This document shows, one piece after another, positions 1-64,000 of a DNA stretch of 64,000 nt. The notes beneath the pieces are model-generated. The model was not told the origin of the DNA, made no database searches, and saw only the letters and a program-made list of their open reading frames with translations. Position 1 is the stretch's first letter. Each line of letters begins with the position of its first letter. The DNA is from Fimicolochytrium jonesii (Eukaryota), in NCBI RefSeq assembly GCF_025526975.1, contig NW_026515677.1, positions 372,001-436,000 of the forward strand, in the 5' to 3' direction. The translations under genes and the position numbers were made by a program.

Positions 1-1977
1 CGCATTTAGCACCTAATGTCCAGGGAAACCCGTAAACCCATAAATCGTCGTTGATCGTGCCGGAAGGCGCGACGTTGATGAATAAAGCGATGCAAATGCG
101 GCGTCGGAAGGAGGTGCTTAGTGCGGTGGGTAGTGAGGTCGGATACTAAGCAACCTCCTCCTCGTCCATACACTCTAGAGGACTACGGTCCTCGTCCAGA
201 GCAGATTTTATCATTATTATATCCTGCCCAGCTTCGGCCGGCCATATAGACAATGAAAAGTGTTTGTGGTTAAAAGGACGGATGCATATATTATGTATCT
301 CGCTGCTCGCCAGTGGTTGTCGTTGAAATCACATTTCCACCAAGGACAACTATTAGAGCAAACTTCTTTAGGCGTCCTGATTTGGATCATGGTTTTTTGG
401 TCTCTCCTCTCCTTCAAGGAGGTAAATTTCCGATGGTCCTCAGTGAGCCCCTTAGGGAGATGTACTGTAAGCCCTGACAAGGATAAATAGCGAGGTTAGG
501 AGCTGGCTAGAGGGTAAGGCTCATAAATATTCGTTGGGCAACCGCCCCCGGCTTGAAGCGCGTTCTTGGGCACAAGTATCCCTCAACAGGGCCCTCAAAA
601 CGATCAGCTGGCTATATCCCCTGGATTCTACGTTCACATTTGAGAATCACACGAGGGGTATCGGCGAAAGGCATCAGCTGGGTGGTTCCCCTTAATTTTG
701 AGGTCACTGGGTCTCAAAAGCCAGTCAGCTTGGGTTTCCCAAGGATAATAATGTAGTTTAAATCGTTCCCCCTTTATCAACATCAAGGAAGAAGTTGGGC
801 TTATCTCACCGTAAAAAATGGGTAACACGTAAGCTTGACCTCCAAAGTTACGCGTGTTGGGCTGCAACGCATAGGCAGAAATCGTGGGCCCTAGATCCTT
901 CCCGGGTGCGGGTAGAACAGGACATCGTGCCCACATCCCCCTCTGAATCGTTTCTCGTCCGTCCTTGCCCTTCTCACTTCTATCGATCAATCGTATGGTA
1001 CGTTTTTCCGTGCGTCATCACACAACATAACCGACGCTCTTGTTCTCTGAAAGTTCATAGGGGACCACCATCTCGCCGCCATCTCCCATCGCTTTCCGAC
1101 CTGGTTCATAAGGTGACATTTCCCCACGATAGTGCATCTTCCCAGCGAAGGCGTCAGTAAGTGTTGGATTTTTGCATGACGTCCCTCCTTTTCAACGTCG
1201 CCGCCGCTTCTCCGTCGTCCGCCGCCATCTCCCACCACTCAACGCGCCTGCCGATGGTTGGACAACATCCTTCCACTAAGCAGCTTCCTGTAAGTGTCTC
1301 GCTATATGAATTGGACCTCACCATAACAGACGCGTTCCTTTCCTTTTTGACGCGCAACGGCCGTGTCATTCAGGCAAGCACAATTCCCAATCTGCGGTGA
1401 CCCCGAGCACGAATTCCAGCCGCACACTGAACACTCCCACTCTAGCGAAGTTGTAAGTTCGCGTGGCTCCTACGCCACGCGCCCGCGGGCAGTGGAAGGT
1501 CGAGGGTCCATCTTAGCCCCAGCTCCAGGGGCCCTAGGACGGCTGATTAGACGCAGTGGCGTGGCGGTACAGAACTGGAAGTGCGGAAGGGGCCTGTGTG
1601 CTGGAGAGGGTGGTCGGTTCTGGGGCCCGTCGTCCGCTCCCGCCGCCCTAAGTAACGTGCGGTACAATATTCATGCGCCTTAGGACATACCAACTTCCAG
1701 GGGCCAATTGTGAAAACATGGTATTCTCTTATACTGTATCTACGAGGTACATACAGTGAACTGTATTCAATGGAAGCGACAGATTCCGGAACATCCGTCA
1801 ATCATGACGACGGATAGGTGGAAAATCATATCTGGCGTATGAGGGTGATGTGATGAGCACTGATGGGGGAATCATTAGCAGCATGGATGGGGGGAGGAGG
1901 TTGAGGGTTGTTTGTTGGGTTTAGGGTAAGGATTGGTTGCAAACCATGTACATACAAGCCTTCTCTGTGTTGTGTAT

Positions 1978-2976
1978 TCACGCCCCCACCCGACGTCCAT
2001 GGCTTGCCAAACAATCTTCGAACCCATTTTCAAGTTCATATGCGATTTCTTTCAAAGGGGTGAACGGGGAGAGTGGTCCCACGACAAACAGAAATGGTTT
2101 AAGGCTATCATCCTTCTCCTCCGGGACGTCGGGATGGGTGAGTGCATACTGAACCCGTTCCGCCCATGCTTTCCTGCTCTGTGAGCTGCTGCCAGCGCCG
2201 CTTCCACCGCCGCTTCCACCAGCATTTCCACAATCTCCTCGCCCAGCACCACCGCCACGTTGGTCAGCATTAACACCACCTCCGGCAACAGCATCCGCTT
2301 CACCTCCGTCAGGCTCACTATCTTTCGAGTCTTCTTCTTGGTTGTCATCGTATCTAACATTCCTCCAGTATCGCCAATGATATCTCAATAGTTTCTTCTT
2401 TTCATCTGGGGCGATGGTGACAAAAATTTGACCTTGATCATCCTTCGGGTGGACAACCAGTGCTCGACCTGCGTTGTCACGAGACTGGCCTTTTTCAATT
2501 TTGACACTCTCAAAAACGACTTGGCACTTGACGGGGTGGGAGAAGTTGAGATATGACCTCTGACCCTCAAACAAACCGTCCGGCACGAGATGAATGCCTT
2601 CTGGGGGCTGATTCCTCAGACATGGTGCGTCCGCAACGGGGACGAACCGGTGGGCATAGACCAGGTGGGAGGATGCCACAAATACAGTCGCCACCTCATC
2701 CTCGGGATCGTATCGGTGTACCAAAATCGGGTGATACTTGGGGTCACGGAGACGGCGGTAGGGCGGGTTGGTCGGGTCGCCAGCTGAGAATGTTCGTTGA
2801 ACTTCAGGAGATGTTGGACTTTGGATACATGGAAGGTTTGTGGGAAACGACGATTCTGCTGGTGTCGCTTGGTTGATTTCGGCCGGAAAGACTATGTAGC
2901 CCAGATAGAACTGGTTCCGGTTCAAAGTGGTCCCCCGTCTTGTCGCCGCGCTCGCGGCATAGGTGGAGGCAGCCAT
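1978..2976 (-). CDS. Hypothetical intronless protein (332 aa from ATG 2976); N-terminal half has a PemK/MazF-like motif pattern, C-terminal half acidic/Gly-rich
   Basis: Open frame 1978..3072; first ATG at 2976 (MAASTYAAS). Motifs KYHPILV..VATVFVASS..RFVPV..RSYLNFSHPV..IAPDEKKKL. Fold call is by eye only. Confidence 0.55.
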   Translation of the reverse strand: MAASTYAASAATRRGTTLNRNQFYLGYIVFPAEINQATPAESSFPTNLPCIQSPTSPEVQRTFSAGDPTNPPYRRLRDPKYHPILVHRYDPEDEVATVFVASSHLVYAHRFVPVADAPCLRNQPPEGIHLVPDGLFEGQRSYLNFSHPVKCQVVFESVKIEKGQSRDNAGRALVVHPKDDQGQIFVTIAPDEKKKLLRYHWRYWRNVRYDDNQEEDSKDSEPDGGEADAVAGGGVNADQRGGGAGRGDCGNAGGSGGGSGAGSSSQSRKAWAERVQYALTHPDVPEEKDDSLKPFLFVVGPLSPFTPLKEIAYELENGFEDCLASHGRRVGA

Positions 2977-3046
2977 GACGCAGTTACTGTGTATGCGCTT
3001 TCCCGCAATCGTAATCAAGGCGAGGTTACCGTTCCCGCTCGAAGGT

Positions 3047-3462
3047 TCAGCGCTCACATACGTCTTCGGCAAGCGCGTCGCTCTCTCTCACTTTTTGCCT
3101 TCCGCGCGAAACCCTTTTTCACACAGACATCTCTTCTTGCAACCCCACGGCCTCTGCCGACAGGCCAACGGCCACCCAAGTATTGTAGTAGGATATGTGC
3201 ACCAGAGGCCACTCTTCAAAACTGTTTCATTACATTTTTTTTATCTTCTTTTAAAAACAGAGAAATGCCTACTTTAACTTGCTTCATCAACGTCAAAGAC
3301 AGAAGGCTCCTCGTCGCTTTCCTCTCCCGCAACGCCAGCCAGAGTCCGCTCTTGCACCTTGCTGTTGCGCCATTCCCAAAAGGAATGCAGTAAAAAGGAA
3401 GGCGGAGAAGGAACCAGAAACAGAGACGCTGCAATCGACGCGCGGGCGTATGTGAGCGCTGA
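3047..3462. mobile_element. Non-autonomous DNA transposon (MITE), 416 bp, 16-bp TIRs, 10-bp TSD
   Basis: Left TIR TCAGCGCTCACATACG (3047-3062) is the exact reverse complement of 3447-3462; identical flanking direct repeat GCTCGAAGGT at 3037-3046 and 3463-3472; no credible internal ORF. Confidence 0.85.
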
Positions 3463-3472
3463 GCTCGAAGGT

Positions 3473-3665
3473 CCTGAAGCCTTTGCTCCGTCTAGGCAGT
3501 CGAGTATACAAGTTGCCATCATCGGCGACGCCTCAGGCAGAGGTACAATGATGTGGATGGCAGATAACCACCACGGAAAATGGGATGGGGTGAAATCTAG
3601 ACTACCTACGGTTACGGGAGAATGCGTCTGGTCTGCGGCCATTGCCAAACACCACCGAACGCACA
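3473..3665 (-). ncRNA. Candidate Fanzor omegaRNA region (boundaries unknown)
   Basis: Immediately 3' of, and overlapping the end of, the Fanzor ORF, where Fanzor/TnpB guide RNAs are encoded; minus-strand hairpin GUGGUGG-UUAUCUG-CCAUCCAC (3574-3553) and a possible stem at 3663-3623. Confidence 0.4.
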
Positions 3666-6600
3666 ATCGAGAGGAAATTCTTGGTGCTCAGGACGTCCCG
3701 ATTGTGCACTCTCATCCGTAGTCGTAGTGGTCGTCGTCTTCCAGGAATCTCAAATGGCGTCCAGTCTTGGTTGATACATTCAGGGTTGGGGCAACCCACC
3801 AATCCATGGACGAATTCCATTCTCCCCTTTCTAGCTTGCCATGGCCGAGATGACAGCCGCTGTCGGATGTTTTTCTTCACACGGCCGTGGCAGTCGGGGC
3901 ACACGGACGACTTTCGATACTCATCCAGCAAGTAGCATGGAATGCTGTTTCTCGCAAAGAGTGTGCGGAATCTGTTCCATGATGAGTTAGCATATTATAG
4001 TACATAAAAAACCATGATGGTCACTCACCCTTTGGTCTTTGATGACTCCTGAAAGCGCATCGTTTTCCCAGCATCGCTCCAATCACCCAAGATGACCGAA
4101 AAATGCTTTCCATACCGGCGTCGCATGTTCTTAATGAGCTTGCTCTCAGACCTTTGCCGCAGTGAGAACGCCTTGAATCTGCGAGCGACATGAATCTCAT
4201 CCCGGTAAAACTCATCCAGGGCGGGATCTGGGATATAGATGGATGTCAGCCCATGGATTACTAAATTTGAAAATCACAATTGAAGTAGAACATCATACCC
4301 GCATGTACGTGATCCACAATGAACGCTGAGAACGCCTCGATGTTCATGCTCTTGTGCGATGGAATCTGTGATTCCATCTCAGCAACGCCGGCATTGATCT
4401 TCCGCTCTGTCATGTCTCTCCGAAAGTACCGCGACTTTGTCTCGACCGCCCGTTGATTGGATGTATATCTGATGAGGGGCGGTGTTTTGTGAGAATGTGA
4501 CAACGGATGGTGGGGACAGTGAAGGGGGGGGGGGGATGGTGGGGATGGGGACGAGGACAGGGTTGGCCTCGACACCGTCATGCAGGTCATCAACATGGGC
4601 CACGCGACGAGCGATATGACGCGCGACGGCGACAAGCAAACCAACCGCGGCCGCTCCCTCATTGGTCGCTCCCTCCGCGGCCGCTTCCCATCGACAGCTC
4701 CGTGCTCGTCCAACTCTATCAACGAACTCCTCGCCCAGATCCGCGACGGTGGCAAAATGGCTGTGGAAGCCGCCAACGCCGTCTGGACCGACTTCGTTGC
4801 CCGTGTCCGCAAACAGGGGAACCACCCCTTCCAAGTCAACGTCCGCAAACACCTCCGCACCATCTTCCGCAAAGTCGAGGGTTGGGGGGGGGGGGGGGGA
4901 TGGTGGGGACAGCAGGGCAGTAGTAATCTGAAACTTACCGAAATGGCCGCTCCTTCTTGTTGTCTCGACAGAATAGGAGGTCACGCTTGCCCGGATCAAT
5001 GCAGACGATGTTTGGAGCCTCCCTTAAGTCGTCAATGTGGTGCTCAAAATACAGCTGCTTGACTTCTTCCCGCATTTGGGCCTTGCTGCGCTTCCGGGCC
5101 CGATACCCATACTTGAGCCCTGGCTTCTTGAAGTGGATGGTAACGGAATACCCGTCGGTGCTAATTGACCCATCGAACTTGAGACCAAGCTTCTTTCGAT
5201 GTTTGAAGACCTTGTCCTACAATCCGTCATTCAGCGACGTAATCTGATTGAATCAAGCACAGAAGGGTACAGACTTAACTTACATTCACGTTGATAAACT
5301 GCCCCCACAGCTCCCGCTTGCGTTCATCAGTGGGTTTCCCCATGCGACGGCGGCTCAAGCCCAAGATATGAGTGGCTAGGATCTTCGTGTCGATCCGAAC
5401 AGACGACTGGATTCGAGATTTGCGCAGCGGGATAGCGGAAAACAGCCGCATTCCACGGCGCTCATAGAGGCGTGAGAGCTCACAATAGGCACCTGGTGAG
5501 GCAGGTGTGGACCATGATTAGACAAAAGAGGAAGCCGAGGGGGGGGGGGGCAAAGGGGGCGAGTGGTTACGTCGACGCTGTGGCGGTGGGCAAGAGCATC
5601 GGCCGTGCCCCGGGCCCGCTGTGCGCGCACTGGGGGCGTCGTCGAGGCGGGGGAGGAGGGGGCGAGAAGGGGGGGGGGGGTCGGGGGCCCGCAGGAGCCA
5701 AGCGTGCGGGCGCCCAGCGGCGACAGCGCAACGCGAACCACGTTGGCCGGGGTCCCGGCAGGCAGCCACTCGACCAGGTCGACATACCAAGGGAGGCACT
5801 GTCGGTCGCCTAGCAAGGACCCGCGCAAACGCCGCGCGAACTCCCAGTGCTGCTGTATGCCCACCGCCGCGAGATGTGGGCTTGAGCGTGTATGTTCGGC
5901 GCGCCATCGGCGATGGCAACAGCGCATCGCGAATCACGTCGGCCGGGGTCCCGGCTCGCTGCGCAGCACGCACGAGCTGGAGGGGGGGGGGGGGGGGAGA
6001 GTGGATAAATGTACAGGATGCAACTCACCTAAATATGGCATTGCGTCCACATCAAGACTGTATGCAAGCGGTTCATCCTGGGGAGGAAACAGAGCCCATA
6101 AGTCGTCGAGGAGAGTCCGCTCAAGTCGTGTGAGGCCGGCAAACTCCTCTTCGGTTGGGTACTCTTCAAATGTCGCGTACTTTCTGAATTGACGGACACG
6201 CCAATAATACTGTTGGCGCTGCGCTCGGCTGACTCCGGCTCTCCGAAGATGCAGTACGACTTGCTTCAAACCAAGCCTTTCATTGACGTAGCGCAGAAAC
6301 ATTTGCATGAAATGCTCTTGTACGTTAACTTTGAGGTTTGTGAAGATGCTCGTAGCCGTGTACGCCGCGGTCTGTTGGCTATTTCGCATGCGGATGGGGG
6401 CAAATCCGTGAACATTACGGTACTCTTGAACCCGTGGACGCAACTCTTGCGCTATGACCGGATTGCCGTTATAGCCCGGATTGTTTAGTAGCTCAAATAT
6501 CACACTACTGTGCTTGTCGGTGATGTCCGGGAAATCGTGTAGAGGATGATCAGCTGTGGTGGGGTGGGCAGATGTAGCAGTCAGGACATTGTTATGGGAA

Positions 6601-7173
6601 ATATTATGGGAAATATACAGTGTACCTCAAAAACTCACCAAGGTAGTACTTGAGGAAGAACGTGGTGTGGCGCGCAAGGACCTGAACATCGGCGATGAAC
6701 GTTGTCAGGCGCTCCCTTTGGACTTGATTGTGATTTTGGATGATTCGGTGAAGCGAAACCTTAGTGCTGGCATGTGTTTGCGGGCGGGGTCGTTGAGCTG
6801 GTGGTGGTGGCGGGGGTTCATACACCAGGGATCCCGGTGTGCTGGGAAAAGGGAAAGGGATGGGAGCTGGGAGGTTCAACGGACGCTGCAGACCCCTGTC
6901 CGCGGGTGAGAGCCCTCGCTGCTGTTGCTGTTGCCCGTCTTCATCGCCGGAGCTCTCGCTAACCATGTCTGCAATTGCTTGGGGCAAGTGGCGCTGGACA
7001 GAAGGTGGGAAATCGAATCGCGGGGGTTGCATTGGTGTCTGCACAGCGGTTGGCGGATTTATGGGCAGCCGCGGGGTAACCGGAGTAACCTTCCTCCTCT
7101 TCCGCCGTGGTGTGGTTGCTCCCGTAAAGAAGCCACCCCACCGGTGCCCCTGGAGCGCCTGGTGTGATGACAT
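3602..7173 (-). CDS. Fanzor1 (eukaryotic TnpB/Cas12-related RNA-guided DNA endonuclease), 7 exons, 761 aa, frame intact
   Basis: Manually spliced exons 7173-6639, 6553-6029, 5492-5284, 5216-4939, 4468-4299, 4227-4029, 3971-3602 (2286 nt, all GT-AG, phases consistent, no internal stop). Motifs: FSAIPLRKS..VRIDT, FDGSISTDGYSV, RuvC-I CIDPGKRDLL, RYTSNQRAVET, ILGDWS, LLDEYRKSSVCPDC, HGLVGCPNPEC, RuvC-III HNRDVLSTKN, RRPDAFSR. Confidence 0.92.
4520..4912. other. GC-rich insert in Fanzor intron 4, bounded by G12/G16 tracts and a 15-bp direct repeat
   Basis: GGATGGTGGGGACAG at 4505-4519 and 4898-4912; removing the insert leaves a 77-nt intron like the others (57-85 nt); insert reads as a coding-like frame on the plus strand. 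Confidence 0.7.
5551..5997. other. GC-rich insert in Fanzor intron 2, bounded by G12/G16 tracts
   Basis: G12 at 5539-5550, G12 at 5669-5680, G16 at 5982-5997; internal 37-bp direct repeat 5723-5759 / 5919-5955 (3 mismatches); removal leaves an ~89-nt intron. Confidence 0.65.
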
Positions 7174-7434
7174 GATGGCCGTGCTGTGCCTTAAGTTCAG
7201 CCGAGACAGGTGTTGCAGGTGATCGCCTTGATAGCTGTGTGTCAAAGAACTCAGTGTTGTGGTAATGAAGCTGAGAACGGTGAGGAATTGCGGTTGTTAC
7301 CTGGTGGTGGTCGGCGAGTACACATCTGCTCGCAATTGCGCTGGGTTCCGGTAAGGCCGAGCGTGAAGGCTGTAAGCAGTGTACAGTAAGGAGCGTGAGG
7401 AGCGCGAAGAGTAGAGTGGGGATCCCCACGTTCT

Positions 7435-7450
7435 TTTACACGCGTGTAAA
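7435..7450. promoter_or_regulatory. Perfect 16-bp palindrome TTTACACGCGTGTAAA containing an MCB-like ACGCGT core
   Basis: Seen directly, ~260 bp upstream of the Fanzor ATG; function is inference. Confidence 0.35.
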
Positions 7451-7707
7451 GGATGTGGGTGTTGTGGAACTCGTTACTTTATTCCCCTTTCACACACACC
7501 ACTCGTTTTATAGACATTCGATCGGACGGTCTGCCCACACACACAACCAGCTCTCTATCTGCAGAGAAGAAAAAGGGGGGGTACGGTAGCTATAAAAAGG
7601 AAGCTGTGGCTGAAACTGGCTGTTTACAACACTCCCTCTCAGACTGCAGATCGAATTCAGTCCGCAGTCGCCGTCGCAGTCGCTCTGCATGATCCCATAG
7701 AACGTTC

Positions 7708-7878
7708 CGCTCTCAACTTCCGCAATCGCTTGAGTCCAGATCGGAGTAGGAGCCGGACTCGCGATTCGCTCTTCAAGTCACGATCGCTTGAGTCCAGATC
7801 GGAGTAGGAGCCGGGCTCGCGATTCGTTACGCCCTGAACTTTACGCCATCAACTTCCGCCATCGCTTCCGCCATCGCT
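7708..7878 (+). repeat. Left array of ~58-bp tandem units (2 copies) plus extra CTTCCGCCATCGCT motifs
   Basis: 7725-7768 repeated at 7783-7826 (1 mismatch); core CGCTCTCAACTTCCGCAATCGCTT at 7708-7731; related motifs at 7851-7878. Confidence 0.85.
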
Positions 7879-8258
7879 GATCTCGACGCTTCCAGTGCTG
7901 AGCACGACCGCCGCTTGCGGGAGGTCGACCGGCATGGGATGTGTTGTCGCTTCGCCGTCGTAGTCGTGAATGCCTCGGTAAAAACCTCTCCCAGTCGCAA
8001 AAACCTCCGTGAGGAAAAATAGATCCTGGGAGTAGGAAAAGAGCGCATCGCTGTATCAGGCAACATCGGCCTTTCGGCGCAACCCTAGAGCGTGAACAAA
8101 CTTCCAGTGTTTGTTTTCATCTAGGGATTTGGTAAATATATCCGCAACGTTGTCGTGCGTATTGATCTGAGTGATTTCTAGGGCAGCGGCGGCGGCGGCG
8201 GCGGCTTCTCTGGCGTTTGGCGTAGTAGCTGCGTTAACTGTGTTGGCTCTCGCTCAAT

Positions 8259-8744
8259 GTGGACTTCCCAACGGCGCTAGTCCCGTCAACCATCCACACA
8301 CCATCAACATTGATGGCAATCTCCACTACACCCACGGCGGCGACAACAACAACAACAATAAACACGGTTCCGTCAACTGCACAACCATTGAACCATTCAA
8401 CGGCGGGGCCAGAAGAGGAGAACCCACCGGTCCATCACATGAGCAGGGGAATTCACACGGTGCAAGACTTATGGCGGGAATGGACATACGGACTCGGAGG
8501 TGGGCCACCAATTGAGGTGTTGGAGAGGAAGTGGGGTGCACGCTGGCGGAAAGGGAACGAGCAGAGGTTTTTCAACCGGCGGAAGGTCATTATTGACTTT
8601 GTGAAGAGATGTGCTGATAAACGGGAAGGAGGTATATGTCCGGGCAACATTGACGTAGTGGTGGGCCAGCTAGAAGAGCTCAGGGTGAGGCAGGAACGGT
8701 CCTTAGATTGGATCTCAAAGAACATCAGAACAATAACATTGTAA
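8259..8744 (+). pseudogene. GCR1_C DNA-binding domain fragment, typical of the C-terminus of fungal Crypton tyrosine-recombinase transposons and relatives; 5'-truncated
   Basis: HMSRGIHTVQDLWREWTYGLGGGPPIEVLERKWGARWRKGNEQRFFNRRKVIIDFV..SLDWISK; no recognisable recombinase domain upstream. Confidence 0.75.
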
Positions 8745-8827
8745 ATTGGTGAGAGCGGAAACGATTTCTGTATCATAGACCTATTGCTATTGCTATGGTG
8801 TCCGGCGGCGAAGCAACTATGACAGCG

Positions 8828-8966
8828 AAGCGATTGGGAAGTTGAGAGAGCGTACCGCGAGACTGCCCCTATTCCGGGCTGCCCCAAGCGATTGCGGGAG
8901 TCGAGAGCGTACTGCGAGACTGCCCCTATTCCAGGCTGCCCCAAGCGATTGCGGAAGTCGAGAGCG
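8828..8966 (-). repeat. Right array of ~57-bp tandem units (~2.4 copies), inverted relative to the 7708-7826 array
   Basis: Units start at 8828, 8886, 8943; 8943-8966 matches the reverse complement of 7708-7731 at 23/24 positions; the rest of the unit also aligns. Confidence 0.85.
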
Positions 8967-9179
8967 AGTATATATCCCGCCAGATGGTAGCAAATCAGGT
9001 AGCAAATCCCCGGGGAACCTTATGAAGTTGACGCGTGCACATCAATCTACGCGGCCCACGGTGAACCAACGCTCTTCCATCCATCCATCCATCCGTCCAT
9101 TCGCAAAGCAAGCACAGCTATATATATAGGCATCCATCCATTCATCCATCCATCCGTTATCGAAATCGAAATAGCAAAT

Positions 9180-10819
9180 ATGTCTGAAGAACACCTGGTG
9201 CGTTTTCTCCAACTCCGTGTTAATATTTTCGGCAGGGGGCATAGAGACGCGATGATGCGGGATGGCATTGCGCGATGATGAGACTAGCGTGCGAGCAACG
9301 AGTGGAACGTAAAACAAGCAGGCTTGGAGGATGGGACCCATCTACCCTAGCTCGGGGTGTCATAGGACCGTGGGAATTTCGAGCCTGGGAACGCGTTAAA
9401 GACAGATGGTCCAACAGCGAGATTGGAAGCAATCACAGCCTATAAAGTGACTCCCGGCAGCGACGTGGACTTCGGGGACGCTGTGGAAGACAGAAAACAA
9501 AGGAGGGAGTTGCGGGACTAGTGAACAGCGTCTGCTATGGGGACGAAATCTTGACTAGTGGGAACAAGGAATTCATTTTTAACGATCGCCCGTATGTCGA
9601 ATTCATAGGAAGGAAATACCGGTGCCGAGGAGGAGGTTGCCCCCTCCGTGGACGTGCATTTTGAGCCCGTCATGAAGCTGGAGCAGCTCGATGAGATTAA
9701 GACTGGGGAGGAAGATGATGAGGCGCTCTTCAAGATGTGAGTTTGGACATCCCCTCGTCAGACTGATGAGTTGCAGGACGGTTGGAAGTTGGGAAATGCA
9801 AACGAAGCAGAATTGGCAGCGGCGGTATTGGAGTTATGCGAGACGAGGGCTTCACCGTCGGGTTTGCATCGGGGCATCGCCTATCCAGAATGTGACATAG
9901 GATGCTTGCCCAATACGTGAGCACGAAGGGACTGGGAGTGAATGGGACCGGGGGAGAGACCTCGCAGCAATGGGACAGAGCACATGCAAAAGTCAACTCG
10001 ATAAGAGCACGATATTGATGGACAATGAATTCGCAAAATCTAGGCGCTCGAAACTCTTCCGATTCGACAAGGGCCTGAACGAGTGGAAGGAGCGTGGAAC
10101 CGGTGACGTGAAGTTGCTGAAGCACAAGGAGAGCCAGAAGATCCGCATCCTGATGCGTCGTGAGAAGACCCACAAGATCTGTGCCAACCACTACAGTGAG
10201 TTTTAACAGTCTGATCATCTCGCTTTGAATTCATCAGAACTGATCTGTCTCTTTTAGTAACATCCGAGATGGAGCTGAAGCCCAACGTCGGCTCCGACAG
10301 GTCCTGGGTGTGGAGCACCCTGGCGGATGTTTCGGAGGGAGACGCCACTCACGAGCTCCTTGCCATCCGTTTTGCGAACTCTGAGAGTGAGTTGTGGGAA
10401 TGATTCTTGAAAGATTGAGGGACTGTCCCTTAACCAATCGAATTTTCCGAAAAGATGCGAACAAGTTCAAGGAGGCTTTCGAGGATGCGCAGAAACACAA
10501 CGCCGGCGTGGGTTCGAAGAGTGCTCCTGCCCACGAGGAGCTCAAGCATGAGGAGCCCAAGCATGAGGAGCCTGCGCCCGCTAAGCACGAGGAGCCCAAG
10601 CATGAGGAGCCTGCGCCCGCTAAGCACGAGGAGCCCGTGAAACACGAGGCACCAGTTGAGGAGCCCAAGCCCGCGCACGAGGAACCGAAGGAGCCTTCTG
10701 CACCTGCTACAGCGGAGCCAGCAGCGCACGAGCCGCACAAGGAAATCGTTGCTGAGGGTGCTCACACTGAGACACCGAAGGCGGAGGGTGCTACGGAGGA
10801 GCACACAAAGGCGGAATAG
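9180..10819 (+). CDS. YRB1: Ran-binding protein 1 (RanBP1), ~5 exons, with KHEEP-repeat C-terminal tail
   Basis: [57 protein letters not shown]|..[23 protein letters not shown]; first exon MSEEHL at 9180 inferred from splice sites. Confidence 0.93.
10544..10695 (+). repeat. Coding tandem repeat ([13 protein letters not shown] x2 plus degenerate copies)
   Basis: AAGCA(T/C)GAGGAGCC units visible in the last YRB1 exon. Confidence 0.85.
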
Positions 10820-11394
10820 CCGATCTCTGCGTCCCACCCCTTTCAATGTTCCCGTTCTCACCCTTTCTTCAACCTCACCCCTTCCCTTCCCATTCCCTAT
10901 TCCCCTCTACATCGGATGTCTATCTTTTGAGTCCTCTCTCATCTGCCTCCCCCCTCTGATTGTTACTTTTGGCTTGAACTCATACACCGTGGGTAATACT
11001 ATGCGCCCGGAATATCTCTCCCCTCTTTCATTCACCCTTTTGGACACATTGACAAATTCTTCGGCCGCACTCATGTACAGTACCTAAGACTGCCTTACCC
11101 GCACATTCGTCCTGACTTGAGTACCGACTCGTCTGCTCCTGCCTCCTTACCCTGCATATTCGCGGGGCGTCGGAGATGGCGCGTTATTGTGGAGCTTACG
11201 TGACCTCCCCTGAACTTTGTACGCCAACCGCCGAAAGCCCCGTTTTGACAGCCACGCGTAACTCGTCTCCCAACCTTGTTCATCAGGTGCCTGACCAGTC
11301 GATTTCCAAACTCTTCACACGTCCGTTCACCTGCAACAACTCGACCGAAAGAAAACCATCCACTATCTCATATCAAAACTCGTACACCCCAACC

Positions 11395-12513
11395 ATGCCC
11401 TTCCCCGAGCCCGTGAGACTAGAGGACGAGACCGAGGAGGAGAGGCGTTTACGGCAGGTGAGACGACAGAGGAGCAGTCCTGTCAGCTGTGTGACAGGGG
11501 TTTGTTTACGTGTTTTTTTTCCTTTGATTAGGAAAACCGAGAGCGGGTGACTCGTTTGGAGACTGAGGCGGTGAGGACGGCGAATGAGGAGATTACTGCA
11601 GCTGAGGCTCAGGTATGGATTGATCAACGCAACGTTGGGGTTGGGGAGGCGCCCTCTTTGCTGTGTTGCACCTATACACTGGCTAGCCTTCGCGCAAAGG
11701 GCCTGATGATTGACCCTGATTGCAAAACTCCACAGGTAGACGCCTCGCGCAAATTGGCTGCCAAGGAAGCCGACCGTCAGATGGAAGCCGAGCGACAGAG
11801 ACGGATTGTGGAGGCTGAGAAGGGTAGTATCCAGGAAGAGCTGTTGAAGAAGCAGAATATTGAGAAGGCTATTGCGGTGAGTAACGAAAAGATGGGGTAT
11901 TTGTGGGAAAGTGTCCGTGTGAGGAGATGGGAGTGAGGACGAAATCTTCTGGGGAACGAATGGAGAGTTAGCTGATGCTCCAGTCGCTGATCCAATGAAT
12001 CTCCCCTTATTTGGCGCACGCGTGCACAGTTGGAAGAGCAAGAACAACGCCGCCGAGTCTTGGAAACCAACCAGTCCGAGGAAATCGGCCTGGCGATACG
12101 CCGAACGTGCGGAAAGGCCGTTGATGAGTGGGCAGATCAAGAGAAGTGCGTACAAATCGCTTCAAGTACCACAATCCCGCTGTGAACACCACCTAACCAC
12201 CCTATAATCTCCCTCGTACAGAGCACGCCGTAGCATTGAAGATCTCTCATCCCTCCCCGCCGCCACACGGACCCAAAAAGAGCAAATAGGGCAGGAAGTC
12301 GTGCGGGAGGTGCAGCGACGCCGGTCTTCGGCTTCTGAGCGTGCTAATCCACAGCAGCAGCAGCAGCAGCAGCAAGGATCTGCGTATACGTATGGAGCTG
12401 GAGCGGGCAATGAGAGCCAGATCCCGCGATCGGCTGGGGCTGCTTCGGCGGAGCAGCAGCAGCAGCAGCAGGCGAGGAATGCGCAGGCTGAGGTTAAGGT
12501 TGGAGGGAAGTGA
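11395..12513 (+). CDS. Hypothetical multi-exon coiled-coil protein with poly-Q tail
   Basis: E/R/K-rich exons (MPFPEPVRLEDETEEERRLRQ|..AERQRRIVEAEKG..) joined by GT-AG introns; CAG runs at ~12352 and ~12452. Confidence 0.6.
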
Positions 12514-13020
12514 GGAGGATGAAATGGATTTGTGGACATGCCTTTCCGTCATGAGCATTGCACAGTTGCAGAGAGTATTTGGGGGTGAATGTGGAGTGCA
12601 TCGTTTGCGTGCCATATGTTTTTGGATATAAGGTTGAATCTGAAGTTTAAGAGCCCATCGGGAATTGGTGGGTTGGGACTGCGGGGGAGCGAGCGGGATG
12701 TTCGAGGTGGTTGTGTTGTCATCAGTTTGGCGTGAGTCACTTTGAGCGGTGACGTGTGGCGACTGGAGTTGGCCGCCGCCCACTTGCAGGTTGCAACAAC
12801 TGGAGCTGCCAAGTCTCACCGGCCCATCCCGACTGAACCCCAACGTCTCTTGTCCGCACCATCTGCGTCTGTGCATAGCCGATAGACGTTCGCCGTATTC
12901 TACGACAGCCAGCTGAGTCGGTCGGCAAGCCAGCCGTTTTTCTCCCGATCCACACCTTCAAGCCTCGTTCTTCGACTCCCCGCGTACACCTGGCACAAGT
13001 CATTCCAGCGTCACCCAGCA

Positions 13021-15094
13021 ATGGAAGAAGTCTATATGAGCGAAGAGTACAGCGAGGTCCCCTGGGACACCCCCTCAAATCCCCTAGAAACCCATGTACA
13101 ACACAGTATCATCACGCACTCTGAAAAGGCTCGGTACTCATCCTCATCCCCTTTACAGGCAACGAGCGCTCTGACACCCGACGACGACCCACAAATTGGG
13201 CCATCATCTTCGACCTCCCCCACCCGCCAAACACTCACCACTTTCGGACTCACGGCGAATAACGCCTTGAAGGTTACTGTCACCGATGCACAAAAGCATG
13301 GAGAGGGATCGAGCGCGTTTGTCACCTATGCTATCGACACAAAGGTTGGGCCAGAGATCGTTTTGCTGCTATGTCTGTCGTACTTTTACTGAACTATCGG
13401 TTTCGGTACCTGCAGTCTACACTACCAAGCTTCGCTCGGTCAAATCTTTCAACACGAAGACGGTTCCAGGACTTTGCATGGCTGCATGGAACTCTGAGCG
13501 AGGAATACCCAGCATGCATAATACCACCATTACCGGGAAAGCACCGCATGGGTACGGATAGCGGAGAATTGTCCGAGTAGTAGATGACGTTTACGGATGA
13601 GCGAAGGACTGACGCCGATTGACGGTAGAATACATAACGGGCGACCGCTTCAGCACTGAGTTCATAGAGAAGCGAAGATACTCCCTCCAGACCTACATCA
13701 ACCGGGTGACTCGGCATCCAACACTGCAGAACAGTGCCGCCATCAAGAAGTTCTTGCAACCCGGGGACCTGGTATGCACATACAGTAGCATGAGGAGCGA
13801 TCACCGACGAAAAGCGAAGGCGAAAGCGTTAACATTTCGACTACTTGCAGCAGGGAGCCGATGCAGTAGCAAAGAGGCGGGACAGCCACGTTTTCGAATC
13901 CATCAGCGATGCGATCCTCAACGTCGTGTCGAAAGTCCGGGAACCGGACCCGAAGTTTTTGGAGTACAAGGAGAGCGTGGAGAAGTTTGAGGAGAACCTG
14001 AAGACTGTGGAGCGCCTCAATATCAAACTGCTGAAGGAGCAATCAGGTTAGATCACTGGATGCAGTTTGACGAGGACACTTCGCTGTCTATTTGAGATCC
14101 TGACCATATCATGTGATGTTGCGAACTAGACTTGGAGACGGATACGGCGGATTTACATCGCAGCATCACGACAATGGCATCTATGGAGACGCAAATATCG
14201 GAGCCATTGTCCGAGTTTGGGTCCACGTTACGGGAGATTGCCAAGTTATTGCACGAGAAGGTATGGCTTACCTTTGTGAAAGAGAATTTTCAGTAGCTGC
14301 AAGATATGGAAGCTCACCGAAGCCATTTCGGTACCTCTACGCAGACCTTACGAGAGGATACAGATCTCGTCGGCGAAATCCGCGAATACATCGCATACAG
14401 CCATTCCGTCAAAGTAAGAACAATCATGTCTTTCCATTCCCTCCTCTCCTGTCGCATTTCATCATTGACACTCCCCAACTCTTCATTTTCCCCAGGAAGT
14501 CCTTAAAATCCGCGACCAAAAGCAGATCGACCACGAAGAGCTCGAGCGATACCTCGGCAACCACATCATCGACCGCGAGCGCACGGCACAGGGAAAAGGC
14601 GACGGAGGCATTCTGGGACTGATCAAGGACAAGTACAACGATTTCAGGAACGTCAATCATGAGCAGGCGAGGAAAGCCAAGCTGGAGAGATTGGAGGTCA
14701 AGATCAAGGAGGTAAGGGTTGAAATAGGGATCGCGAGCCTGTAATGGAAGTGGGAAAGATCTGATTTTTCATGGTCGGGGTTATAGCTGAAAGAAGCGGT
14801 CGAACAAAGCACCACGATATCGTCCGCTTTCTCGAACGAGGTCATCAAAGAAATGGATCTGTTCAATGCGGTTAAGATCGACGATTTCAAGGATATTCTG
14901 AGGGATTACACCGAGAGCCAGATGGAGTACTACGAGAAGGTAACGAATGGATGTGTTTGAGGCGGGGGGCCTGGGACACGTACCTGATTTCGTTTTGGTA
15001 GGGAGGAAAACTGTGGGACGCCATCATCCCGATGATAGAAAACATTCAACTTGATAGTGTGGACGGCGTGCGGAAAGGGGAGCATGCGAGCTGA
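13021..15094 (+). CDS. SNX4: Sorting nexin 4 (PX-BAR), multi-exon
   Basis: VTVTDAQKHGEG..FVTYAI, RRRFQDFAWLH..YPACIIPPLPGKHR, YITGDRFSTEFIEKRR..RHPTLQ, RDQKQIDHEEL. Confidence 0.9.
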
Positions 15095-15314
15095 AGGGCT
15101 GGATAGAAATCCTCATGTGTTGTGTCGTTGGCGGGCAAAGCTCTGTAGGGAGACGGCTATTCAACTGGATAGGCTATACACCCGTTCACTGTACATTACT
15201 CCCTCATCTCCTTGTTTCGGAGACTCTTCTGTAACATTGTAAATGAACGAGAGCTTTCCTCCTTTGGCGAAAAGGGACGGAAGTCGCGCGGATCGGAGAC
15301 TTGACTCATCGGAC

Positions 15315-16877
15315 ATGTTGCGCTCGCGTATTTTCCGCCCTCCGTAAAACTCCCTCCCACTCCCCATCACTGATCGCCCCCGAATACAAAGACAACCACC
15401 CTCCCCGAATCCCACAGCTCATATCCCATCCGCTCCAGGTATCTCCTCCACTCACCACATGTCCCTCCTCCAAGAAACCTCCCGGATACGCGCGCACGCA
15501 CGAACTCTCGCCGAATTCATACGCCGCGGTGAGGGCAAGCTAGCTATTCTGACGGGGGCGGGGATATCGACCGATAGCGGCGTGCCGGATTATAGAGGGC
15601 CGACGGGCATTTATGTGCGGAATAAGGTGTGTTTTGCAGGAGGTGGGAAGGGGAGGTGGGGCGGGGACATTTTGAGGGTGGGGAGGGGAATGAGATGGGA
15701 TGGGTTGGGGATGGCGAGGCTGGCAGCTGAGGTGTCTGGGGTGTCTGGGGCGAGGAAGGCCGAGATGCATGGTTGGTTCGCTCTGGCTCTGGGTGGGAGC
15801 GAGTTCCGCGCCGCAGGCGCAACTCTAGATCCAGCGAGCGAGGCGAGCAGTCATTGCGAGCGACAGCATGCGGTCGTGGATTCCAGACGATTGAAGCGAT
15901 AGGACAGGACTCCTACGCGTCCGTTCGGGACATCTCTAGCAGGTTTCGCTTCGGACGGGACTTGCCAAACTCACTAAAATCTTATCACAGGACTACCGCC
16001 CCATCCGCTTCCAGGAGTTCATCTCCTCGCACCCCACCCGGCAACGCTACTGGAGCAGATCATACCTGGGCTACCCGCGCATCGTGAAAGCGCGGCCAAA
16101 TACCGCACATTACGCCGTCGAGGCGTTGCGGAAGAAGGGGTGGGTGAGCGGGCTGATCACGCAGAATGTGGATGGGCTGCATTTGGGGGAGAAGATCGAG
16201 CTGCATGGGACGCTGGTATGGTACTTTTTGCGCGTGTGGACGTGTTTGCAATCGTTTCGTTGAAGATGTGAATTAACGAACCCCCGTCCACTTTGCTAGC
16301 ACGAAGTCCACTGCCTATCCTGCCAGCACACAGTCCGGCGGTCCGAGTTCCAACAAACCGTCGCAGACATGAACCCAGAACTGGTAGAATGGGCGCGGCG
16401 GAATCCCAACGCGGAGAGCGGCGACGTGGCCAGCTCGACTGAAGTGAGACCGGATGGAGACGTCGAGACCTCGTGGGACTACTCGCGGTTCCATTATCCG
16501 GACTGCGAGGGGTGTGGGAAGGGGATGTACAAGCCCAGGTACGTTCGACCCCCTCCTGACCATCCCCCGTATCGTGAAACCTGAACTAACACCACATCCC
16601 ATCACACAGCGTAGTCTTCTTTGGCGAAAACATCCGCCAGCAAATAAGAGACCAATCCTTCGACCTCATCGACGCATCCCGCGCCCTGCTCTGCATCGGC
16701 ACATCGCTACAGGTCTACTCGGCATTTCGCCTCGCCCAGCGCGCTAAACTCGCCGGCCAGCCCTGCGCGACGCTATCGCTGGGAACATCGAGGGCGGATG
16801 AGCTGATGGATGCGAAGATACAGGATGGGTGTGGGGAGGTGCTGGAGGCTGTTTGTGGGGAGTTGGGAGCGAGTTAG
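15315..16877 (+). CDS. Sir2-family NAD-dependent deacylase, SIRT4-like (class II)
   Basis: [67 protein letters not shown]. Start is either 15315 (short Arg-rich exon) or 15459. Confidence 0.9.
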
Positions 16878-17417
16878 AGATGGTGGTGGTGAGGAATGCG
16901 CACGGGCACACGGCGACGGTTTTTGGCAACCCTCAACACCGGGAGAGGCTTTTTTGGCATGTATCCCCGTCACCACAACGCCCCCCCATCATCTGACATA
17001 GAGTAGCTTGGTTATAGACCCTCACAGATTACAAAACTGGATCTTATCTTGTAGTTTACAATCCCGATTCAGCATTAGAACAACCCAAAATATTTTTATG
17101 TGACTATGACTATCTGCCTAGCGTAGAGGGGGAGGGGGAGGGGATACTAACGTAGTTTTCCCAAAAATTACAAGAACCAAAGTCATTTGATGAGCAAAGG
17201 TCGATGACAATGTACGCTGGGGAACAAAGAAAAAAAAATGTTCAGAATGAAAAACAACAAAAGCAAAATGAGAAAAACGGGGGGGAGGGGGGGCAAATAT
17301 CAACAATGAAAAATGAATAACAGGCCCAAAGGGGGGAGTGGGGGACGAGGTCTGTGTGCTCCGGCCGCGACCAGTTCGTCGATGGGGTGTGAGTGGGAGG
17401 GTGTAATACGCCGCGTT

Positions 17418-19565
17418 TTAATTCCTCAAAGAGTCCTTCGAACTCTTCAACCTTAAGAGCTTGCCAAACTTCTTCCCCAGACTTCCTCCCTCCCTCGGCG
17501 GGTCCGGTCGAAACGGCGAGCTCGAGTCATCCCACGTATCCGAGCTCCCGCCCCTCGTCGGGCGTGCGCTCTCGTTGCTTCTGCGGCCTTTGAAGGTGTG
17601 GCGGAAGTCGAGGCAGTTGGGTTCGGTGGAGTCGCGCGGGGGTGGGTAGGAAGGGGAGCTGGGGTGGTGCAGGTCTTCGTCTTCTGCTAGGGGGGTGAGA
17701 TGTTGGGGTGGGCGGCGCGGTTGGTGGCGTTGGTCGCGGAAGGCGGAGCCGTGAATGCGGAGGGTGGGTGGGTGTCGCATATTTGCGGGGCCGAGGTCGC
17801 TGTCTTCGGGGCTGTTGAGTTCGGTGTCGGAGTTGTCTGAGGGGGCGTATTCTGGTGTGATGAAGGCGGCGTTGTCCATGCGGTAGAGCCCCGTGGGGTC
17901 GGTTGGGGAGGTCTGTTGCTGGGTGTGGCGGTAAGTGGGGCGGTGCACGGAGGACAGGGCGGGGCGAGAGCGGCCGGTGGAGGAGGAGGAGCTGCCGCCT
18001 TTGTCGTGGTCGTCGTCGTCGTTGGAGGAGGAGTAGCGGTTGTAGTTTCGCTCTGGGCGTGGGTCTGTGTACTCGTATTCGCCTTCATCGTCGTCCAATG
18101 GCTCATCGCTTTCTCCCTCTTCTTCCTCCTCCTCTTCTTCCTCTTCTGAGTTTCCATCGAGCGCAGCGTTCAACGCGCGCCAGATCTCTTTCGTCGTGGC
18201 TTCTCTGCTTTCTGTATTATCCAGCCGTCCGCAAGCCTCCTCTAACGCGAGTCGCAACCTATCTTTCACGTCCTCGCGCCGTATGGTGCTTTCGTCAAAG
18301 CTCACTTTCTTAGTGAGACTCCCTGAATGCCCTGTCGAATGCTGGTTACCACGTCCGTGATGGTTGCCACTGCGACGGTTTTGCTGCTGTGGTTGCTTCT
18401 TGCGTGATCTACTTGGGTGTGATGGTGCGGGCATACTCGCCCCGCCCGCACCGCCACTGCTGCTATTGTTGCTATGCTGTTCCATATGTTTCAGCAATTC
18501 CAGCGACCCACGCACGATAGTGTCCGTCCGCTGCGACGCCCGATGTAACGGCACTTCGCCAATAGCCCCGCCCAGCGCGCCAGTGACCGAGTGCACGATG
18601 CGTTGCACTTTTCTTTCTGCGGCTGCCAGAGCCGCCTCTAGAGCCAACCGTTTGGCTTCCCATTCTGCTTCCCGCTCTGCCATGACGTAGAAAAACGCCT
18701 CCGAGGCCAACATCCGCACCGCTTCGTCCCGCATCGATAACTTGGATGAGGACGTGTTGGACGAGTCGGGAGAGTCTCCTTTCCCTTTTGCTCGTCTCCG
18801 CTTCTCCTGGCCTCGTGCGGCCAGCGTCACCGGTAATCTCCCCGCCCGCCGCCTAATCAACAGTCGAAAAGCGTCCCAGTCCCGCACATCTGCCAAAAAC
18901 GCCGATAACGCCATAGTGTTGCCGGCCAGCCTGGTTGCCATATGCCCCGTCACATCCTGCTCTGGGTCTTTCGCCGCCGCTTCTGTAAACTCTTCGCCAA
19001 AGACACACCAGACGAATTCAGCGAAGCTGAGCTCTTCGGGTGATACGTCGTCCCAGAACGCTTTGAGGGTCGTCAGCGCTTCCCTCGTTTTGTCTGCCGA
19101 CTCGGCGATATCTGCTGCGTCGTCGCCTACAGCCCACTCTACTCGTCGGTCCCCTTCGTACCCTGGCAGAGCCCCTCGTTTCGGCAGGGAGATGGTTATC
19201 TGCAGATAGTAGAACTTTTTCCGTCGTTTGGCAGGTTTCGGGGATGCTGTTGCTGTGGCTGATCGAAGAGCGGCAATGTTGCTGTTGACAGCTGACAATG
19301 GTGTTGACTGCGAGGACGACTCCTCTCCCGTCGTGCGAGGTGCCTCTTCCCTCGTTGGCTGCTGCTGTGAATGAGCGGGCGCATTATCTGGTTCTGCTGC
19401 CGACGCTGCCAGTGGTGAGCGGGGTGCATTCTCGCCGACGCCATTTGCGACTGCGCCGTCACGCAATGAAGGGAGATAACCTTCAACGTCTAAGCCCGAG
19501 TCCTCCTTTCCTGGGCCGGTCGCTGATGCCAAGGATATTTTGGAGTCTCGTTCGGTTTCTGCCAT
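17418..19565 (-). CDS. Hypothetical 715-aa protein, largely low-complexity
   Basis: Long ATG-initiated single ORF; no recognised domain. Confidence 0.7.
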   Translation of the reverse strand: MAETERDSKISLASATGPGKEDSGLDVEGYLPSLRDGAVANGVGENAPRSPLAASAAEPDNAPAHSQQQPTREEAPRTTGEESSSQSTPLSAVNSNIAALRSATATASPKPAKRRKKFYYLQITISLPKRGALPGYEGDRRVEWAVGDDAADIAESADKTREALTTLKAFWDDVSPEELSFAEFVWCVFGEEFTEAAAKDPEQDVTGHMATRLAGNTMALSAFLADVRDWDAFRLLIRRRAGRLPVTLAARGQEKRRRAKGKGDSPDSSNTSSSKLSMRDEAVRMLASEAFFYVMAEREAEWEAKRLALEAALAAAERKVQRIVHSVTGALGGAIGEVPLHRASQRTDTIVRGSLELLKHMEQHSNNSSSGGAGGASMPAPSHPSRSRKKQPQQQNRRSGNHHGRGNQHSTGHSGSLTKKVSFDESTIRREDVKDRLRLALEEACGRLDNTESREATTKEIWRALNAALDGNSEEEEEEEEEEGESDEPLDDDEGEYEYTDPRPERNYNRYSSSNDDDDHDKGGSSSSSTGRSRPALSSVHRPTYRHTQQQTSPTDPTGLYRMDNAAFITPEYAPSDNSDTELNSPEDSDLGPANMRHPPTLRIHGSAFRDQRHQPRRPPQHLTPLAEDEDLHHPSSPSYPPPRDSTEPNCLDFRHTFKGRRSNESARPTRGGSSDTWDDSSSPFRPDPPREGGSLGKKFGKLLRLKSSKDSLRN

Positions 19566-20736
19566 GGTTGAGGTTCCTATAAATATTGAGGTGTGACGAT
19601 AGGCTATTTCGGCAGTTCCTGGCCGGGCGTACAGCGTTATGCGGGTGTTGGGCAGGGCTCGCCTGGAGACACGGGAGAGACTCCGAGAGGCGCGGACGGC
19701 GGGAGCGCTGCAACTCTCTCGTCGCTGGCTGTCGGGCTGACCTTCGACAGGCTCACAGCAGATACAGTACTAGTAGGAGAGTCAACGGGTAGGTGTACTG
19801 ACTGGGACGCCCGTCACGACACTCCTGTTTACGTATGGTGTGTGTAGGTTACGAAAATGAAAAAAAGCGGGAAGCGCTCGGCGGTCGGTGGGCGCGGAAA
19901 GAGACGGCTGTCGAAGAAGCTTCTTGTCCTTGTCCCGACTCCCATGTCCATCCACACCATCATCATCCATGGGAGGGAAAAGGGACAACATTCAATATAT
20001 TCCCTCGCACTTACCACCTGCCACAAGTCACAATAACAACATTACACTTGGTGAGAAGATCATCGCATCAATTATTACGGTCCTCTTCATCCCCATCATC
20101 ATCGTACTATTGCGTCGCATTTGTCTCGCCCTCCCTTCAACCGGAAGCCAGACACATCTGTGTTCCCCCCCCCCCGAGTCCCAAAGTAGCCGATCCACCG
20201 CAGGGATTGACGACGAGTGCAGCACAGGAGGACGCCGCGGAACCGGTATCATCCTAGTGCGAGGCTTGGTGACACGAACGCTAAAGCGCGTGCGAAACAC
20301 TTTAGATCACGTGACTTGCTTGTTTGAGGTCTGTCCGAAACCGACAAAGGGTCCAGAGATTCACGGGTGTCCGAAACTTGGGGTGGCTTTGGGTGTGGCT
20401 TGCGCGACATGACTCGTCGTGTTGAACGACAGAGACTGGGGCAAACCGAGGGGGGAGTGTGGGGGCAAGGCACGAGCGGACATGTTTTTTTTCTTCGATG
20501 CCGGATCCCCCCCCAGGGATCGCTCTCTGATTAGACGCAGTCCGCCCCAAACAACGCGTGGTCCTAAACCCAACATGATTAGGACGCCCAGCTTCTGGCT
20601 GCTTGTTTGGAGAGCGGAACAATGCTGTGCCGGTGGGACTCCTGGACTGGCTCAGCCGGCTGCTGGTGGCCGATCCGCAGAACCCCCAGAAGCATAAATA
20701 CCACGGACTGCCTTCTCCCGCCCCCCTCCTCTCTAG

Positions 20737-22266
<1,530 letters not shown>

Positions 22267-22658
22267 AGTATCCATCCCCCCTCACTTATTCCACCACAAT
22301 CCCCATGACCTTATAAAAGCGTAGAATTAGGACCGGTATCCTTCTTGTACATGTATATTATGTTCCCGTGGCTACTCAGCTGCAACAATTTTATTTAGTG
22401 ACTGCCGGTTTTGCAAACACTGGGCCTCTTGATGAATTTTCAGTTTCTGGCGGTTGTGGCGGTTTGAGAGATGTCCAACTTTTCTCCTAATTGGCATGGT
22501 TCCGGACATGTCTGTCACCTGCGACTTTCTTCCGCACAGTTTCAGGAATGCTGAAGGCACTTCTTGCACACCAGTGTAGAGCCCCTCGATCCCGAACCCT
22601 GCGCATCTCCCCGCAATCCACTTCATTCTCCTTCACCTCTCACCAACTCCAAGGGAAG

Positions 22659-24519
22659 ATGTCATCCTCAACCCCACCTCGCCGCTCCACCCGCACCCGT
22701 AAACCACCCCTCACCGATGATGCCCCCACAAAAACCATGTCCCAATCCATAACAACAACAACAAATAAGTTCACAAAACAATCTCCTAATGCATCCGTAA
22801 CAGAAGCAGTAGCGGAACTGAAAGCGAAAGTGGTGGTGTTAGAGCAGGGCGACGCGGCGGGGGCCGAGACGGAGGCGGTGGTGGCGGAAAAAGTGGTGGT
22901 GAAGAGGAAGCGAGCGGCTGCAAAGGTCAAGACGGAGGTGGGTGTCAAGAAAGCGAAGGTGGAGGATAGCGACGGGGCGGAGGGAGGGGATGGCGAGGCC
23001 GCACCGACTAAAGCACGTGGAGGACGGCCATCGAAAGCGGTGCTGAAGAAAGAGGATACGCAGATGTTTGCCGAAGCTGAGGCGGTTGAAGAAGATGGAG
23101 GAGGAGGAGAAGACGAAGAAGAACCCGCGGCCGCTCCGAAAACAGCAAAACGCAAACCAGCCGCGCGGAAGACCAAAAAGGCCGTCCCTGACCCCGACGC
23201 CGACTCGGCCGAAGAGGACGAGAAACCAGCAGCAAGGAAGAAAGCAGCAAAGAAAAAGGACGAGGATGCGCCGATCGATGTCCCTGAAGAGTTTGATACG
23301 GCGGCGATGTGGGAGCGGGCGCATCGGTGTGGGAAGTATGTTGGGGCGCATGTTTCGGCTGCTGGGGGCGCCTGGAATGCGGTTGTTAAGAGTGTGGGGA
23401 TTGGGTAGGTACAATGTTTTATTGGTTTCGGTGGGGGTGCTCGGGGAGTGGGGGTCCAATCTACCCAGTGCTTCGTGGCACTGTCCAGTAACATCGCCTC
23501 ACCACACGCATCTTACCCACTCTCGCAAATCCCCCAGCGGCACCGCCTTCGCCCTCTTCGTCAAAAACCAACGCCGCTGGACCTCACCCCCCATCGCCGC
23601 CAACCAAATCACAGCCTTCAAAGCCGCCTGCACCGCCGCCAAACTCGACCCACGAAAACATCTCCTCCCACACGGTTCCTACCTGATCAACCTCGCCTCT
23701 GTGGACGCCGACAAGGCCACGCAGGCATTTGACGCGTTTGTGGATGAGTTGAAGAGGTGTGAGGAGTTGGGGATTGGGTTGTATAATTTCCAGTGAGTGC
23801 TTCAAGATTTTCTTCTTTTGTCTTTCCACCATGGTCCATTCATTCTTACGATTTACTCTTCAACCAGCCCCGGGGCAGCCCTAAAAGAACCGCGCGACGA
23901 AGCCATCGCGCGCATCGCCTCGCGCATCAACGCCGCGCACAAACAGACGGAATCGATCGTCATCGTAATTGAGAATATGGCGGGACAGGGCACCGTGATC
24001 GGAAACACGTTTGAGGATCTGAGGGATATCATCGCATTGGTGGAGGATAAAAGGAGGGTGGGGGTTTGTTTGGATACGTGCCATGCTTTTGCTGCTGGTA
24101 TGTACATCCCGCGAGGTGTATGGCTTGGCCTTGGAGTGTGGTAAACCTGACCCACGCAATGTCCCTCCCCTCGCCCATCTCCCCCAGGCTACGACATCCG
24201 CACGCCCGAAACCTACGCCGCCACCCTCTCCACCTTCTCCACCACCGTGGGCCTCCCCTACCTGCGCGCGCTCCACCTCAACGACTCCAAAGAACCGCTT
24301 GGCAGCAAAAAGGACCGGCACGAGAATCTCGGCAAGGGCAAGATCGGGTGGGAGGCGTTCCGGTGCATCATGAACGACGACAGACTGAATGGGCTGCCGA
24401 TGGTGCTCGAGACGCCGAGGGAGGACGGGCCTCAGGGGGATCTGGTGTATAGGAGGGAGGTGGAGTTGTTATATAGTCTGGTTGGGAAGGGGGTGGGTGA
24501 GGTGCCGGATGGGGTGTGA
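22659..24519 (+). CDS. APN1: AP endonuclease (endonuclease IV family) with long basic/acidic N-terminal extension
   Basis: [77 protein letters not shown]. Confidence 0.95.
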
Positions 24520-25191
24520 TTGAAATGATGCTGGGACTTCCATCAACTTGTGGACACGTTGCAAACTGGGAACGGCCGCTTGCAACCGGTAGCCTCTCGC
24601 CACAGCCTCGAGCAGCTGCTTTCGCTCCTCTTTCGCTCCTCTTTCTAGGCCGAGACCTGGGTTGGTTGTTGACGATTGAGTGTGACTGGATCGAATGGGT
24701 GAATTCTGGATTCCGAACCGCCTTTCATATGCGCCGTGGTTTATTACACGGCATTTAGCCTTCCGGACATCACGACCCTGATCACGACCGGAGCGACAAT
24801 CGGACACACGCGTGAGTCATGCATGTTGGACTCGCCAGCTGCATGTAGTGTACTCATTCAGAGCTGAGCCTCGTCGGCCCCCTCCTGCCAGTAGTCTGTA
24901 GTAGTTGCCACGGAGAGGGGTCAGTGACTTTCAAGGTGACACATTACCAGCTACCCCCGCGCGTAACTGCTCTTTTGGCCACCCACTGTAAGTTTTCTCT
25001 GCGAGGGAAAGAACCAGAACTTTTCGCAGATTTAATATCGCAATGAAAGCTATTACACATATGAGAGTCGCCTGGGACTGCCACGAACCCATTCGAGATC
25101 CAGGACGAGAAAAACCTGTAGTGACAACAGAAATCACCCTGAAAGACATCCCAAAGGAACCCAAAGTACAAAATGAACTTGAACAGACAAC

Positions 25192-25635
25192 CTACTCCAA
25201 ACCCATCTGGGATGCAATACTCCTTATATCAACATATGCCCCATCTTTTTTAATCTGCCACTCATAATGCACATCCTCCACCGGGACCAGCTCGTTCCCC
25301 CCCTGGTGCTTCACCAAATAGTGCTCAAGCATCTCACGATACTCCTTCTTCATCTTCCTTCCCCGAACGACACCTACGAGATGGTCCAGCGGGTTGCGAT
25401 CGCTGCGATCAATCATGCGGACCTCTGTGCCGACAGGCAGGTAGCCGTCACCGAGCAATGCGCCCTCTGGGTGTTGAGTTGCGAGGGCTTTGAGGGCGGC
25501 TTCGTCGAGGGCGGTGCGGTTCATGTCCCTGAAGTCCATGCAGCAGACGTGGCATCATTCTTGGCGGTGCTGCTTACAGGCGATGAGGATAGCGCCGGTG
25601 CGGCTTGTGATTTCGATGATTTCGGGGGGAGCCAT
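25192..25635 (-). pseudogene. Small Cys/His-motif protein interrupted by one in-frame TGA (25555-25557)
   Basis: MAPPEII..ACKQHRQE*CHVCCMDFRDMN..; the ORFs on both sides of the stop are in the same frame. Confidence 0.55.
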
Positions 25636-26163
25636 TGCGGCTTTGTGTATGGGGTCGAGTGGAAGCTTGAGCGATAAATGGGTTCTTCGGAGAGGACTGT
25701 AGATACGATGTATTGTGTGGCGTGAGGAAAAAAGGAAGAAGTTTTCCACGACGGCCGACCGACTGACAGCTTTATATACTGCTGCCAACGTGGCGCAACG
25801 TAGCGTCATGTCGCCGGGTCCTCAGCGGGTCCTCGGGGTGTACATTGTACACGAGAAGGACAATGCACAGCGATATCCCCGCCAGGAGCTGCTGGGGCGC
25901 TGCGTCCAGAAAGCTCACGCGTCCGCATATTCAAGGCGGTCCTGCTTGCAGCTGCTCTCACTTCGAAAGACTCCCACCGCACAAACCCCCCTGGCCTGTC
26001 CCGCTGTGCTCTCGCAGTAGTCTCGTCTCCGGATATCAGTGCTACCTTGCTCTACCATCCCCGACCGCTGGACGTTCGGCGAAACGCATTTTGCAGGGTT
26101 TCGATTGTCGTTCCGCTAAGGAGGGGCTTCGGTTCTCTTCCACTACTCAGGAAAGCAGCGAAG

Positions 26164-26970
26164 ATGGCAACAGCACCACCAGATCCGACAAGGAAAGCCG
26201 AAGAAGAAGCATACGCCTTCCTCCGGCCTCACCTCCCGCCAATGTCCCCAGCCCCACACAATCAAGAACAACTCCCATTCCTAACCCTCACCTACGCCCA
26301 ATCCCTCGACGGCTTCATAGCCGGTCCCCAAAAGAGGCCGCTAACCCTCTCCTCTCCAAACTCAATGACCCTCACCCACGCCCTCCGCGCCTCTCACGAC
26401 GCCATCCTCGTCGGAGTCGACACCGTCATCAACGACGACCCCAGCCTTACCACCCGCCTTGTCCTCTCCGACGCGTCAGGCAACGAAGCGAGGCATCCAC
26501 AACCCATCATTCTGGACAGCACCCTCCGCACACCCGTCTCTGCGAAACTCCTCAGCATCGATAGAGGCGACGCCCGTAAACCCCTCATTGTCACCACACG
26601 CGTGCATGACCCCGTCCGCCGACATGAACTGACCGAAAAGGGCGTGCAGATACTGGTTGTTGGGGATACCGAAGGCGGCCCCCGCGTGAGTATCCGCAAC
26701 GCGCTAGCGGTGCTGGCGACTGGGTTCAATATCCGTAGTGTGATGGTGGAGGGTGGGGCGACCGTTATTGGGAGTCTGTTGACAAGCATGGATGTGGCCA
26801 TTGATAAGCTTATCGTAACGGTCGCCCCTGTTGCTGTGGGGAATGGCGTGCATGCTATTGGGGCTCAGGAGACAATGGCAGCGGGTGGAGGATTGCTACC
26901 GAAGTTTTCGGACGTGCAGTGGAAGCAGTTTGGGCCGGATGCGGTTATGGTTGCCAAAGTCGAGAAATAG
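26164..26970 (+). CDS. RIB7: Riboflavin biosynthesis pyrimidine reductase (RibD C-terminal type)
   Basis: PFLTLTYAQSLDGFIA, MTLTHALRASHDAILVGVDTVINDDPSL, SVMVEGGATVI. Confidence 0.92.
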   Translation: MATAPPDPTRKAEEEAYAFLRPHLPPMSPAPHNQEQLPFLTLTYAQSLDGFIAGPQKRPLTLSSPNSMTLTHALRASHDAILVGVDTVINDDPSLTTRLVLSDASGNEARHPQPIILDSTLRTPVSAKLLSIDRGDARKPLIVTTRVHDPVRRHELTEKGVQILVVGDTEGGPRVSIRNALAVLATGFNIRSVMVEGGATVIGSLLTSMDVAIDKLIVTVAPVAVGNGVHAIGAQETMAAGGGLLPKFSDVQWKQFGPDAVMVAKVEK

Positions 26971-27449
26971 CGAGTTCCGAGGAGAGATTATACCGTCGAA
27001 TTGTGGGTTAGCCTCACCCAACGCGATTTCGGCCGCCACGTACGGCATCCGCTGGCGAGCTACCCGGTCATGCTTCCCGACCTTGCAGTTCCACAAAGCT
27101 TGCACCCACATGTCCTTGCGCTCCCTGTGGAACTGGAACGCGCAAACCCCATTGGACAGCGCGGAGAGGAGTTCGACGACAGGCCGGTGCATTGCCTAGT
27201 TCAAGGCCGACTGGGATTTTCTCGCAGCATGTCTTAGTCGACAACAGCCCCGTTGGCGTGAAGGATGCAGGGACGTGTGCCGCACATGAGCCGGGGAATC
27301 GAGTTCTCTTTTATCGCACACCCCAATAATCCACTCGCCAAATGACTCGACCAAATGAAGCGCGTGGGTCAAAACTGTATTTTATGTGTATCTGGGGAAT
27401 CGTTTCTCGGTCGTCCTTTCTCACCCCCCTCCTTCCCCGCGCCAACCCT

Positions 27450-28964
27450 TCACCAATCCCTCCCATTGCGCGCCACCCTCACACTCTTCCTAAGCACCCA
27501 CGCATCCGGGGGCTGCACATTGTTCTTAATATAATAGTCCTTGACCATCGTCGCCTTTACAAACCCATGCCGCTCATAAAACCTCAACGCCTGCGTATTA
27601 CTCGTCTGCACATGCAGCGCCAACTCCACCACCCCGGCATCCTTCCCCGCGGCTTCCTCCACCCTCCCCAACAACGCCGACCCAACCCTCAACCGCCGAT
27701 ACGGCGACAACACCCCCAACGTCATGATATACACCCGACAATGCCTGGGGTCGTGCCGCGGGTCGGTGGCGGGGTACAGCGGCTCCTTGCGGCAGGAGAT
27801 GGCGCCGATGGGCAGCCGCTCGAGGAAGGCGAGGCAGCTGAGGTCGGCTGGGTGGACGTGAAGGACGTCGCGGTAGAATTTGTCGTTGTAGCGGACGGGG
27901 AAGAGGAGAGAGTTGAGTTGGCGGAGGCGGGTGATGTTGGATTCGGTTATGGGGTGGTATTGGATGTTTTGGAGGGTTGGGTGGGGGAGGGAGGGGTGGG
28001 CGCGTTGGTGCTGGCGTTTTTGTTCGTCTTGGTGGTCTTGGTGGCGCTCTTGTTCACTTTGTGGTTGTTGTTGCTGGTACGTTGGTTGCTGTGATGATAA
28101 TCGCTGTCGTTCTTGATGAGGCGGAGGCGGCGACCATGGCTGTGACGGAATCTGTTGAGGCTGTTGCGTTTGTGGTAATGGTGGCGGCTTATAAACTGCT
28201 TGGGGCGTGACGGGAGGGTACTGGAAGGTTGTACCGTTGCTCGCACGAGTACCAATGCCATTCGATGCGAATGTATTCACCGTCGCGAACGGAGTCGACG
28301 GGGCGGCTATGGAGGCCGGTTCACCGTAATCAACAGCAGTCTGAACATTCCGCGCCGCATCGAGAGTGAGCGAAACCGCCACCATCTTCTCCCCACCCCC
28401 ATCAATCGCCCCTGTACTTGTAATCACCCCCTCATGCCGATAGGCCCCACCCCCACGCGTCGCCGTTATCGCCTGCTGCTGCTGCTGTTGCTGATCACCC
28501 CCAGCCGACTGCTGACTCCGATTCAACCACGTCAACAGCGTCGTGCGCCCGGACCTCTGATGCGCCGCCGCGATCTCCGAGACGCTTTCCCGCACCGAGC
28601 TGCGGTGCTTGCGCGTGGCGGGCACTTTGGCGGCTGGGCTCGGACGCGTGGCACGGGGGATGCAGGATGGGGTAGGGTGGAGGACGTCCAGCGTTAATTG
28701 CCGTGTGCCGCCTGTGGTGGCGTGTGACGACGTCTTCCCGGATGAGTGTTGACCGGGTGGCGTCGGGATCGGAAGCTCCGCGTCCAGGGTTAGCATTCCC
28801 TGCTTCGTGTGTCCGGCCCCCACTGCGATTCGGACGGCCGCTACGAGACTAGAAATGGCTTTCCTGCTGACTCGCTCGATAACACCGAGTGCGGGATAGT
28901 GGAAGTTTCGCCGCGAGCCGTCGACTACACAGAAACTAACGTCACCTCCTGACACCGACGTCAA
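27450..28964 (-). CDS. N-alpha-acetyltransferase 50 (NatE)-like GNAT with long Q/P-rich N-terminus; start uncertain
   Basis: LRQLNSLLFPVRYNDKFY, VYIMTLGVLSPYRRLRVGS, LHVQTSNTQALRFYERHGF, YYIKNNVQPPDAWVL. Confidence 0.85.
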   Translation of the reverse strand: MTSVSGGDVSFCVVDGSRRNFHYPALGVIERVSRKAISSLVAAVRIAVGAGHTKQGMLTLDAELPIPTPPGQHSSGKTSSHATTGGTRQLTLDVLHPTPSCIPRATRPSPAAKVPATRKHRSSVRESVSEIAAAHQRSGRTTLLTWLNRSQQSAGGDQQQQQQQAITATRGGGAYRHEGVITSTGAIDGGGEKMVAVSLTLDAARNVQTAVDYGEPASIAAPSTPFATVNTFASNGIGTRASNGTTFQYPPVTPQAVYKPPPLPQTQQPQQIPSQPWSPPPPHQERQRLSSQQPTYQQQQPQSEQERHQDHQDEQKRQHQRAHPSLPHPTLQNIQYHPITESNITRLRQLNSLLFPVRYNDKFYRDVLHVHPADLSCLAFLERLPIGAISCRKEPLYPATDPRHDPRHCRVYIMTLGVLSPYRRLRVGSALLGRVEEAAGKDAGVVELALHVQTSNTQALRFYERHGFVKATMVKDYYIKNNVQPPDAWVLRKSVRVARNGRDW

Positions 28965-29879
28965 AACAGGGTAACCTGTGGCCTCAGTTTATGCAACTCC
29001 TCAAAACTGAGTGCCGATATGCAGTCCTGCCGAGCGTGATCGTCGTCGTCGTCGTTGTGTCCAGCTTGGGCCAACTGTGCTGGAGGGGCTGAAATCGGAA
29101 ACTGAGCAGTGTCCCCGGATGTCAAGTTAAAAATACACTTTCGAGACCGTTGCAGTTGGGAGTCCGTAGGTTTATTGACAGAGCTTACTAGTGGTACAAT
29201 GAGGGAGTGCACCACCACCACCTCACCACGCCCTGTGCAGTCTTGCAAGGTGTTGGAAGTTGAAGTTTGGCTGTACATGTAGCCTGTTCTCTCCTGTTCT
29301 CTCTGCGCGTTGGCGCGTCGCACTCGTGAAGGCGTGCATCGCTTTCGCCATCTGCGTCGCTGTTCGATGTGATGGGTATGGTCACCTTGGACAGCGCTAT
29401 CATCTGTAACCATGTACATACATCCTGCATGTGCAGGGAGCGCAAGAACTTTCCGATGCATACAAAAATGGATTGCGGGGGCCGGCCTTTGTACTGTACA
29501 TGATGAATGGCCATCGAAGAAGGCCAAGCACGTTTTGCAATGGATGTGACAGGTAACCCCACCTGCTGCCCTAAGAGCGCTTGGTGCGCTTTGATTCAGG
29601 GCGACTTGTGAGAGATGTGTTCCGCTTGTGGCGAAACATGAAGAAATCTGCAATTTGATGTGTGTTTCTCCCCATATGCGAAATATTCAGGGAAGACGTC
29701 CAATCCAAGCCACATCGCCAGTCTCGTAGCTCATTCCATGCAATCGTGGGTCCATGCCATCCATCCTTTGCCACCACAGAGCAAGGAAGAGAGAAGCGCC
29801 GATGGATATCTGTTCCCAGATTACATACAAGCAGACTTCCTTGGGAACTCTACTTTCCGAGTCTATGTTGAATCTATGG

Positions 29880-30362
29880 TTACAAAGGCTTCTCTAAGAA
29901 CACATTGCAGTCCAAAGCGCCACCATTAGCCTCGCTCTCCAAATAAGGTCCAAACGGTCCCCTGTAAGAAAATCCCGCTCGCTGATACAGTCCAATAGCC
30001 TCGGTCTGCTGCGTCCCCGTCTCGCAACGTACGATCGGCACACCGTTTTCCTTCGCAGCTTCGAAAACTCGTTCAAGCAGTTTCTTCCCAAGCCCAAAAC
30101 CCCTGTAGACCGGCCGGACGTACATGCGCTTGAGTTCGCCGTACTCGTTGTCGGGAAATATCTTGAGTCCCACGCATCCTGCGGCTTGCTCGTCGACTCG
30201 AATGACGAAGAACTTTACGCCGTCTTTTACGAGGGTGTGGACGTTGGCGCCATAGCGATTTTCGGCGGGGTAGAGGGAGGCGAGATGCTCTTCTAGCTCG
30301 TCGATGAGCGCTCGCGCGTCCGCTGTTGTGGGGCTTTCCTCTACGATTGTGATGTTGGTCAT
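29880..30362 (-). CDS. Small intronless GNAT acetyltransferase of bacterial type
   Basis: GELKRMYVRPVYRGFGLGKKLL, RCETGTQQTEAIGLYQRAGF, GPFGPY..VFLEK. Confidence 0.9.
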   Translation of the reverse strand: MTNITIVEESPTTADARALIDELEEHLASLYPAENRYGANVHTLVKDGVKFFVIRVDEQAAGCVGLKIFPDNEYGELKRMYVRPVYRGFGLGKKLLERVFEAAKENGVPIVRCETGTQQTEAIGLYQRAGFSYRGPFGPYLESEANGGALDCNVFLEKPL

Positions 30363-30978
30363 AGCTTGGGGGAAAAGTGAACGGGAACGCGAGGCCAGAT
30401 TTTGCAGCTTTTTATTGGCATTGGCACAGGTAAGGCGCGGTTATCGCTGGCGCCAACTGCCTAAAACAACGAGAACGCACGACTTGGACGACAAATTGGA
30501 AGTGAATCATCTGATTTCAAGGACAGAGAAGATACTCTAGATGCCATGCACACTCTCACACTACTCATCCAAAGAACTCCCCGAAACGCCCTCGCCCAGC
30601 AGCCAATGAATAGCCCCATACCCTTCTCTTGGATCTCCCTCCGTGATGCACCTCGGAATGGCCCAGAGCAGTCTCGCAAAGGCCGTCTCGTCCCACGCAT
30701 AGTCCTCACGCAAATGAAGCTTTTCCATGACCTCCATCAAAACCGACTGAACGCAGCGACCAACTCTGCGTATACCACCCCCCTCAACCCAGTCTTGTTC
30801 ACAGCGTAACAAGAGATGGCCATCACAATCCAATTTCAAGTTAAGATTCTCGTCGTCGTCGTGTGTCCAAGTCACTTGCCCGTGGTAGCGGAATTTCAAG
30901 GATGCATCGTTTCGCTGGGAGAAAATTCACCGTCAGTGCAGTGCACTCTGGTGTGTGCATCAATCATGAAGCTGTTGG

Positions 30979-32326
30979 TTACCGTACCTTCAATCGGAAG
31001 TGCACGTCGCAAATGTAACCATTGATCCCGTAATCCGAATAGGCTGAGTAGGAGTGGGGCCCGTGACGTACGTCAATCGCGGTGATTTGCACCGATTGAG
31101 TACTAAAGGCCAGGGCGCCCGGTAGAGCCTTCTCCAAGGCGTCCTTACAGTCCTTGAACCGCGGTGGCGAATCATATTTCCGTTGAGGGTCAGCGTCGCT
31201 GTTGTTCAAGAGCTCAAACGCTCGAGGTAAGGTGTTCTTCATCTGAACACGGCCCTGCAATTGTGCAAGTTCGAAGAGCATCCCTTCGCGGACGGCTTCG
31301 AACCACGTTTCTTTGCGATGCTGTTCAAGGTCGTGTACGGCTGCGATTGTGGCCACTTCGTACGAGGTTCTCCCACCTCGGGTGCCTCGGGGGACGTACG
31401 GCACCGCAACACCATCAACATCCATGCTAAGCACCTCTCGAAAGACATCGAACGCCTCGAGTTTTTGAAACGGATCCTCTGTGAAGACCTTTCGAATCAA
31501 ATCCCATACTTCAGTCGTCCCCAATCCAAACCGCTGTTGCATGGATTCGTCCAACGCCATCTTCCGATATCTCAGGCTGTCCGTCGGATGCTCCTTCAGC
31601 ACCGACGCGATTTGCAGAATACCTTTCCCGTCGTCTTGATCAATCGATATGGACAGATAGTGGTCAACCTCTTGATATCTACGAATGTAGCCGCTTCCCT
31701 GCTCATATCTCAAAACAAGCGCTGTCGCGCCAGGTCGGGGGATCTGCAAAACGATGATGTCCTCAGCGGCAGACTCAGACTGCTCCAATTCGCGGGACCT
31801 TTTGTAAAGGCACGTCCATCCTTGAGGCAGCTCGGGGCTATATTTGGCGCCCTAAACGGAGAAAAACGTCAAACGCATAGCGTACGACGGGAACTACAAA
31901 TGGATATATAAGTACTTCGAGACGGGCACGGATAGCCTCCAGTGACGGGGCTGGTGCAGACGCCTTCTCCACTGCCGTTTCTCCCGGAGAGGTGAGAATA
32001 TCTTCCAATTGCTCACCCTCAGGAGAGTCGTCCGTGTCCGGGTCGCCCTCATTGAAAACCAGAACACCGTTCGCAAAGGCCGCCCACCCTGGTGCGGAAG
32101 ACGTGCCAAAACTTTCCACTTCGTCCTCTTCCTCCGGTTCAGCGGACTCATAGTCGCCTTCCAACAGAAAATTGCGAAAAGTAGTGACTATTTTGAAAGG
32201 CTTGTAAGCCGCTCCTAACGATTGGAGTACTTTGGACGCTTGCAGGAGGCGCCCGCACGTCTCAAGCGGGAGCCATCCGAGTACGATGAGGAGAATTTCC
32301 TCAGGCAATGTTTCGAGCACGGGCAT
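30979..32326 (-). CDS. F-box domain protein, 2 exons
   Basis: LETLPEEILLIVLGWLPLETCGRLLQASK; a GT-AG intron at ~31915-31852 joins the two ORFs in frame. Confidence 0.7.
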
Positions 32327-32612
32327 TTTGGCGTAACGGGTGGCGGGCTTTAAATACGGTTGACAATGTCTGGATACTGGGTGCACCCACTTCCAACCTC
32401 AAATCTCAGGGTCCACGGTACGCAATCGAAGGGAATCGGCTCGGCACATAGTAGGGCGGGGAATGGGCGGGGAAGCACATCGTGTTTGTCGCGTAGACTT
32501 CCCAGCTTCCCAACGCAAAGCTCAATACGCTCCATGTCTGTGGAGTGCACCACTGCCACCACATCATTGCCCCTTAGTTAGCCAAGATAGTTTGACTTTG
32601 CGATAAGCAAAC

Positions 32613-33986
32613 ATGGCTTCCAACGGCTCGTTGCGAAACGTCAAAGGAACAAGCGAAAATGGAACCCAGAAGTATGGTCTCTTCATTCGCGACACAAAGT
32701 CGGCCAAACCACAGGCGAAAACCGGAACGCAATTCTCTTTGGGCAAGAAGCTCTCTGTAGCCAAAGCCTTCAACGCCTCCGATTCCGACTCCGACTCGGA
32801 CAAACGTACCGACCAAGGGATCACATCCTTTGGAGGGTCTTCTTCCTCTTCGGCCTCTGCAGCCGCAAAAGCAGCGCGGGATGAACAAAAACGTGTGAAT
32901 TTGGAGTTGAGGGCGGTGCAGGCTAAAGGAGACAAGCGGGCTGAGGAGGCGCATAAGAAGGCTTTGCAACAGGATGCGAGTGTGTTTGATTATGACGGCG
33001 TATATGATAGCTTGAAGGAGAAGGAGATAGCTGTCAAGAAGGGAAGGGATAACCCTGATGGGGGGGCTATCAAAAAGGTGGGTTTACACCAATTCACAGT
33101 GGAAGTGGTGGGCATTAAACTGACGCATCCTCTTTTTCCACAGCCACGATACATGGAAGCTCTTATCAAGGCCTCCGCACAACGTAAGATCGACCTGGAG
33201 CGAGCCGAGCTCCGTAAGGTTCAGCGCGAACGCGAGGAGGAAGGCGAAGAGTTTGGCGACAAGGAAAAGTTTGTTACTGGCGCATATAAGCAACAGATGG
33301 CAGACCTGAAGAAGATCGAAGAGGAGGAGAAGCGGCGAGAGGCAATGGAAAAGGATGTCACAAAGGGTGGAGATTTGACAAGCTTCTATAGGGACATTCT
33401 GAATCAAAGGGATCCGACCCTGGTGGTGCCGAAAGCTAAGGAGGAGCAAGCTGTCGTGAAGATAGGGGATGGTAGTATAGCAGCCGACAGGGATACGAGT
33501 CATGATAGGAACCCAACCGAAGCGGATGATGAGGACGAAGCGGAAGCCCAACGGACGAAAGACGCAATCGCAAAAGGGTTGATCCAAGTCAACGACTCTA
33601 ACGAAGTCGTCGACAAGCGCCAGCTTCTAGTCGGCGGCCTGAATGTCTCCTCCCGCTACATCAAGCGCCAGCAACAAGAAAAGGAAGAACGAGATCGCAT
33701 CCAACGGGAGAGAGAAGCCCAAGAGCAACTCCGCCGCGCCGAGGAACAGAAGCGCGCACAGGAGCGCAATGCCTCCCGGGAGCAGCACGCGAGAGCACGC
33801 GAGATGGTCCTGCGCCAGCAGAGGGAAAAGGAGGACGAAAGCAAAAAGAGGAAGGAGATGGAGCGGGAGGAGTTGGAGAAGAAATTGGCGAGGAAGACTA
33901 CTGAAGATACGGTCTCGGATGCTAGGGCGAGATACCTGGCGCGAAAGAAGGCGCAGCCCGTTCGCGAGGAATCAGATTCGGATTAG
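32613..33986 (+). CDS. Nuclear speckle splicing regulatory protein 1 / CCDC55-like
   Basis: KYGL, DASVFDYDGVYDSLK, PRYMEALI, EREEEGEEFGDKEKFVTGAYK, DARARYLARK; in-frame 66-nt intron 33078-33143. Confidence 0.88.
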   Translation: MASNGSLRNVKGTSENGTQKYGLFIRDTKSAKPQAKTGTQFSLGKKLSVAKAFNASDSDSDSDKRTDQGITSFGGSSSSSASAAAKAARDEQKRVNLELRAVQAKGDKRAEEAHKKALQQDASVFDYDGVYDSLKEKEIAVKKGRDNPDGGAIKKVGLHQFTVEVVGIKLTHPLFPQPRYMEALIKASAQRKIDLERAELRKVQREREEEGEEFGDKEKFVTGAYKQQMADLKKIEEEEKRREAMEKDVTKGGDLTSFYRDILNQRDPTLVVPKAKEEQAVVKIGDGSIAADRDTSHDRNPTEADDEDEAEAQRTKDAIAKGLIQVNDSNEVVDKRQLLVGGLNVSSRYIKRQQQEKEERDRIQREREAQEQLRRAEEQKRAQERNASREQHARAREMVLRQQREKEDESKKRKEMEREELEKKLARKTTEDTVSDARARYLARKKAQPVREESDSD

Positions 33987-34405
33987 CGTAGGCTATGGGG
34001 GATATAGATTTAACGCTCTGACGGGGAGGTGTTCTCTTTTTGGTAAATGAACTTGTTTTTCACCGCATTGGTGAGAACGTCTTGCACAGTGATAGGGTCC
34101 ACTTGCGCTCAGGCTCCTTACACTTCACTTACCTCAGCTGCTGGAAAACCCGTGAAAGGCGATTTATGCAAATGACCGGCATATTAAGGTTTCCGGTGTC
34201 GAAAATATGGCATCATGAAGAAACTTGCGGCACGCATCCAGCATTCCTCCGAAAATTACAGTAGCCCCACCCCTCTCGTCTATTTAGATGAGTTATAAAA
34301 CAATGAGAAGGTATTTACAAGAAATTAATGCACAGGAAGGAATGAGAATGGGGCGGGTCACCAGCGTCAGACGTTACAGTAATCAAAGCGAGGAGACGTG
34401 CCAGG

Positions 34406-37400
34406 TCATGAGGTGTCCGTCGATATAGAGTTGACGGTAGGACCACCGAGCAAGTTTCGGAGCAGATCCCGTAATGGATCGAGGCTTGGCCAGCGTTGCG
34501 GAAAGAATTCCAAAAAGTATGTAAAAATGTTGATCTGCAGCAGGAGGGAAACTCATGAGAAACGTTGGAAGAAACGGCGATTCATCCCCAGTCTGAGAGG
34601 TACACTTACCCATTTGGTCAAGTATGGCGGCCATGCAGTAACTGCTGCCGGCGCTCGCTCGCGGAATGCCGATTTCCCAAACAGGGAGCTAAATTTTCAT
34701 ACGAGGAATGTTAGTCGATGGACCTCAAAATCAGCTTCATTTACATTCAACATACCTGAAGAGAAGCTGCGCGAGATGAGCGTAGTTCTCCGCCGCATGC
34801 TCACGCGTGCCGCAATACACGAGTTGATCCACAATGTAAATATATCGGAACAGGAGGTCGGGGTATTCCTGAAAATATGCGAACCGGGATCAATACAAAC
34901 GCCAGGCTGCAATATGGGTGGTATTCACGTATCCTAAAACTTACTGCTGCGACTGGCGCGTCAGGCTCGGGTGGGTTGAAGAGATCAGAGGCGTACTGCA
35001 GGTCCCGGAGAAGCCGGACGATCTGGCTTTCCAATATCGCGTAAGAATGCCGTGAACCGGACGCAGACTGGGTTCGAAGGAAAAATAAGTACCACTGAAC
35101 TGGGTATCGAGGTCAATGCAGCTAGACGAACCTGGAACTCGAGGAACTGTCCAAAACTGAGCTTCAGTACCACGAAGGTCTTCTCGCGTGGCCGGTTGCG
35201 ATTATACACCGTAAAGTGCTCCACGATGTATTTCTCCTGCAATGGTTGCTTTCCATCAATGAATGTTTACACGGTTGCTCATTGGCCAGTTGATGCAGAC
35301 TCACCCTCCGCAAATGCGAGATGTGCTTGAGTAATGCTTCCATATTGGGGACGACCCGCAAACTCACAAACTTCTGAGCTTCGATCCCAAATTGCAGTGT
35401 TTGCTTGTTGCGGCTTGGCGATATTGCGTTCGTTGAATTTGCCGAGTTCTGAACGACTGACTCCACTCTGGCGTCGCTCTCCTTTGCGTGGCTTTGCTCT
35501 GGTATGCATTCGACGGTGAAATACTGGCTGTCGTTCATAACGCAGCATTCCATGGGGTCTGTAAGTAGATTGGCAACTTCCAGCGTTCCTTCCAGAGGTA
35601 GCAGTTGAATGGACCACTGTTCATCCTCTCTACTTATCGCTTCCGTCGTCAAGTGCTTTCGACGCATGATCCCGCGGAATGTGAATGAGGTTTGCGACAG
35701 CAGCAGCTGAGGTTGGTAGCAAATGCAGCGCAGTGGAATAATCTTCTGGTAGTCCTTCACGAGTCGACAATTCACGTAAATCTCGATCGTCTTCTCGAAA
35801 GGAACATTCGCCGCGGCCAATGTCGTCGGGAAACGATTCTGCACTGCTGTTTCGTCGACTTCGGAGCGCCTCATGACCATCTCGATAGACGGCCGCAAAC
35901 GTACGTAAATCCGGGCTTGTGATTCCGCCTCTATGATGATGCTTCGAAAGAGTTTTGCAGTCGTCCGAGAGAGGGAGAAGAGCAGGTCCGTGTCATCATC
36001 TGGCGAGAGACTGCTGTGGATGGTAAACTCGAGAGGCACTGCCTCTCTATTGCAGATAATCATGCTCCGCGCCACGTACTCGGTCTCGAAGTAAACTGGG
36101 TCCATGACGAAGGATGTGACGCTCGAGTCCGCGCCGTGGACGTACACGTCGAAAACGCGATTCGAGGCGGGCTCGACAGGCACCGCGCTGCTTACGTTGC
36201 CTGCATATGCTGTTGATGCAGCGGTACGCCGGACATTCTGTCGCGCAACGATTTCCGTGGATACGCGGACGGTTTTGATGTCAGCTGGATTGTCCAGGTT
36301 CTCGATGAATATGTACGTGGTATAGACGCCTCTTGTGTGCGTTGCTACGTTGACAGACACGGTGTGCGCTTCTCGATGTTTCTCTATACCGACCCCAACG
36401 CGTCCACCGCCCTCCAAGGTCCCTTCATTCCGGCTAAACGACAGCCACGATCGCTCCGCGTCATTCAGTATCCTGATCCTGTAGGATACCCTTTCTGATG
36501 ATGGATTCTCCAGCGATAACTTCTTGACGGCTATAGGAGCCCCGAGGTCTTGTTGTCCAAAATCTAGCTCATAAAGTATATCGAGTTCGTGACCGCCTTT
36601 CGTCTCGGAAAGACGTTTGCAGCCTCGCAACGAAAGCACAGCATGGGAGCGTCGCACGTGAGGTACTGGAGAGGCGACGGTATCGATTTGATAGGACTTC
36701 GTCGAAACGGACACTGACCCCCGGTCTGTTTCCCTCAATGAAGAAGATGACATCGCATCAGAGAAGATATTGTCATCCTCCTCATCCAATGATGAGCTGG
36801 GATCCTCCATCGGGGTTCTTCCGGTGATGGTTGCGGTCAGCGGAGTTGACTCGGAAGCATCGTTGACGAAAAGGGTTTCGGCAATTTGATCTTCCTCCCC
36901 CTCTTCCGCCGGCAGCGGGGCGGATGTGTCCTCCACGATGGAAACATAAAGGACTTGTGCTCGCAAACTTCGAGACTTGACATCCGACACCAGAACGCGA
37001 ATGTCATCGGAGACTCCTCCAATCTTCGGGTTCAACAGCTCGAATAATAGGGGAAAGCGGCCACCGGGGGGAACCTTTCCTGTCATGTTTTCACTTAGAG
37101 TGGGAGCTTTCAACACGCTCATTCCGTTGGGCAGCTCCAGGGGAAACTCGAAAGTGACTCGGAACTCGAGTTCAGACGTATTCGACAGGTTGGTGACATA
37201 GACAATCTCCTTCTGTGTCCGGGTTCGCTCTGCCAATCCTTGTTTGCCCGAAGCGTCATCCCCTCGTAAAATGTCCGTCGAGGACCGGCGCTCCGCCCAT
37301 GGGTCTGCTTCGTTAGTTTCTGAAGCTTCTTCATCATCGCTATCGGACGCCATGAAGATACGGAATGTTATTTGCTCTTCCGACAACGTGAATGTCTGCC

Positions 37401-40400
37401 CTTCGACGATGGTCCCCATGATGGGAATATGCTCCGTGATTCGGGTGTCGTCGTTTCGCTCGTTGCCGTTCTCAGAACTGCGTAGTTTCGGGACAATCCA
37501 AAGATCTCCAAAGGGAACACCGTCCGGATTTGTGAGTGACAAGGTCTCCGGTGGCTGAGCAGGAAGCCTTGATTGTTCCTTGGCGTAAGCTCGGACCCTC
37601 ACTTCGATCGAACCCTTGGGTGAGAGGGTTACGGAGCCGGTAAGCGGAGAATTCGAAAACCGGGAAAGGACATCCAGTCGCACAAAATCCGCGACGTTTA
37701 CTGAAGCCGTGTATCCGATCTCGAACCTCGCCTCTTCATCAGCCGTGTTACAGATCGAGAACCACGTATCACACGGTAGGGCCGTTGGCAACTGCGGGTG
37801 GGTCAGTGGTGGAAGCTTCAAAGCACCACCCTCCAGACGATCAAAGCGAAGATCGAACACTGTGATGTGAACCTGAACATTGATCATCATCACATTCTGC
37901 TTGTTGTGAATATTGTTCACAGCGACTAGGAAGGTTTGCGGTCCCGCTGTTGAAGAGCTGAGCTGCCGCGCGTGCAGGACTCCTTCGACCCACTGAATGC
38001 CCCGCGATCCGATTGTATTTGCGCTTTCCAGCGACTTGTCCGCATTGTCCACTGAAGCTGAGAACTCGAAAGCCTCCATGGCCTGCACCTCATATTGTAA
38101 AGGGATTTCAGCCGTATTCTTGATGGAAAATCGGAACTTTGCAGAAGCCCAAGCATTGTGGTAGCCCACTTTGCCAAGATCGAGATTAGGTGGATCTATC
38201 TCCCCTTTCGAGACTCCATAATGTGCTCGGAGTTCAATTGCCTTGACGATGAGATTGTCGACCGCGTCCTGGAATAGAAGCATACCCCTGACTGCTGCTT
38301 TCTTTCCAGCGAGCAGGCTATCCAGTACGGAACCTGTATCGTCCTTGAACTTCGGCTCAGGAGTGGAAATGATCGCTGTCACCTTTTGCCCTGGAGCAAG
38401 ATCTATGGCGGGCCCGCAGTTGCCGTCCTCGTCCTTCAGCTCCACGGAAGCGTCTGAGTTCGGGGTTCCGTTAGAATCATTGACGTGCGGGTCAAGTATC
38501 CATCTGAGAAAAATCTGAAGTGTGGACTTGGGTACTAGCCGTAGGTGCTTGTCGGATACGTTACGGAGTTCTACCGACTGCTCGCCGCTATCTGCAATTC
38601 GCACAGTGCTGCCATCGACGTCTCTCTGTAACGCTACGACTGGCCCAGGCGGGTCTTCAGTGGTCGGTGATGGAGGAACGGTGTACTTCTTACCGTCCCC
38701 CGCCCGGATGTCCACGTACGCGTTATCGAAGCGAAGAGACGGCAGCCGTTTTCGACCATCGATCTGCGCCGTTGGGGGTGGATGCGCGAGAGCTTTTGTG
38801 GAATGGAGTTCCAGCCAATTGATGTCCGCAAAAATCCTGACTTCGACTTCGATCCTCTGTGAAGAGTTGTTTGCATTGACGATCTCCAGAAACAGCGAGG
38901 TCAACCCATACTGCGTGCAATGTAGCTCGAATCCGACACATTCACGGGCTGAAGAAGTATCAGGCAGCTCTGCGTCTCGCTCGTTCCCACCCTGCCCGGT
39001 TTCCCGACCAGCCATGGCGCTCTGGATGTCACGTTTAGCATCAATTCTTCCGGTGTAAGGTTCCAGCTCCAAACCATCCGGGGCTTTAACGGAAAACTCT
39101 AGGGGCATTCTGCTCGACATATTGCAGACAAAGAAGGAGTCGACGTACACAGCACCGAGATTGCTGATGGTACCGAGGTCCACCAGGGTGGTGGAAACGC
39201 TCATGAGGGATTGTCCGATGATGGCGTTGAACTTCGCCGTGTATGTCATCAGTTGATATAACTCATCCGCTACAATGTGGGGCAACTCCACTTCCCCAGC
39301 AGAAGTAGATGGTTGTTGTGCCTCCTTGTAGGAAACTTCTTTCTTCTGAACCAGGAACTTTATGCCACCTACTAGCGTCCGGAAGTCTTCAGTTCCGCCA
39401 GCCGAAGGCTCGGTTTGAGAAGTATTCGCTCCAGACGTAGGTGTTTGCCCTTTGACACTGACTTGTCGCCGAGCAGAAGAGCCGCCAAAGTAGGGCTGGA
39501 GCGCGATGAACACGGTTTCGGTAGAGTGCGGGGCAATGCGAAGGTTTACCGCTGGCGACTCGGTCTCAACATCAGTGAAGATATAGCACTGCTGGGCAAG
39601 ATTCGAGATTGCGCTGATGTAGAGTTCATCATCAGATACGTTTTCGATAGGAAAGGATAGGACTCGCGCGAATTTTCTCTTGGGATCCACGTAGCAATAT
39701 CCGAAATCGAGCTCTACAGTTGATGCAGCCGGGTCGGGAAGCGAGGGAAAGCGCAGGTACGAGGAGGCCACAACGTAAAAGGAGAATGTGACTATAGTCC
39801 TTTCTCCGTTTCCTTCGCTTTGCACACTCAAGGAACATGATTGTCGCCCGAATGTGGTCGGTACAAAATGCATGTCTACTCGCCGCGTCTCTCCTCCTGA
39901 GAGCACCCCAAAGGACTCATAGCCTTGCAGAAGTCCATCTGCACCCGCATCGAGCTTGTAGGGAAGTGCGCCTGATCCTCGGTTCGTAAAGGTGAAGTAG
40001 CAGTCCTTCCGCTCATTGATTTTGACATTTCCCAGATCGATTATCGGGACCTCGATGAGCGGAATATTTGCAGCATCCACAGGTGACGTCACGACCCTCG
40101 CTGAGCTCGGAGGCGCCGCGAAGAGTTGCGAAGCGCCGACCGGTGATTGCAGAGGTGCTGCCGGCGCCTTTCCGCCACCCGAATGCACAGGTCTACTGAT
40201 GAATAGCGGAGATGGCGATCGGCTGTCAGGTTGAGTTTCCGGGGTGTCCCGTATTGGCAAATACTCCGGATTTGGGCTTGCATCGCTCTGGCCTCGTTTC
40301 CCATCCCGCTTTTGAGGTAACTGGTCGAAGAAAGCAGCGGGGTCGAGATGCACCGTGGCACTGAAGTCGACTTCCTTGGTGATATCCATGTTCTTGTGCT

Positions 40401-43400
40401 CATGAACATAAAGCTTCCCAGATACATGTACAACACAATCCTTCGCGTCCGGCGCTTCATTCGTAATGAGCTTTGAAGCGATATATTCACTCCCACGTAA
40501 CCCAGGCCCGTCGTTCAATTTCGAGTCGGATCCGTTCCTAACGAGGGGAGCATCTTCACCACCTTGCATTGCGCAGGCGGCGGGAGCGTCGGAGGAAATT
40601 GGTCGAAATCTCACGCTGATTGTTCTGATGGTGCGCGGCTCCAATGCAAAGACGATCCCATGATCAGTGCGTTTCACCTTGAACTGCAACAAAGACACGA
40701 CGGGCGATGGTGTATCCGCAGGGGCGGCGTCTGTGCCAAGGTTGACTTGCGATGCTCTCCGACTAGGGTTCATACTAGATATCCCGCTACTGAGTTCCGG
40801 ATCAATCAACTGCGTGAAGGCAGACTCCGAAGCTTTCGGAGTGGTGTCGCCGGTGGGGCCTTTTCCAGTGTCAGTCAACCCTTCAGCTCCAAGAGCACTT
40901 CCCTGCGATTTAGTGGAATCCTCATTGTAGTCATCGCCCACGATCCCGGCTCGCAACTTGTGGAGTTTGTCAAGAAGCTTTTTCACTTTGTCCTTGTGAC
41001 CTTTCCTTTTCGCGATTTTCAGCTTCTGCTCCAGGTGCTCTATCTCCTCCTCCATCTCTTTTGAGAGCATCATCAACGGCCGCCGTCGTTTTATTGGTGC
41101 GCCATCAACCTGCATGTCGCCAGCTTCTTCTACATAATCATCTTCGTTGTCCACCAGATCGAAAATGAACGTTCCCGTACATTTCTTGAAATGAAGTTCA
41201 GCGGGATCGGCGCGGATTTCGAACATCCGGGTCTTTTTGAAACTTGTATTTGAGACAACCACGGTTTGCGCGGTCATGCACGTGTCATCAATCAAGCAGG
41301 GCCCGAAATCGATCGCGTCTGACTCGAGCATGAATGGTGCGGGTCTTCGAATAGTTGCTTTCACAGAGATGGAGAGATCGTTCGTGCGGTCTTGTACGTT
41401 CTCGATGGTCAACCGCTCATGAAAGGGTCCAGCCAAGGATGGGTCGAACATGAACTCCACTTCACGTTTGCCATGACCTCGCACGATTCCCATTCGACCG
41501 TCTCCAAGGATGAGATCTCCAGACGCGATTGAGCCAGATTTTCGGATAGCGTACAGAAGTGGTGCTTCCGAGTTGTTCCTGATGACGATCGTTTTTGTTC
41601 TGTGCTCGTTCTTCTCCATCACCCCAAAATTGATGTTCTTCTGGTTGAGCTCCATCATCGACCGTGAGAGCGACGACCGTAGCAGGAGTTCCCTGACCGG
41701 GATCATGTCTTGATCTCCCCGTAGAAGCTGTTCAAACTGGGGCTGCTCGATATCCCGATCGAATTCGATTAAGCGTATGAACACGCGGTAATCCACCTTC
41801 CGCGCTTTGGCCTGCGAAACAAGAGAATCGGATTGGTTTCCGGCGCGGGAATCATGTACCGAAGTTCACCCTAAGCTGCTATACCTGAATATATGGTTTA
41901 CTCTCTCCATCCGGCATGAACAAGAGCAACAGTGGCATGTCGCTCTCAGGTGCAATCTCAAGTTGCGACAGAGGCGCTAGACGTCCATCTTTAATGGCAC
42001 TCTCGATTTCACGATTGAGATGCAATCTGGTTCGTACATATCGCTCTTCGCCGGAAGCCTTTTGAAATGTTGGAGGCACCACGCCGCTGATGGCATCGAA
42101 CATGCTGACCAACGTGTTGACTGACAACGTAGCAGATTCGGACCCCTCGTTAACCTTTGATCCAGAACGCTGGGTTCCTGTTTCAACATTCCGCAATGCT
42201 GCTTCCAGGGATTTCGAGAATCGCTCGCTATCAGGATCCATGTCCGGTTTGGCCGGTACCTCGCCAATACTGAGAGAATCCTTCGTTGGCAGACCCAATC
42301 GTGCGCTGAGACTTGGCCGGATATCGGCGCTTTCTTCTTCCTGACCACTGCCAGTCGCTTCCCGATACTGAGCACGCAGCTGCTTGAGTGCGCCCACCTG
42401 GTGTTGCACCGTCTTCCTTCGGGGTGATCGGCGTCCATCCTTGACAGAAAGAGTAGATGCCAGATCCAGATAGTCAGCAGAAGCGGTTTCGAAAATATCG
42501 GCCATTGACCGCATTTTTGGAGCGCCGGGAGCTATCTTCGTTGGGGCTGCCGTTGTCGCAGCTGTCGCAGCTGCAGATTCCACCCGCTGTAGTTTCCTGC
42601 GATCACTGATGGACTCCAATAAGCGTTCGCGACGTTCGGCTGTACTTTTTGCTAATGGCTCCATTGTAGGCGAGTTCGGAGCTCCGCGTCCATAGATCTT
42701 TATCTCATCCGGAGAGGATGATGTGATCTGTAGCACCAGCCGCTTTTTCGATATGTTTGCAATGGTCAGTGATCTAGCCACCGTCGAGTTGAGAATGACC
42801 TCTCCAAAATCGACGAAATTGGATGAGGTTGGTGTGAGGATCCGGTAAAACAAGGAATGGAATGTGACGCGGTTCTGATCAACATTCGTCGACCGAACCT
42901 CGACATGCTGATCATTCTCCCGGTTCAGCACATTCACCACCGTCAACTGCTTTCGGTACTCCGGATTTACTTTTCGCGGGTAGATGTCGACCTTTGCTTC
43001 AGTAGATTGCTTGGGCGGGATGAGGATCTCGTCGCGGAACGTGTTCAGTACTTTCGAAACGAAACGTAGCTCGACGCGGGCAGGTAAATCGGAGCAGTTC
43101 GTGATGAGAATAGGGGCAGACTTCAGAGTTCCCACATCAGTGTCTCCAAAATTGACGATCTTCGGATTGACGTCGATAAACGATGTGCAGGTACGAGCTT
43201 TGCACTGAATGGCCTTTCGCTCTTTCGCCAGGGTTCCATGATACGAATATGACAGAAGAAGGCGGAAATTCCGACGAACCAGACGACCTCCTCGGTGATC
43301 CGGAGAGGGAGCATCCTTCGCAGGACGGTAACAAACTTCAACAACCCGCTCTGTCCCAGGCCGGAGTTGAAGCTCCTCAATACGCCGATACTCTTCCCCA

Positions 43401-45202
43401 CTATGCCCGACTCCATCTCCTTGTACGTAGTCGCCTTCTCCCGACCCTTCAGAGTCCCCGTCCTCATCAGCATGCGAGAACCCTGCTGCCGCCGATATCA
43501 TCGCCGCCAAGTCCGTGGACGAAGACCCTCTGTTGGCGGCTTCCCCATGCTTCCATCCCAGTACGGAAGGGGATCCTGGTCTTGAGCTTGCAGCGCTTTG
43601 TGAAAACGATATCTCACTGTTCTCCGTAGCGCGTGTAAATGGATCGTCCTTCGTCTGGTCATTTGCAGGATTGCCAATGTCTCCACCTATTGACACCCCC
43701 TTTGCGGCGCTCTCGTAGCCTTGCTCGTCACTCTTCAATTGAAAAACAACGCCCTGGGCCTCAGACCCAAAAGCGATGTCTAGCGACTTTTCGGAAATGT
43801 TGCGCAAAACCAGCCTTTGCTTCGCCCACAAGCCTGTCAGACAATCGCCGAAATCCACCACATTCCCACTGCTGACAACCAAAGATTCCTCACGCAACGC
43901 TGAGCGGACCACTGCATGACACGCTGCTTCCACCGTGTTGCTAGAGTCGTTGGCGTTCTCAAGCTGAAATTCGTAGGAGTATTCGCCAACATCTCGAGGG
44001 CGAAATGTTAGCCGGAAGCGGCGATGAGAGTAGGCTGGAATCGGGCGCCCATCCAATGGCTCTCCAGTGTCGTAATCCGTCAGCTTCAGCCACGGTCTCT
44101 CTTGCTTCTTAGACAAATCAGCCATGTTCAGGATCCAAAAGAGCTCGATTTCCGACCGGTTTGATATGCTGAAGTCCTTGAAATACGTCTCCCCTACAAC
44201 ACAATCGTCGAATGAAATGCCGGTATCGCCAATATCCGTCCAGAGAACAGACCGGCATACGCGTGAACGGAACTTCACGCTGATTTGATGGTCAGGCGGT
44301 GCCTGTGTGGACAGCGCTACATTCTCATCCCCCTCCTTCTTCGACCCGGTGCCCGATCGTGACCTAGAACCGCTACCATTCGTGTCGTTCGATGAACTGA
44401 TATGCTCCCTCGTTGTTTCGTTGATGGCACTTCCGTTTGAATCACTCGGTAACGCCGTCGCCAAACTCGCATCTTGCGATTTGTAAGCGAAAAAGAAGAG
44501 CAACCCATTGACCTCGAAAAAGTCATACGTTTCATCATCGTTCGCCACGTCTTCCAATTTCGCCTCTTTGTCAACGGACTGATCATCCTTATCTGCATTC
44601 CGCCGTCCCCGCCCTTGAGCATCTGGTAGGAAAGCTAGAATGATCTTCTGCGACTCCCCAGGCGCAATCTTCAATTCATCGATGTGGTTGACGTAGTTGA
44701 AAAGCTGGTTGAATTGATGGCCATGAAGCGTATTGTGCTCCGTCTGAAACACCCCAACAGCCGCTGCTTCTACAGTGTTCGTTGTCACGGGATTGAACGA
44801 GTTCGCTGCGGCCCATCGATGATCTTCTCCTTCGGCCGACACAGGGCTGGTCAGCCTCGCTCTCTGCTGTTGAAGCTCCCTATCAGTCGCAATATCCGAC
44901 AACCCTGACTCGACGGAAGAGGAAAGAGACGCTGACGAGAGGTCCCGGTTGAGCGGATGCCGGAGGTCCCGTTCCGGCAAGTTTTCGTTGGTCAACTGGA
45001 ATGCAATTTGGGACCCCAGGTTCGACCGCAATTTGATTGTAAGCGGGAATGCCGAGACGTTGCGAACTTCAAAGCGACGCAGTGCGTGAAGGCCGTTCAA
45101 GTAGACATTGTCCAAGACCAGCTTATTCGACAAATGCACAAGTTCGAGAAGCGCAGGTCCAGCCTGTCCTGCCCGGCTAGCAGCTGAACCCTCGGTGGCC
45201 AT
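34406..45202 (-). CDS. Very large (~3,450 aa) protein with repeated Ig-like/ASH (ASPM-SPD2-Hydin)-type modules, ~7 exons
   Basis: ORFs 41879..45202 and 35164..41796 plus five small 3' exons ending at TGA 34406; recurrent (D/N)FG-x-x...N-x-S beta-rich repeats (VDFGDC, VNFGDT, INFGVM, IDFGPC, LDFGYC, LDLGKV). Confidence 0.75.
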
Positions 45203-45562
45203 TGGCCTTTAGCAAGGTTTCCAGTTCCGCAAGTGATCTTTGAAGGCCGGAGAGGCGAAGGAAATGGACAAGCTTTTCAAGCTTGAAGACCAGAGAGTCG
45301 CATACCGCAACGGAAGTCGTCAGGCCGCTCACTGGTAGCAGCTGGGAAAAGCACTTTTGTTTTTTAAGAATATCATCAATGCATCGGAAGAAAGAAAGGC
45401 AATCGCAAAAAAACTGCCCCCGGCCAGCCCCAGCCACCACAATATTTGACGCGCAGACTCGTTGGCTAGCAACAACAAAATTACATTTACCCAAACGCAC
45501 TGATTACATACAAAGGTCGAACAGTACGGAGGGAACAGAAACGACTATACACAAGGGGTCGT

Positions 45563-46218
45563 TTAGTTGATCTTAAGAAGCTCAACATCGAAGGTGAGGT
45601 CGGCCTTGGCGGGGATGCCTATGAGGGTGAGGTGGGGGTTCGTTAGGACTCATGGTATGCCCCACCGTCCAAGACAACCCTAGATGGATGAACATACCGG
45701 CAGGGTGGCCACGCTCGCCGTAAGCGTAATCGTAGGTGATGAAGAGCTTAGCCTGCTCTCCGAGGGACATCTGAGGCACACCCTCGTCCCATCCCTTGAT
45801 GACCTGTCCAACACCAATCTGAAGAATAACCAAGCGGTAAATACAAGGAATGGTCATGCAACTTTGAATGAGCGATTTTGATCGTACCTTAGTTACGAAG
45901 GCACTTCCGCGGTCCCGGCTGCTGTCGAACTTCTTGCCGTCCTTGGTGAACTAGTAGAAGTTCGCACAATGTTAGCCTCCTCCAACAGCTATCACCCGCT
46001 CTAATCCCGGAGGGCGTAGGAGAAGGCCCATGCCAAGGCCGGGCAGTGCTTACCGTTCCGACGTAGTGCATGGTGACGGTGTCGCCCTAAAAGCGTTGAT
46101 GATCATAGGGTTAGTTTATGTCGACTGAGATGCGCGGGCGCTCGGGTGAGATCTCACTTACAGCTTTGGGGAAGTTCTTGCCATCTCCGGCCTTGATGGT
46201 CTCCTTAGTGACACCCAT
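45563..46218 (-). CDS. FPR1: FKBP12 peptidyl-prolyl isomerase, multi-exon
   Basis: [74 protein letters not shown]. Confidence 0.96.
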
Positions 46219-48731
46219 GTTGATTCGTGAAGAGTGGAATTGACGGATAGACGTAAAGAGACTGCGGGACACTCGGTTCATTGCAAGTCAGTCGTTTGCC
46301 AACGAACATGTCCAGCAACTCTGGCCTCCACTAGTATGACGCAGCTCACCGGGATTAACTCGCGCACACGTGACCGGGAACGATTCAAATATTGCACACG
46401 GCGCCCAGGAGACCATCCGTCAGGACCCGACGGCAATGCATAGACTATATGCGTCCTATTGACGGCAGAGTTTGAGTGGGTTTTGCTACGGCCTGCTGCT
46501 CACTGACAGAGCGAGAGCAAGTCGGATGCAAGTTTTTATAGGATCTCGAGGATCGTCCTTCCCCCCGCAGTGAACCTTTCCTTCTAATGATGCATTTCGC
46601 TACGGGAACAAGCTGTACGTAATAGATGTTCTGACAGCACCATCAATAGCGACTATATTCTCAAGATCAACGGTGTGTATCATTCCGACTTGTCTGTGCA
46701 TCTCAAGGACGGTATCAAGGTGATATCACAGGCGACTTCATTTCGTAAGCACGGTCGGAGTTTCTTACCCGTAAGCACTCCATTGGATTGTTGCTGGTGG
46801 GCACGTATAGTAGCGCTTAGCATTCCTGCATCGAACTCATCAATTCATCAATTCATCGAACTCAAGTTCCAAATGGCAACGCAATGTCCTACTACGCACC
46901 TACCCATCGTTCTATTCCGCTCAAAGGTCACCCCAACTTTCTCGAGCGCGACCGACGCATACCTTATCCGTACTGTCGCGGTCGCATCACCTCTCGAACG
47001 TCTATCGATCCACTCGTTCCCACCGACGCCGTCCTCTTCAATCATTGTCAGGCCTTTGCAGGGCTTCGTTTCCGCAATTTCGTCTCCCGTTTCGCGTTCT
47101 CTGGCTTCGATCGTCCATACATACAAGAAACTTTGTTCACCTCGTCTTCATCATCCATCTCGTCTTTCGCGTTCGTGGGCTGGTCGCATTCAAAGTTCCT
47201 TGGTCCGTGCTTCGCTGTCTGTCCTTTTCGGCTTCTCGTTCACTTTTTGCGCGCACGGTCCTCGTTCAATTACCTCTTCGTCGCCCAAATTTATGCCTCG
47301 ATATCACTACGCGTTTCTTAACCCAAGATTTCAACACGGCGAGATTGACGAGCTCTACGCTTTTTCAGGACGACTAATGCCCCTCATGATGCAGAAAACG
47401 ATCTCAATCACGCCGTCTTTCCAAATGCCAACCTCTTTCGCTGCTGTGGAGCAGCATGACCGTGTTCAGTTTCCACATCCTCCTTCACGGTCTTCCGCAT
47501 TCGTCGCCTTCTTCAACTCTCATGTTCCCGCCCGCCCATTGGGAAATGGTGCACGGCATGGTCTCCTCCCACCATTCAAGAACCTAGTACTGCCGCCATC
47601 GGGGTTCCGAAAAATCTAGTGTCATCATCCTGAAGTGTCAAAATACCCGCTTCGGCCTTCCCATTAGGTAAGGAATACCTCTACATGTCGCTCTTGCGCC
47701 TTCATTCTTTGCCTTCTCAGCCTTCGCCACCCGGTAATCTGCTTTCCGCGCCATCGGGAACTACTGCAGGCCATGATCCTCCGGTATATGTAGGCGGCAA
47801 CACGGTGAACCGCCTCCTACATCTGATGAACGACGACGCCCGCCAAACCGGTTCCAACACACAATGCCAATTTGCCATCAAACTCCGACAGATGCCAGCC
47901 ATTCGCCTCGAGAACTACGTGAGACCTGATTCCTCCGGGATCAGGCAGCCTCTTCGGGCGTGCGGTCTTTGCCATCCAAGCTGTTGACGCGTAGGGTTGG
48001 ATTTCCACGTGTTTGGGAAGTGCTGACGTGAGACGACGATGACGATGACAATCGCGTCGATCTCAGAAGCGAATTCAATAAACGGAGCCTTGGTAATGCG
48101 CGATCATGAAGGCGGAGATCCAAAGGACGGATTGTAAATATGGCGCCCGTCTTTTGGTGATTGCTCATCCAGACACCAGCCCACGGGCAAGAAAAGAGGA
48201 GGGAGAAAAGTTTTTTCTTCCCTCGCTTTGTCTGTCGTGTCTCTTTGAATTATATGCAGTCAGTGCGTCGCTTCTGGAAGGAGAAAGGCCCCCTCGGCGC
48301 GCGGAGTTTGAACACGAGCACAGTGCCCGGCTTGCTTGCTTGCTTGCTTTTGATTGACGATGCGTATCTTATCGCGCGGATTTCTTATTTAGCTTATTGC
48401 CCCTCAGGCAGGCTCCCTTGCGCTTGGTTCTGGCTGGAGCTTTCTCTTTTTCTCCCCCTCCCCTCCCATAAGGCCCGCTCCGCAGACAAGACTTCCCTCG
48501 TCCCTCTGTTTGCTGCTCTTGCTTTCCTTTTTCAACCCTCGTCGCCTTGCTGTTCTTGTCTCCTCCATACTCGACTCGAACTAAGGCCACGCTCTCAGGG
48601 TCTCTCGTCCTCTCTCTCAAGCATCCCCGCTTGCGACTGCCTGCCAAATACCCCACCTTCGGTTTTCAGCTGGAGAGACGGTCAGTACAACCCGTAGTAC
48701 GACTTGACCACTTGCATACTACGACTCCGCT

Positions 48732-51700
48732 ATGCCCCCAGTCGCCGCCATGGACTCTGCCCCGGAACAGGATTTCGACCAGGCAAAACGATCGCTCGAG
48801 TCGGTCGCTCGTATCAAGCAACTTCTGAACGACCTATACACCTGCGAAACCAGTGACGATTGTGTCGCCATTGCGGCGGACTTGGGTGAAGCCGTTCAAG
48901 CCGGCGGTCTGCACATGCTTCGCACTGCTGGTGTCCTCGACAACCTCTCTCGCGAAGCTCAGAACAAAAAGTCCGGTCTGGCGAGGGAAGGAGCCCTGCT
49001 CGGTCTTCACGGACTCGTCCGGGTCATAGGGCGACCCATCGAACCCCACTTTCTCCCTCTGCTTCCCATCCTCCTTGACAGCTATGCGGACAAGGGTCAA
49101 CCCGTGAGAGAGGCCGCTGAGATGGCCGTCAACGCTCTCCTCGGCGTTGTATCACCGTACTCCACCCGCAACATCCTCCCTTACCTGTTCGAAGCCATGA
49201 CGAGAAAGTGGCAAACGATGGTTGGGGCTCTGGAAGCATTGTCAAAGTTGGCTGCAACTGCACCGGACCAGATCGCTCTTGCCCTCCCTGAGATCATCCC
49301 CAACGTCACCGAGCGGTTGCACGACACCAAAGCCGAAGTGGAAAAAGCAGCAACAAAGTGTATGACAGATGTCTGCGCCGTCGCCAACAACCCCGACATT
49401 GCTCCTCACCTTCCCATGCTGGTGTCCTGCATGGCCAGGCCCACCGAAGTACCCGACTGTGTGCAGAAGCTTTCTGCTACCACTTTCGTTGCTGAAGTCA
49501 CAGGACCGGCATTGGCCATCATGGTCCCCCTCCTCGTTCGTGCCTTGAACGAGCGATCCATGGCCGTCGTCCGCCCAACAACCGTCATCACCGACAATCT
49601 TTGCAAGTTGGTCAGGGATCCCGCGGAAGCTGGACAATTCTTACCCCAGCTATTGCCTGGTCTTGACAAGTTGATCGAGACGGCCGCCTTCCCTGAAATT
49701 CGTCAGCTTGCAACCGTCGCAAAGAACACGCTCATGCGTGCCGGAGGAGATGTAGCAGCGTCTGGTGCCGACTTGAAAGATTCGCTGACAATCGAGTCTG
49801 TGAACCAAGTCTTGGCCCGTCTCCGAGCGTACCTCGCCGAAGTCGCCCGCTGGAAGGACACCGACCCCTTCGCCGCCGTCTCCATCAACCACGTTGGTAG
49901 CGTGTTGCACGAACTTCTCGTTGCTGAGGATTACCACGACGAGGCATGGCAACAGAACTGCTCCCCGTACCTGGCCGCGTTTATCCCCAAGCCCCAAGCC
50001 GACGCTGTGCTCGGCAAGCTCGCGACGCACTACCGCCACGTCGAACACGAGCGTCGTCTGAGAGAGTCCGGTCTCGACAAGGAAGAGGGCGAGGAACTCT
50101 GCTCTTGCGATTTCTCCCTCGCCTACGGTGGAATGATGTTGCTGAACCACACCACCCTCCGTCTCATGCGCGGCCGTCGCTACGGTCTCTGCGGGCACAA
50201 CGGCGCCGGCAAATCCACGCTCATGCGCGCCATCTCCAAGGGCAAGGTCGAGAACTTCCCACCCCAAGACCAGCTCCGCGCGGTCCTCGTCGAGCACTCC
50301 CTGCAGGGCGAGGACACCTCCCTGCCCGTGCTCGATTTCGTCGCTACTGACAAGCGTCTGGCAGGTATCTCTCGCGACGCGATTGAGAAGGCCCTCCGGG
50401 ACGTGCAGTTCGACGACGAACGCATTGCGCAGCAGGTCGGGAGCCTCTCCGGAGGCTGGAAGATGAAGCTCGAGCTCGCCCGCGCGATCCTCATGAACGC
50501 CGACCTCCTCCTACTCGATGAGCCCACCAACCACCTGGACGTTGGCAACGTCGCGTGGCTGGTCAACTACCTCACCTCCCAGCCAAACCTCACGGTCCTG
50601 GTCGTCTCCCACGACTCTGGGTTCCTCGACAACGTGTGCACGGACATCATTCACTACGAGCGAAAGAAGTTGGTGTTCTATAAGGGCAACCTGTCGAAAT
50701 TCGTGGAGCGGAGGCCGGAGGCGAAATCTTACTACACCCTCTCCACCGACAACGTCAAGTTCGCCTTTCCCCCGCCGGCCTTCTTGCAGGGAATCAACTC
50801 AAAGACCAAATCGATTCTGAAAATGACCGACGCGACGTACACCTACCCGGGAGCGCCCAAACCGTCCCTCAGCGGAGTGTCAGTCGGAGTCTCCCTCTCG
50901 TCCCGTGTGGCGATCATCGGGCCCAACGGTGCCGGCAAGTCCACGCTGATCAAGGTCCTCACCGGCGAAGCGATCCCCCAAGAAGGCCAAGTCTGGAAAC
51001 ACCCCAACCTCCGCGTCGGCTACGTCGCGCAACACGCCTTCCATCACCTCGACCAGCACTTGGAAAAGACACCGAACCAGTACATCCAATGGCGGTACCA
51101 AGGCGGTGAAGACCGCGAAGTGCTCGAGAAGGAGTCCCGAAAATTGACCGAGCAGGACGAGAAACAGATGGAGACACCTATCGACATTGACGGGTCTAAA
51201 CGCAGGATCGAATACCTCATCGGCCGATCCAAGCTGAAGAAATCGTTCCAGTACGAGGTCAAATGGGTGGGTCTGATACCCAAACACAACACCTGGGTTC
51301 CCCGCGAGAAGCTGCTAGAGCTCGGGTTCCAGAAACTCGTGCAGGCGTTCGACGACCGTGAAGCCTCGCGCGAGGGGCAGGGGTACCGCGAGCTCTCCCC
51401 CAGTGTAATCCGCAAACACATCGAGGATGTCGGCCTAGACGGCGACATTGCAGACCATAACGCCATCTCCGGCCTGTCGGGGGGCCAGAAAGTTAAAGTC
51501 GTCATTGCGGCGGCGATGTGGAACAACCCGCACATGTTGGTCCTCGACGAACCCACCAACTACCTCGACCGCGACTCCCTCGGCGGGCTAGCCGTCGCCA
51601 TCCGTGACTGGGGCGGCGCGGTCGTCATGATCTCCCACAACGAGGAGTTTGTCGGCGCGCTGTGCCCGGAGGTCTGGAACGTCGAAGCCGGTCGATTGAC

Positions 51701-51920
51701 ACGCAAGAACAAGAACGAAAATGGGATCAACGCGGACGCGTTTGAGGACCATGCGAAGGAGGAGGCTGCGATGAAGAAGATTGAGGCGAAGGTGGCGAGT
51801 AAGCCGAAGAAGAAGAAGATGACGAGGAATGATGTCAAGGCGAGGGAGGTTAGGAGGAGGGCGAGGCATATGAAGTGGTTGGTTGAAGGGGGGGTTAAGG
51901 AGCCTGATACTGGTGAGTAG
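48732..51920 (+). CDS. TEF3: Fungal translation elongation factor 3 (HEAT repeats, 2 ABC domains, chromo-like insert)
   Basis: ATTFVAEVTGPALAIMVPLL, FSLAYGGMMLL, GHNGAGKSTL, LSGGWKMKL, LLLDEPTNHLD, LSGGQKVKVV, basic C-tail; intronless 1062 aa. Confidence 0.93.
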   Translation: MPPVAAMDSAPEQDFDQAKRSLESVARIKQLLNDLYTCETSDDCVAIAADLGEAVQAGGLHMLRTAGVLDNLSREAQNKKSGLAREGALLGLHGLVRVIGRPIEPHFLPLLPILLDSYADKGQPVREAAEMAVNALLGVVSPYSTRNILPYLFEAMTRKWQTMVGALEALSKLAATAPDQIALALPEIIPNVTERLHDTKAEVEKAATKCMTDVCAVANNPDIAPHLPMLVSCMARPTEVPDCVQKLSATTFVAEVTGPALAIMVPLLVRALNERSMAVVRPTTVITDNLCKLVRDPAEAGQFLPQLLPGLDKLIETAAFPEIRQLATVAKNTLMRAGGDVAASGADLKDSLTIESVNQVLARLRAYLAEVARWKDTDPFAAVSINHVGSVLHELLVAEDYHDEAWQQNCSPYLAAFIPKPQADAVLGKLATHYRHVEHERRLRESGLDKEEGEELCSCDFSLAYGGMMLLNHTTLRLMRGRRYGLCGHNGAGKSTLMRAISKGKVENFPPQDQLRAVLVEHSLQGEDTSLPVLDFVATDKRLAGISRDAIEKALRDVQFDDERIAQQVGSLSGGWKMKLELARAILMNADLLLLDEPTNHLDVGNVAWLVNYLTSQPNLTVLVVSHDSGFLDNVCTDIIHYERKKLVFYKGNLSKFVERRPEAKSYYTLSTDNVKFAFPPPAFLQGINSKTKSILKMTDATYTYPGAPKPSLSGVSVGVSLSSRVAIIGPNGAGKSTLIKVLTGEAIPQEGQVWKHPNLRVGYVAQHAFHHLDQHLEKTPNQYIQWRYQGGEDREVLEKESRKLTEQDEKQMETPIDIDGSKRRIEYLIGRSKLKKSFQYEVKWVGLIPKHNTWVPREKLLELGFQKLVQAFDDREASREGQGYRELSPSVIRKHIEDVGLDGDIADHNAISGLSGGQKVKVVIAAAMWNNPHMLVLDEPTNYLDRDSLGGLAVAIRDWGGAVVMISHNEEFVGALCPEVWNVEAGRLTRKNKNENGINADAFEDHAKEEAAMKKIEAKVASKPKKKKMTRNDVKAREVRRRARHMKWLVEGGVKEPDTGE

Positions 51921-52406
51921 CCCTTTTCGTCACTCGCAATGCCTTTTGTCACTTGGACCAGTACTGACCATTGCTTCCTCCTCGGCTCATTCTCCAACAG
52001 ACTCCGATTAGAGCTAGCCGCCATCTAATTATTCTAGAATGGATAGAGAAGCATCAGCATTACGCACGCTATCGGGCTTGACTTTTTATTTTTTGCTGAG
52101 GGTGCCACACACATTGGGCCCCCGTGTAATTTTTGTTTGTGCCTCTTTCCCCTTTTTGTGATTTTCTTCACTTATGTCCTTTAAGCTATTTTTGTGTTTT
52201 ATTTATGGCTGGTCGGTGATAATAGACGACGCTTGGCGCCATTTTACGTTTGATGCATGCTGGGTTGTATATGGCGGAGGGACTTTTCCCCGTGGGTGGC
52301 TGGGTATGGGGGGATCAGGCTATGAATCTATCTAATCCGGCGTTTGCGGAAAGCAGGTTGCGACGATGTACATGGGGCCCTGCTCAGCGCCGTTGGTCCC
52401 CGTTTC

Positions 52407-53850
52407 TCAAAACTTGACAGACTTGCTAAGCCTCGCAAACTCCCTCTTAACAAGACTCGTCCGCATCAGGTCTGCCAAGTCTTTTGCCAACTTTCGGTAT
52501 CCCTGAGTACAAACACATGAGATCCGGAATGCCCCAAGCTTCAAGGCAAACGGGGTTAGTTGAGTCCATGCTCACCTTAGCAGAAAAATGCTGCCCATCA
52601 CTTGTCCAGAACGATTTGTGTCGGAAATCGTAACTCAGTGCGTCGAGCGGTGGGCCGGGTTTCACTATTTCCTGATTACTACCCCCCCGCACCAAAAACA
52701 ATCAGTACCCGCCTCCCAGCCACGTCCTCCCCCACCCGTATCCATGCACGAACCTCTGAATCCACAACCCCAATATCTCATTCCGCCTCATGTTGGCCTC
52801 AACGACCGCGTCGCCTTTGGGTTCATCGTTGTGGTTGGGTATCGTGCAGATCCAGACGTCTTTGCCCATGGTGGAGAGTGTGCGGCAGGTTGCGGCGATG
52901 TTGCGGACTGTGGACTCGGGGTCGAGGGTGGGGTTGCTGCGGGTGTGATGCGGTTTCTGGTCAGTGATTCTCTCGAAGGGTGGTGATGAAGTATGAGGGA
53001 CGGTGAACGAACCGGTAGTCATTGGACCCGAGGAACACGATCACCACATCGGCGTCCGCGTATGTGGGGTCTTCAAACACCGCTTCGAACTTGGTGCGCC
53101 CGGCGTTGGGGGCTTTTGCGTTTTTCGGTAGCCTGGACCCATGCGTTAGTCGAAGCCCTCGCGCGAAAGGGCTTGCTGGGAAGGAATACATACCAATCCT
53201 CACTCGTCGTCCCCATCGCTCCGCGGTTATGAATCACCCATGATTGACGTAGATTGTAGCGTTCGCCTAGTAAGGCTCTTCGGAGGTGTCCCGCAATTCC
53301 TAGAGAACGGGGGCTGTTTGAGACACTCGTTGATTAAGATAGACAAGGCTACTTGACCGATCGAACCTGATGTTCCGGCGACAGATAGGTCGTCGCCGTA
53401 GCCAAAAGCGTGGTCATCCCCTGCAACCCATCATGGGCATCAGCATATGGCCATTAACATCCCACAGAACGCGCGATGGTTTCCGGACCTATTATCACTA
53501 TTTTGTTCTTCAGCGCTGAATACGGTTTCGTTTGCGTGCCTGTTTTCGCATTCAACCACTAAAATCACATCCCATTGGTGAAACAGTTCAAAGGAAGACT
53601 TCTCCAAAACGCAGCACAATGCACATACATTGCTAAAGATAAGCCCATACAGGTATACACAACTCGTCAAGTAAGTGATAACAGCGGCTGCATACGCTTG
53701 GATAATGGGTAGTGGGTTGGTCCGTGCCAAAATCGACTGCCTGGGTGATGGAGGCCTCGGTTTGCGGGGCGAAGATTTCGAACGCGGGGAGGGGGTATCT
53801 GCTTCCCGTTTTGCGGAGGCTCTTGTTGGACGCTTGTGAGGGGTGGTCAT
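52407..53850 (-). CDS. SGNH/GDSL-fold protein, multi-exon, with atypical block I (GDD)
   Basis: KIVIIG|DDHAFGYGD, VIVFLGSND, SDGQHFSAK|GYRKLA; N-terminal hydrophobic segment. Confidence 0.7.
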
Positions 53851-54119
53851 GTTGCTGGGGGTGCGTGTCGGAGGGAGTGAGGTTGGGCGTGATCTCTGTA
53901 GTGACCTCCGAGGATGGGCATTGGGCAAGCCCCAGAGAACAGCTGTCGACATGTGCCTGCCGGAACCAGCGCCAGAACGCGTCGATAAAGTAAGTGATGT
54001 GGGTGATGAGCGCATGACGGAGTTTCTTCCAGCCCAGAAACGAAAGCACACCTTTGGACTGGACGACTTTCACAAACTGGGAATACTGGCTAATATACTA
54101 CTTGCATAGTGCAGAGACA

Positions 54120-55919
54120 ATGTCACCAGGAAAGACGCAGGATGGGAGGGTAATAGACTATCAAGAGCTGCAGCGGCATAACAAAGCAACCGACTGCTGG
54201 GTCGCTCTTCACGGCCAGGTTTACGATTTGACATCCTTTCTGGACGAACACCCGGTATGTTTCTGTGGCATATGCTGACCACCCTGGAAAGTAATACGTT
54301 AAGTAAAGCATTGAGGCAGGGCGGGCGACGTTTGATTCTTGCGCAAGCAGGTTCGTTCAAGAGCGTTGCACATTGCCAAGCAGACCGCGAAGTGTCGAGC
54401 GGAGATACATAGCCTCTGACCGCTTTACAAACAGGGACTGACGGAACCGAAGCCTTCGAGGAAGTTCACTCGAAGGATGTCATAAGTCGGACGTTGTCGC
54501 CGGAAACCCTCATTGGTGCTCTTGATCAGGAGACGGTTCCAGAGAAAGCCGTGAAGCTGCCCGGGTCGCAACCGAAAGGCACAATGGCCGAGGAGGGAAA
54601 ACCGGACTTGGCTCGGGTGCTGAACATGTACGAGTTTGAGTACATTGCACGGAAGACGATGAAGAAGGGTGCTTGGAACTACTATTCATCTGGTAAGATG
54701 AGAGGTTCTCAGTGCATCATGGCTTGCTTTCGCCCGTTGACCCAAGGTTGTCGTCCAGGAACCGACGACGAAATCACATTGCGAGAAAACACGAGTGCCT
54801 TCCAACGGGTGTGGCTCATCCCCCGAGTCCTGGTAGACGTGTCCCGCATCAACTTCGAAACCACAATCCTCGGATACCCCTCCTCCGCTCCATTCTACAT
54901 GACCGCAACGGCGCTAGGAAAACTGGGGCACATGGAGGGAGAACTGGCGTTGACACGCGCAGCGGGGAAATCCAAGATCATCCATATGCTTCCGACGCTA
55001 TCGTCGTTCTCGTTGGATGAGATGACGGCGGTGCGAGGGCCGGATCAAGTCCAGTTCTTTCAGCTGTATGTGAACAAGGACAGGAAGATCACGGAGCGGA
55101 TCGTCAAGCAGGCCGAGGCGAGGGGGTGTAAGGCTTTGTTCATCACTGTGGATGCGCCTGCATTAGGTACCTAGCCTGCGTCCCTTCGGGCACATCAGCG
55201 GTGAACCTAAGTTGTCACTCACACCTCATGTCTTTCCACCAGGCAACCGCGAAAAGGACATGCGCACAAAATTCGTCGACGACCGGCCCGCCGAAATGGA
55301 AGAAAAAGACGTAAAACGCTCCGAAGGCGCCGCGCGCGCCATTTCCACCTTCATCGACGACACCCTCTGCTGGGCCGACATCCCGTGGTTCAAACGCATC
55401 ACACACCTCCCCATCGTCCTCAAAGGCATCCAATGCGCCGCCGACGCCGTCCTGGCCGCCCAACACGGCGTTGCGGGGATCGTGCTATCCAACCACGGCG
55501 GGCGGCAGTTGGAGACTGCCCGATCGGGGCTGGAGATCTTGCCGGAGGTCATGGCCGCCCTCAAAAGCTACTACGCAGACCACCCCGGGCCGGAGATGGA
55601 AGTCTACATCGACGGCGGGGTCCGGCGCGCAACCGACGTGATCAAAGCCCTCGCGATGGGCGCCAAAGCCGTGGGCATCGGTCGGCCGTTCCTGTACGCC
55701 ATGAGCGCGTACGGGCAGCCAGGAGTCGAGAAGGCGATACAGCTGCTAAAGGATGAAATGAACATGGCGTTACGGTTGCTGGGGGCGCCGACGTTGGCGC
55801 ATTTGAGACCTGATATGGTGGATGCGAGGAACTTGGGGTTGCATGTCGGACCGCCGATTAGGAATTACCTTTCGGAGGCGGTTTATGAGCCGTTGGCTTT
55901 TGGGAATCATAAACTGTGA
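54120..55919 (+). CDS. CYB2: Flavocytochrome b2 / L-lactate dehydrogenase (cytochrome b5 domain plus FMN alpha-hydroxy acid dehydrogenase)
   Basis: DCWVALHGQVYDLTSFLDEHP|GG, AWNYYSSG, TATALGKLGH, QLYVNKDR, ITVDAP, LSNHGGRQL, DGGVRRATD. Confidence 0.93.
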
Positions 55920-56190
55920 TTTAGCGCTTCGGGGATGTTGTGTGCGTAATAGCGCATGGGGGCCATAGTTTCTATTAGCATAGTCATCATTGTCGTATAG
56001 ATGCAACACCGTATGTGGGAATACATTGAAAAATGGTGCAGAAAAATCGAGAACAGAAGACTGAAGCACATCCTGGACAGGAACGAACTTTCGAGATTGG
56101 GCATCGTCGATCGGAACTGCATTGGTATCGAGCTATTCCCCACAAAACACCTTGAATACGTACTTGGCAAACCAAAATTCACACCCGCCC

Positions 56191-58392
56191 TCATCCACCG
56201 GTCCCAACCCCCCGCCTCGCAACCATCGCCACAATCATCTCCACCTCCTCCTCCCTCAACCCCGTCCACAACCTCGCAGCCCACCCCTCACCCACCTCCC
56301 CGTCCCCGACCTCCGCCGTGTCCCTCCGCCCATCCAACCGCGCCAACACGATATCCAGGACACAAAACCCTAGTTTGGCCGATTCTCCCGTCTTCCATTT
56401 GAGTTCTGAGTGGAGAAGCCGTAACTCGGTTGAGCGGTTGGTGTCGAGGAGGATGTCGAGGACGGCGAGCCAGCCGGGGACTGACGGGGTGATGGAATTG
56501 GAGTCTAGGAGGTCTATGATGGGTTTGGTCGGTTTGGTGTGGACTTGACACGCTGCTTTCAGGACGTCGTTTGAGAACGCCGGGGTATGTGACACGCCGT
56601 TTGCGGCGCAGGTCGTGATCAGATTCTGGATGGAGTCCCAGGGTTGCTTCGTTGCCACGGCGCCTCGTAGTAGCGCCGTGTACATTTGTGAAAGTGTGGT
56701 GGCAGCTACGGGAAAGGGGATTTGTCGTCGGCGGCTCACGAGGTCAGTTGCGTCATCCATCCGCTCGGTGACTGCGAGCGCTTCGAAGAGGTTGCATATG
56801 GCTTCGTCCACCTTGTCCGCGGCGCCGCGAGGAGTGTCGGTGGGGGTTGAGGCTAACCGTGGGATGGCGGACTTTCGGGCTAGTGTGAGCGCAGTGTCAT
56901 ACGCTTTGTCGGCAATAGCAGCCGAAATGAGATCAGCGATGACGTCCAAAGCCACGAGTGAGCTCGTCTTTGTGGCGGCATCTTCGAAGACATTGTCCAC
57001 TTCTTCCCATTTCGAAAGCTTCGCTAACATCCGTAGGATATGGTTGAGGGTCGAGGGTAGTGGCTCGATACCCCGTTCCACCATGTCCGCATACAGCTCC
57101 TGAGCTGTTGTTGCATCCCCGTGGGAGCAGCACAGCCCGATGACAGAGTCATAGATATCTGCTCCTGGAGAAACGACGGCCGCATGCGCGACATCTCCCT
57201 TCGTCGGGCGCTTCGGCGCAAGGCTTTGAAGATGTCTGAAGACCTGTAGTGCACCAGAAACATCGTCGGCGGCAACGATGGCTTTGATGACAACTCTCCA
57301 GATGGCATAGTCTGGTCGAGGCACAATGGCGCTGTTCGAGTTCAACATCTCATTGAGCATTTTCCGCGCCGCTTCGTGATTCCGGTTATTGGCGTGTGCG
57401 GCGACGCACAGTCGATAGCTACTTAGGTTGGGCACGATATCGAGAGACTGCTGCATATCCTGGAACAATCTGATGGCGGCGGTGTTTCGCTTTCGCCGGA
57501 TAGAGCTCATCATCATCTGGTTGTAGATGGAAACGCTAGGGCTGAATCCCAACGCGCGCATTTCTCGAAACAAGCGCTCGCCCTCGGCATGACTCTCTTT
57601 CTCCAAGAAGCCGCGGATCAAGATAGTGTACGTTGTCGCATCCGGCTTCAGAGGGTGTTCTGCGGTAGGATCCCACGACTCTGGGGTCTTGAGCTTGTCC
57701 AGAACACCCAAAGCAGCTGCCATCTGGTTATTCCGCACATAGACCGATATGAGGCTGTTATAAGCTCGGATCGAAGGCCGCATTCCTTTGCGCCTCATCT
57801 CGAGGATGAGAGCATTTACTGTCGAGGAGTTGTTTCGGTCGTCGTGCAGCCGTATCAGGCGCTCGTACTCTTCGGAGCTTGCGGACGACGCCAGCTTTCG
57901 AACGATGGACGACATCACTGTCGCTTTAGAATCTGCGGCCGCATTGGTCTGGGTGCTGTCGAGTATGCGGAAAAGCTGATGATGGGCCATGGTAGACCAC
58001 CTGACGTTGTCCAGGGTGCTTTCCATCAGTTTCGTGTAATCGTCCCACACCTCGTGGGTCGAGCCTTCTGTTGTTCTCAGCCTCTCCAAGAATCGCACCG
58101 TAAGTTCATCGTACATTTCCCTCTCATCGTCGTTTTCTAACGTCGGAAATCGTTTAACGGCCACAGAACTCGACTTTTGCCCTTGCGACCGCTCCAACGA
58201 CGACGATCCCTTGGGTTGCTCTTTGGTTAAATCCGGTGCTTGGGTTTTGGGGGGCGCCGACCCTCCAAATGCGGAACGTAGCGAGAACAGCGTCCGTCTC
58301 CACTGATTTCGGTCTCTTTGGCGCAAGCGGGCAGCGGTGCACTTGGCGCATACAAAGCGCCGTGTTCCGGCGACTCCGCGGACGAAAGACAT
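56191..58392 (-). CDS. Pentatricopeptide repeat protein, probably mitochondrial
   Basis: PSIRAYNSLISVY, PDATTYTILIRGF, PSVSIYNQMM, PNLSSYRL repeats; Arg-rich N-terminus. Confidence 0.9.
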   Translation of the reverse strand: MSFVRGVAGTRRFVCAKCTAARLRQRDRNQWRRTLFSLRSAFGGSAPPKTQAPDLTKEQPKGSSSLERSQGQKSSSVAVKRFPTLENDDEREMYDELTVRFLERLRTTEGSTHEVWDDYTKLMESTLDNVRWSTMAHHQLFRILDSTQTNAAADSKATVMSSIVRKLASSASSEEYERLIRLHDDRNNSSTVNALILEMRRKGMRPSIRAYNSLISVYVRNNQMAAALGVLDKLKTPESWDPTAEHPLKPDATTYTILIRGFLEKESHAEGERLFREMRALGFSPSVSIYNQMMMSSIRRKRNTAAIRLFQDMQQSLDIVPNLSSYRLCVAAHANNRNHEAARKMLNEMLNSNSAIVPRPDYAIWRVVIKAIVAADDVSGALQVFRHLQSLAPKRPTKGDVAHAAVVSPGADIYDSVIGLCCSHGDATTAQELYADMVERGIEPLPSTLNHILRMLAKLSKWEEVDNVFEDAATKTSSLVALDVIADLISAAIADKAYDTALTLARKSAIPRLASTPTDTPRGAADKVDEAICNLFEALAVTERMDDATDLVSRRRQIPFPVAATTLSQMYTALLRGAVATKQPWDSIQNLITTCAANGVSHTPAFSNDVLKAACQVHTKPTKPIIDLLDSNSITPSVPGWLAVLDILLDTNRSTELRLLHSELKWKTGESAKLGFCVLDIVLARLDGRRDTAEVGDGEVGEGWAARLWTGLREEEVEMIVAMVARRGVGTGG

Positions 58393-58742
58393 TGAAAAGA
58401 GACCCACAACCGCTTGACGTCTTGTACTCCAACCGGCTTGAATGCAAAAGTAGCGCCGTCGTTGGAAGTTCGAGTACCGTTGTCTGCGGAGTGCGTTTGG
58501 GGAGCTACTGTATGTACAGTAGATCGGTTACGAAGGCTTTGCAGGTGGGCAGGTGGGCGATTGAGCGTCTTGCGAAGATTGCACAGCCACCCATCCGCGA
58601 GAGAAAGCGGTGACACACAGGGTGACACATCGCTCGCTCGCTCGGGGACGCGCCCACTCCTCCCTCTCCCGCAACCCCCAGTCCAAGTAGCAGTCCAAGA
58701 AGTCTTCTTTTCCGCTGAAGATCCCCACAAGCGAGGTTCGAG

Positions 58743-61106
58743 ATGCATGCTCGACTGGCGAAGCAATGCTGCTCCCGCCCTCGCCCGGGTTGCAGGCGCT
58801 ATCATCCCGTGCAAGCAGGTTACCGAGAGCTACTCACGAACAGGGAGCCGCTGAGATACCGAGGTCCAGAAGGCGCCATTCCCGCTGCCGAGCAGCGCAA
58901 AACTTATTTGACAGACACGGAGCCCTCTTACTCTGCCTCTTACTTCTCGAACGCCATCGGCTCCGACGCGCCGTCGCCTGCAATAGCCGCCGTGCGGCAA
59001 ACCCACATAGAGGATCATCAACAGGGCCCTCACAACGGCAGCACATCCGCCACAAAACGGCTGAAGGAGCGCATCACCAGCCAGATCACCGGGACTGCGC
59101 AGGCGCAACTGGCCGTGGAGGAGGAGGTCGATAACGGACAGCAGGCCACGGGAGATACCCGGATACCCACCCCGCGAGAGATCCGTGCATACTTGGACGA
59201 GTTTGTCATTGGGCAGGAGGATTTGAAGCGGACGCTTGCTGTAGCCTTGCGCAGTCATTATGCGAGGCTGCAGATCAATATGAAGCAGGCTCAGTCGGCG
59301 GATCCTCGCGAAGGTAAGACCTTCGAGGAAGTTTCGTATCATCACTGACCAGCGATGGTGCTGACCTCCGAGAATCCCATAGTAGAGCGATTCAATCCGC
59401 AGCCGAGTCATCTCCGTTCCGCGATGGACTCCGAGGAGCGGGTTCTGGTTGACAAGAGCAATGTGCTGCTCGTTGGTCCCACGGGGTCAGGTATGTTGAA
59501 CCGCCCTTATCATACCCTATATCCACCCCGCCACACGCCTCACTCCCCACTTCTACTTACGTAGGCAAGACGCTCATCGTGCGTACGCTTGCAAAAGTCC
59601 TGGACGTCCCATTCTCAATGAATGACGCTACGCCGTTCACGCAGTCCGGATATGTCGGAGAGGATGTAGAAATCTGCATCTACCGATTACTGCAGAATGC
59701 CGAGTTTGACGTGAACCGGGCGCAGAAGGGGATCATCTTCGTCGATGAGATTGAGTGAGTGGAGTTACATCCAGCAATGATATTGACATTGAATATCACT
59801 GACATCTTTGCCCCTCCAGCAAAATCGCCCGCCGCTCCGACGCCGCCAACCCCAACCAACGCGACGTCTCCGGCGAAGGCGTGCAACAAGGCCTGCTCCG
59901 GATGCTCGAAGGCACGGTTGTCAACGTGACAGTGAAACCGGGGACAGCGGGCTCGAAGCGGAACTCGGCGCAGGGTGGGGATGTCTATTCGGTGGATACG
60001 TCGAATATATTGTTTGTGTGCTCGGGCGCGTTTGTAGGGCTGGATAGGATTGTGGATGAGAGGGTTGGGGCTAAGGGGGTATGTCGGGTGTATCAGCAGA
60101 CTGGGATCTGATGAGAGACTTACGAAGCCTGGCGCCTTTCAACTCTAGTCGATTGGGTTTGATGCGCCTGTGAGGAGTCAGGCGTCTGACGCCAACGAAC
60201 CTGCCAACAATGTTCTGCAACACGCGGAACCGGAAGATTTGATCCGCTACGGTCTGATTCCGGAATTCGTAGGTAACAAATCGAACCTCATATCTCAGTA
60301 CCACTCCTCTTCCTCTCTTTGAATCCAAAGACTAATGCTGCATTCCAGGCAGGTTACCCGTCCTCGCCAGCGCCAAAGCCCTCGAAATCGAAGACCTCGT
60401 GCGCATCCTGGTGGAACCAAAGAACGCACTGACGAAGCAGCTGCAGCGGATCTTTGAGATGGACGACGTGAGTGACCCGCCGCCAAGTCTGTTACCGAGC
60501 ACGATCCGTGCTGATTATTTCGTATGTTATGCCGTACAGATGGAAGTCCTATTCCACCCCGAAGCCCTCCGCAAAATCGCAGAAGTGGCCATCAAGAAGA
60601 AGACAGGCGCGCGCGGTCTACGCCGTATCACCGTAAGTCTTGGCCCACCCACCCAACCCCTTCAACAAACGATCACATACCCTGCCTGACCTTTGACCTT
60701 GATGGCCCCACAGGAACGCCTCCTCCAACACCCCCTCTACGAATACCCCGGCACCGACATCCGCTACGTCGTTGTCGACCCTCAATCAATCGAGACCTCC
60801 CGCCCAAGGGGGTTCACGCAGAAGGAGAGGGAGTTGGCGTATGAGGCTGCCGGGTTTGGGACTGTTATTCCTGCTGAGGGTCGGTCGGCGTCATCATCCT
60901 CGTCCGCCACGACACCGACACCCACGCCAACCCCGACGGCGAAAACAAGAAAGACCCGCGCGTCACTGGCGGATAGGGAAGGGGAGAAGGATAAAGTGGG
61001 GGGTTTGCCGTCGTTGCAGACTAGACCTTCGAAGGGGCAGGGCCATACGGCAACACCGAGTGTGCGGCCACCGGCGAATCCGGAGGGGTTTGATTCGACT
61101 ATGTGA
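58743..61106 (+). CDS. MCX1: Mitochondrial ClpX AAA+ chaperone, multi-exon
   Basis: [82 protein letters not shown]. Confidence 0.93.
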
Positions 61107-61571
61107 TTCTGTATCTGTCCATTGAGAGGGGGGAGCATGTAAAGACAACTAGGTGGTTTTTTTGGAGGAGGAAGGGGAATGTATTTTGGGTACGCTGTGG
61201 CAGCATTCTATGATTCCCCTCCGCGTATGTGAGAAACGTGATGGTGGTGTGGGGTTGTGGGATTGGACAATAATCTGATTTTGGAAGCGCTCCCAAGCCC
61301 CACTTGACCGGATTTCGTGGATCTTCCTCAGTCAAATCCGGATGAAGATAACGACACGGGCGCCTCTCGCGGTGTTTCAGCATCTACCTCCTCTTGCCCT
61401 TCTCGCTCCTCACCCTGGTCCTTCCGCAACTGCTGGCGCTTCATTAAGACCACCAGTTCCCTCCCGTATTCACCCACAGGTGCGAAAAATGGCAGACTCC
61501 CATTAAATCAAACCCTCGTTTCGCAAAAATAGATATTGCAATATGTACAGTGGCGAGAAGGCCCAAGATCT

Positions 61572-62206
61572 CTATATATCTTTGTAGTTCTGTTTCTCCA
61601 ACGCCGACCTGTCGTAGCAAGAAACAACGGTGAATTCCCAACCTCCAAAAGGCCCAACCAAAACACCCCACACAACCCATGAAACCCCACCGGGACATAC
61701 CTGGTCTTCAAATGAAAAGCAATCTGCACCTTCTTCCTCACATGCGCCAAATACAGCCTCCACTCCTTCTCCTTCCTCTTCCTCCTCTTCCGATCCGGGT
61801 TGCGCTCGAACCGTTCCTGCGCGCGCACAGTTTCCCGCAGGCGGGACTCCTGAATCACGTCGCGCAGCCGGGCGTAGGCCTGGGTGGGGCGGTCGGGAAT
61901 CGTGCGGATGGAGCGGCCTTGGCTGTCCTCGGCGGTTGTGTGGGGGCGGTAGGTGCGGCGTTGGGATAGGAGAGCGGGGGATGAAGTTGAGGTTGGGGGG
62001 AGCGGGCTGGGGTGGGATGGGGACTGGCGGAGTCTTTGTAGTATGTGGAGGGATCGTTGTTGTTGTTGTTGCTGTTGGGTGTGGGTGCGTAACGTGCTAG
62101 ATCGCAGTACTGGGGTAGTTATGCGGTTTGCGATCACGGCCAGAACCTTCCCGGTGGACGGTGCTGCTGAGCACGCCCGAATGGCGATTTGCGGAAGGAA
62201 AGCCAT
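61572..62206 (-). CDS. Mitochondrial ribosomal protein S21-like, 2 exons
   Basis: GRSI..AYARLRDVIQESRLRETVRAQERFERNPDRKRRKRKE..KKVQ after a presequence-like N-terminus. Confidence 0.8.
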
Positions 62207-62850
62207 TTGCGCTGCTGGAGACTGCCGTATGACTGGAAACAAAAGACTTATTTCGCAGTATGTGCACACTGCTGGGTGTCTTCGAGTCGAATGTCGTCTG
62301 GGTTCGAAATGGCGATAGGAATGGAAACCCGACATGGAAACTCGGACTCGCCTCTCAACTCGACGGGTGGCGCAGACGCCACAGGACGTGGCTTGGCAAA
62401 TGACAGCACGCTGTCGAAACTAACATCCCATCGCCGATTCCATTCATTTACTGGGGGCTTCACACTTTATCGCCTTCTAACTTTCCGCCACCGCCATACT
62501 CGTAGTATTGTTATTCCATACATACGCCAAAACAAGGTTAAGACTCTTCTCTTTGATCCTATGGGGGGGACCGGCGGAGACTTATGCATAGCCTCCCGGC
62601 TTTGAGGTGATATTCTCCCACTGCCCTCCGTCTTTGTCTCGCTCTCGTCACTGACTTCCAGCTGCTTTGGGTAAATACAAAGTCTTTGACTCGCAAGTGG
62701 AAGCACTGCTCCATCATAACTGCAAGGGCTACCATAGAACGTCGACCACTGTAAGTCGGTAACCTCATGGGCGATATCGGAGTTGTGTGAATTCCCAGAT
62801 GCTTAATTGCCCTTGAACTCACCTCAGGCATCTTGAAAGCCAAAGCAACC

Positions 62851-64000
<1,150 letters not shown>

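What the first reader, a model, noticed from the sequence alone, without database searches (positions are those of the whole stretch)
3602..7173. Intact six-intron Fanzor1 RNA-guided nuclease hidden by splicing
Seen: seven GT-AG exons splice into one stop-free 761-aa frame carrying RuvC-I Asp (IDPG, codon 4997-4995), the Fanzor-type repositioned Glu (DEY, 3922-3920), RuvC-III Asp (NRD, 3697-3695) and a CxxC..CxxxxC zinc finger. A ~135-aa P/Q-rich N-terminus includes an NLS-like PRRKRRK. Established: Fanzors are eukaryotic TnpB descendants that cut DNA using a guide RNA, shown for Spizellomyces punctatus Fz1. Inference: this is a potentially active, heavily intronised ortholog with its own TAM and guide. 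No TIRs or intact transposase are visible around it.
Basis: partly seen in the sequence, partly recalled or inferred. Interest (0 to 1): 0.95.

Follow-up and report, generated by a model that had tools for sequence, protein, structure and literature searches.

The report
Six-intron Fanzor copy, likely crippled
This is a whole, seven-exon gene for a Fanzor1, a known family of RNA-guided DNA cutters, and one of dozens of copies in a chytrid fungus; a likely guide RNA follows it, but two changes at conserved residues suggest that this copy probably cuts poorly or not at all.

Summary
The anatomy is right. Seven GT-AG exons give a stop-free 761-aa frame with every motif at the stated codons. The product is identical to a public 'uncharacterized' Fimicolochytrium jonesii model. 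It aligns end to end with SpuFz1 (E 4.6e-149, 45% identity; model Z 38.7, rmsd 2.8). (1) It is a repeat: 56 other models from that species, 45 covering the RuvC-II Glu. (2) A SpuFz1-like guide-RNA first stem-loop starts about 25 nt after the stop. (3) Activity is doubtful: Thr three residues after the catalytic Glu is Lys here (Thr in 146 of 152 outside homologues, Lys in none), and the REC-loop Arg that anchors the TAM is Gly (13 of 15 family models). Intron-rich Fanzors with NLSs are published. What is new is a six-intron family whose close relative SpuFz1 has none. Splicing, RNA and cutting are untested; no RNA run was listed. The scan noted an intron-containing Fanzor relic before, on other DNA. 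New member of a known kind; interest 0.33.

The parts
6639..7173 (-). Exon 1: ATG, NLS-like PRRKRRK (aa 22-28, 7110-7090), disordered P/Q-rich extension, start of the WED/REC core
   Evidence: extension shared by at least 7 paralogue models
6554..6638 (-). Intron 1, 85 nt, phase 1
   Evidence: only open-frame GT/AG pair within 30 nt
6029..6553 (-). Exon 2: REC domain; Gly205 (6476-6474) in the register of SpuFz1 Arg96; Gln238/Gln239/Ala242 = SpuFz1 Q129/Q130/N133
5493..6028 (-). Intron 2, 536 nt, 70% GC, poly-C tracts near both ends, internal 48-nt direct repeat
   Evidence: a related intron sequence is translated in mis-spliced paralogue P0017
5284..5492 (-). Exon 3
5217..5283 (-). Intron 3, 67 nt, phase 0
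4939..5216 (-). Exon 4: WED, Tyr459 (= SpuFz1 Y345), RuvC-I Asp497 (4997-4995)
4469..4938 (-). Intron 4, 470 nt, 63% GC, middle bounded by a perfect 22-nt C-rich direct repeat (4888-4909, 4524-4545)
   Evidence: 3' part shared with paralogues P0023 and P0056
4299..4468 (-). Exon 5
4228..4298 (-). Intron 5, 71 nt, phase 1
   Evidence: ends shared with P0002, P0030, P0059
4029..4227 (-). Exon 6: RuvC, start of the lid
3972..4028 (-). Intron 6, 57 nt, phase 2, with in-frame stop
   Evidence: end shared with P0029
3602..3971 (-). Exon 7: repositioned Glu656 (3922-3920), private Lys659 (3913-3911), CCCC zinc finger, RuvC-III Asp731 (3697-3695), stop TAG
3553..3581 (-). Predicted omegaRNA 5' end and first stem-loop (SL1), in register with SpuFz1 omegaRNAs
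   Evidence: same hairpin after relative L003; inferred, no RNA data
3507..3552 (-). Possible second stem and right end (TA at scaffold positions 74-75)
   Evidence: (z -1.15, weak); boundary inferred from SpuFz1 spacing only
3492..3506 (-). Possible 15-nt guide (flanking DNA)
   Evidence: inferred; no match with under 3 mismatches elsewhere in the window
7235..7300 (-). Possible seventh intron, in the 5' UTR (66 nt, GT-AG)
   Evidence: sequence only
7460..8181 (-). 5'-truncated copia-like fragment: RNase H end (8181-8056), purine tract (7640-7632), 172-nt TG...CA LTR (7631-7460) with TATA box, ending 286 nt before the ATG; neighbour, probably not part of the Fanzor element
   Evidence: class assigned from recalled copia anatomy; Pfam and Atlas gave no name

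Best explanation
This is an intact seven-exon Fanzor1 gene, one of at least 46 copies in a chytrid genome, likely the cargo of a DNA transposon without its own transposase, and this copy is probably a weak or dead nuclease. Shown: the open spliced frame, the SpuFz1 fold and catalytic triad, the copy number, and introns shared between copies (so the copies spread as DNA, not through mRNA). Inferred from SpuFz1: the spliced mRNA gives a nuclear protein; a short RNA from the 3' flank (SL1 from about 3581, a second stem, then about 15 nt of flanking DNA as guide) loads it; the complex recognises a TAM, likely TA-containing and different from CATA, and cuts the empty site. Inferred from TnpB: that cut would favour copying the element back. 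In this copy Thr659Lys beside the metal-binding Glu, plus a shortened REC loop with no basic residue, are predicted to impair cutting and DNA anchoring. The family appears to be decaying like methylated repeats.
For: Identity and fold. Contacts against SpuFz1 (P0060 numbering matches PMC10432273 section 10): catalytic D/E/D kept; N385 is Gly, as in 66 of 160 outside homologues; 9 of 13 heteroduplex contacts and 12 of 25 omegaRNA contacts identical. Copies: 56 other F. jonesii models, 45 spanning Glu656, most 85-95% identical. Intron ends shared between copies. SL1: motif once in 64 kb (expected 0.07; 7 of 100 shuffles had a match), hairpin z -3.94, 0 of 200 shuffles, same hairpin behind 46%-identical relative L003. 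SL1 is the conserved part of Fz1 omegaRNAs (PMC11423790 passages). Impairment: position 659 is Thr in 146 and Ser in 4 of 152 outside rows, Lys in 0; Thr in 43, Met in 2 of 45 paralogues; it is the only one of 59 conserved columns where this copy departs from both its family and the outside set. REC loop: Arg/Lys in 116 of 126 outside rows with residues there; Gly in 13 of 15 family models; GtFz1 R85A abolishes cutting (PMC11423790 section 6). Decay: 104 of 248 transition-type differences in paralogues are CpG-type against 15% expected.
Against: No test of Thr659 was found (no T544 mention in PMC11423790 main text or PMC10432273 supplements), so its effect is inferred from conservation. Lys659 is one base and could be an assembly error. 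Equating Gly205 with the essential GtFz1 Arg rests on alignment register in a loop that is 6-7 residues shorter here. The family amplified with Gly205 in most copies, which may mean Gly is tolerated. This copy is whole, its CDS is not CpG-depleted (o/e 0.99) and it keeps conserved Asp444 where 24 of 28 paralogues have Asn, so it is among the best-preserved copies. Element ends, target-site duplication and the mobilising enzyme were not found. A looser SL1 motif hit 3 places in the window (expected 0.49). The biological role of Fanzors is stated as unknown (PMC10432273 section 11).
Confidence: 0.62

Rival explanations
1. One reading: this copy is an active RNA-guided nuclease with its own TAM. 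Lys659 is tolerated or is a sequencing error, and the short REC loop binds DNA by other contacts.
For: Whole frame, D/E/D and CCCC intact, confident SpuFz1-like model (pLDDT 77, Z 38.7); SL1 intact; no CpG depletion. Gly205 is shared by 13 of 15 models, so the family kept spreading with it. N133-to-Ala and R96-to-Gly would change the TAM.
Against: Lys at a column that is 150 of 152 Thr/Ser, as conserved as the catalytic Glu (149 of 153); Arg-loop loss. The one intron-containing Fanzor tested in PMC10530073 (CrFNuc-1) formed RNP but did not cut (passage).
Confidence: 0.25
2. A silent, recent pseudogene: the frame is open only because the copy is young, it is not transcribed or spliced, and the copia-like insertion removed its left end and promoter.
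For: No left inverted repeat in the window; truncated copia-like fragment directly upstream; paralogues show CpG-type decay and most models are fragments.
Against: Splice signals are intact at all six introns, including the two enlarged ones; the annotators' model matches exactly; 286 nt of leader with a possible extra intron remain.
Confidence: 0.1
3. A domesticated host gene: an LTR-driven, non-cutting RNA-guided DNA- or RNA-binding protein kept by selection.
For: Intron-rich, long disordered N-terminus, LTR with TATA box upstream, whole frame with a change beside the active site.
Against: Introns and N-terminus are family-wide; the copy nests among the other repeats in the quick tree; all three catalytic acids are kept; no ortholog at this locus could be examined.
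Confidence: 0.03

Closest known systems
SpuFz1 of the Spu-1 element, Spizellomyces punctatus (PDB 8GKH, 9CEU-9CEZ; PMC10432273; PMC3627910)
   Same: 45% identity over 618 columns; same fold over aa 131-759; D/E/D triad, CCCC finger, basic N-terminal NLS-like motif; SL1-like hairpin shortly after the stop; dozens of copies per genome; no transposase in the element.
   Different: SpuFz1 is one ORF in a 2.1-kb element with 30-33-nt inverted repeats; this gene has six introns over 3.6 kb, about 115 extra N-terminal residues and no detectable inverted repeat. R96 is Gly, N133 is Ala, T544 is Lys. The scaffold 3' of SL1 does not resemble SpuFz1's. Activity untested.
Gaertneriomyces sp. hypothetical protein HDU85_005947 (P0058)
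   Same: Nearest outside relative: 52-53% identity, sister to the whole family in the quick tree.
   Different: 637 aa with no N-terminal extension; keeps the loop Arg and the Thr; its intron content could not be seen.
Intron-containing Fanzor1 of Chlamydomonas reinhardtii (CRe-1/2/3, CrFNuc-1; PMC3627910, PMC10530073)
   Same: Multi-exon (5-10 exons), multi-copy Fanzor1 with a 3' non-coding RNA.
   Different: Carried by Helitron2 elements in a green alga; splicing supported by ESTs; RNP formed but no cleavage was detected. Not compared by sequence here.
PpFz1 (Parasitella parasitica) and GtFz1 (Guillardia theta), PMC11423790
   Same: Same fold (Z 35.0 and 23.9); Gly after the RuvC-I DP as in PpFz1.
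   Different: 19-27% identity; PpFz1 has the FRI insertion and GtFz1 an Asn in RuvC-III, neither present here.

Membership tests
Fanzor1 | TnpB-derived bilobed WED/REC/RuvC/TNB protein of about 600-700 aa, closest to Fz1 structures | tested here: met
   phmmer E 4.6e-149; Foldseek top seven hits all Fz1, E 2.6e-53; Z 38.7, rmsd 2.8 over 581 aa, against 11.7 for the next family
Fanzor1 | Rearranged RuvC triad: Asp, repositioned Glu just before the zinc finger, Asp | tested here: met
   D497/E656/D731 align to SpuFz1 D383/E541/D606
Fanzor1 | CCCC zinc finger in the TNB/NUC domain | tested here: met
   C663, C666, C699, C704
Fanzor1 | Eukaryotic host gene features (introns, NLS) | tested here: met
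   six GT-AG introns and a basic motif at aa 22-28; NLS function itself untested
Fanzor1 | omegaRNA encoded 3' of the ORF with conserved SL1 | tested here: inconclusive
   motif and hairpin present and significant; the 18 nucleotides named in the SpuFz1 text match 10 of 18, not discriminating; no RNA data
Fanzor1 | Conserved REC-loop Arg anchoring the TAM duplex | tested here: not met
   Gly205; no Arg or Lys in aa 193-216; a functional residue, not a criterion of descent
Fanzor1 | Guide- and TAM-dependent dsDNA cleavage | not testable with these tools
   needs RNP assay; T659K argues against
Spu-1-like non-autonomous TIR element | Multiple near-identical copies spread as DNA | tested here: met
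   45 other models span Glu656; intron ends shared
Spu-1-like non-autonomous TIR element | About 30-nt terminal inverted repeats with TA duplication | tested here: inconclusive
   no inverted copy of the putative right end in 64 kb, but that end is itself inferred, the left side carries a copia-like insertion, and DNA of other copies was not available
CryptonF-associated Fanzor | Tyrosine recombinase plus GCR1_C in the same element | tested here: inconclusive
   GCR1_C ORF at 8238-8744 on the other strand (E 3.7e-22); no recombinase found next to it; no paralogue model is fused to such sequence

The most novel reading that the evidence does not exclude
A Fanzor1 lineage gained six spliceosomal introns and a long disordered N-terminus after splitting from intronless SpuFz1-like relatives, lost the TAM-anchoring Arg loop, and still multiplied to 45 or more copies. 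Either its Thr659 members are active nucleases that read DNA with a new, possibly relaxed TAM mechanism, or the element spreads without needing Fanzor to cut. Arg205 and Gly205 copies in one genome would then be a natural test of what Fanzor does for its transposon.
Probability: 0.15. Interest if true: 0.62.

Novelty: new member of a known kind. Interest (0 to 1): 0.33.

Why it matters
As a tool it adds one more SpuFz1-like scaffold with a probably different TAM, but this copy is a poor first pick; P0047 (100% of the core covered, Thr kept) or Arg-bearing P0044 are better. For biology, the role of Fanzor cutting in transposon spread is stated as open (PMC10432273 section 11). A family of 45 or more copies that splits into Arg-loop and Gly-loop forms, with flanks that could be read from a public assembly, makes that question more testable. 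It is also a clean case of intron gain inside a mobile element: close relatives read straight through all six positions.

Tried and rejected
No genome was held, so ends, ghosts and dN/dS could not be derived from other copies. No RNA holder was listed; this is not evidence either way. Pfam named neither the exons, P0046 nor SpuFz1-like P0060; the precomputed PF26935 label has no name in this library. Rfam gave only one chance hit in 2500-9500. The single-sequence fold failed (pLDDT 34.5). A supposed ghost near 19130-19210 (11- and 12-nt matches, E 0.9-1.6) was rejected as chance. The sliding search for a left inverted repeat gave only background scores. Scoring the 18 SpuFz1 RNA positions named in the paper gave 10 of 18, reached by 807 of 127,850 registers and tied five ways near the stop: uninformative. 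MAFFT misaligned the short RNA candidates, so no covariance model was built. Whole-scaffold folds were unremarkable (z -0.2 to -1.6). The 332-aa ORF at 2976-1978 has only one paralogue (56%), so it is rejected as a partner gene of the element. The tyrosine-recombinase fusion in P0074 shares only a 17-19 aa tail with window 211-155 and is treated as an annotation join. Atlas: no named family for the RNase H-like peptide, no hit for the antisense frame in intron 4. The careful tree did not finish; only the quick tree (25 rows: 14 of 57 family models and 11 outside proteins) is cited. A C2H2-finger reading of the upstream uORF plus the N-terminus was dropped: wrong frame and spacing (by eye).
Full report
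Observation. Joining minus-strand exons 7173-6639, 6553-6029, 5492-5284, 5216-4939, 4468-4299, 4227-4029 and 3971-3602 gives 761 codons and one stop. All six introns are GT-AG, and retaining any one truncates the protein. Only introns 1 and 4 have a unique open-frame GT/AG pair within 30 nt, so the joins were checked by homology. The product is identical to public model P0046 (KAI8821362.1, 'uncharacterized protein', Fimicolochytrium jonesii). Other models of that species read the same residues across junctions 1-6 in 4 of 6, 6 of 9, 15 of 19, 24 of 26, 36 of 38 and 42 of 44 spanning cases; these come from one annotation and are not RNA evidence. The SpuFz1 alignment has no gap at any junction codon. 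No sequencing run was listed, so splicing is untested.

Identity. Against solved structures the protein hits SpuFz1 (E 4.6e-149, aa 129-759), PpFz1 (2.4e-37) and GtFz1 (2e-4) and nothing else at E 0.01. The alignment-based model (pLDDT 77; aa 1-129 disordered) matches Fz1 structures first (Foldseek E 2.6e-53; Z 38.7, rmsd 2.8 over 581 residues, next family Z 11.7). Identity is 45% to SpuFz1-numbered P0060 and 53% to a Gaertneriomyces protein, the sister of the family in a quick tree of 25 rows.

It is a repeat. Searches returned 56 other F. jonesii models; three short unrelated cluster members (P0020, P0033, P0037) were dropped. Of the 48 examined, 45 span Glu656, mostly at 85-95% identity. 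Most are fragments; only P0047 covers the whole core. Mis-spliced models translate stretches matching this copy's introns 2, 4, 5 and 6, so introns are family-wide and the copies spread as DNA. Differences in paralogues are enriched for CpG-type transitions (104 of 248 against 15% expected, p 6e-24; direction assumed from this copy), as for methylated repeats, while this CDS is not CpG-depleted.

Introns. SpuFz1 is a single ORF (PMC10432273 section 7; PMC3627910 passages). Among 27 related loci (some are duplicates), those spanning junctions 1-6 read straight through in 4 of 4, 17 of 17, 25 of 25, 24 of 24, 18 of 20 and 22 of 23 cases. Two relatives (L001, L002) have a GT-AG gap near aa 274, where this gene has none. 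Intron gain in this lineage is therefore the simplest reading; some contigs could be cDNA, and the Gaertneriomyces gene could not be seen. Density is 2.6 introns per kb of CDS, against up to about 9.6 reported for Fanzors, with about 60% predicted to carry an NLS (PMC10530073 passages). Chlamydomonas Fanzor1 genes have 5-10 exons (PMC3627910 passage). Introns 2 and 4 are long and GC-rich (70%, 63%) with poly-C borders; the other four are 57-85 nt and 35-44% GC.

Guide RNA. SpuFz1 omegaRNAs (supplementary file 5, part 1 of 2, of PMC10432273) open with a U-rich leader, CCG, a five-base stem arm and a GUURUC turn. That motif occurs once in 64 kb, at 3578-3563, 23 nt after the stop (expected 0.07; 7 of 100 shuffles had one); a looser form hits three places (expected 0.49), the other two in unrelated coding DNA. 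The hairpin is stable (z -3.94, 0 of 200 shuffles), and relative L003 has the same hairpin, bulge included, just 3' of its matched region (z -1.68); it is the only one of 27 loci with the motif. Five more distant loci carry a variant at the same place. SL1 is the conserved part of Fz1 omegaRNAs and the rest varies (PMC11423790 passages). A second stem is weak (z -1.15), a TA falls at positions 74-75 as in SpuFz1, and the 18-position test was uninformative. The right end and guide (3506-3492) are therefore only inferred.

Surroundings. No inverted copy of the putative right end lies in the window. Upstream are 286 nt of leader with a possible UTR intron, then a 172-nt TG...CA LTR, purine tract and RNase H-like end (copia class from recalled anatomy), then an opposite-strand GCR1_C ORF, a domain of CryptonF elements (PMC3212892 passages). 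Gypsy insertions in 11 Spu-1 loci are a precedent for nesting (PMC10432273 section 7). Downstream, a 416-nt element with 16-nt inverted ends and a 10-nt duplication begins at 3462, and the next ORF has only one paralogue, which bounds the element. The mobilising enzyme is unidentified.

Activity. The triad, the finger, Tyr459 and most heteroduplex contacts are kept. Two changes argue against cutting. Position 659, three residues after Glu656, is Thr in 146 and Ser in 4 of 152 outside rows (162 aligned, 10 gapped) and Thr or Met in all 45 paralogues, but Lys here. Of 59 columns at least 75% conserved, this copy departs at five, and four of those are family-wide. No mutant data for this Thr were found. 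Second, SpuFz1 Arg96 aligns to Gly205 in a shortened loop with no basic residue; 2 of 15 family models have Arg there and fall outside the main group in the quick tree (support 88). The conserved REC-loop Arg is essential in GtFz1 (R85A, PMC11423790 section 6); equating it with SpuFz1 R96 is my inference from position. Asn133-to-Ala also points to a TAM other than CATA. In favour of activity, the copy is whole, young-looking and keeps Asp444 (150 of 159 outside rows) where most paralogues do not.

Mechanism. Shown: frame, fold, residues, copy number. Inferred from SpuFz1: splicing, nuclear import, an RNA from the 3' end carrying flanking DNA as guide, TAM-dependent cutting of the empty site. 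Inferred from TnpB: repair from the occupied allele keeps the element; PMC10432273 section 11 calls the role unknown. I put about 0.6 on a weak or dead copy, 0.25 on an active one, 0.1 on a silent one.

Literature and novelty. Seen: PMC10432273 (abstract, sections 7, 10, 11, 33, supplement 5 part 1, term searches of 8 readable supplements; one PDF was unreadable and one too large); PMC3627910, PMC10530073, PMC3212892, PMC12247965 (passages; 2 supplements of PMC10530073 term-searched); PMC11423790 (sections 6, 7, 10 and passages; supplements not seen, and they may hold mutant data on these residues). Searches for Fanzor with Fimicolochytrium or jonesii found one paper, with unrelated mentions; neither supplement set names the species, though tables may use accessions only. 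Subscription papers were not searchable. The family looks undescribed; the kind is well known. Verdict: new member of a known kind, interest 0.33.

Noticed in passing
window 3047-3462: 416-nt element with perfect 16-nt terminal inverted repeats and a perfect 10-nt flanking duplication (3472-3463 and 3046-3037): looks like a Mutator-type MITE (class from recalled 9-11 nt duplications), 45 nt beyond the putative Fanzor right end.
   Followed up: partly
window 8238-8744 (+): ORF with a GCR1_C domain (E 3.7e-22), the C-terminal domain of CryptonF proteins; probably a Crypton remnant abutting the truncated copia-like fragment.
   Followed up: partly
window 7708-7821 and 8828-8966: Related 57-58 nt tandem units occur in inverted orientation on both sides of the copia/GCR1_C junction (73-96% identity); unexplained.
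   Followed up: no
window 7416-7450: Two adjacent perfect palindromes (16 and 14 nt) right after the LTR end; candidates for a hairpin-type left end of the Fanzor element.
   Followed up: no
window 4523-5062 (+): Antisense open frame of 179 codons through intron 4 whose middle reads like captured coding sequence; no Pfam or Atlas hit. Other copies differ in the middle of this intron.
   Followed up: partly
window 1978-2976 (-): 332-aa intronless ORF with no Pfam hit and one 56% paralogue in the same species.
   Followed up: partly
window 155-211 (-): Short peptide shared (84-94%) with the tail of the tyrosine-recombinase part of model P0074 (Phage_integrase E 5.6e-4); possibly the end of a recombinase-type element.
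   Followed up: partly
L001:645-690 and L002:388-560: Two 42-46% relatives have a GT-AG gap at the same codon (near aa 274 of this protein), a position without an intron here: independent intron gain in the clade.
   Followed up: partly
L008:1102-5069: A distant Fanzor1 (31%) flanked by 35-nt inverted repeats, 86% complementary, with about 1.9 kb of room upstream of the Fanzor match.
   Followed up: no
L009:1456, L012:2577, L013:2863, L018:2134, L022:2132: A conserved 3' non-coding block with an SL1-like hairpin in a distant Fanzor1 family, a second candidate omegaRNA family.
   Followed up: partly
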